From: a bacterium
Lineage (GTDB): Bacteria > JAMOTN01
Length of the DNA stretch: 39,514 nt
Reading direction: 5' to 3'
Assembly (NCBI GenBank): GCA_027062325.1
Contig: JAMOTN010000035.1
Span: 1-39,514, forward strand
A model generated the notes under the pieces. It had not been told where the DNA came from. It saw only the letters and a list, made by a program, of their open reading frames with translations, and made no database searches. Made by a program: the position numbers and the translations under genes. Positions 1-39,514 of this stretch are shown in pieces. Each line of letters opens with the position of its first letter. The first letter of the stretch is position 1.

Positions 1-2
1 TA

Positions 3-866
3 GATGAGAGATTTGCAGTAGAAAGGAACAGAGATGTTGTGGAAAGAGTGTGGAAGGTTGAGGTTGCTCCGTTTAAGGGAAAAGGAGCGCTTTATAAGTG
101 GTTGGATCAGGCAAAGAAAAAGTGGCTAAATTTGACTAAGACGGAATTGGAGATAAGCTCCTTGACAGCTTCGGATTTATTGGAGTTGGTTATAAATAAG
201 AAGGAAGGAGATTGGTTTTACTATACTTACGATGGGGTTTACTATGCTGCAAGAGTAAAGGCAGTTAACGATTACTATAAGCAAGTTAAGGTGCGAGTTT
301 ACGATTTAAAGCGCTGGAATAGTTGGAAGAAAAGTTTGGTAAAAAAGTACGGTGTTAAGGTAAATCCAGGATTTTACACAGATTTTGGAGATTTAAAGGT
401 TGGTTGGGTTAATGGAAAATTGGTTACGGTGTCTCAAGATTTGAAGGCTGTTTTGGCTGTTTTTAAAAAGGATACATTGAAAGGATGGGCAGCAGCTTAC
501 CTTTTCAGGGAAGCGTTATTTGAGGAATATTCTGATAGATTGAAGGGGATAAGAAGCATAGCAGATGTTTTAGCATTGGCTTATTACACAGCTTTGAAGG
601 TTGACAAAACTACTGCCACTGTTGACAGCGGCTTCTACATTCCAACATTGATTGAAAGAAAGAGAGCTGGATTGGTGATCTCAAATTACAAGTATTCTGG
701 AGTGGAGAGATTGAAGTTAAAAGGTTATTTACCAGTTAAGCGTTTGGCGTTTGATGCGAATGAATCCTTTAGCTTTGACTGGGCTCAGTCTGGTAGTTGG
801 GTTGCCGCTTTGCTTTCAGGTTATAAGGAGATTAAGAAAAAACTTATTAAAAAGTGGGGAGTATAG
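3..866 (+). CDS. Hypothetical protein, probably 5'-truncated by the window edge
   Basis: The frame is open from position 3 (DERFAVERNRDV...) through the ORF-track start at 39. No recognisable motif. The stop is followed 2 nt later by the mazG ATG. Confidence 0.7.
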   Translation, partial: DERFAVERNRDVVERVWKVEVAPFKGKGALYKWLDQAKKKWLNLTKTELEISSLTASDLLELVINKKEGDWFYYTYDGVYYAARVKAVNDYYKQVKVRVYDLKRWNSWKKSLVKKYGVKVNPGFYTDFGDLKVGWVNGKLVTVSQDLKAVLAVFKKDTLKGWAAAYLFREALFEEYSDRLKGIRSIADVLALAYYTALKVDKTTATVDSGFYIPTLIERKRAGLVISNYKYSGVERLKLKGYLPVKRLAFDANESFSFDWAQSGSWVAALLSGYKEIKKKLIKKWGV

Positions 867-868
867 AT

Positions 869-1765
869 ATGGATAAGTGGTGTGATATTGAGCTTTATAG
901 AAAAATTGTTGAATCCCATTCAGAATGGGGAGCAGATATTGAATTAGGTGCTTTAAATAAATTATCTGAAATTTTCTCACTATTGTATGGAGTAGTTAAG
1001 ATTTTAAGAGCTCCCAAAGGATGTCCATGGGACAGATCACATGGTTCTCTAGAGTTTATAAAAGATGTTTTGGAAGAGGTAAGTGAATTGGCGGACACGC
1101 TTTATAAGTTAAAAAGTGGGAGGGCTAAGTTAAATGAGTTAGAAGAGGAAATTGGGGATATATTCTTAGTTTTATTCATGTTGATCTCGGCTCTTGAGGA
1201 TGAGGAAAATTTTGATTTGCTCAAAAGTATTTTGTGTGTTTTAAAAAAGATTGTTTATAGGCATCCTCATGTTTTTGGTGAAAAGATTAGTGAATTTGAG
1301 TTGCAAAATAGGAGGGGAGATGAGGTAAAAAGTGAAAAAGATGTTTTGAAGCGTTGGGAGGACTTGAAAGATAAGGAAAAGGGGAAGCATTATTGGTTGA
1401 AGTACTTAGAGTTGGCATCACCTATGTTTGCAGCTTATAAGCTTCAGAAAAGGGCAGCGAGAAAGGGATTTGATTGGGATAATCCGCGAGATGTTCTTGA
1501 TAAGATAAAAGAAGAGATAACAGAGTTAGAGGAAGAAATTAATAGGAAGGATAAGCAGCTTGATAAAGTTTCGGCAGAGATAGGAGATTTGTTGTTTGCA
1601 GTTGTGAACCTTGCTCGGCATCTAGATGTAGATCCTCTCTATGCTTTGGGAAAAACAAATAAAAAATTTGCAAGGAGATGGAAATATGTCGAAGATAACA
1701 TGCCTGATGGGGCAAGTTTAGATGAGATGGAGACACTGTGGCAGGAGGCAAAGAAGTTTGAGTAA
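869..1765 (+). CDS. mazG: MazG family nucleoside triphosphate pyrophosphohydrolase (two MazG domains)
   Basis: Motifs LRAPKGCPWDR, EEVSEL, EEIGD, RHPHVFG, KLQKRAARKGFDW and EIGDLLFAVVNLAR. ATG at 869 follows GGGGAG; the ORF track starts at GTG 854. Confidence 0.93.
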   Translation: MDKWCDIELYRKIVESHSEWGADIELGALNKLSEIFSLLYGVVKILRAPKGCPWDRSHGSLEFIKDVLEEVSELADTLYKLKSGRAKLNELEEEIGDIFLVLFMLISALEDEENFDLLKSILCVLKKIVYRHPHVFGEKISEFELQNRRGDEVKSEKDVLKRWEDLKDKEKGKHYWLKYLELASPMFAAYKLQKRAARKGFDWDNPRDVLDKIKEEITELEEEINRKDKQLDKVSAEIGDLLFAVVNLARHLDVDPLYALGKTNKKFARRWKYVEDNMPDGASLDEMETLWQEAKKFE

Positions 1766-1818
1766 TTTTAGTTAGATTTCGGGTTTATCTAGGTAATTTT
1801 GAAAGGGAGGGATTTTTT

Positions 1819-2388
1819 ATGGCAAAAATTTCACCAAATGAGTTTAGAACTGGTGTCAAGATCATCTACAAAGGAGATTTATGGGAAGTAGTGAATTTTC
1901 AAGCGGTTCATCGCGGAAGGGGAAGCGCTTTTGTAAGAACTAAACTCAGAAACTTAAAGAACGGAAATGTTATAGAGGTAAGTTTTTCTCCGGAAGAACA
2001 GCTTGAGTATCCTGAAATAGAGATGAGAAATATGGTTTACCTTTACAATCAGGGAGATAGTTATGTATTCATGGATAACGAATCTTACGAGCAATATGAG
2101 TTGCCTTCTGACATAGTTGGAGACAATGCCAAGTATCTTAAAGAAGATTTGGAAGTTGCTGTTTTGATGAGCAATGGTGAGATAATTGCTGTAGAGTTGC
2201 CCAAAACAGTTGAGCTTGAAGTTGTTGATACTCCTCCGGGCGTTAAGGGAGACACAGTTTCTGGTGGTGGAAAGCCAGCCACATTGGAGACTGGTTTAAC
2301 TGTTACAGTGCCGTTTTTCATAAATAAGGGAGATATTATAAAGGTTGACACTCGCACTGGCGAGTATGTAGAAAGAGTCAACAAGTAG
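1819..2388 (+). CDS. efp: Translation elongation factor P
   Basis: AFVRTKLRNL, FMDNESYEQ, PGVKGDT and KPATLETG...VPFFI...IKVDTRTGEYVER. GGGAGG RBS upstream. Confidence 0.98.
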   Translation: MAKISPNEFRTGVKIIYKGDLWEVVNFQAVHRGRGSAFVRTKLRNLKNGNVIEVSFSPEEQLEYPEIEMRNMVYLYNQGDSYVFMDNESYEQYELPSDIVGDNAKYLKEDLEVAVLMSNGEIIAVELPKTVELEVVDTPPGVKGDTVSGGGKPATLETGLTVTVPFFINKGDIIKVDTRTGEYVERVNK

Positions 2389-2403
2389 TGGGGAGGTAGA
2401 TTA

Positions 2404-3141
2404 ATGAGTATGGATAAGATCATTCCTCCCCATATTAGGGCTATTTTAGAGGAGATAGAAAAGTTGAAAAAGGTTGAAGAGAGGGCGAGGTTGAAGCGTC
2501 AGGTTTTGGAAAGGAAGTTGGCAGAACTTGGTTACAAAGTGTCTGCTTCAGATGAAAAAGTGTCTGCCGTTTCTCAATCTTTAAAAGTGACTGAAAAGGA
2601 AGAGCAAGCTGCTACTTCTGTGGGTTCACTTACGCCTCGTAAATCAGATGATGGGGTGCCGCCTACTGAAAATGTTGGTTTTGTTCCAAAAGCTACGGAA
2701 GAACAGGCTAAAAAGTTTACTCAAGAACTTAAGATAACTGCTGAGGATAAAAAAAGGGCAAAACAACGATTTATAGAAAGGAAACAGGCTGAATTTGAGG
2801 AGATGAAGCAAGAGGCAGAAGCTCAAATTGAATTTGCCAAGAAGATATTTTTACCAGCTCTAGTCATTGCGATAGTGTTCCCCATTGTTCAAATATTTGT
2901 TGAAGTGCTTATAACAAAGATTTTGCTATGGGTGGGGGCAGTCATAGCTGTTATACTTGCTTTTATATTTGGGAAGGTTATTTATGAAAATGATTTAAAA
3001 ATTGCCAGGGGAGCTTTGTTTGAATTCGATGGAGAGCAGATATTTTTTGCGTATAATTGGACCAAAGATCCGGTAAGGAGAGTTTTTTTGCGGGTTGCAA
3101 GTTATTTTAATCCGGAAGTGAAAAGGGTCGTGAAATTTTAG
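2404..3141 (+). CDS. Hypothetical membrane protein (N-terminal coiled coil, two C-terminal TM helices)
   Basis: GGGAGG RBS. Charged helical N-terminus and two hydrophobic stretches (IFLPALVIAIVFPIV; ILLWVGAVIAVILAFIFG). Confidence 0.75.
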   Translation: MSMDKIIPPHIRAILEEIEKLKKVEERARLKRQVLERKLAELGYKVSASDEKVSAVSQSLKVTEKEEQAATSVGSLTPRKSDDGVPPTENVGFVPKATEEQAKKFTQELKITAEDKKRAKQRFIERKQAEFEEMKQEAEAQIEFAKKIFLPALVIAIVFPIVQIFVEVLITKILLWVGAVIAVILAFIFGKVIYENDLKIARGALFEFDGEQIFFAYNWTKDPVRRVFLRVASYFNPEVKRVVKF

Positions 3142-3173
3142 AAATTTTGTGGTGTTTCAGGAGGTAAAGTTTT

Positions 3174-4397
3174 GTGCTGGAGTTTGAGAAAAAGGTTTTA
3201 GGTGTGAGAGAACTTGTGTTTTTGATAATGCGGCATTTGAAGAGTAATCCTGCATTACACGACATATGGATAAAAGGAGAGGTCAGAGATTTGAGTTTTA
3301 GTAAGAGTGGAAATTACTTCTTCTCACTTGCTGAAAACTTTGGAGGGTATCGTTATCAGATAAATTGTACTATGTATAAAGAGTATGCCGAAAAATATGC
3401 GAAACTTTTGGAAGAGGGAAGTGTGGTTGAGTGTTATGGCTACACAGGATTTTACCCGGCAGGGGGACAGCTTGCTTTTTACGTGGAAAAAATTGAAAAG
3501 AGGGACGAAAAGGGCTATTACTGGGAGGAGTTTAAAAGAATTTACGAGAAGTTGGAAGGGGAGGGGTTATTTTCAGAGGAATTCAAAAAGCCAATACCAG
3601 AGTGGGTTAAGAGAGTTGGGATAGTTACCTCTAAGGATTCAGCTGCAATAAGAGATGTGTTGAAAATTTTGAAGAAGAAGATGCCGATGGAGATATACGT
3701 TTACCATTCTCTTGTTCAAGGGGATATGGCTGTTGACAACATAATAAGAGGTATAGATTGGCTTGAAAAGTTTGGAGTTGATTTAATAGTTGTGACGCGA
3801 GGCGGCGGAGCTTATGATGAGTTATCGGTATTTAACTCAGAAAAGTTGGCACGTCGTATATTTGAGTGTAGAATTCCTGTAATATCTGCAATTGGGCACG
3901 AAAAAGATTTCTTGATTTCTGATTACGTTGCGGATAAGAGAGAGCCTACTCCGACAGCTGCTGCAGTGAGCATAGGTAAGTTCAGGGAAGATGTGGAGTT
4001 GGAATTAGAGCGTTGCAAAGAGGCAATTTTGGGACGTGTGAGGCAGTTTAGGGAACTTTACGATAAGATAGATGCGTGGGTTAAACTAATAAAAAGAGAA
4101 TGCGAGATGAGGTTTGCAAATACTGAAGTAGAACTTGAGAGAATAAAAGAGAAGATGTTAACGAATGCCAGAGATGTATTGAACAAATTACGGCTGGATT
4201 TAGAGAGTGCTTACTCTGTTATTGCACAAAAGGATTATAGAGAGTTTCTAAAGGCAGGATTTGCAGTGGTTAAAAAAGGTTTATTTAACGTAAAGAGTGT
4301 AAAGCAGCTAAAAAAGAAAGATTTGATCACACTTGTTATGTCGGATGGAAGTGCTGTAGCGGAGGTAAAAAGTGTAAAAGTTGATAAGGAGGTGTGA
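3174..4397 (+). CDS. xseA: Exodeoxyribonuclease VII large subunit
   Basis: WIKGEV OB-fold, GIVTSKDSAAIRD, VQGD, RGGG, ISAIGHEKD and PTPTAAA motifs. AGGAGG RBS before the GTG. Confidence 0.95.
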   Translation: MLEFEKKVLGVRELVFLIMRHLKSNPALHDIWIKGEVRDLSFSKSGNYFFSLAENFGGYRYQINCTMYKEYAEKYAKLLEEGSVVECYGYTGFYPAGGQLAFYVEKIEKRDEKGYYWEEFKRIYEKLEGEGLFSEEFKKPIPEWVKRVGIVTSKDSAAIRDVLKILKKKMPMEIYVYHSLVQGDMAVDNIIRGIDWLEKFGVDLIVVTRGGGAYDELSVFNSEKLARRIFECRIPVISAIGHEKDFLISDYVADKREPTPTAAAVSIGKFREDVELELERCKEAILGRVRQFRELYDKIDAWVKLIKRECEMRFANTEVELERIKEKMLTNARDVLNKLRLDLESAYSVIAQKDYREFLKAGFAVVKKGLFNVKSVKQLKKKDLITLVMSDGSAVAEVKSVKVDKEV

Positions 4398-4400
4398 CTC

Positions 4401-4538
4401 ATGCGTGTGAGGAGAAGAAGAAATGCGCAGACAGTTGTTGATTGGTTGGCGGCTTTTGGAATACTGGGAGCTTTGTTGGTAGCTGTTATCATAATGACGG
4501 GTATTGATTGGGCTACACTCAAGGCTTGGTTGATGTAG
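4401..4538 (+). CDS. Small (45 aa) membrane protein, Flp/class III pilin-like
   Basis: Translated by hand: MRVRRRRNAQTVVDWLAAFGILGALLVAVIIMTGIDWATLKAWLM*. Strong RBS AAGGAGGTG at 4386-4394. It fills the gap between xseA and the ACT gene and is below the ORF-track length cutoff. Confidence 0.7.
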   Translation: MRVRRRRNAQTVVDWLAAFGILGALLVAVIIMTGIDWATLKAWLM

Positions 4539-4590
4539 GTTGCATATTTAAGAAGAGAATATTTCAATTTTGATATGGGGAGTGAAAGTG

Positions 4591-4857
4591 ATGCGCTTTG
4601 TGTTAACAGCAGTTGGGGTTAACAAGCCGGGAGTATTGGCCCAAATTACCCGGCGTCTTGCAGAGAAGGGAGCAAATATTTTGGATATATCTCAAAAAAT
4701 TTTATCTGATGTTTACGCGCTTTTTCTCATAGCCGAGTTGGAGGACAGTGGGAATTTTAAGGAGTTAAAAGAGGATATAGAAGCTATGAGTGAGAGATTA
4801 GGAGCTAAGATTGTTTTATTTGAGGAGAGTTTACTTCGCTACATGCACAGAATTTAG
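4591..4857 (+). CDS. ACT domain protein (UPF0237-like)
   Basis: LTAVGVNKPGVLAQIT...GANILDISQ...MHRI C-terminus. Usual partner of DUF711. ATG at 4591 after GGGGAG. Confidence 0.9.
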   Translation: MRFVLTAVGVNKPGVLAQITRRLAEKGANILDISQKILSDVYALFLIAELEDSGNFKELKEDIEAMSERLGAKIVLFEESLLRYMHRI

Positions 4858-4879
4858 AAGTTTTAAGGAGGGCCTGCGT

Positions 4880-6247
4880 ATGAACTTTCAGCTTTATGAA
4901 GCTATAGAAACGGTTGCAATGGTTGAGCTGGAGAAGCTTGACATAAGAACGGTTACTCTTGGAGTGAGTTTGCTGGATTTGCTCACCGATGACTTTGTAG
5001 AGTTCAAAAAAAGGGTAGCGGATAGAGTATATACAGAGGCTTCAAGACTTGTTAAAGTTGCGAGAGAAGTAGAGGATAGGTACGCGATTCCAATAGTAAA
5101 CAAGAGGATATCTATAACCCCTATATCGTTAGTGTTCAAGAAAAATTTTGATTTGCTTGAGCTTGCTAAAGCTATAGATGGAGCGGTAAAAGAGGCAGGT
5201 GTTGATTTCATAGGAGGTTTTTCGGTCCTGGCAGAGCGTGGCTACAGAGAAGTTGATGAGCTGGTAGTTAAGAATTTACCGTTGGTGTTTGCTGAGACTG
5301 AGAGAGTTTGCGGAAGTATTGCAGCAGGATCTACTAAGCATGGTCTTAACATGAAGGCAGTGCTGGATTCGGCTCGGATTATGAAGCAAAGTGCGTATTT
5401 AACGCGAGATAGAGATAGCATAGGGGCTGCAAAATTTGTGGTGTTTTCCAACGCAGTTGAAGATAATCCATTTATGGCAGGGGCTTTTTTAGGGATGAAT
5501 CAGTACGATAGGATGTTGAGTGTTGGAATTTCTGGCCCGGGAGTTGTTAAAACTGCGATAGAGGTGTTTGGGAAAGATTTAAAATTGAATGAGTTGGCTG
5601 AGCTTATAAAGAGATTAGCTTTTAAAATAACGCGTGCAGGTGCTTTGATAGGTAGGGAAGTTGCTAATGCATTGGGGGTTCCGTTTGGAATAGTGGATCT
5701 TTCTTTGGCTCCTACTCCTGCTGTTGGAGACAGTGTGGCAGAAATTATTGAAGCCATGGGAATAGAGAGGGTTGGATATCCAGGAACTACTGCTGCACTT
5801 GCAATGTTGACGGATGCAGTTAAAAAAGGTGGAGTTATGGCAGTTGATTCTGTTGGTGGTTTAAGTGGAGCATTTATTCCTGTTAGTGAAGATGCGGGAA
5901 TGATAGATGCAGCTATTAAGGGAGATTTGATAGTGGAAAAACTTGAAGCTATGACGGCTGTTTGCTCTGTTGGATTGGATATGGTTGTGGTTCCCGGAAA
6001 TATAAGTGATGAATTGCTGGCGGGTTTAATAGCTGATGAGTTAATGATAGGAGTTGTAAATGCCAAGACTACTGCTTGTAGAATAATACCAGCTTATGGG
6101 AAAAAAAGCGGTGATTTTGTTAGATTTGGAGGATTGCTTGGGGAAAGTGTTGTTATGTCTGTAAGGGGAGTTGAAAAGGGTGCTGGATGTGATTTTGTGA
6201 AAAGGGGTGGTTTTGTACCGGCTCCTATAACGTCATTTAGAAATTAG
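4880..6247 (+). CDS. PFL-like / DUF711 (UPF0210) family protein
   Basis: LDIRTVTLGVSLLD, IPIVNKRISITPI, DNPFMAGAF, GIVDLSLAPT and KLEAMTAVCSVGLDM. ATG at 4880 after AAGGAGG. Confidence 0.93.
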   Translation: MNFQLYEAIETVAMVELEKLDIRTVTLGVSLLDLLTDDFVEFKKRVADRVYTEASRLVKVAREVEDRYAIPIVNKRISITPISLVFKKNFDLLELAKAIDGAVKEAGVDFIGGFSVLAERGYREVDELVVKNLPLVFAETERVCGSIAAGSTKHGLNMKAVLDSARIMKQSAYLTRDRDSIGAAKFVVFSNAVEDNPFMAGAFLGMNQYDRMLSVGISGPGVVKTAIEVFGKDLKLNELAELIKRLAFKITRAGALIGREVANALGVPFGIVDLSLAPTPAVGDSVAEIIEAMGIERVGYPGTTAALAMLTDAVKKGGVMAVDSVGGLSGAFIPVSEDAGMIDAAIKGDLIVEKLEAMTAVCSVGLDMVVVPGNISDELLAGLIADELMIGVVNAKTTACRIIPAYGKKSGDFVRFGGLLGESVVMSVRGVEKGAGCDFVKRGGFVPAPITSFRN

Positions 6248-6265
6248 AATTATAGGGGGCTTGAT

Positions 6266-7411
6266 GTGTCCGTAAGTGATTTGTTTTCTAAAATTGCGAA
6301 TTTTATTAAAAATTTAATAGATAGGAATAAAATTAATAAAGATAAAGTAGGTGCTGGTTTAGAGAAAGACTTAAACTCTGCTGGAGAGGTAACTGATTAT
6401 TCTAATAATGCTTTGAGGCTTTACGAAAATAATAATTTTAGCGTGACACAAGTGACAAAGATTTATTCCGATGATATCGTCAAGCTTTTGCCTGAAGAGT
6501 ACCGCACTACAAAGAGCTGCACGAATTTAGTAACTTTTGTTTCCGCTTTTTCAGAATACAAGTCTCAGTTTTGTATGCCTGGAGCGCATCTTTTGGATTT
6601 TAATGATCAATCAGAAATAAATTGTGATCTTGTCTCGAATGTGATTTTGGATATTGGAAGTGGTAATGGAGTTCAAGGATATTTGTTGCAGAAAATGGGA
6701 TGGAAAGTTGTCGGCTTGGAGCCAAATATTGATAAAAAACCGCTTATCAAAACTGTTCGCGGAGCTTACATTAAAGGGAAAAAATTGCCTTTTAAGGATA
6801 GAAGCTTTGATTTAGTAGTTTCAAATGCGACAGTGCATCTTTTAGATTTTGAGGTTGTGGGAGAGATTGAGCGAGTATTAAAGCCACATGGTAGTTACAT
6901 AGGAGCAGAAATATTCGGTAGAGTAGATGAAAAGGTGAAGGATTTAAATCCACTGTTTAAATTTATTAGACCATTTGATGAATGGGCGGCTTGGTTTGCC
7001 AAGTATTTTAAAATAATGAAGGTGCACCAGACTTATATTATTGAGGATTTTCCGGGAAATTCAGATGTTTTTATAATGGTATTTGAATTGAAAAAAAAGA
7101 GTCTTGCGTATGAGATAGAGGTTGTATGTCCTGTTTGTTCTAAAAGACACAGCCTTTTTTACTCGCCATTTGTGGATCTTGAAGAGGATAATATTGCTGT
7201 GATGCGTCTTTTTAAGGACTATATGTTGATGTATTGTGATTGTGGTGAATTGCTCTCACCTGATCATTGTGTTGATGAGAAATTATTTTTGAAATGGGTG
7301 ATTTCTGCTGGCAAGTTGTATGGCAATTTTGAACAGCCGGGAATTGAGAAGTTGGAGTTGAGAGAATTGGCAATGGTTTTGCATAATTTTATAAATTCTA
7401 GATTTGGCTAG
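6266..7411 (+). CDS. Class I SAM-dependent methyltransferase with C-terminal CpXC-like Zn-binding domain
   Basis: ILDIGSGNG (motif I), LPFKDRSFDLVVS and EIERVLKPHG. C-terminal CPVC...CDC. Confidence 0.8.
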   Translation: MSVSDLFSKIANFIKNLIDRNKINKDKVGAGLEKDLNSAGEVTDYSNNALRLYENNNFSVTQVTKIYSDDIVKLLPEEYRTTKSCTNLVTFVSAFSEYKSQFCMPGAHLLDFNDQSEINCDLVSNVILDIGSGNGVQGYLLQKMGWKVVGLEPNIDKKPLIKTVRGAYIKGKKLPFKDRSFDLVVSNATVHLLDFEVVGEIERVLKPHGSYIGAEIFGRVDEKVKDLNPLFKFIRPFDEWAAWFAKYFKIMKVHQTYIIEDFPGNSDVFIMVFELKKKSLAYEIEVVCPVCSKRHSLFYSPFVDLEEDNIAVMRLFKDYMLMYCDCGELLSPDHCVDEKLFLKWVISAGKLYGNFEQPGIEKLELRELAMVLHNFINSRFG

Positions 7412-7431
7412 TTTTTCAAGGGGGATGAGAA

Positions 7432-9009
7432 TTGAGAGTTTTAATTGCGTTAATGTTGGCTTTGATTCTTGCGGTGATGTTATCGGGGAAAGCGAAGCCG
7501 GAGCTTGTTGATACTGCCTCTATTCTTGTTGAGCCTTATCTTTCAAAGATCACTCAAGTTCAGAGGCTACTTTACGAGAATAACTCTGTTAAGTTGGATA
7601 TATATGTTGAAAGCGACAGGTTTTCTTCGTGGAATAGCAGTCCCTTAAAGTGGCGAAATGTTAAAGTATTTCTTGAATTTACAGGTTTAAACGGTGTTTT
7701 AAAGGTTGTTGTATCGCCGGATATTGATCCGATAGTTAGGGATCAATTGAGAGAATTCGTAGATAACATATCTTATGAAGTTGCATTGGCTTCTAAGTTG
7801 TGTACTAGTGAAGTTGGTTATAAAAAGTTTAAAAATAGGGTGAGCGCTTCTATTTACAAATTAGCTTTGTTTTTCTTATCAAAACTGAAGAAGCTAGAGT
7901 ATGCACCGCGTACTTCACCTCGCTCATTTGTTATAGGAGTTGCTTTGACGATTATGGTAACGGCTTTTGTATTGGGATGGATTGTTTATTCATTTTTAGG
8001 TCCATTTTGTCCTATGTGTGGTGAGAAATTGAAGGAAGAGCTGCTTGTCGGAGGGAAGATGAAAAAAATAATGTGTGAGAACTGTGGTTGGTTTGAGATA
8101 GTGGATGTTGTGGAGAGAAGGCAGAGAATGAGGGATTTGAAGAGAAAGTTCAAGAAATTCTTTAAGAGGTTGACTCAAAAAAGAGTTAGGCTACTGGTAA
8201 TTGTTCTGGCAATAATGTTTGGATTTAGAGTATTTTCAGTTTCCCAAGTGGTGAGTTGGGATGGAAATCTTGTTTGGATGGATGGGATACAGTTAAAGAT
8301 TATGGATAGAGGAGGCTATGTTTCAACTTTGCAGTTGGAGATGGAGCCTGCTGGTATTGTGGGAAGAGATTTTCTTTACGTGTTTTACCCTGAACTTGGT
8401 AAGTACTGTTTGTACTACACTAATTTACGTTCAACATGTGTTTATGTGGATAGATTGTCCAAGCTTGTTGAGATTCCGTGGTTGTGGTATGTGGATCAAA
8501 AGGGAGTTGTTTACTTTTATGATGCAGATAATGAGGAGGTCGTTGCGGTTGATAGTGGATTAGGATTGACTTATAAAGTTTTTGAGTTGAGGTATTCTCT
8601 TGCAAAAAAGATAAGGAAAATATTTACTTTTGATGGGAGAGTTTTGGGAGTAGAATACACAAAAAATGGTTCGGTTATTTGGGATTTGGGAAGAGGGAAA
8701 CAGCTGAGTTGGATAAAAAAATGGCATGTTGCCCAAATTATCAGTGAGGTTGAGTTGAAGTTACTCGATGTAGATACTTACAAAGAAAGTGTGGCTTTGT
8801 TGATTAAGAGTTTATCTTCAGGAGATGAATTTGTTTATGTGGTGGGACGTGTTTGCAAAGAACTTTTGTCTTCAAGTGAAGTGATGTTTTACAAGTTAAA
8901 TGGTAGAGATTTTTCTCAAGTTAGGTTTGCGGTGAAAAATGGGCAGATTGATGGACTATGGTTGATTGGTGATGAATATCAAGAGAGCGTTTTTAAGTTG
9001 ATAAAGTAG
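7432..9009 (+). CDS. Hypothetical multi-part membrane protein (signal peptide, TM helix, Zn ribbon, second signal-like segment, beta-rich C-terminal half)
   Basis: N-terminal hydrophobic signal, TM segment FVIGVALTIMVTAFVLGWIVY, CPMC...CENC, then a basic plus hydrophobic segment and a beta-strand-rich region. Confidence 0.65.
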   Translation: MRVLIALMLALILAVMLSGKAKPELVDTASILVEPYLSKITQVQRLLYENNSVKLDIYVESDRFSSWNSSPLKWRNVKVFLEFTGLNGVLKVVVSPDIDPIVRDQLREFVDNISYEVALASKLCTSEVGYKKFKNRVSASIYKLALFFLSKLKKLEYAPRTSPRSFVIGVALTIMVTAFVLGWIVYSFLGPFCPMCGEKLKEELLVGGKMKKIMCENCGWFEIVDVVERRQRMRDLKRKFKKFFKRLTQKRVRLLVIVLAIMFGFRVFSVSQVVSWDGNLVWMDGIQLKIMDRGGYVSTLQLEMEPAGIVGRDFLYVFYPELGKYCLYYTNLRSTCVYVDRLSKLVEIPWLWYVDQKGVVYFYDADNEEVVAVDSGLGLTYKVFELRYSLAKKIRKIFTFDGRVLGVEYTKNGSVIWDLGRGKQLSWIKKWHVAQIISEVELKLLDVDTYKESVALLIKSLSSGDEFVYVVGRVCKELLSSSEVMFYKLNGRDFSQVRFAVKNGQIDGLWLIGDEYQESVFKLIK

Positions 9010-9829
9010 CTTTTAGGGAAATGAAGGTGGCTACTACAACTCCAATCCAAAATATCTTTGAGTATAGGAAAGAGAGAGCAAGAAGTAGATAAATAGTGGG
9101 AATTTTTAAAGAGGAGAGACCAACCCCTAGAGATAAGGTAAGAAAGCTTGTAAGCAGCAAGTATGGAAAATTTTTAGCCTGGATTGTTCCTATCAATCCT
9201 AAAGTGATCGTGATAATTACGACTGTATAAATTTTTTTCTCAGAAGAGTAGATTAGTTTCAAATTAGTTTTGAAAAGCTGAAATTTTTTCAGCCATCGGT
9301 ATGCTAATTTTATCAATATGTGGAATACTGGGATCATGACCGCTACTAATAATGCGCCAACTGGTGGAGTAGGGAATATGGAGTTGTCACTGCTTATAGA
9401 GAATAGGAGTTTTAATCCTTTGGTATCGGCAGCAATCAAGGATGATAGTGAAATTCCAATTAGTGTCATAATACTTTCAATCAAACAGAAGAGTTCAACA
9501 GAAATGCGTCCAGATAGAGCTAATGTAGTTATTGCAGCGGTTGGATAAAAGAATACGATGGCTCCTAAAAAGGATACCAGACCGCATGTTATTAAAATTG
9601 TTAAAGATGATATTATACTTGCAGTAAGGGCAGTTTTAAATCCATACAGTTGCCCAAGTAGCACTATTGGTAATGGAACAAGAATATAGAAGAGAAACTC
9701 AAGTGCTACTCCAATTGGGGTGTACCAGTAAACTATGTAAAATGCTACACTTAGAGCAGCAGCAGTTGAGGCAACAGCATTTTTATAATTTATGTTTCTC
9801 TTAATATTGGCTGTATGTTTTTTGTTCAT
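8993..9829 (-). CDS. DUF2232/YybS-like polytopic membrane protein
   Basis: Multiple TM helices. LVPLPIVLLGQLYGFKTAL resembles the DUF2232 N-terminal pattern. GAGGA RBS. Confidence 0.6.
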   Translation of the reverse strand: MNKKHTANIKRNINYKNAVASTAAALSVAFYIVYWYTPIGVALEFLFYILVPLPIVLLGQLYGFKTALTASIISSLTILITCGLVSFLGAIVFFYPTAAITTLALSGRISVELFCLIESIMTLIGISLSSLIAADTKGLKLLFSISSDNSIFPTPPVGALLVAVMIPVFHILIKLAYRWLKKFQLFKTNLKLIYSSEKKIYTVVIITITLGLIGTIQAKNFPYLLLTSFLTLSLGVGLSSLKIPTIYLLLALSFLYSKIFWIGVVVATFISLKATLST

Positions 9830-9848
9830 GGCTTCCTCTTTCTTAAAT

Positions 9849-10640
9849 TTATTGCAATTTTATGTATTCTGCATTTACTATGCCGATTTCTATAGGTTCT
9901 GGAGAGCCTTTAACATCCACTACTTCGTGCTGGACGGGCAATGTTTTTAGAAATTGAGAATCTCGCAGTAATTTGTATGGAAAGGCAATCTCCCAGCTTC
10001 TAGCGACACTTTCTAAACGGGCTGCAATGTTCACGGTATGACCAATGGCGGTAAAGTCAAGCATTGTATTTGAACCTGCGAAGCCAATTAAAGCTTTACC
10101 AATATTCAAACCTGCGCCACAGCTTAAGTTTTCAGCCTCAAATTTGTTTTTTATTTTATGAAATAAAGTGATTATTGCTTTTATAAATACGCCTGTAGGA
10201 TCTTGATAGTTCTCTGGGTTTGTCCATATAGCCATTGCACAGTCTCCAATGTATTTGTCTATCTGTCCACCGTAAAATAGGATTGTCTCTTCAGATTCTG
10301 AGGCAAAGTCTTGCAAGATTTGGAACACTTTTTGAGGGGAAGTTTTATTGGCATATCTTGTAAAACCTCTGATATCTATGAAGGCTACCCCAATCTCTTT
10401 TATACAAGGCTCTGGCAAACTTTTTTCCTTCAATATGGATTCCAGAACTTCAGGCTCCACAAATTTTCCTATTAATTCGTAGAGAAATGAGGTGACGTTG
10501 AGAAGGTTTTTGAAAGATTTTTCGGTATTTGAAGTGTCTAAAATTAAGTCTGCCTCTTCTTTTGAATTTACCACTGCAAAGTTTTTTGGAATCATAGATA
10601 ACATTTTAGGATTTAAAGGTCCATCAAAGAAAATTTTCAT
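9849..10640 (-). CDS. Class III adenylate/guanylate cyclase (adenylate-type specificity residues)
   Basis: FIDIRGFT, IDKYIGDCAMA, GAGLNIG and DFTAIGHTVNIAARLES. Metal-binding Asps and the N/R transition-state pair are intact. Confidence 0.9.
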   Translation of the reverse strand: MKIFFDGPLNPKMLSMIPKNFAVVNSKEEADLILDTSNTEKSFKNLLNVTSFLYELIGKFVEPEVLESILKEKSLPEPCIKEIGVAFIDIRGFTRYANKTSPQKVFQILQDFASESEETILFYGGQIDKYIGDCAMAIWTNPENYQDPTGVFIKAIITLFHKIKNKFEAENLSCGAGLNIGKALIGFAGSNTMLDFTAIGHTVNIAARLESVARSWEIAFPYKLLRDSQFLKTLPVQHEVVDVKGSPEPIEIGIVNAEYIKLQ

Positions 10641-10642
10641 AT

Positions 10643-12922
10643 TTATTCACTCCTGTTATTTAGACTGTTTTGAATTGATTTTTCCTTGTTTTCGATGTTT
10701 TCTAGTTCTTTTGAAAAAAGATAACTCTTTGCATCAACTATGTCGCGTTCTACAAGGGCTTTAGCACTCCTAAGTTTGTCCAACACTATTCCTTCTGATG
10801 CATCTATGAGCTGCCTTAGCATTTCAGAAGTTTGCTGAAAAGCACGTAATAAATCGCCAGCACTTATACTGGTTACCTCTTCAAGTTTGGCAAATTCTTC
10901 TCCACTTGCCCATAAGTAAGCGGGAGTTGCTATGTCCAGAACTAGTTCTTTTAAAGAAGTAGTTCCCGTTATTTCAAATTCAAAAGTTTGCAGCTTCTCC
11001 AAAATTTTTCTGTACTTTAGGAGTTTGCGTTTTATAGCTTTGGGAATGCGCTTAGATTTGTCTCCTTTTCGCTCTTCGTATACAAGACATGCTATGAGAG
11101 TGACTATCTCCTCTTCTGAAAGTTCAACAAAAGCTCCTTCAAAGAAAAGTTCAGCTAGTTCTAATTCATAGCCAAAAAGTTTTCTTGCAAATTCACCTCT
11201 AGTTGTTAAATTTTCAGCAGATAGGTATCCTAAAGATTCTAAAAATACTAAACGAGCTTCCACCAGATTAAGAGTTCTTCCTTCAGCGTCGGCTATTCTG
11301 TTTTCTAATTCTTTTAGCTTTGTATAAACGCGTCTTTTTTTAGAATAATTGTGTTTACATTTTGAAAGATGAGGACATTTATAACATTCAAACTTCTTAA
11401 GAGCTTCGTTAAAGCGCCGTATTTTCTTTTTGGAAAACCACTTGAATAGGCGTGTTTTTTGAAAATTTAAAAAGTCTACGATTAATGTTGGTTTTCCACA
11501 GGGGACTTCGCCTACCTTTTTCTGGAGTTTGGTGAGTTGTTTTTCAACATCCCAAATGGCAAAGCTTTTGCGAGAGAAAGTGAATAACCCTTCCCGTCCG
11601 TTGGTTGCTACTAGGTTTAATATGCTGGAGTATGAAAGATCGAATTGACTGCGTAAGGGTTCAGGATCTGAGAATATAATTCGGCGAAGTGCATAGGGGT
11701 CATCTATGTCCAGCATGGTGTAAACCCAACCTTTTTTATCTATACCACGACGTCCGGCACGTCCTGCCATTTGCTGAAATTCCAATGTTCTGAGTTTTCT
11801 GCGCCTTATCCCATCGTACTTAGTGAGTGATTCGAAAGCAACAGTTTTGGCGGGCATGTTGACTCCAACAGCAAATGTTTCTGTAGCAAAGAGAAGTTTT
11901 ATAAGGCCTGCAGAGAAGAGTTTTTCAACGGTAATTTTAAGATGTGGTAGCATGCCTGCATGGTGGAAGGCTATACCTCTTCTCAAAAGAGGAATAAGTG
12001 TGTCTGCCTTTGGTAGATTTTCAAGGTTATATTGGTTAATTAGTTTGGTTAATTCCGCTTCAAGTTTTGCGTGCTCTGCTTCATTTAAAAGATTTAGATT
12101 TTGGTATTTTTTAGCCAGTTTTTCACATAAAAAGCGGGAGAAGGCAAAGAATATAGCAGGGTACTGCTTTTTAGAGAGAATCGTTTCCACAATTGTATTT
12201 AAAGAGGTGTTTTTGAAATTAATAATCCCTCTTTTTTTGAGCTTTAAAAAGGTTCTCTTGAATTTTTCAGGATTTGAAAATAAACGTTCAACGGTCTTTT
12301 CGGCTCTTTCTATTCCTCTGTCAGGTGTCACAAGGTATATTTCCAAGGGAACTGGGCGATGAGTTTCCTTTATTAATACAGTTTTATTATCCCTTACGAA
12401 TTCAAGCCAGTTTTTGAAGTCTGCAGCATTGGATACGGTTGCAGAGAGAGCCAGAAATTTTATGTGAGGTGGAGCAAAGATGATGGACTCTTCCCAGACT
12501 GTTCCGCGTTCTCTATCGTTTATGAAGTGTATTTCGTCAAAGATAAGATGCGAAACTTGATCTAAACGTGGATCTGCGTCGTAGATCATATTCCGAAATA
12601 TTTCAGTTGTCATTACTATTATTGGGGCTTCCTGGTTTATAACAACGTCGCCAGTTATTATTCCCACGTTTTCTGCTCCAAACTCCTCAGTAAAGTTCAT
12701 GAACTTTTGGTTGGTAAGTGCTTTTATAGGGGATGTATAGAAAGTGCGAACTCCTTTTTTAAAATTGTGTTCTATTAAAAACTCGGCTATAAGAGTTTTT
12801 CCAGCTCCAGTAGGAGCGGTTACGAGTACGTTGTAATCGTTAAGAAGTGCTTCTATGGCTTCAATTTGAAACTTGTCTAGGGTAAGTCCTTTGTATATGT
12901 GTGGTGCTTTGGATTCTGACAT
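10643..12922 (-). CDS. Ski2-like/HelY DExH RNA helicase with DSHCT C-terminal domain
   Basis: APTGAGKT, YTSPIKALTNQKF, MTTEIFRNM, DEIH, LSATV, FATETFAVGVNMPA and QMAGRAGRRGID. Confidence 0.93.
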   Translation of the reverse strand: MSESKAPHIYKGLTLDKFQIEAIEALLNDYNVLVTAPTGAGKTLIAEFLIEHNFKKGVRTFYTSPIKALTNQKFMNFTEEFGAENVGIITGDVVINQEAPIIVMTTEIFRNMIYDADPRLDQVSHLIFDEIHFINDRERGTVWEESIIFAPPHIKFLALSATVSNAADFKNWLEFVRDNKTVLIKETHRPVPLEIYLVTPDRGIERAEKTVERLFSNPEKFKRTFLKLKKRGIINFKNTSLNTIVETILSKKQYPAIFFAFSRFLCEKLAKKYQNLNLLNEAEHAKLEAELTKLINQYNLENLPKADTLIPLLRRGIAFHHAGMLPHLKITVEKLFSAGLIKLLFATETFAVGVNMPAKTVAFESLTKYDGIRRRKLRTLEFQQMAGRAGRRGIDKKGWVYTMLDIDDPYALRRIIFSDPEPLRSQFDLSYSSILNLVATNGREGLFTFSRKSFAIWDVEKQLTKLQKKVGEVPCGKPTLIVDFLNFQKTRLFKWFSKKKIRRFNEALKKFECYKCPHLSKCKHNYSKKRRVYTKLKELENRIADAEGRTLNLVEARLVFLESLGYLSAENLTTRGEFARKLFGYELELAELFFEGAFVELSEEEIVTLIACLVYEERKGDKSKRIPKAIKRKLLKYRKILEKLQTFEFEITGTTSLKELVLDIATPAYLWASGEEFAKLEEVTSISAGDLLRAFQQTSEMLRQLIDASEGIVLDKLRSAKALVERDIVDAKSYLFSKELENIENKEKSIQNSLNNRSE

Positions 12923-12967
12923 ATTCGTGCCTCCTTTAAAAGTTAGATTTATTTTAACTAATGAATT

Positions 12968-13591
12968 TTAACTTGTACCAAAAATTCTATCCCCAGCGTC
13001 TCCAAGCCCCGGTATTATGTAACCTTTTGAGTTGAGCTTCTCATCTAAAGAAGCTGCAAATACCGGAATATCAGTGTGGCTTTTGGTAAAATTCTCCACT
13101 CCCTCGGGAGCAGCAATTATGCACAGGAGTTTTATATTCTTGCCCCCGGCTTTCTTTAAGGTGTTCGCGGCTTCGACAGCACTACCGCCGGTTGCAAGCA
13201 TTGGATCAACTATAAAAAACATGTAGTTTTCTGGATTCTTAGGAATTTTAAAGAAGTAACTTACAGGTTTTAGAGTACTTGGGTCTCTATACATTCCTAT
13301 ATGAGCTACTTTGGCGGAAGGAGCGATTTTTAAAAGTGGTTCGACCATTGAGAGACCAGCTCTTAGAATTGGGGCTATGACAAATTTATCGTTTTCTAGA
13401 ATTTCGACTTCTGCTTTGGCAAGGGGAGTTTCTACGGTTGTTTTACAAGTTTTTAAATCTCGAGTGGCTTCGAAGAATAAAAGAGTTGTTATCTCTTCAA
13501 TAAGCTCTCTGAATGTGCGGTGCTCTGTCGATTTGTTCCTTAGAATTGCAAGTTTATGCTTGATAAGTGGATGATCCACTACTGTGAACAT
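12968..13591 (-). CDS. upp: Uracil phosphoribosyltransferase
   Basis: HPLIKHKL, PILRAGL, DPMLATGGS and GYIIPGLGDAGDRIFGT. ATG at 13591 after AAGGAG. Confidence 0.98.
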   Translation of the reverse strand: MFTVVDHPLIKHKLAILRNKSTEHRTFRELIEEITTLLFFEATRDLKTCKTTVETPLAKAEVEILENDKFVIAPILRAGLSMVEPLLKIAPSAKVAHIGMYRDPSTLKPVSYFFKIPKNPENYMFFIVDPMLATGGSAVEAANTLKKAGGKNIKLLCIIAAPEGVENFTKSHTDIPVFAASLDEKLNSKGYIIPGLGDAGDRIFGTS

Positions 13592-13606
13592 GCTATTCAA
13601 CTCCTT

Positions 13607-14152
13607 TTATTGATCTTGAATTGAATCTCTTTTGTTAAATTCGTACTCTAAGATTTTCCCAATCCGCCTCGCGTGTCTGCCACCTTCAAACTTTTCTTCT
13701 ATGAAGGCTCTTACTATGTCAAGAGCAACCTCTCTCCCAGTTGTTCTACCTCCAAGAACAAGTATGTTTGCATTGTTATGAGCACGCGCTAGACGGGCAT
13801 GAGTTGAGGTAAAGCAGAGTGCAGCCCTAATGCCTTTGACCTTATTTGCGGCAATTGAGATTCCTATACCTGTACCGCACAGCAATACTCCAAATAGAAA
13901 TTCTCCTCTGGAAACGGCCTCTGCGAGTTTAAAAGCTACATCCGGATAATCTGTAGAAACTTCTGGGTCTCCTCCAAAGTCTGTGACTTCAAAACCTTGA
14001 AGTTGCAAGAATTTTTTTACCTCTTCCTTGAGATAAGCTCCGCCGTGATCAGAACCTATTGCAACCTTTCTGAAAGATGCAGACATGTAGTCCTCTGTTT
14101 GAGTTAAAGCTGTAGTGTCCATTTTAACATCTGTTGAAATCTTCTCAGGCAT
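13607..14152 (-). CDS. rpiB: Ribose-5-phosphate isomerase B
   Basis: IGSDHGG, DYPD, CGTGIGISIAANKVKGIRAA, HNNANIL and FEGGRHARR. ATG at 14152 after GGAGG gives a ~25-aa N-terminal extension. Confidence 0.96.
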   Translation of the reverse strand: MPEKISTDVKMDTTALTQTEDYMSASFRKVAIGSDHGGAYLKEEVKKFLQLQGFEVTDFGGDPEVSTDYPDVAFKLAEAVSRGEFLFGVLLCGTGIGISIAANKVKGIRAALCFTSTHARLARAHNNANILVLGGRTTGREVALDIVRAFIEEKFEGGRHARRIGKILEYEFNKRDSIQDQ

Positions 14153-14234
14153 GTTTGACCCTCCTTTGATGGTTAACAGTTTTTTCACTACAAATAATTT
14201 TAATAAATTGCCAGAGTTGATGCTTAAGTGTTTA

Positions 14235-15440
14235 TTAATTTCTTAACTTCGATTTGCATGAGGGATTTAGATTCATAGAGAATATTGAAAACATGCCAAC
14301 GAAAGCAACTAGTGGCACTATCTTTATTAATAGGGATTTTAAAAGAGTTAGAGAAAAGCTTGCACTTGTGTGTTGTAAAGCTTCTGTCATGGATATTACA
14401 CGTGCTCTCATAACATTAGTTGTGCTGCGTTGAATGACTGTCCAGAAGGAGATGTACATGGCGCTTGCAAGTATTGTGGATGTGTAAAAGAACATCAGCG
14501 ATTCGAATTTTAAATTTGAAAGGTAACATATTAAGAATGAGCTCCAGAGTAGAAAATTCCATACGCCAAGTTTTTCTAGAAAATTGACCATTCTTTTGTG
14601 AGTTGAGGAAAATTCAACTACGTTTGCTCCTATAAGCCAGGCAAAAATTAAAGCCGAATAAAGTATTCCATAAGGAAGATTGAATTTTTTAGAAATTAGT
14701 GTCAGAAGAAACGATAAATTCTGGGTGTTAATGCTGAAGGGGATATAAGCTGCCAGCACTACTCTAAGCTGAGGGGATTTAGAGATGTATTTTAGACCAG
14801 TGAAGATAGATTGGAAGAATCCTTCATGACGATGTGACGAGGCCTGTTTTTTGGTGCGTTTGTGCTCGGTTTTTATGAGAGTCCATGATATGCAAGAGAT
14901 TACTATTAAGACGGCATTTATTGGGAGAGCAAAACTGTGTGTAAGTTGTGCAAAAATTGGTCCAATTAACTCTGGGATTGTATAACTCCATACAACAAGT
15001 GAGCTTAGCGCGGGCAGTTTTCCTTTCATTCCGGATATCTCTGGGATTATCGCTTCTGTTGATATGTCAAAAAATGGTCCCAGAATTTCTAACAGAATTC
15101 CTGCAAGCATTATGGGAGTCAAGTTTATAAAAATTGCTGTTTGAGGTAGAAAAGATAATAAAAGTATTACCACGGATAGAAAGGCGGTAGTAATTGTACC
15201 AACACGTCGTGGGCGGAGTAGATCTACCGTCACTCCAACTGTGAGATTGAGTAAAGCAATAGATACGGATCTGATTAGGAAAACTGCAATTGTAGATTGC
15301 TTTTCTATTGCTTCTAAGACCCCAGATGTCCACCCGTAAGATTGAGCTAATGAGAAGAAAAACTGTGCTATGAGTAAGAGAATAACGTTTTTATCTTTTA
15401 AAAGACTTTTTATTATAGACAATTTATCTTTTAACTTCAC
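14235..15440 (-). CDS. MFS transporter (DHA3/MFS_3-like)
   Basis: About 11-12 hydrophobic segments, motif A-like GVTVDLLRPRR, central hydrophilic loop ...GLKYISKSPQLR, and IQRSTTNVMRARV. Confidence 0.8.
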   Translation of the reverse strand: MKLKDKLSIIKSLLKDKNVILLLIAQFFFSLAQSYGWTSGVLEAIEKQSTIAVFLIRSVSIALLNLTVGVTVDLLRPRRVGTITTAFLSVVILLLSFLPQTAIFINLTPIMLAGILLEILGPFFDISTEAIIPEISGMKGKLPALSSLVVWSYTIPELIGPIFAQLTHSFALPINAVLIVISCISWTLIKTEHKRTKKQASSHRHEGFFQSIFTGLKYISKSPQLRVVLAAYIPFSINTQNLSFLLTLISKKFNLPYGILYSALIFAWLIGANVVEFSSTHKRMVNFLEKLGVWNFLLWSSFLICYLSNLKFESLMFFYTSTILASAMYISFWTVIQRSTTNVMRARVISMTEALQHTSASFSLTLLKSLLIKIVPLVAFVGMFSIFSMNLNPSCKSKLRN

Positions 15441-15465
15441 GAAATGGGCCTCCTAAAGCCAAATT

Positions 15466-17019
15466 TTATAAAACTTTCTCAGCTAAATCTTCTGATACTG
15501 TGAGAGTGCGTTCTGCATCATAGATGTAGAGTGCTTTGTAACCGGAGGCGGCTCTTACGTTTTTAACTGTTGCCATATCAACTTTAACTTTTCCAGAGCG
15601 CTTACTGAACTTTGCGGCAATTGAGGCGGCGATTAAGATTTCCTCCTCTGTGACGTTTGAAAGGGATGTTTTAGGTTGGAGAACCACGTGAGATCCTGCT
15701 GCGTCTCGTACGTGGAACCACAGCCAGTTTTTTTTGGCAAACTGCATCACTCTTTTGTTTTGCTCAGCGTTTTTGCCGAAGTGTATGAAACAGTTGGAAA
15801 GTTCTATTGTATTAAATTGTCGCTTGCGTTTAAATGAGCTAGTGCGCTTTGGTATGCGGTTGCTTTCGGGAGTTTCGGAGAAGAAAAATTGAATGGATTT
15901 TAAATTCAAGTTGGAAAGTTTGTTTTCAAGTTGAGAAAATTTTGTTTGATTTTCTTCGAGCATTTTTTGGAGTGCTTGAAGCTTTTTGTTTGCGTTGGCT
16001 GCATTTTTTATAAGCTGCTGCGTAGTGGTACTTATTTGAGAAGGGGCTTTTCCCTCAAATTTTTTAGCTATTTTTTCTAAGAGTTTTTTTGGTATTGATA
16101 TTCCTAGTTCTTTTGATGATGAATTTAGCAATTCCGATATTATTTCCTTTGGTGAATGGGCAATTTTTTGTAAGTTTGGGAATACAAGAGCGGCAAGCAA
16201 GTTGATAAAATTTTCAGTTTGTCTTGTATGTTCAATTGCTTTTTTGATCTCAGCAATTCTTTTCTTTAGAGTTTCTATGTTTTTGAGAATGTGTTTTCTC
16301 ATTTGATTCAGTATGTTTTTTTTCTTTTGATATAGCCAACATATATATGAGCAAGTTTCAGTGTTTTTGTAAGGTATAGTAATTGAAGCATCAAGATTTA
16401 TTTTAAAAAAAGCGGGATAGTAGTCGACTTTTAACTCGTTATCTAATTTAACAAATAGGAATGATTGGGAAGAAGGTGATACTTTATGCCATAATTTTTC
16501 GAATTCATCGATTGGAATAATTCGTTTAGTAGAATTAAATGTTGCTTCTAACTTTTTGACAACTTCATTTTTATTGATCAACTTTTTAGATATAAGCTTT
16601 GATATATTCTCGGATGGTGGCTTGAGGCGGTATTTTGCATTGGTTGTAAATATGAGATCATCTCCCTTTGTTATCTCAACAAGGTTTACTCGACCAGTAA
16701 ATTGAATAGTGATTTTGATGTTGTTTTTTATCAGTTTACCTCTTCCTAATATTAACTCTATGCGTTTGTCAGGGAATACGACTAAACATTCTTCAACTAC
16801 GTAATTTTTGACAAACGACAACTTTTTTAAGAGAGGGGCAGCCTGACTGTAAGAGATAAACATTCCATAGGGGGAAGAAAGAGAAAAAGTGAAAAATTCC
16901 CCGGATGTTTCAAGTTGAAAGACACCAACACCTGCATATAAAGCGGAAATTTTTTTCCCTTTAAGCTTTGGCATAATGTCCGTTGCTAAAGAATAAAAGC
17001 ATACTATGTCAAGGGGCAA
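15466..17019 (-). CDS. Divergent NFACT/RqcH (FbpA)-like protein with C-terminal NFACT-R (DUF814) domain
   Basis: N-terminal MPLD...LKGKKI, a coiled-coil middle, and C-terminal GKNAEQN...WFHVRDAAGSHVV...AASIAAKFSK. Confidence 0.8.
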   Translation of the reverse strand: MPLDIVCFYSLATDIMPKLKGKKISALYAGVGVFQLETSGEFFTFSLSSPYGMFISYSQAAPLLKKLSFVKNYVVEECLVVFPDKRIELILGRGKLIKNNIKITIQFTGRVNLVEITKGDDLIFTTNAKYRLKPPSENISKLISKKLINKNEVVKKLEATFNSTKRIIPIDEFEKLWHKVSPSSQSFLFVKLDNELKVDYYPAFFKINLDASITIPYKNTETCSYICWLYQKKKNILNQMRKHILKNIETLKKRIAEIKKAIEHTRQTENFINLLAALVFPNLQKIAHSPKEIISELLNSSSKELGISIPKKLLEKIAKKFEGKAPSQISTTTQQLIKNAANANKKLQALQKMLEENQTKFSQLENKLSNLNLKSIQFFFSETPESNRIPKRTSSFKRKRQFNTIELSNCFIHFGKNAEQNKRVMQFAKKNWLWFHVRDAAGSHVVLQPKTSLSNVTEEEILIAASIAAKFSKRSGKVKVDMATVKNVRAASGYKALYIYDAERTLTVSEDLAEKVL

Positions 17020-18797
17020 GAGCGTATCCTCTCCTCAATGGATTTATTCTTATGGTTAATAAATTCTGTTATTTTATCAACCACTTCTTCGGGAGATATT
17101 TTGAGGCGTTCACCTGTTTCGCGAACTTTTAATTCCACTTTTCCTTCTTTTACAAAACTTCTACCCACTACGACTTGATAGGCTACTCCCATTAAATCAG
17201 CGTCTGCAAACTTTACGCCAGGTGATTCATCTCTGTCGTCGAGTAGAACGTCCTCTGCCAGTATAGCTGGATTAAATAATTTAGCCTTTAAGTTTTGATA
17301 CAGGTTGAGAGCGACAGCAGAGGATTCATTATTTGCTTTTAAATCTATCACTCCAACTGTAAAGGGAGAGACAGTGTGAGGAAATATGCAGCCGAACTTA
17401 TCTGCTTTTTGCTCTATTATTGAAGCTACGGTTCGGGCAACCCCTATACCATAGCACCCCATAATTATTGGTTTTTCTTTTCCGTCCTTATCTACAAAGG
17501 TTGCTCCTAATTTTTCCGAATACTTAATACCCAATTTGAATATGTGTCCAACCTCTATGCCTCGACTTTCATTCAAAGCCTCTCCGCACTTTGGACATAC
17601 ATCTCCTGCTTTGGCTTCTGCAAAGTCACCCCAATGGTAATTATCGCCTTTGAGATCTCCAGCTTTTATTCCTGTTATGTGATAACCTTCTTTATTAGCA
17701 CCCACAATAAAGTAATCTATAAATTTGAGAGAATTGTCGAGCAAAATCATTCCATCGAATCCCAGCGGACCTATATTTCCAAACGGTAAATCTTCGCCAG
17801 TGTACATCTTTAGTCCCATCACAGTTTCGTCTTTAAGCTTTGATAAGAAATTCTGAACTTTTATCTCGTTTACCTCTCTGTCTCCTCGCACAACACACAT
17901 AACATTTTCATCGTAAAATTCGCCGTTTTTAGATTTGAAAGTAACGGTAAATACCACTGATTTTGCAATTTCTGATGGATCGGTTTCGAGTTTTTTAGCA
18001 ACTTCCTCAACGGTTTTGGCTTCACCTGTGTTTATTTCTTTTTTCTCAGTGTACTTTGCTTTTTTAAACTTGAATTCTTTAAGTTCTGCCCTCTCTGTGT
18101 TTGCAGCCCAACCGCATCTCGGGCAGTAAACTATTTTACTTTCACCTGTGTTTGCCAAAACTATGAATTCGTGAGAGTCAGCTCCTCCAATTGCTCCGGT
18201 ATCTGCCTCAACAACTTTGAAGTCTAGGTCGCATCGAGAGAATATGCGCCAATAAGCTTTGTACATGGAATCGTATGCTTCATTCAATTCATCTTGAGAC
18301 TTTCCAAAGCTATATGCATCTTTCATTATGAACTCACGAGATCTCATTACACCAAATCTTGGTCTTATTTCATCTCTGAACTTGACTTGAATTTGATAAA
18401 GAGTGAATGGAAGGTCACGCCAACTCTTCACTTCTTGGGCAGCAAGCCACGTTACAACTTCTTCATGAGTTGGTCCAAAACAGCACTCGCGGCCATTTCT
18501 GTCTGTGAATTTGAGCATCTCATTGCCATATATGTCCCATCTTCCAGTTTGCCGCCAAAGAGTAGCGGGATGGACTGCTGGCATGTATATTTCGAAAGCT
18601 CCAGCTTTATTCATTTCTTCACGAATAATTGCTTCTAGCTTCTTGAAAATTCTCCAACCTACAGGTAAAAATAGGTATATTCCGCTTGATAGTTTTTTTA
18701 TCATATTTGCTCTCAACATCAACTTATGGCTAATAACTTCTGCTTCTGCTGGATCTTCGCGCTTTGTGAAGAGAAAATAATTCGATAATTTAACCAT
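17004..18797 (-). CDS. proS: Proline--tRNA ligase (bacterial type, with insertion editing domain)
   Basis: SHKLMLRA, GPTHEE, KFRDEIRPRFGVMRSREF, GIEVGHIFKLG, MGCYGIGVAR and LDDRDESPGVKFADADLMG. Confidence 0.98.
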   Translation of the reverse strand: MVKLSNYFLFTKREDPAEAEVISHKLMLRANMIKKLSSGIYLFLPVGWRIFKKLEAIIREEMNKAGAFEIYMPAVHPATLWRQTGRWDIYGNEMLKFTDRNGRECCFGPTHEEVVTWLAAQEVKSWRDLPFTLYQIQVKFRDEIRPRFGVMRSREFIMKDAYSFGKSQDELNEAYDSMYKAYWRIFSRCDLDFKVVEADTGAIGGADSHEFIVLANTGESKIVYCPRCGWAANTERAELKEFKFKKAKYTEKKEINTGEAKTVEEVAKKLETDPSEIAKSVVFTVTFKSKNGEFYDENVMCVVRGDREVNEIKVQNFLSKLKDETVMGLKMYTGEDLPFGNIGPLGFDGMILLDNSLKFIDYFIVGANKEGYHITGIKAGDLKGDNYHWGDFAEAKAGDVCPKCGEALNESRGIEVGHIFKLGIKYSEKLGATFVDKDGKEKPIIMGCYGIGVARTVASIIEQKADKFGCIFPHTVSPFTVGVIDLKANNESSAVALNLYQNLKAKLFNPAILAEDVLLDDRDESPGVKFADADLMGVAYQVVVGRSFVKEGKVELKVRETGERLKISPEEVVDKITEFINHKNKSIEERIRSCPLT

Positions 18798-19329
18798 GGT
18801 GCCATATCACACTCCTTGCATGGGTTTTGGCAAGTTCAAATAAGAGTCTATCGACTTCTGATACGATTAAAGCTTCTTCAGTTATTCTCTTACCTTCATA
18901 CTCGGATGCGTGTGCGAGTACAATGTGTACGACTTGAGGGGGAAGTTTATGTTCCAGAGCTAAATGGGCTCCCAATACGTTGTAGGGCACAAATATTGCT
19001 AATTCCTTGCGCTTAAAGTGTCCATTTTCGTCTTCAGTGATGGTTAAAATTTTACCTACGTCATGAAGAATAGCACCTGCAACCAAGAAATTTCTATTGA
19101 TGGAAAAATTTTTCATCTCGTTTGCAATTGCGAGCGCAAGATGAACGACTCTTTCAATATGGTCTAGAAACGATGAGTTACAGTTTGCAATCAAAAGGGT
19201 AAAAGGCATCTTTTCTAGGAGTTTCCAGCTTTGATTTGCTTCTTTTAGTGCTGTCTCGTAGCATTGTAAAGTTTTGTGACGCAAAGAGTCATCTGTGATT
19301 AGTTTCAAGAGTTCATGAAATCTTTCCAT
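18790..19329 (-). CDS. HD domain phosphohydrolase
   Basis: DH...GAILHDVGK...HIVLAH...EALIV..D. Overlaps the proS start by 8 nt. Confidence 0.85.
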   Translation of the reverse strand: MERFHELLKLITDDSLRHKTLQCYETALKEANQSWKLLEKMPFTLLIANCNSSFLDHIERVVHLALAIANEMKNFSINRNFLVAGAILHDVGKILTITEDENGHFKRKELAIFVPYNVLGAHLALEHKLPPQVVHIVLAHASEYEGKRITEEALIVSEVDRLLFELAKTHARSVIWHHG

Positions 19330-19569
19330 ACTGCCTACACCTCATACTTCAATTAAGTAATATGTGATACTAAAAATTTAAAACAAAACGAGTGATTGGG
19401 GCAAGTGCAGAAGTGATAGAACTCTTAGGGACGACGGTTGAGTTAGTTGTACTTTGATAAGGTTAGTTATGCTTAAAATTTGCGTGGGTAATAGAATAGT
19501 TAATTATAAAATTGAGATAAGATAAATTTAAATGTGGTTTGGGTGTGTTCTCCAAAAAGAGTGGTTTTT

Positions 19570-19692
19570 ATGAAAAGGGCTGGAGAGATATTAGAGAATT
19601 TTTACTGGGTTGGTGCCGCAGATTGGAATATTGGAAATTTTCATGGCTATACCACATCTAGAGGAACGAGTTATAATGCTTATTGCTTCTGA
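19570..19692 (+). pseudogene. 5' remnant of a flavodiiron protein (FprA/NorV family) gene
   Basis: Translated by hand: MKRAGEILENFYWVGAADWNIGNFHGYTTSRGTSYNAYCF*. This matches the conserved FprA N-terminus (YWVGxxDW...FHGY...GTxYNAY). It stops after 40 codons and there is no room for the remainder. Confidence 0.8.
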
Positions 19693-19784
19693 AGAAGAAA
19701 TTGAATTGCCACATTAAAAAAATCCCTGCAACGTTTTATGAAGTTAGCACGTGATGACAGGAAAATTTGATTATGCTAGAAGAT

Positions 19785-20663
19785 TTATCTGTTGGATTTC
19801 AAAAAGTTGATAATTGAGTTGATGTGATTGTAGAGAGCTTTTTCAGAAATATGAGGATTTTCCGCGAGTTTATATATGGTTTCGAATAAAAGTAAAGGAT
19901 AGCCTTTTGAGATTTTAAATAGTGTGTTGGGAGAGCAGCTTTGGAGAAACTTTAAATTTTGGACTTTTTGGTTGAGAAAATTTAAAAATTCCTCAACCTC
20001 TTCCTTTCCAAAGTTGCGAATAGTTTTTACTTTTAGCTTTATAGCTCCGAACTTGTAAATTAGTAGATGATTTGAGTATTTATGAATAATAACGACTTCT
20101 TTACCCATGTCATGAAGTATTGCAGGAAACTCAGCTGCGAAGTGTTCTGCTAGGCCTTTATCTTGCCAAGTTTCTACTTCTCTTAAGAAGTCTATCCACT
20201 CCATTGCGATGGTCTCACCTATATCTTTTGATAGAAGTTTTAACTGGTCCGTGGTCATAAATCGGTATTTTGTGCGATGATGTCCGTATTTTAAGCCGAT
20301 GAATTGTTTTATAAGGTCCCAACACAAGGCAAATATCATATTTGGCTTAAAACGTGTATAGTCGTACGTGATTACCTGCATTGAATTTTTCTTAAGTGCG
20401 TGCAGAATGAGATCGGGTGCAAGTTGCAGTTTTCCTCCTTTGACTTTTACAGCGGTTTTGTCTTTTAATAGCTCTACGATTTTTGAGATTTTAAGTTTAT
20501 CGTGCATAAAATTCATTAAATTTGAAAAGATAGATTCTTTTATAGAAGTTTTATCTTGATTTTTAAAAGAGCGCTTATGTGGCGTTAGATTTTGTGCTTG
20601 GGCTTTAGAGTTTAATCTTTTACTAGCTACATGTTTGGTTTTAACTTTATCCACTTTCAACAC
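19785..20663 (-). CDS. Hypothetical protein
   Basis: 292-aa ORF filling the interval, with a purine-rich GGGGAAAG upstream. No recognised motif. Confidence 0.7.
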   Translation of the reverse strand: MLKVDKVKTKHVASKRLNSKAQAQNLTPHKRSFKNQDKTSIKESIFSNLMNFMHDKLKISKIVELLKDKTAVKVKGGKLQLAPDLILHALKKNSMQVITYDYTRFKPNMIFALCWDLIKQFIGLKYGHHRTKYRFMTTDQLKLLSKDIGETIAMEWIDFLREVETWQDKGLAEHFAAEFPAILHDMGKEVVIIHKYSNHLLIYKFGAIKLKVKTIRNFGKEEVEEFLNFLNQKVQNLKFLQSCSPNTLFKISKGYPLLLFETIYKLAENPHISEKALYNHINSIINFLKSNR

Positions 20664-20727
20664 CTCACTTTCCCCGATTTTATGTTATACCAATTGTAGG
20701 ATTAAGAAAACTTTGAATTGTTGAGGG

Positions 20728-21159
20728 GTGAGTTTTATGCAACGTGGAGACTTTTCTATTCTTACTAAAGAAGAGGTTGACTTGGTAAGGAAAGCCATTA
20801 AGTACAGACAGAATGCTTACGCTCCGTATTCTAATTTTCAGGTAGGAGCTGCTTTGTTAACAGATTCTGGGAAAGTTTATCTTGGAGCAAATGTTGAAAA
20901 TGCTTCGTATGGACTTACGGTTTGTGCTGAAAGAATTGCTGCTTTCAAAGCAGTTAATGATGGGGAGAGAAAATTTAAAGTAATTGCTGTAGTGGCTGAT
21001 ACAGAAGAACCGGTCGCTCCTTGTGGCGCTTGCCGTCAAGTTTTGAGAGAATTTGGACCTAACATGAAGGTTATAATGGCCAATGTAAGTGGGGATATTT
21101 TAATAGCAACATTGGATGAATTATTGCCTGTTTCGTTTGGTCCGGAAAGTCTAGAGTGA
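20728..21159 (+). CDS. cdd: Cytidine deaminase (homotetrameric, three-Cys type)
   Basis: AYAPYSNFQVGAALL, GANVENASYGLTVCAER, PCGACRQ and ELLP. The start may be ATG 20737. Confidence 0.97.
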   Translation: MSFMQRGDFSILTKEEVDLVRKAIKYRQNAYAPYSNFQVGAALLTDSGKVYLGANVENASYGLTVCAERIAAFKAVNDGERKFKVIAVVADTEEPVAPCGACRQVLREFGPNMKVIMANVSGDILIATLDELLPVSFGPESLE

Positions 21160-21182
21160 TGTATGTTGCCTTTATAGATGTC

Positions 21183-21191
21183 TGATATAAT
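21183..21191 (+). promoter_or_regulatory. Extended -10 promoter (TGnTATAAT) for the PP2C phosphatase gene
   Basis: TGATATAAT is a perfect consensus in the short intergenic gap, about 35 nt before the likely GTG start. Confidence 0.55.
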
Positions 21192-21224
21192 CTTCAAAAG
21201 TTGAAATTTTTGGAGGGAATTTTA

Positions 21225-23222
21225 GTGAAGGGACCTCGCTTAAAAGAGTTCCTTTTTAAAAGGACAGTTTTGGCTTTTATAACTTTTCTTCTGGCTTTTA
21301 AATTTTGGGAATTTTACCGTGAAATGATAATACTTGAAGATAGTGAAAAAAAGAAGATTTTGACCTTGGCAAAGGCTGTTGCAAATGTTTGTATCGAGAA
21401 AATTGTTACAGAGGATTACGTATCTTTAAAGAGCTACTTGGATGAACTTGTTTTTAACAGTTGGGATATAAACAGGATAGTTGTTGTAGATTCAAATGGA
21501 ACTGTTGTTGCGGATACGGATAACGTTTTGTTTGGAGAAAAGGTGGAAAAGGGTAAATTTGGGGAAGATTTGCTATCGCATTTTAACTTTACTAAAACGT
21601 GGTTGTTTGATGAGTTGATTGGTTGGCAAAGCGATTTTGGAGGAGTTTTGAAACCCAAGTGGGTTGGGTATCCCTTGGTTTATGTAAAACAGCATTTTGG
21701 TATCCTTTTGATGCATTATAATCCATTATTACTTAGAAGTAGGGTGAAGCAGTTATACTTTTACCTGTTCCTTGAGGTGCTTTTGGGAATTCTTTTGGCC
21801 TTTTTCTTGGCTTCTGAGATAAGTAAGAGGTTGCAGGTGTCAATGCAAACTTTGATGCCTCAGGCTTTAAGGGTTGCAAATAGAGATTTACATTCTCCTA
21901 TAATTGTTCCTCGAACTGAGCTGTATGAAATCCGTGCTCTTGGGTTGGTGTTGGAAAGGTTAAGAAGACGTCTTGTTAGTAAGATTGAAGAGTTAAAAAA
22001 GAGGTTGGAAGAGTTTGAAGCTTTGTTGCGTGTAAGTGAGATGATTTTGAATGCGGGTTTTGAGCTGCAGACGCTTTTGTGGAATATTGTTTTGAATGTG
22101 GCAGTATTGTTGAGGGCAAAAAGGTGTTCAATAGTTCTGGAAGAGAATGGTAAAAAGGTTGTAAAGGTTGCCAAAGGATTTGCAGAAGGATTCGTAGAAA
22201 ATTTTGAGATAAAGGATAGCAAGGTACTTGATAAGGTTTTTGAAACGGGAGAAGCAATTTTGATGAGAAAAAGTGATAGAAACTCCGATAAGTACGAAAG
22301 TGGAGATTTTATGATAGTGCCTCTTTTTAGAGATGGCAAGGTTATAGGAACTTTGAACGTGGCAGATAGAGAAGATGGAAAGTTTTTTACTCAGGATGAT
22401 ATTCGGCTCCTAAAAATGTTTGCAGGTTATGCAGGAATTGCTTTGAAACATGCATTCTTATATGGGGAGATTGCTCGCAGAGAACGTCTTACCAGAGATG
22501 TTGAACTTGCTAAGCAGATTCAAGATGCAATGTTGCCGCAAGAAGAACTTAGTTTTAGGGATGTGCATCTTGTTGGATCTACTACGCCAGCTAGAGTAGT
22601 TGGAGGGGATTACTTTGATTACTTTGTGGTGGATGATAAAGTTTTGTTTGTCATTGCTGATGTTTCTGGAAAGGGAGTTCCAGCAGCTCTTTTGGGGGCA
22701 CTGTGTAAAGGAATCTTGAAAAGTCACGCAAATTACACTACTTCTCCAGCTGATCTGGTAAAAAGACTCAACAGTGCGTTGAGTTATGATTTAACTTTGA
22801 CGGGAGCATTTGTGACTATTTTTATCGGTGAATTGTCTTTTGAAGATGATAAGTGGAGGTTGAGATATACTGCAGCTGCTCACGAACCAGCATTTGTGAT
22901 CTCTGATGGTGAGTTTGTAGAACTTGAGGTGACTGGAGGATTGGTTGGGCCGTTTGCAACTGCGGAATTTAAAGAAAAGAGTATTCTTTTGGGAGATAAG
23001 TTTTCCATTCTTGGTTTTACCGATGGTATTACAGAAACGATAAATGAGAAAGGGGAGTTTTTTGGAAAGGAGCGTCTCATGAATATATTTAAAAAGTATC
23101 ATTTAGAGGTTGATAAATTCAGAGAAGAGTTATTCAAGGAATTAAGTGAATTTAGAGGTGAGCAAGAGCAGATAGATGATATTACTTTTGTTTTAGTGAG
23201 AAGGTTGAGTGGAAGTGACTAG
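21225..23222 (+). CDS. Membrane-bound SpoIIE/RsbU-type PP2C phosphatase (extracytoplasmic sensor, HAMP-like, GAF, PP2C)
   Basis: Two TM helices, GAF signature MIVPL...IGTLNV...FTQDDIRLL, and PP2C motifs VGGDYFD, IADVSGKG, FTDGITE, DDIT. GTG 21225 follows GGAGG; the ORF track starts at TTG 21201. Confidence 0.92.
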   Translation: MKGPRLKEFLFKRTVLAFITFLLAFKFWEFYREMIILEDSEKKKILTLAKAVANVCIEKIVTEDYVSLKSYLDELVFNSWDINRIVVVDSNGTVVADTDNVLFGEKVEKGKFGEDLLSHFNFTKTWLFDELIGWQSDFGGVLKPKWVGYPLVYVKQHFGILLMHYNPLLLRSRVKQLYFYLFLEVLLGILLAFFLASEISKRLQVSMQTLMPQALRVANRDLHSPIIVPRTELYEIRALGLVLERLRRRLVSKIEELKKRLEEFEALLRVSEMILNAGFELQTLLWNIVLNVAVLLRAKRCSIVLEENGKKVVKVAKGFAEGFVENFEIKDSKVLDKVFETGEAILMRKSDRNSDKYESGDFMIVPLFRDGKVIGTLNVADREDGKFFTQDDIRLLKMFAGYAGIALKHAFLYGEIARRERLTRDVELAKQIQDAMLPQEELSFRDVHLVGSTTPARVVGGDYFDYFVVDDKVLFVIADVSGKGVPAALLGALCKGILKSHANYTTSPADLVKRLNSALSYDLTLTGAFVTIFIGELSFEDDKWRLRYTAAAHEPAFVISDGEFVELEVTGGLVGPFATAEFKEKSILLGDKFSILGFTDGITETINEKGEFFGKERLMNIFKKYHLEVDKFREELFKELSEFRGEQEQIDDITFVLVRRLSGSD

Positions 23223-23225
23223 TAA

Positions 23226-24773
23226 CTATATGGTTAAAACTTTTTTTACAAGTTCATATATCATCGCTCTTACCATTGCAAGGAGTATTACAATAAATGC
23301 GGTGAGTAACTTTTGAGCTGTTGAGATTTTCATTACCAATCCTGTGATTGTTACTAATAGCATAAATAGGGCGGCAACTCCTAAGTAAGTTGCAAATTTA
23401 CTGCCGTGCTTTTTTAAGTAGGCGTATAGAACGATAAGGGTAAGTGCAGCTATTAGCTGGTTGCAAGCTCCGAATACTGGCCATATTGCTTTTAAAGCTC
23501 CTAATTGTAGGAATGTTAAAGCAGCTACTGTAAGTATTAACGTACTTATTGTGGGTGAAGCACCTGTCAATTCTGTGAAGATCATCCTACCAATTCTTAC
23601 AGATGTGTCTAATGTTGTTAATATGAAAGCATTTATCATAAATGTTGCAGCCACAAAGGAGAGTTTTGCCGGAATTCCAAGAGCTTGTGTTAGAATTGAA
23701 AATCCATTTGAAAAGTTGAAAAGAGGGTTGTTAGTCAGTTTAGAACCTACTACTGATACAGCACTGAGAGCAATTAGGGCTAATAGGCCTTCTGTAAGCA
23801 TTCCTCCGTAAGCTACTGGGCGTGCGTGACTTTCTTTTGAAAGTTGTTTTGATGTGGTTCCACTTGATACAAGAGAGTGAAAACCGGAAATTGCTCCACA
23901 TGCTACTACGATGAATAGAAAGGGAAAAATGGGCATTTTGGGAGAGTGAGTGAAAGAAGGAAGTGAAATTTTTATGTTGTGAGAGAATAAAATTCCCAAA
24001 GTACCTAGAATTAAACCAGCAAATAATAAGTATGAGCTGAGATAATCACGGGGTTGCAGGAGCAGTTCAACTGGTAGCAGAGAAGCAATAACTGCATAGA
24101 TTAAAAGTAATAGTTCCCAAACGAGGATTGCATTGAATTTTAGAGGAAGTTTTATAGGAAACTTGAAGCCAAGCCATATAAATATAGCAGCGATTGCTAA
24201 AGCAATAACTGTTGAAATTAAGAGCCCCATCTTCCGCCTCATAAATCCGAACATTATGGCTGCAATTATGAATCCAAATGTTGGAATAACCAGTTCTGGA
24301 GACTGGACTAGAGTTTTTGCTGCAAGCATGGTAAAAGCAGCTACTACGAGAATTAGAGCAAAGAATACAAACCAGCCAAAGAATTTTTTAGCATTTGATG
24401 AAATTGTAGAACTTGCGACATCGGATATTGATTTACCTGAGTTTCTAACCGATACCATCAGAGATAACCAGTCGTGTACGCCCCCTAAAAGAACAGAGCC
24501 TGCAACTATCCACAGCCATACGGGGGAGTATCCAAAAAGAGCAGCTGCTAAAACGGGACCTACTATTGGGCCGGCACCTGCTATTGATGAAAAATGGTGA
24601 CCGAATAAAACAAGTGGATTGGCGGGGGACCAATCGACGCCTTTGTTAGTGTGAGCAGGAGTCTGTCTTTTATCAAGGTCGGGGAATAGGGATTTTTCTA
24701 ATTTTTTTGAAAATACGCTGTAGCCGAGTATTAGTATTGCAACTCCTACAAGAAATGGGATGGTTACTGACAT
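23226..24773 (-). CDS. cstA: Carbon starvation protein A family transporter
   Basis: TPAH, LFGHHFSSIAGAGPIVGP, LLQPRDYL, ACGAISGFHSL, TTLDTSVR and IWPVFGACNQL. ATG 24773 after AGGAG. Confidence 0.93.
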   Translation of the reverse strand: MSVTIPFLVGVAILILGYSVFSKKLEKSLFPDLDKRQTPAHTNKGVDWSPANPLVLFGHHFSSIAGAGPIVGPVLAAALFGYSPVWLWIVAGSVLLGGVHDWLSLMVSVRNSGKSISDVASSTISSNAKKFFGWFVFFALILVVAAFTMLAAKTLVQSPELVIPTFGFIIAAIMFGFMRRKMGLLISTVIALAIAAIFIWLGFKFPIKLPLKFNAILVWELLLLIYAVIASLLPVELLLQPRDYLSSYLLFAGLILGTLGILFSHNIKISLPSFTHSPKMPIFPFLFIVVACGAISGFHSLVSSGTTSKQLSKESHARPVAYGGMLTEGLLALIALSAVSVVGSKLTNNPLFNFSNGFSILTQALGIPAKLSFVAATFMINAFILTTLDTSVRIGRMIFTELTGASPTISTLILTVAALTFLQLGALKAIWPVFGACNQLIAALTLIVLYAYLKKHGSKFATYLGVAALFMLLVTITGLVMKISTAQKLLTAFIVILLAMVRAMIYELVKKVLTI

Positions 24774-24889
24774 TTTGATCACTCCTCATTTAGATTTAAA
24801 GTTTTGTTAAAATTATAAAAATCGCATTGTGAAGTGTGCAACCTAAGGTGTGCGACAATATTTTATGATGGTTGTTAGGAGGGTGGGTT

Positions 24890-25369
24890 ATGAGAGTACG
24901 CGGAGTTGATGTACCTGATAATTTTGAAGAGATAAGTGAGGTGTTTTATGAAAAAAGAAGTGATTTCTTTGAGTATCACGAATCTGTTGGAAATTATGCT
25001 TATTTAGCGCATCCCGGTTTTGAAGATGATCCTGAGGAGAGAAAGAAAATTTATAAACGAAACATTATTATATCGTGGATCATGGTTTTTATACTGATTG
25101 GAGGAGTATTTGTGAGTGGTATCATGTTTTTCTTTTTCGAAAAAATGGGAATCTTGAAGAATTTTAAAGATTGGAAAGACTTACTCATTGCAGGGATTCC
25201 ATTTTTAATGATATTTGGCGGTTTAATGGTGGTATGGCTATTTTGGAAGAGAATTCAGAAATTCAAAAAGGGAGTAGAAATTTTGAACAGAAAGGGTATT
25301 GATCCGGATCTTGATCCAATACGTTTAGAAGCTATGATGAGAGTTTACAAATGGGCTAGAAGGGTATAG
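24890..25369 (+). CDS. Hypothetical two-TM membrane protein
   Basis: AGGAGG RBS before ATG 24890. Two hydrophobic helices. Confidence 0.75.
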   Translation: MRVRGVDVPDNFEEISEVFYEKRSDFFEYHESVGNYAYLAHPGFEDDPEERKKIYKRNIIISWIMVFILIGGVFVSGIMFFFFEKMGILKNFKDWKDLLIAGIPFLMIFGGLMVVWLFWKRIQKFKKGVEILNRKGIDPDLDPIRLEAMMRVYKWARRV

Positions 25370-25395
25370 AGCAAATAAGAAAATAATCAATAACT

Positions 25396-26679
25396 TTATG
25401 AAACTTTTATCTCCACAAATTCTTCGCCAACATTTTCAATAATTCCTTTGACGGGAGAGTGATAATTAACCCCGAGGTTATTGGGAGTATCAATTTTGGC
25501 AATCGGATCGTATTTTTCAACACTTTGGCCCTTCTGGACCAATACATTTGGTATTTTTCCAATGTGAGAATTTAAATATATGCGAAGCTTTATGCCGGAT
25601 GGAATGGAAATCTCTGTGTACTCAGGTACATTTGGAAGTTCAAAGTCGGCAAGGAGTCGAGATGCGGCGAATGATGATGCAACTCCTGTCCAATCTCTTT
25701 CGACTGCTTCAAGCTTATCTGGACGTCCAACTTTTCTCAACTCCTTTTTGAGTTCAAAATTTACGCGACTCGGTGATAGTCCAAGTGGACACACCAGAGT
25801 ACAAACGTTGCAATGACAGCAGTAAGAGGCTATCTTCAGCTCTTCTAGGGGAGCGTTGAAGGAGTACTTGCGCATTATGGAAGCAGGATCTATGGGATGT
25901 CCAAGCTGCCATCTTGGACATGCCAGGGTGCAATTGTTACAAGTTGCGCACGCAACGCGTGCTAGTTGCAGTATACTTTCTATACTTTGTGTCTTCATTT
26001 TGTAAATGAAAGAATCTTTTGGTGCGAAAATTAGAGCCGATGTGGTCTTTTTGGTAAATCCACTGGACTTCTCTCCCATTGCAGGACCACCATCTATGAC
26101 TAAGTCCGTGGGGAGATTGAGTTGAGAAGCAATTAATTCTATAGGTGTTCCAATAGGCAACTTTGAAATAAGAAGTTTCTTGGGAGCAATTATTGTGACG
26201 TATCTTTCGACAAAAGGCTTGTTATTACAGCAAGCTTGGTAAGCTAAATATGCTGTTGTCAAGTTTGTAACTACCACTCCAACGTCAATGGGCAATCCAC
26301 CTGCTGGTATTCGTTTGCCGGTTGCAAGAAAGGTTAAACACTGCTCATCTCCCACTGGATAACGATCAGGAAGTGTTGCAACCTTGGTGTTTAGATTTTT
26401 AACAAGGTGAATGTATTTGGATTTAATTGCAATTGTTACGGAGCGAAAGAGTTTTTTTAGCCAAGACATCACAGCTTTTAGTTCTTCGGAGTGTTTTTTT
26501 AAAAGCCATTTGTCAGATTGAAGAAACGGCTCGCATTCTGCTGCGTTTATAAGTAGATCCAGGTCAAAATTCCATTTGGCATAGGTTGGGAAACCTGCTC
26601 CTCCTGCTCCAACGATTCCATAATCTTTGAGACACGAAATAACAGCCCTTCTATCTATTCTACATCTTGAAGGCATCAC
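25396..26679 (-). CDS. PduS-like flavin/[4Fe-4S] oxidoreductase (RnfC/NuoF-like FMN domain, SLBB, two ferredoxin motifs, C-terminal barrel-sandwich hybrid)
   Basis: GIVGAGGAGFPT, INAAECEP, GGPAMG, CATCNNCTLACP and CCHCNVCTLVCP. The HIG...VQKGQSV...HSPVKG domain is C-terminal as in PduS, not N-terminal as in RnfC. Confidence 0.88.
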   Translation of the reverse strand: MMPSRCRIDRRAVISCLKDYGIVGAGGAGFPTYAKWNFDLDLLINAAECEPFLQSDKWLLKKHSEELKAVMSWLKKLFRSVTIAIKSKYIHLVKNLNTKVATLPDRYPVGDEQCLTFLATGKRIPAGGLPIDVGVVVTNLTTAYLAYQACCNNKPFVERYVTIIAPKKLLISKLPIGTPIELIASQLNLPTDLVIDGGPAMGEKSSGFTKKTTSALIFAPKDSFIYKMKTQSIESILQLARVACATCNNCTLACPRWQLGHPIDPASIMRKYSFNAPLEELKIASYCCHCNVCTLVCPLGLSPSRVNFELKKELRKVGRPDKLEAVERDWTGVASSFAASRLLADFELPNVPEYTEISIPSGIKLRIYLNSHIGKIPNVLVQKGQSVEKYDPIAKIDTPNNLGVNYHSPVKGIIENVGEEFVEIKVS

Positions 26680-26722
26680 TATCCCCTCTTTTGTTTGAGT
26701 ATGTGGCTTTAATTGGATAAGA

Positions 26723-27265
26723 TCACCAGTTTCTGGAAAGAAGTGGTTTTGCTGGGCGGGGAATTACCACAGTTTTTAGTATATCTTGAGTAGTTGATTT
26801 AGCAGCTTCTACAGCGGCTTTGCAGTCTGCTACATCTCCTGTAACGACAAAGAAAGAGCGACCACCCAGCCCACGGGCGATGCGCAGGTCAAGAATTGTG
26901 ATGTTTGCAGCTTTAGCGGCGCTATCTGCTGCAAGGAATGCAGAGACTATGTTCATTGTTTCAACTACTCCTATTGCTTTTATTTCTGAGTTGTTTCCAT
27001 ATAGTGCAGTTTCAACTTGTGGGTGAATTCTTGGAATTATTGTGGTAGCTATTGTGTAATTTTTGGCAGTTTCTTCGGCACTTTCTATTGCAGCTTTCAC
27101 CTCTGCGACATCCCCGAAGACTACAAAAACAAATTTCCCAGCACATATGGGCTGACTGAATAGAATTTTAACGTTTGCTGCTTTGTAAGCTGAGTCAAGG
27201 GCTTCTATACCGGCTGCGATTGAGATGGTCTCCACTATGCCAATTGCTTTGGGAGATTCGGCCAT
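26723..27265 (-). CDS. Tandem BMC-domain shell protein (BMC-T), PduT-like
   Basis: Two BMC domains (AIGIVET...KAANV...GDVAEVKAA; AIGVVET...KAANI...GDVADCKAA). PICAGKF carries the Cys equivalent to the Fe-S ligand of PduT. Confidence 0.92.
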   Translation of the reverse strand: MAESPKAIGIVETISIAAGIEALDSAYKAANVKILFSQPICAGKFVFVVFGDVAEVKAAIESAEETAKNYTIATTIIPRIHPQVETALYGNNSEIKAIGVVETMNIVSAFLAADSAAKAANITILDLRIARGLGGRSFFVVTGDVADCKAAVEAAKSTTQDILKTVVIPRPAKPLLSRNW

Positions 27266-28108
27266 TTACTCCACCTCTGTAGTATTTGAGTTTAGCTCAT
27301 TATAACATACAAAACTGCAGCAGTATGGGAATTCGCAAGTTGAGGCAATTTTAGTTGTAGGTTTGACTATGGCGCGTATTGGGAGTTCAACAACCTTTTC
27401 ATCAAATTTCCTTCGCCATTTAGCATAAGGTCGCATGCAGCCTATTATTACCGAAGTTTTTCCAAGTACCGATCTTGTTATTTCGAGTGCTTTTTCTACG
27501 GAAAGCGTTGGAATAAATCGCCCTGTATTGAAGTTGACAATAACAAATGGCAATTTGAGAGTGTTTAGTATGTTAAGTGCAGTTTCTAATTCGATGTCAG
27601 GATTAAAAAGTCCAAATGTGAAATGAAATGCGCAAAATGCCTTTAATTTTAATGATTTTGCCTTCTCCTCTACTAGTTTTTTTGATTTTTTGGCGAGGTA
27701 TATGATTGAATCCAGAGTTGGTTTGAAGTGGCCATTTGTGAGGAGAGACCATTCTTCTGAGAGTGGGAGGTCTATAGAGAAGCTCAAATTTGGTCTGAAT
27801 GTGGTTTGGGAAAGGGATGAGAAAAATTTTTCTATGTTTTGAAGCATGCGTTCTGTTAAAAAGCCGGGATGAACGTTTAGAAATTTGATCAGAGAGAGTT
27901 TTTCTGTTGGAAGTGATGAGATGGCTTTCCAGAATAATGTAAAGTCTACTGTTAGATCTTTATTTACGCCTCCTGTGACTAAAAGGCTTGATTCTGGTAT
28001 GAGATTTGATTGGCTGCCAAGATAGACACGTTTACAATGGCTACAATTTAAAAAACATGACGACGAGGTGTAGAAGTTTGTGTGTTTGTCAAGGCTTACA
28101 GTGATGAT
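27266..28108 (-). CDS. Radical SAM protein, LipS1-like (biotin synthase-related), probable ATC start
   Basis: The frame is open upstream of the ORF-track ATG (27847) to a TGA at 28117-28115. The extension encodes CFLNCSHC (CxxxCxxC), LLVTGG and LNVHPG. The C-terminal part has IGCMRP and PYCC. AAGGAG lies just upstream of ATC 28108. Confidence 0.8.
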   Translation of the reverse strand: MITVSLDKHTNFYTSSSCFLNCSHCKRVYLGSQSNLIPESSLLVTGGVNKDLTVDFTLFWKAISSLPTEKLSLIKFLNVHPGFLTERMLQNIEKFFSSLSQTTFRPNLSFSIDLPLSEEWSLLTNGHFKPTLDSIIYLAKKSKKLVEEKAKSLKLKAFCAFHFTFGLFNPDIELETALNILNTLKLPFVIVNFNTGRFIPTLSVEKALEITRSVLGKTSVIIGCMRPYAKWRRKFDEKVVELPIRAIVKPTTKIASTCEFPYCCSFVCYNELNSNTTEVE

Positions 28109-28147
28109 TTTAAATCACTCCTTTGCTAAAAATTGGTGCTTAAAGGT

Positions 28148-28450
28148 TTAAATTCCTAACTGTTCTTCTAACCACGATTTATATGTACCATGAAAACTGA
28201 CATTTATTGAGATGATAGCAGGTGTGGAATATGGGTGGTTAGCTTTTATGTACTCTATTATCTCCTCCGCCTTGGAGGTGTGTGTTTTTATAATACAGGC
28301 CCATTCTTTATCTTCGTTTATTTCACCCTGCCATTCGTATACGGAGTTTATTGGCCAGTAATTTACACATGCTGCCAGTCGATTTTCTACTAAGTGTTTG
28401 GCGGTTTGTTTTACACTTTCTTCATTGGGGAAGGTTGAGTAGATGAACAT
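28148..28450 (-). CDS. cutA: Divalent cation tolerance protein CutA
   Basis: STFPNEE...LVENRLAACVN...SVYEWQG...IKT...HPYSTPAII. Confidence 0.95.
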   Translation of the reverse strand: MFIYSTFPNEESVKQTAKHLVENRLAACVNYWPINSVYEWQGEINEDKEWACIIKTHTSKAEEIIEYIKANHPYSTPAIISINVSFHGTYKSWLEEQLGI

Positions 28451-28492
28451 TGTGTATCCCCCCTAAATTATTATGTTTGGATCTTTTGTATA

Positions 28493-28501
28493 ATTTTAAC
28501 A
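28493..28501 (-). promoter_or_regulatory. Candidate extended -10 (TGnTAAAAT) for the cutA/radical SAM/BMC-T/PduS operon
   Basis: The minus strand reads TGTTAAAAT about 40 nt upstream of the cutA ATG. The AT-rich context limits specificity. Confidence 0.4.
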
Positions 28502-28551
28502 CTAATATTTTTTTAAAAGTGTTTTAATTGTGAATAGATGGTTAGCTATTG

Positions 28552-28581
28552 TTGACGGTGTTTCTCTTGATCGTTTATGCT
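28552..28581 (+). promoter_or_regulatory. Candidate sigma70 promoter for the giant protein gene
   Basis: TTGACG, an 18-nt spacer, then TATGCT. Confidence 0.45.
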
Positions 28582-28620
28582 ATTTGAAGTGAAAGCCTCT
28601 GTGTAATAAGTGCGGTCTAG

Positions 28621-31600
28621 TTGGGGAGGATGAGGGAGTTAGTGCTGAAAGCAGGCCTGCTTGTGAGAGTTGGGATTTTGTTTTTGCTTATTTTTAGTTT
28701 GGGAGTTTATGGTGCTGTTTCGCCGGATGCTACGTCATTTTGGATAACTGCTCAATCTTTGCCCGGGGGACAAATAAAGATTCAGTGGATGTCTCTTACT
28801 ACGGATAGTGAGCCTTTGGGGTACAGACTTTTTTCAGGAGATGGAACAACTTTTCATCAGATTGCAAATATTACAGATGGCTCCACCGTTTATGTTGATA
28901 CTCCAATAGTTAATAATGATGGAGATGTTGTTTATTACTATATTGTTCCTTACGATGCTGAAAACACTGGTGGATATGCTGAGTATGGTTATCCTTATCA
29001 CTACGCAACGGCAGCTTGTGAACTTCACGGTCCTAGGATTGTTGCGACTGTTGAAATCCCCATGCAAGCTGAGCATTGGAGGCCAATAATTACTACAGTT
29101 GAGATAGAGGTTGTTGACGATTGGAATGATACGAATTATCGATACGATGATTATCCAATTTCACTGGAGTACTCTTTTAATGGAAGTTTTAACACTACTT
29201 TTATGGTTGATACAGGAAATACTGGTAGCGCTGCTGGTGGAAAGATCGTTAGGGCTTACCTTGATATGAGAACACTTGGAAATGGTGATTCTGTGGCTAT
29301 TTGGTTCAACGGTGTTGATTACGTTGGGAATGAGATAGAGAGTCAACTGAATCCACCTCCAACATATCTTGTGGATGACAAATGTTACTTTATCATAGAT
29401 ACCGATTTTGCGGCGATTACTTCCGCTAAGTACTACGATGAAAACAACAATGGAATGGTTGATGCGGGAGATAGAGTTGTAATTTTGATGGATGAAGCAG
29501 TCACTCCTACGATTGCTAATCCGGCACCAGCTGATTGTTTTGAATTACTTCCTTCGGGAACAGCCACTTTTGGAACGGGCGCTTCTATGACTATTACGAC
29601 TGGGGATTCCTCCACTACTTTTGAAATAACTTTGGGAGCGGGAGCTGTTTTGAATGTCTCTGGAGTTTACGTTCCCGGATCAACTAATGGGCCGACGGGA
29701 ATAAATGTAAGGCCAGGAGCACCGCTTCAGGATTCTACAAAACCTGATCCCAATCCAGCTGCTCCTATGGCGACGGCGAAGGATATATCGACGGATGCAG
29801 AAGAGGGACCTTATGTGACCAAAGCTTATTTTGTGGATCTAGATTCGAATGGAGTTGATGCGGGAGATCAACTGTTTGTAGTTTTTAATCAGAACATTCA
29901 GGTGAATGGCTCGCTTGGTCCTACGGCTTTTGACTTACCAGTTTATGGAGATACCTTTCAAATAGACAGCTATTATGTTAATGGGCAAACATTGGAGATA
30001 ACGGTTGCCGAACCTGCGAATTTAAAGGTTGCGGGGACTTACAACATTGGAATGAATATTGAAGGAAGTCCTTCTGGAATAAGGGTTAGTCCATCGATGC
30101 CGGCAGGCTTGATTACCAATCTTTTGGGATATGATGCTCAAGCAAGTAATCCAGTTGATATTGATTCAACAGATAGTGTTGCAGCGTATCCGATATTTGC
30201 AAGATTTTTAGATGCGGCAGGTGATGGGCCTTCTAAAGGAGATACGGTTGAGATAGGTTTTAGTGAGGCTGTCTATCCGCAAGCTGGAGCTAATGTAGGA
30301 GATTTTCTGCTTCAGGGTTATGGAGGATACACTTTTGGAGCAGGAGCTTACGTTACGCAGCATCAAACTCAGACTCTGGAGATAGTTTTGGGAGATGAGC
30401 CGTTTCTCGCTTTTGCAAATTTGAATGTGGAGGATGGTGGAATCAATGCTGTGAATGCTCTTGCTGTGAATTTAACTACTACGGGTGGAGCAAATTATGA
30501 AGATCTTGCTGGAAATCAATCTCAGCCTGCAGCTGCTGATGTAAGTGTGGTTAGTGGAGATACTACGGCTCCTCAACTTATTTCGGCAGTATTCAGAGAT
30601 TTGGATGGGAATGGGCCCGATGCAGGTGATGTGGTAATTCTTACTTTTTCAGAGAGGATTGCCTTGACTACCACTGTTACAGCGCCCACAGCTGCAGATT
30701 TTAATGTAATTAATGGAAATCTTGGAGCAAATCCCACATTTGCACTTGGACAAACTACCATTGAAATAACTTTGGATGCGGGTACTGTAATAAATCTATT
30801 TGGGGCTAATACTACGGAGATTGGCTTGGTAACCCCAAATAGTATAAGAGATACAAGCGGTAATGAGGCTGTGGGTACAGTTTACATCGCAAGCGATGAT
30901 TTTACGGGACCAATTTTGCAAAGCGCAAGGTTTTTCGACAATGTTAATACTCCGGGGGTTGGAGCAGGTGACACAATTGAGCTAGTTTTTGATGAGCCTG
31001 TTACGTTTACAGACGGTATCGATCCTGCAACGGTGTTTTACTTGACGTCGGGATCTTCTTTTGGAACAGGAGCTCAAATGCATGCTTCAACTGCTGTGAA
31101 TGTTGTTGAGATTGTGCTGGGAGATGGTGCCTCCATTCAAGTTATGGGAATTGCAGGAACTGATCCCGGAGCGAGTGGGATAAATGTTTTACCTTCACAA
31201 ACAGCTCTTACTGATGTGGCTGGAAATAGAGCTCAAACTTTGGCAGATTGGATTGATGTAACAGCAGGAAGCCCGCATGGAGCTACTTTGGAGGCTGCCT
31301 ATTTTGAGGATCTAGATGGAAATGGTCCTGACGAGGGAGACAAACTTTACTTTGTGTTCAGTGAGAATGTCGAGGCATACACAGATTTGGCTCAAGTTGA
31401 TTCTGCGGATTTTCTGGTGCATCAGGGAAGTTTGGGAACCTCTCCTCAATTTTCTTTGAATGGAAATACGGTTGAGGTGACATTGGGGGTTGGAGCTTAT
31501 CTTAACAACATATTAGCAGATGGTATGATAAATCCTACTGCAGCTTCTGTTGAGATGGCAAATCCTAATGATATTTACAACTTTTTGGGAGAAATGGCGG

Positions 31601-34600
31601 TAGGTGCAACTGATGTTGTCTCAATTGATGATGAAGGGCCTTACGTGATTAGAGTTATTTACAGAGATACCCATAATCCTCTTGGTTTGAGTGAAAGTGA
31701 CGAGGTTTACATATATTTCAACGAATACGTTACGTATGCGGTTGATACAACTACGGGACGGGCCAATTTAACAGAGGCGGATTTTGTAATAGAACCAACT
31801 GGTGCTCCTTATACGTTTGGAGTGGGGGCACAATTTTGGCCTGAAGGTGATAGCGCTATTAAGGTTGTTTTGGGGGAGAATCCCTCACTTGAAGTTTATG
31901 GAGAATACAATTCAACGTGTACTGCAGCAGGTTGTCCTGCAGGAGTGCGTCTTAACGATGCTGGTTTGAATATTACTGATCTTTCAGGAAATCCCCCCGC
32001 TGCTACGGGTGCGGTTGATGTGACTGTAGAAGATGGAGTGAATCCGAAACTTTTGCACGCAATTTTTTACGATGAGAATGGAAATTACGCTGTTGATTCT
32101 GGGGATAAAATAAAGCTTGTATTTGATGAGGCTGTGAAGATAATAAATGATTCAGTGGTTGATAGTGATTTTGTTATTCCTGTTGCAAATGACACAATAG
32201 GAAGTGGTGCTCAATTTTCTGCTGATGCCTCCTCTGAAGAGGTTGTATGGCTGACATTAGGAGCAGGCTGTAGGTTCAGGATCGATGGAGTTTTTAATCC
32301 TTCCTCTACTGCTGCTGGCTATCCGAGTGGTTTAGATGTGAGTACAGATAAAATAAGAGACTATGCTGGAAATCCTGCTTATGGTGTTGGCGTTGTTGAT
32401 ATTGAACCTTCTGATACAACGTCTCCTGTATTGATTGGATGCCGTTTTATTGATACCGATATGAACGGAGTTGATGAGGGGGATCAGCTGGTTCTGATAT
32501 TTGATGAACCGATAGAGATTTCGGGACTTGTTATCACAGACTTTGAGCTTCCAGTTACTGGAGATAGTTTTGGAGCAGGAGCTACTGCTGTGGCTGGGGC
32601 AACTAGTAGGGAGATATTGATAACGTTGGGAACAGGAGCGCATTTAAATCCGGAAGGTTACTTTGATCCGACCAGGATTTATGAAGGAGCACCTTCTGGA
32701 ATTGGTGTATTGACAACGGACCACATTAAAGATAAGTGGGGAAATTCTGTGGTGTTCAATGGATATGTTGATGTTGATAGTGGGCAGGGACCTATTTTGT
32801 TAACTGCTACCTTTGAAGATAGAGTCAGTGATGGTTGGGTTGGAACTGGAGATGTGATAATTCTTACTTTCAACGAACCTGTTAAAATAAATGGTAATTT
32901 TGACTTTTCAGGGGTCCAATTGCCTGTAAGTGGAGATAGTTTGGGATTAGAGCCAACCATTGAGGTTGGGCCGGAAAGCAACCAGATCACGATAGTTTTA
33001 GGAACGAATCCTGTAGTTACTGTGATGGGAAGTTATGAAAAAGCCTTAACTAATGCGGGATCTCCATCTGGAATAAAAATTTTACCGACTAGTAATGTGT
33101 CGGATATGGTGGATCAGCTCTCTATTGGAAATATAGCAGATATTGCAGGAAATGATGGGACAAGTCCCCAGCTTGTTACTGTGGAAATAGAGGATTTAGA
33201 TGGTAATGGTGTGGATGAAGGAGATAAGCTTTATCTCATGTTCAATGAACCTGTTATACCTACTTTTATTCACTCTAGCTACCTTGTTCTCCCTGTAAGT
33301 GCAGATACTCTTGGAAGTGGTTTTACGTGGATGCAGGATCCCACAAGTTACAGTGTTGTAATAATAAGGCTTGGGAGCTTACCAAGATTAAATCCAGATG
33401 GTGTTTTTGATGCGGCGAATACTACTGCTGGATCTCCTTCAGGACTTGGAGTTGTTCCCAATCTTCCTTTGTTTACCATAAATGACATATATGGAAATCC
33501 CCCAGAAGGTGGAACAGTTATTGATATTGCTTGGTATCCGTCGCCGGAGGCGGAGTTGATTGGGGCAACTTACGAAGATGTAGATGGTAATGGACTTGAT
33601 TCAGGAGATAAGTTAATTTTGACTTTTACTAGGGCTGTTACGGTTGATGTAGCCATACTTCCATCAGATGCTGTGGTTCTGCCGGTTACAGATGATACAC
33701 TTGGAGATGGAGCTGCTTGGGAAAGCTACTTAGGTTATAAGGCAACAGTTGCAATAATTTTAGGGGACAACCCTACTTTAACTGTTATGGGAGAGTTTGA
33801 TCCTGCAGTGGTTACTCCTGGATCTCCTTCTGGAATAGGAATAGCTTTGTCAAATGCATTTACCGCTTACAATGGGGCACATGCAACTTCGCCTGTTTAT
33901 GTGGATGTTACAGCTCCGTTTGAAAAGGGACCTAGGTTGATGCAGGCTCTATATTACGATTTGGATTTGAATGGACCTAGCAATGGTGATTTGTTGGTGT
34001 TGAAGTTTGATCAGGATGTGCAAATACCGGCTTTGCCAGCTGATCCCAATCAGTTGGCTACTTTGCCTGTTGCGATGGATAGCTTTGGAACTGGAGCTTG
34101 GGCTACGTATGGAGTAAATGTTGATACAGGCGAAAGGATTACATCAGAGGTGGCAATAGTTTTGGGAACTGGAGCAAAGCTTAATTTAGAAGGGACTTAT
34201 AATCCTGCTAATGTTACCGATCCTACAGCTCCTTCTGGTGCCAAGGTGGAGACTGTTAATAGTTTGTTGAGAAACTTTTACGGTAAAGGAGTTGAAACTT
34301 CGGAGGTTGATATAGAAGATGGACTACCTACAACTCTTATTAGGGCTCTGTGGGAAGATAGAGGAGACGTTGGAGTTAGCAGCCAGGACAGACTTATTCT
34401 GCGATTTAATAGGCCTGTAAATTTTGTTGGGAATCCGGATTATCCTAGTTTATATTTGACTTACTTGAACTTAAATCCAGGAGCAGGGGCAAGACTAGAG
34501 CCTTACGATCCCGCTAATCCATCGCCTGCTACTCAGTTTGTGTTAGTGTTCGGTGATGGGGCTTCTGCAAATATTCCTCCTATATATCCTTCAGATCCTT

Positions 34601-37600
34601 CGGCGAGTGCAATAGCTTTAAGAGAGGGACAGGTTGGATTTGTGGATGCGGCAAATGGAATCTATGTTGAGACTTACGCTACAGTGGACATTGTTGCTTC
34701 TGATTCGGTGGCTTTAATACTGACGTTTGCAGGATTCGTAGATAGAAATGGTGTTGCAGGAGCTCAAGAAGGAGACCAAGTTATACTGACTTTTAATAAG
34801 GCGGTATATCTGAATGGAGCTGGAATTAATGACTTTGATATTAAGCAGAGTTCTGATAGCTTTGGAGCTGCAACGATTACTGGCGGACCGAATGCAAATC
34901 AGTTGACGATAACATTGGGAGCTGGAGTAAGTATAGAAGTTGGTGTCACAGCTGTTGATGTATCCTCAGATGTTACTACAAATGGTCACATTAAAGATTA
35001 TGCTGGAAATAATGCAGTTCCCTCTGGTTATAAAGTTATAACTGATGCTGTTGGTCCTTACATAGTGAGAGCTATATATAATGATCCAGATGGAAATGGT
35101 GTAGGTGCAGGAGATACTTTAGAGATAGTGTTTTCTGAGGCTATTACAGCGACAGGTTTGAGCTCAAGCGATTTTATACTACCCGTTGCGGGAGATAGTC
35201 TTGGCTCTTCTCCAACTTTTAGTCAACCTGCTCCTGATAGACTTATAATAACTCTTGGTTTGGGAGCACATTTGACTGTTAAAGGGGTTTACTCGAATTT
35301 GAATCTTGGGCGTAGCAATCCGTCAGGTATAAAGTTGAATCCTGCAGGTGTTATAAGAGATGTTGCGGGAAATGCTCCGGTTGCAACAGGTGCAGTTGAC
35401 ATAGAGGGAGCTCCACCTGCGCTGCTTCTTCAATATGTGCATTTTGTTGATAAATTTTCAAACGGTGTTACACCGGGAGATGAGTTGATACTTGGTTTCA
35501 ATAAGCGCGTAATTCTTGACAGGGAGAATGTTTCAATTTCAGACTTTGTTATAGGGGGCGGAAATTTTGGAACTGGAGCAAGGGTTTTGCCGGGAGCAGA
35601 GAGCAATGAGGTAATAATACTGCTTGGGGAAAACGCAACTATTGAGAGCATAGCAGATCCTGCTGGTTCGTGGGTGGGAGTTGCGACTTCAGTTTTGACG
35701 AATTATCATCTTTACGATACAAACGGTAATCCTGCTCAGCCGGCAACTCGCGATATAGAGGTTATTGGAGATGCAGTTTCGCCACAGTTAATTGGGGCAA
35801 CTTATTACGATACCGCTGTTCCTTATGGTAGTGTGAATCAGGGAGATACACTTATCTTAACGTTTTCTGAGCCGGTTGAGATAAGAGCTCCTGTTGATAC
35901 TGCTCAGTTTTTCTTAGCGGTTACTGGAGACAGTCTTGGAGGAACAGGCTTTTCAGTAAGCCATGCGACAAAGGCTAATCAGATAGAGGTGACATTGGGA
36001 AGTGGATGTGCGCTTACTCCGGCTGGGACTTATGATACCACGACTCCTCCGCCGCAGCCTGCGGGGGCTCCATCGGGGATAAATCTTGCGATGCCTCTTA
36101 CATCTATTACAGATTATGCAGGAAACAGTGCTGTGCCCGCTGTCAATCCTGTTGACATTACAATGCTTGATGTTACTCCGCCGCACATTCTCTCAATGCG
36201 TGTTGTAAACTCTGATGGCAAGGAAAATGTTGTGAAGCCCAATGGTGATACTATTTCTTTTACTGTGCAGACAGATGATACCACTTTATCAACAGCAAGT
36301 TTTGTGGCTGACTTTTCACAGATTGGAGGTCCTGCGGCTTCGCATCCGGATACTTGCAATGCGGGAACTGCTACATGGAATAACATAAATACAGGGGCAC
36401 TCACTACAGCTACTGCTCCGATTATTGTTCGAGTAACGGATATGGCAGGGAATACTGCAACTGCTACCTTTACAGTTAATGTTATAAAAGCAGCATATTA
36501 TGTTAAGGGAGAAATTACCCCATCTTATGTGCCGCGCAACAGGAATGTTACGGTGGAGCTGAAATTGCGCCCACGCTTTGTTGATGAGAGTTATGGTATA
36601 GATTTGGTAAATGTACAACTGCCAAATGGTTATTCATGTTCTGATGTTACAAAGATAAGGGTTACAACTTATCAAGGAGAATGGACTGTCAAGACTTCAA
36701 TGCCTCTTGATTCAAATCAATATGAGGTGTTGATAAATACAGCAGGTAACATGATACAGTTTGTATTCTCTCAAGCTTTGAAGTGGCAGAATACTGATCA
36801 GTACACTATAAATTTTGAGATGCCGGTTCATACTAAGTATAATCCTGATATGCCTGATGGAACGCCTGTTGTTGTTAGTGTTGACAATACCGCTTTGAAT
36901 TCGGCTCTAAATGTAGAAGAAGAGTTCCCGGGTTCTCTTATATTACACACCGAGGGATTGGAGGTTAAGAAAGTATTGGCAAATAGTGTTATAGAGAGTA
37001 CGGGGTGGCGAATTTACTTTACTATTTTATTCAATATGATTCCTAACTTATCAAATTTACCAACTGTTCGAGTAAAATTGCAGAATGGAGTTGAGTTTAA
37101 ATTAAGAACTATTCAGTTTGCTGAGAAAACTTACAGTGGAAGTGTCTTTATTCCATTCTCTTATGCAGAAGGAGCTTCAACTTTTGAGTTGTGGATTGAG
37201 GGAGCGACTGAGCCTGATGGTTATCCAATGGCAAATTATGGGAGGGAGTTTAAACTTCCAGCAAGAGTTGTATCCATTATAGTTCCAGTTTATTCAGCAC
37301 CAAAGGAGTATTACCTGTATCTAAAATCTCCAGATGGAGTGCCTCAAGTTACGATGAGAACGCCTGCTTCTACATCTGTAGAACTCAATGTAAAAAATGT
37401 TGTATCTGATGTTTACCGAGCTTTGTTTGAAGTGGCAGAGACAGGACTTTACAGATTCAAAATCGTTGTTGGTACTCAAGAAATTTACGCTAACAACTAT
37501 CTTGTGTGCACAGGTGCAATAAGGGGTGGAAGCTCTAAATATGTGCCGGTGAGTGGCTTGGAATTGAATTTTAATGGAGTGTCATATCCTATTACAAATT

Positions 37601-38439
37601 TGAAGTTTAATGCTGTGGATAGTAAGCTTTTGCCTACAAGAGTTGAGGTTTGTGAAGATAGACTAGGAGATAGCAGGATTACCGAATTTTGGCACGTGAG
37701 TGGAGAGGTGAACTTGGTAGCCGATCAGAAATTTGGATTATGTGTGGCTTCGGGTGAAAGTTTGTTTTGGATGGGAAAGCACGTTAGTGGTGAAGGGGAT
37801 GTGGCAGTTGCGCTGGATGAGAAGGCACCACATGTTGAAGTTGAGAATTTTGAGGATAAGTTGGTTGTTCGAGTAGGGGATGATGTATCCGGAGTTGATG
37901 TGGTGAGGCTTACGGTAGGTAATAGTGAGTTTAGTAAAGAATTGAATGATGTTGAGCGATGGAGAACTGTTTTTCATATGGATACTCGTTCAGAACGAAC
38001 GAATGATACTTTGTTGGTTTCAGATGTTGGGGAGTTTTCTTTTGATGGGATGCTTCCCGGTTACTATGATGTAAAGTGGCAGGTTTGTGATGCTGCCGGA
38101 AATTGTAGTGTTGGTGTAAAGAGTATTTTGTGGCGTGGAGTGGATGATGCGAAAGTAATTTGTTATCCCAATCCTGTGACCTCTGATTATTTAAAGATAA
38201 AGTTGACAAGGTATGGATTGGATATAGAAAAAGCGAAAGTTGTGATTTATGATGCAGCAGGTGAGAAGGTTTGGAGCACTGAGGTTCAGTTTTACAACAA
38301 TGAAGAGGTTGTTGAGTGGAGGTTAGAAAGTCTTTGGGGATCAAAGGTGAAAAGAGGGGTTTACGTAGTTAAGGCTAAATTTTATTCAAGTACTGGGAAA
38401 GTGTTGACGCGTTACTTTAAGGTGTTTGTAGCAAGATGA
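28621..38439 (+). CDS. Giant secreted/surface protein: signal peptide, FN3-like domain, ~18 tandem acidic Ig-like repeats, C-terminal T9SS-CTD/FlgD-Ig-like domain
   Basis: Uninterrupted 3272-aa ORF; the likely start is GTG 28642 after GAGGGAG. Signal peptide ending ...LGVYG/A. Repeated P-x-L-x-x-A-x-F-x-DxDxNG-x-D-x-GD...DxAGN units. C-terminal CYPNPV...IYDAAGEKV...W...GVYVV. Confidence 0.92.
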   Translation: MGRMRELVLKAGLLVRVGILFLLIFSLGVYGAVSPDATSFWITAQSLPGGQIKIQWMSLTTDSEPLGYRLFSGDGTTFHQIANITDGSTVYVDTPIVNNDGDVVYYYIVPYDAENTGGYAEYGYPYHYATAACELHGPRIVATVEIPMQAEHWRPIITTVEIEVVDDWNDTNYRYDDYPISLEYSFNGSFNTTFMVDTGNTGSAAGGKIVRAYLDMRTLGNGDSVAIWFNGVDYVGNEIESQLNPPPTYLVDDKCYFIIDTDFAAITSAKYYDENNNGMVDAGDRVVILMDEAVTPTIANPAPADCFELLPSGTATFGTGASMTITTGDSSTTFEITLGAGAVLNVSGVYVPGSTNGPTGINVRPGAPLQDSTKPDPNPAAPMATAKDISTDAEEGPYVTKAYFVDLDSNGVDAGDQLFVVFNQNIQVNGSLGPTAFDLPVYGDTFQIDSYYVNGQTLEITVAEPANLKVAGTYNIGMNIEGSPSGIRVSPSMPAGLITNLLGYDAQASNPVDIDSTDSVAAYPIFARFLDAAGDGPSKGDTVEIGFSEAVYPQAGANVGDFLLQGYGGYTFGAGAYVTQHQTQTLEIVLGDEPFLAFANLNVEDGGINAVNALAVNLTTTGGANYEDLAGNQSQPAAADVSVVSGDTTAPQLISAVFRDLDGNGPDAGDVVILTFSERIALTTTVTAPTAADFNVINGNLGANPTFALGQTTIEITLDAGTVINLFGANTTEIGLVTPNSIRDTSGNEAVGTVYIASDDFTGPILQSARFFDNVNTPGVGAGDTIELVFDEPVTFTDGIDPATVFYLTSGSSFGTGAQMHASTAVNVVEIVLGDGASIQVMGIAGTDPGASGINVLPSQTALTDVAGNRAQTLADWIDVTAGSPHGATLEAAYFEDLDGNGPDEGDKLYFVFSENVEAYTDLAQVDSADFLVHQGSLGTSPQFSLNGNTVEVTLGVGAYLNNILADGMINPTAASVEMANPNDIYNFLGEMAVGATDVVSIDDEGPYVIRVIYRDTHNPLGLSESDEVYIYFNEYVTYAVDTTTGRANLTEADFVIEPTGAPYTFGVGAQFWPEGDSAIKVVLGENPSLEVYGEYNSTCTAAGCPAGVRLNDAGLNITDLSGNPPAATGAVDVTVEDGVNPKLLHAIFYDENGNYAVDSGDKIKLVFDEAVKIINDSVVDSDFVIPVANDTIGSGAQFSADASSEEVVWLTLGAGCRFRIDGVFNPSSTAAGYPSGLDVSTDKIRDYAGNPAYGVGVVDIEPSDTTSPVLIGCRFIDTDMNGVDEGDQLVLIFDEPIEISGLVITDFELPVTGDSFGAGATAVAGATSREILITLGTGAHLNPEGYFDPTRIYEGAPSGIGVLTTDHIKDKWGNSVVFNGYVDVDSGQGPILLTATFEDRVSDGWVGTGDVIILTFNEPVKINGNFDFSGVQLPVSGDSLGLEPTIEVGPESNQITIVLGTNPVVTVMGSYEKALTNAGSPSGIKILPTSNVSDMVDQLSIGNIADIAGNDGTSPQLVTVEIEDLDGNGVDEGDKLYLMFNEPVIPTFIHSSYLVLPVSADTLGSGFTWMQDPTSYSVVIIRLGSLPRLNPDGVFDAANTTAGSPSGLGVVPNLPLFTINDIYGNPPEGGTVIDIAWYPSPEAELIGATYEDVDGNGLDSGDKLILTFTRAVTVDVAILPSDAVVLPVTDDTLGDGAAWESYLGYKATVAIILGDNPTLTVMGEFDPAVVTPGSPSGIGIALSNAFTAYNGAHATSPVYVDVTAPFEKGPRLMQALYYDLDLNGPSNGDLLVLKFDQDVQIPALPADPNQLATLPVAMDSFGTGAWATYGVNVDTGERITSEVAIVLGTGAKLNLEGTYNPANVTDPTAPSGAKVETVNSLLRNFYGKGVETSEVDIEDGLPTTLIRALWEDRGDVGVSSQDRLILRFNRPVNFVGNPDYPSLYLTYLNLNPGAGARLEPYDPANPSPATQFVLVFGDGASANIPPIYPSDPSASAIALREGQVGFVDAANGIYVETYATVDIVASDSVALILTFAGFVDRNGVAGAQEGDQVILTFNKAVYLNGAGINDFDIKQSSDSFGAATITGGPNANQLTITLGAGVSIEVGVTAVDVSSDVTTNGHIKDYAGNNAVPSGYKVITDAVGPYIVRAIYNDPDGNGVGAGDTLEIVFSEAITATGLSSSDFILPVAGDSLGSSPTFSQPAPDRLIITLGLGAHLTVKGVYSNLNLGRSNPSGIKLNPAGVIRDVAGNAPVATGAVDIEGAPPALLLQYVHFVDKFSNGVTPGDELILGFNKRVILDRENVSISDFVIGGGNFGTGARVLPGAESNEVIILLGENATIESIADPAGSWVGVATSVLTNYHLYDTNGNPAQPATRDIEVIGDAVSPQLIGATYYDTAVPYGSVNQGDTLILTFSEPVEIRAPVDTAQFFLAVTGDSLGGTGFSVSHATKANQIEVTLGSGCALTPAGTYDTTTPPPQPAGAPSGINLAMPLTSITDYAGNSAVPAVNPVDITMLDVTPPHILSMRVVNSDGKENVVKPNGDTISFTVQTDDTTLSTASFVADFSQIGGPAASHPDTCNAGTATWNNINTGALTTATAPIIVRVTDMAGNTATATFTVNVIKAAYYVKGEITPSYVPRNRNVTVELKLRPRFVDESYGIDLVNVQLPNGYSCSDVTKIRVTTYQGEWTVKTSMPLDSNQYEVLINTAGNMIQFVFSQALKWQNTDQYTINFEMPVHTKYNPDMPDGTPVVVSVDNTALNSALNVEEEFPGSLILHTEGLEVKKVLANSVIESTGWRIYFTILFNMIPNLSNLPTVRVKLQNGVEFKLRTIQFAEKTYSGSVFIPFSYAEGASTFELWIEGATEPDGYPMANYGREFKLPARVVSIIVPVYSAPKEYYLYLKSPDGVPQVTMRTPASTSVELNVKNVVSDVYRALFEVAETGLYRFKIVVGTQEIYANNYLVCTGAIRGGSSKYVPVSGLELNFNGVSYPITNLKFNAVDSKLLPTRVEVCEDRLGDSRITEFWHVSGEVNLVADQKFGLCVASGESLFWMGKHVSGEGDVAVALDEKAPHVEVENFEDKLVVRVGDDVSGVDVVRLTVGNSEFSKELNDVERWRTVFHMDTRSERTNDTLLVSDVGEFSFDGMLPGYYDVKWQVCDAAGNCSVGVKSILWRGVDDAKVICYPNPVTSDYLKIKLTRYGLDIEKAKVVIYDAAGEKVWSTEVQFYNNEEVVEWRLESLWGSKVKRGVYVVKAKFYSSTGKVLTRYFKVFVAR
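29404..36170 (+). repeat. Array of 18 degenerate ~125-aa protein repeats inside the giant gene
   Basis: Counted by eye from the recurring [AV]x[FY]xD...GDx(5)F motif, running from AKYYDENNNGMVDAGD to ATYYDTAVPYGSVNQGD. The repeats are diverged at the DNA level. Confidence 0.85.
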
Positions 38440-38485
38440 CAAGTATATTAATGTTTGAAACTTAGTGCCTCTATCATAATGGTGT

Positions 38486-39307
38486 TTGGTGATAAGTATG
38501 GAATTTTGGAGTACGCGCGTTGTAGTTTACGCTTCCTTACTAGCTTTCTTTGTTGGATTGGTTGGAACACGCATAGGGGATATTCAAATTCCCTACAACT
38601 ACTACTTTGCCTCTTTTTTGCTTCTTGTATGCTGGTCAGCGGCAGAAGGTGGAGTGTTGGCGGGTTTATTAAGTGCCATTTTCGTTGGCTTTGTTCATGC
38701 TATTGCCAGTACAGTTATACCTCATTTTCAAGTTCAGCAATCTGTGCCGGTTAGTGCGAATGTTCAGATAATAATTTATGCAGTTGCAGCTTACTTAATA
38801 GGAAACGTTGCTGAAAAGATGGCGGATGAGTATTCTCGTGAAAAGGAAGTTTTGGAGAGGATTCGCAGAAATTTGACTGAACAAGAAAAGAGTCTTGAAG
38901 AGAAGTTAAATGAGGTGGCAAGGAAGGTTTATAAATTCACGTTAAGTTTGGATGAATTGAGAGAAAAAATCATGTTAATGCGTGAGTTGAAGGGAAAAGT
39001 TGAAATAGTAAGGGAGCATATAGGAAAAGTGTTAGATATTATTGGAATTTCTTACTACAGAATTTTAATTCGTGAAGGAGAGTTTTGGAAAGATGGTAGC
39101 AGTATGGTTGAGGTTATAAGCAATGTTGAACTGAGCGGAAAATTGAAGAGTCAGCGATTAGGATTTAAATTCAGATCTACTTACTTTTCATCTACAGCTG
39201 TTTTTTTACTGACAAATGATACAGCTCTTCTCTTTGATGCTTCTGATATTGATAGATTTTGGATAAGATTTTTAGCTGTAATATCTACAGAGACTTTAAG
39301 AACCTAG
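38486..39307 (+). CDS. Hypothetical membrane protein (about 4 TM helices followed by a coiled coil; sensor-like)
   Basis: Hydrophobic N-terminal half, then an E/K/R-rich heptad region. The start may be ATG 38498. Confidence 0.7.
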   Translation: MVISMEFWSTRVVVYASLLAFFVGLVGTRIGDIQIPYNYYFASFLLLVCWSAAEGGVLAGLLSAIFVGFVHAIASTVIPHFQVQQSVPVSANVQIIIYAVAAYLIGNVAEKMADEYSREKEVLERIRRNLTEQEKSLEEKLNEVARKVYKFTLSLDELREKIMLMRELKGKVEIVREHIGKVLDIIGISYYRILIREGEFWKDGSSMVEVISNVELSGKLKSQRLGFKFRSTYFSSTAVFLLTNDTALLFDASDIDRFWIRFLAVISTETLRT

Positions 39308-39319
39308 GGAGGAGTTACT

Positions 39320-39514
39320 ATGAGACTTCTCATGGAGAAAATTGTGGAAAAGGCATTACTTGAAGATATGCCTTTTGGAGATTTGACAAGTGAAAGTGTA
39401 TGGGACGGAGAGGTTGTTTTAGCACGTTGCTTTGCAAAAGAAGAATTTGTTGTTGCGGGGATTGAATTTTTTCAACTAAGTTTTTTAAAAATGGGGGCTG
39501 AATGTACACCTGTT
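39320..39514 (+). CDS. nadC: Nicotinate-nucleotide diphosphorylase (quinolinate phosphoribosyltransferase), 5' part, truncated by the window end
   Basis: Translated by hand: MRLLMEKIVEKALLEDMPFGDLTSES...AKEEFVVAG, the ALxED..GDxT N-terminus. GGAGGAG RBS. The ModD paralogue is not excluded. Confidence 0.8.
   Translation, partial: MRLLMEKIVEKALLEDMPFGDLTSESVWDGEVVLARCFAKEEFVVAGIEFFQLSFLKMGAECTPV

Follow-up and report, generated by a model that had tools for sequence, protein, structure and literature searches.

The minus strand of the window (the whole 39,514-nucleotide stretch analysed) carries, from position 28450 to 25396, four co-oriented genes in the order cutA, a 280-codon radical SAM gene, a PduT-type BMC-T gene, and a PduS-type flavoprotein gene. 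With a probability of roughly 0.55, the unit is best explained as one operon with two separate known functions, such that a divergent LipS1 and the redox parts of a microcompartment would be made together. Judged from sequence, each part is of a known kind, and the cooperation of the parts is a possible lead.

The first gene of the unit, cutA (28148–28450, minus strand), encodes a 100-aa protein of the CutA1 family (Pfam CutA1, E 2.8e-32; 117.3 bits against the NCBIfam CutA model, whose cut-off is 120). It is followed on the same strand by the LipS1-like radical SAM gene (27266–28108, 280 codons from an ATC; stop-to-stop frame 28114–27266), a 180-aa BMC-T of the PduT or BMC-T^SE type (26723–27265; two Pfam BMC stretches, E 1e-42), and a PduS or MNdh-type NADH dehydrogenase (25396–26679; 427 aa from GTG or 426 aa from an ATG at 26676). 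The TAA of the radical SAM gene (27268–27266) directly abuts the ATG of the BMC-T gene (27265), which suggests coupled expression of the two. The remaining gaps measure 39 nt and, between the BMC-T and PduS-like genes, 43 nt. These coordinates and gaps agree with the first-pass annotation, which had described four co-oriented genes with abutting TAA and ATG and short gaps elsewhere. The likely promoter region of this presumed co-transcript is the divergent intergenic region between cutA and a plus-strand ORF of 3272 codons (28451–28620), which harbors promoter-like matches on the minus strand at 28534–28507 and 28499–28470. Promoter-like matches in the region as a whole are at chance level (10 found, 9.6 expected), as is the terminator scan, and an Rfam search of the window matched no family.

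The radical SAM protein (P0001) appears from its sequence to be a fast-evolving, very divergent LipS1 in which all cluster ligands are kept. Its sole NCBIfam family match is LipS1 (NF053742, E 3.3e-20), with 72.8 bits over two stretches, about a third of the curated cut-off of 230. The other housekeeping proteins of the genome reach their own cut-offs, and a score this far below the threshold therefore points to changed constraints on the LipS1-like protein. On the same model, its only close homologue, P0003 (261 aa), scores 138.6 bits, and the nearest relatives beyond P0003 score 228–282 bits. With the window protein as query, Pfam returns no family even at E 10 and a PDB sequence search no match; a pattern scan of genome and metagenome contigs with a two-sequence alignment including P0003 likewise finds no match. 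The AF2 model (pLDDT 76.9) gives weak Foldseek matches only, with radical SAM barrels on top (HydG 4rtb, E 2.2e-4, TM 0.46).

The CxxxCxxC, GCMR, and C-terminal CC motifs noticed at first pass are located at C18-x3-C22-x2-C25, G223-C224-M225-R226, and C263-C264. Residues C18, C22, C25, H162, C224, and C263-C264 are invariant across an 18-sequence LipS1 alignment, which is composed of proteins at or near the LipS1 cut-off and does not include the Thermococcus kodakarensis sequence itself. In T. kodakarensis LipS1, mutagenesis places the ligand residues at C230, C276, C277, and H159 (PMC9585515). C224 of the GCMR motif, C263-C264, and H162 are the invariant counterparts of these auxiliary-cluster residues and of the conserved H159. 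In a tree sampled only from matches to the radical SAM query, and with a bootstrap that had not settled, the LipS1 rows split from a LipS2-like/HydE outgroup with support of 98/95, and the clade of P0001 and P0003 (100/99) nests in LipS1 beside P0014, P0006, and P0005. The two proteins share a long stem branch (1.86) and derived motifs of their own, and two insertions are found only in the window protein. The HMM and phylogenetic placement proposed in the first-pass annotation thus bears out its LipS1-like enzyme: below the cut-off by NCBIfam, with ligands retained, and inside the LipS1 clade.

Translation of the LipS1-like gene likely begins at an ATC codon. ATG, GTG, and TTG are absent from the first 89 codons of the 280-codon frame, and the only near-cognate starts are ATC codons at 28108 and 28105. 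These lie 9 and 12 nt after AAGGAG, a ribosome-binding-like site read from the sequence (28118–28123, minus strand). Public protein collections hold the gene only as P0002, a 193-aa form that starts at an internal ATG and lacks CxxxCxxC. A contig from an independent run is identical to the window over 27979–28245; the missing start codon is therefore not an assembly slip of the record. The cutA gene lies in the same frame, and read-through from it was considered and rejected because two stops (TAA and TGA) intervene.

The BMC-T and PduS-like pair is, on sequence grounds, assigned to the MNdh/BMC-T^SE module, the NAD+-recycling module of metabolosomes to which PduS and PduT belong (Sutter et al. 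2024, PMC11626177). BMC-T scores 125.6 bits on TIGR02526 (eut_PduT), whose cut-off is 250.3, and its best solved relatives are the PduT-type chains 3nwg and 3pac. The pore cysteine noted at first pass is Cys41 (ICAGKF), which aligns with the pore cysteines of both chains and is kept in 41 of 43 aligned homologues, eight of the 43 having C-A-G-K. The pore fits the motif C-[PSA]-G-[KRS]-[YF] (PMC6325248) but fails the stricter CP(G/S)K (PMC11626177) at its second position. A homologue with 80% identity, P0142, resides on an 840-base contig. The PduS-like protein, for which FMN and two [4Fe-4S] motifs had been reported, indeed contains GAGGAGFPT and two CxxCxxCxxxCP motifs, and it has the Pfam domains Complex1_51K (E 5.2e-27), Fer4_17, and RnfC_N. 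This is the domain set of 4048 PduS-family proteins (E ≤ 1e-10), and the best non-self identity among the matches listed is 36–37%. Genome-wide, only one BMC-T and one PduS-type gene were found, both in the unit. In a related strain, six of seven variant sites in the two genes are synonymous, which argues that both are live.

The first-pass annotation had left open whether the pair is shell-free or a satellite of a microcompartment. Of these, the satellite stands and the shell-free option falls, since other contigs of the genome encode BMC-H, three BMC-P, AldDH, DeoC, RpiB, and PTAC; from these sequences, the pair is assigned as a satellite of a sugar-phosphate (SPU) microcompartment. RpiB (PF02502), two BMC-P, and DeoC (DeoC-type PF01791) stand in a row on contig C4, and AldDH, BMC-H, and the third BMC-P together on C76. 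The microcompartment locus is split into at least five places (among them C4, C35, C53, and C76), with its other genes on at least four other contigs, such that AldDH and the shell co-occur with the MNdh/BMC-T^SE pair in the genome and not in the same locus. In Ca. Muiribacterium, the same SPU genes lie contiguously, and the MNdh/BMC-T pair is part of this main locus rather than next to lipS1.

Partners for lipoylation are also encoded elsewhere in the genome. A search for lipS2, lplAB, gcvH, and BMC-H/BMC-P, as proposed at first pass, returned, besides the shell genes, a LipS2-like gene on contig C62 (197.5 bits against a cut-off of 270, LipS2 being the sole family match), a protein with the LplA/B catalytic domain (LplA-B_cat) on C61, and gcvTHPAPB, with GcvT, GcvH (171.5 bits), GcvPA, and GcvPB all above their cut-offs. 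The LipS1-like gene is unlinked to those on C62 and C61, the lipoate genes being scattered. No protein of LipA size or name occurs among the 10 scanned of 18 Radical_SAM matches in the genome, which is 83.9% complete. Nor was a LipT-like flavoprotein found in it: for the geranylgeranyl-reductase family, to which LipT belongs, the best match reaches 32.5 bits where the cut-off is 158.8.

It is proposed, with catalytic roles taken from the characterised families, that the LipS1-like protein is the LipS1 of this lineage, with translation from the ATC start probably yielding little of it, and that it works with the LipS2-like protein and the LplA-like ligase. MNdh would oxidise luminal NADH produced by the aldehyde dehydrogenase; the electrons would travel via its FMN and its two 4Fe-4S clusters to the cluster in the pore of the BMC-T trimer and leave the shell there. 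The sharing of one operon by lipoylation and microcompartment redox parts would be incidental or only regulatory. Against a general link between the two parts stand the scattered lipoate genes, a survey of 2,172 MNdh loci in which no specific co-occurring partner is reported (PMC11626177), and the other LipS1 loci. The conservation of the triad that the first-pass annotation had suggested looking for did not materialise: of 74 other LipS1 loci, none has PduS, a tandem BMC-T, or CutA as a neighbour, the P0003 locus being outside this count. P0003 is encoded on a contig of 223,947 bases, a length absent from the contigs of the top 120 of 4048 PduS matches and of the top 120 of 382 BMC-T matches. 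In a phylum with BMC genes in 78 of 87 genomes, 27 of 30 LipS1 loci examined have no shell gene within 1.5 kb.

In four loci of the Muiribacteria clade, a gene for a BMC-domain protein lies directly upstream of lipS1 and then lipS2 (249.2 and 289.5 bits, both above the curated cut-offs), overlapping lipS1 by 8 nt in locus L037. The C-terminus of this protein is strictly conserved in all four as CNYICALCD[DE][LI][ED]CP[DE]RRE. Synteny among these loci extends for about 17 kb and takes in flagellar and sensor genes; consequently, they count as one event. Only two independent LipS1/shell-gene juxtapositions are therefore known, in the window genome and in Muiribacteria. The packing of an Fe-S-type shell gene against lipS1-lipS2 in the latter would be unexpected if the link were pure chance.

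Two alternatives concern the radical SAM gene itself. The lack of any ATG, GTG, or TTG among its first 89 codons, the mere 193-aa remnant obtained by gene callers, and a LipS1 score very low for the family would all fit a dying gene that has lost its start codon, leaving only the downstream BMC-T and MNdh genes functional. This is quite improbable, as a frame of 282 codons stays open in a region of 38–40% G+C, AAGGAG precedes the ATC by 9 nt, seven of seven cluster-ligand residues are retained, and the alignment of the N-terminal part to P0003 extends back as far as the stop codon preceding the frame. The gene is furthermore the sole LipS1 candidate in a genome that retains LipS2, GcvH, and the ligase, and it shows zero differences from a related strain (X2) over 638 nt. 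Alternatively, the enzyme could have left lipoyl synthesis and taken on a new target, either a component of the microcompartment or a substrate encapsulated in it; MNdh would then reduce it directly inside the shell, as PduS serves PduO. The long stem and derived motifs shared with P0003, the two insertions exclusive to the window protein, and the operon partners speak for such a departure, which is nevertheless very improbable: the genome would then keep LipS2-like, GcvH, and ligase genes with neither LipS1 nor LipA, every LipS1-specific ligand is retained, and an extension resembling an encapsulation peptide is not evident by inspection.

A different alternative accepts both assignments and couples them, with LipS1 being served by the Fe-S shell protein on the outer surface of the microcompartment. 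MNdh would feed the BMC-T^SE pore cluster from luminal NADH, and the pore cluster would act as reductant of the LipS1 radical SAM cluster or as donor rebuilding the sacrificial auxiliary cluster. For LipS1/LipS2 of Muiribacteria, the equivalent part would fall to a PduK-like BMC-H with its tethered Cys4 tail. Such coupling is unlikely, and a real electron or cluster hand-off between MNdh/BMC-T^SE and the LipS1-like protein is, from sequence, a tentative possibility. It draws on the abutting TAA and ATG, the Cys4-tailed gene directly upstream of lipS1-lipS2 in the four Muiribacteria loci, SPU-type microcompartments in both lineages, and a LipS1-like protein that evolves unusually fast yet retains its ligands. 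In addition, the external acceptor of the BMC-T^SE pore-cluster electrons is stated to be unknown (PMC11626177), LipT is absent from about half of the bacteria with LipS1/S2 (PMC10332631), and the supply of a radical SAM activase by PduS/PduT has already been hypothesised in print (PMC6325248). Against coupling, there are just two independent juxtapositions and few shell neighbours of LipS1 in a BMC-rich phylum, the Muiribacterium MNdh/BMC-T pair belongs to the main locus and is apart from lipS1, and the electron demand of lipoyl synthesis would be far too small for it to be the sink of a catabolic organelle. Radical SAM clusters usually require about −450 mV, and the Fe-S potentials measured for an MNdh/BMC-T^SE complex (−147, −217, and −349 mV) lie well above this. 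The predicted complex of the LipS1-like protein with the BMC-T trimer, with a score of 0.01 (mark 0.32), weighs on neither side. The broader proposal, namely a dedicated role of Fe-S-bearing shell proteins as service partners of LipS1/LipS2, to which they would donate NADH-derived electrons or a replacement 4Fe-4S cluster, is improbable; the partner would be BMC-T^SE with MNdh here and the PduK-like BMC-H with its Cys4 tail in Muiribacteria.

The locus bears on two questions, namely which acceptor on the outside takes electrons from BMC-T^SE (PMC11626177) and what reduces or re-clusters LipS1/S2 where LipT is lacking. Should a real hand-off underlie the linkage in the two unrelated lineages, four or five recombinant proteins would be enough to test both. 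Were shell proteins indeed service partners, this would be the first specific cytosolic client of a shell pore cluster and a LipT-independent way to drive LipS1/S2. In the operon of two separate functions, that is, with no hand-off, the locus is a clean case of a satellite MNdh/BMC-T^SE pair of a scattered SPU organelle. It also provides a case of a likely ATC-initiated gene and an extreme LipS1 sequence, missed by current models and gene callers and annotated as a 193-aa fragment that lacks the radical SAM motif.

Compared with LipS1/LipS2 of T. kodakarensis and the bacterial sLpl(AB)-LipS1/S2-LipT systems, the window protein shares CX3CX2C, the GCMR cysteine, the C-terminal CC, and the conserved histidine, in a genome with a LipS2-like partner, an LplA-type ligase, and GcvH, and in which LipA was not found. 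In contrast, its score of 72.8 bits falls short of the 230-bit cut-off, its long branch has P0003 as the only other known member, and it is encoded by a gene that has no canonical start, is unlinked to lipS2 and lpl, neighbours microcompartment genes, and has no lipT-like gene found with it in the genome. The BMC-T and PduS-like pair resembles MNdh/BMC-T^SE (PMC11626177) in its domains, immediate adjacency, pore cysteine, and the AldDH and full shell set of the genome. It differs in its satellite position away from AldDH and the shell genes, in a pore of CAGK instead of CP(G/S)K (within the wider motif of PMC6325248), and in its inferred co-transcription with cutA and the LipS1-like gene.

With SPU loci and their satellites (PMC8217296, PMC11585597), the genome has in common DeoC and RpiB beside shell genes, a BMC-P triplet, AldDH, PTAC, a PduS homologue, and a BMC-T^s, although its locus is broken up where that of Ca. 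Muiribacterium is contiguous. PduS/PduT have been proposed as the electron source for radical SAM activases in glycyl-radical microcompartments (Ferlez et al. 2019, PMC6325248). Both cases would involve a radical SAM enzyme encoded with PduS/PduT and NADH-derived electrons for SAM cleavage; there, however, the enzyme is the activase of the organelle's signature enzyme, whereas the window enzyme would be a sulfur-inserting LipS1 that acts on a housekeeping substrate in the cytosol. The Muiribacteria protein, finally, is like PduK-type BMC-H with a C-terminal tetracysteine in combining an N-terminal BMC domain with a Cys4 motif, but it has a long Glu/Lys-rich linker (263–308 aa in all) and its gene shares a satellite locus with acyP, lipS1, and lipS2 instead of lying in a PDU locus.

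The four genes lie on the minus strand as a compact unit, bordered upstream by a divergent ORF of 3272 codons and downstream by a convergent ORF for a small membrane protein. cutA (28450–28148; Pfam CutA1, E 2.8e-32) is followed by the radical SAM gene (28108–27266; NCBIfam LipS1, NF053742), a tandem-BMC-domain gene (BMC-T, 27265–26723; Pfam BMC over two stretches, E 1e-42), and a PduS-type gene (26679–25396; Pfam Complex1_51K, Fer4_17, and RnfC_N), such that cutA, BMC-T, and the PduS-type gene have Pfam support. As the first-pass annotation described, the radical SAM TAA directly adjoins the BMC-T ATG; the remaining gaps measure 39 and 43 nt. Because promoter- and terminator-like matches in a motif scan are at chance level, it is the gene spacing that suggests co-transcription. 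The product of the divergent ORF (28621–38439, plus strand) resembles a giant adhesin-like or surface protein; its N-terminus is signal-like, and its repeats, of which there are dozens, are ~100 aa long and rich in DxDGNG...GD motifs.

The radical SAM protein (P0001) matches no Pfam family even at E 10. Its sole NCBIfam match is LipS1 (E 3.3e-20), and although its 72.8 bits fall far under the NF053742 cut-off of 230 bits, the protein is LipS1-like and lies inside LipS1 in the tree. Searched with HMMER (E ≤ 0.001), 1.84 billion representative proteins yield only 19 matches, among them a 193-aa public annotation of the same gene (P0002) and just one close relative (P0003; 261 aa, ~42% identity). 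Apart from P0008, the remaining matches are proteins of 250–305 aa; of eight scanned, seven reach 228–282 bits against the LipS1 model and the eighth 166. In P0008 (607 aa), residues 120–251 align to the query and Pfam Radical_SAM lies at 308–469; it may be a LipS1–LipS2 fusion. The invariant columns of an 18-sequence alignment include C18, C22, C25, H80, H162, G223-C224-M225, P227, and C263-C264, among them the GCMR Cys and the C-terminal CC noted at first reading. In Thermococcus kodakarensis LipS1, C230, C276, and C277 are needed, as mutagenesis shows, and H159 is fully conserved (PMC9585515); the window protein retains counterparts of the GCMR Cys, the CC pair, and the His. The maximum-likelihood tree (24 rows, only sequences found with this query, bootstrap not converged) is rooted on the LipS2-like and HydE proteins of the same genome. 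It separates LipS1 from the outgroup with support of 98/95 and pairs the window protein with P0003 (100/99) on a long stem of 1.86, nested beside the relatives P0014, P0006, and P0005. The AF2 model (pLDDT 76.9, pTM 0.79) is an alternating strand-helix barrel, for which Foldseek returns weak matches with radical SAM enzymes ranking first.

The stop-to-stop frame at 28114–27266 contains no ATG, GTG, or TTG within its first 89 codons, and the P0003 alignment reaches its very beginning. AAGGAG lies 9 nt ahead of an ATC at 28108. The window is matched exactly over 27979–28245 by a 267-base contig of an independent run, and a related strain (X2) has no change over 27266–27903. We read the gene as initiating at ATC; a recent loss of the start codon is a possible alternative. 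Initiation at ATC would be weak, as work on E. coli indicates, and could hold an enzyme needed in traces at a low level within the operon, the downstream genes carrying their own ribosome-binding sites. cutA shares this reading frame and is separated from it by TAA (28150–28148), ten sense codons, and TGA (28117–28115). Public protein collections hold the gene only as the 193-aa product of an internal ATG (27266–27847 versus 27266–28108), which bears no Pfam or family label because it lacks the CxxxCxxC motif.

The genome (G000; 1.65 Mb, 81 contigs, 83.9% complete) has, judged by gene content, a lipoylation pathway for the LipS1-like enzyme to serve. GcvH (171.5 bits) is adjoined by GcvT, GcvPA, and GcvPB, all passing their cut-offs; contig C61 encodes an LplA/B-catalytic-domain protein, and C19 encodes BirA. 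A 338-aa protein on C62 has LipS2 as its sole NCBIfam match (197.5 bits versus a cut-off of 270). Candidates for the lipS2, lpl, and gcvH companions considered in the first-pass annotation are at hand, all lipoate genes being unlinked. No LipA is seen among the 18 Radical_SAM matches of this 83.9% complete genome, ten of which were scanned and eight judged as open frames of 189, 244, or 436–587 aa, unlike LipA's size; nor is there a second LipS1 candidate at that completeness. A search with the protein family to which we take LipT to belong finds no LipT-like flavoprotein in the genome. On one side of the LipS2-like gene are pyruvate:ferredoxin oxidoreductase genes; on the other is a divergent, seemingly Fe-S-related group (L033 6939–9672), whose products are a PadR regulator, a MinD/ParA-type ATPase of 662 aa carrying a 4Fe-4S dicluster, and a small protein of the Nitro_FeMo-Co (NifB/NifX-like) kind.

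The nearest solved relatives of the BMC-T are the PduT-type trimers 3nwg (E 1.4e-35), 3pac, and 3n79, with whose pore Cys its Cys41 aligns, in agreement with the earlier reading. The Cys is retained in 41 of 43 aligned homologues, and C-A-G-K, as in the window, occurs in eight of the 43; the published pore motif is C-P/S/A-G-K/R/S-Y/F (PMC6325248). The flavoprotein shares its domain set with 4048 PduS-family proteins (best non-self identity 36–37%). Both proteins are the sole members of their kind in the 83.9% complete genome, and in a related strain six of seven variant sites in their genes are synonymous. According to one study (PMC11626177), the pair, renamed MNdh/BMC-T^SE, occurs in 2,172 loci across many microcompartment types, with the genes neighbouring in 97%. 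The pair is proposed to oxidize luminal NADH and export electrons via the pore cluster, its Fe-S potentials being −147, −217, and −349 mV; the study describes the external acceptor as unknown and reports no specific protein co-occurring with the pair.

All 400 relatives of the genome are related at the same-domain level only; it is therefore without near kin among the genomes compared and seems to be isolated at the rank of phylum. The window stretch is found in runs labelled hydrothermal vent metagenome (X1, possibly its source, and X2 with 0.49 of words). LipS1 loci came from four sources: genome contigs (L037–L039 and L012); metagenome contigs, with 21 non-self loci of which 12 extend 1 kb or more on each side; Ca. 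Muiribacterium's phylum, where the 30 top-scoring places out of 50 matched were taken; and a wider sampling of 400 non-self genomes, whose 24 matched places were all used. Once five duplicates were removed, 74 distinct loci remained, many of them flanked by no more than 1.5 kb. Not one of the 74 has PduS, tandem BMC-T, or CutA beside LipS1 within these flanks.

In four of the 74 loci (L037, L055, L076, and L098), all from Muiribacteria, a BMC-domain gene lies immediately upstream of lipS1-lipS2. An acylphosphatase gene comes before it (the string spans L037 8857–11693 and L055 2970–5873), and in L037 the BMC-domain gene and the start of lipS1 have 8 nt in common; LipS1 (249.2 bits) and LipS2 (289.5 bits) of that locus exceed their cut-offs. 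The three unmasked copies of the BMC-domain protein (263–308 aa) have an N-terminal BMC domain, a Glu/Lys-rich linker, and a strictly conserved C-terminus, CNYICALCD[DE][LI][ED]CP[DE]RRE, which resembles the tetracysteine extension of PduK (PMC6325248). In both lineages, a small protein (~90–100 aa) is encoded just upstream of the shell/lipS1 pair, CutA1 in the window and acylphosphatase in Muiribacteria. Because synteny extends across ~17 kb in all four loci, taking in flagellar rod and sensor kinase genes, they count as one evolutionary event. BMC domains occur in 78 of 87 genomes of this phylum and LipS1 in 49 of 87, and 27 of the 30 best-scoring LipS1 loci have no shell gene within 1.5 kb.

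The unit is best read as a composite operon (probability roughly 0.55), since its parts belong to known families, in some cases as divergent members, with roles that need no connection, the other lipoate genes are scattered, and the exact triad is unique among the loci compared. A real functional link between the LipS1-like enzyme and the Fe-S shell module is unlikely, yet the tight and independent packing of an Fe-S-type shell gene against lipS1 in two unrelated lineages that bear sugar-phosphate utilization (SPU) microcompartments speaks for it. The abnormally fast evolution of a LipS1 that keeps its ligands, the missing LipT-like flavoprotein, and the outside acceptor of BMC-T^SE, unknown according to PMC11626177, point the same way. 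A simple electron-donor role is disfavoured: for a radical SAM cluster the published potentials lie on the high side, and as a sink lipoyl synthesis is much too small; cluster donation by the labile three-Cys pore cluster is a more attractive, if speculative, variant. The article texts searched contain no description of a LipS1–microcompartment linkage, and the main LipS1/LipS2 pathway paper does not mention microcompartments (PMC10332631).

The shell pair belongs to an organelle encoded elsewhere in the genome. Shell genes sought with PF00936 and PF03319 include two BMC-P genes on C4 that sit between RpiB and a DeoC aldolase, and C53 encodes a PTAC. Directly downstream of DeoC in the RpiB/BMC-P/BMC-P/DeoC string, a 588-aa protein (L010 470–2236) with a weak AFOR_N match only (E 5.2e-7) may be an unrecognized organelle enzyme. 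SPU loci carry DeoC and RpiB, a BMC-P triplet, and at least one BMC-T^s, and a PduS homologue is present in every subtype except SPU6 (PMC8217296, PMC11585597). Judged from its gene set, the organelle is of the SPU type, which makes the BMC-T/PduS pair its satellite; of the two options first proposed, the satellite stands and the shell-free form falls. The BMC-H of this genome (L009 8934–9254) and its Ca. Muiribacterium counterpart (L070 8855–9142) are 83% identical, and the other organelle proteins in common are 34–55% identical. In Ca. Muiribacterium, the main SPU locus is contiguous and includes its own MNdh and BMC-T, whereas in the present genome it is scattered.
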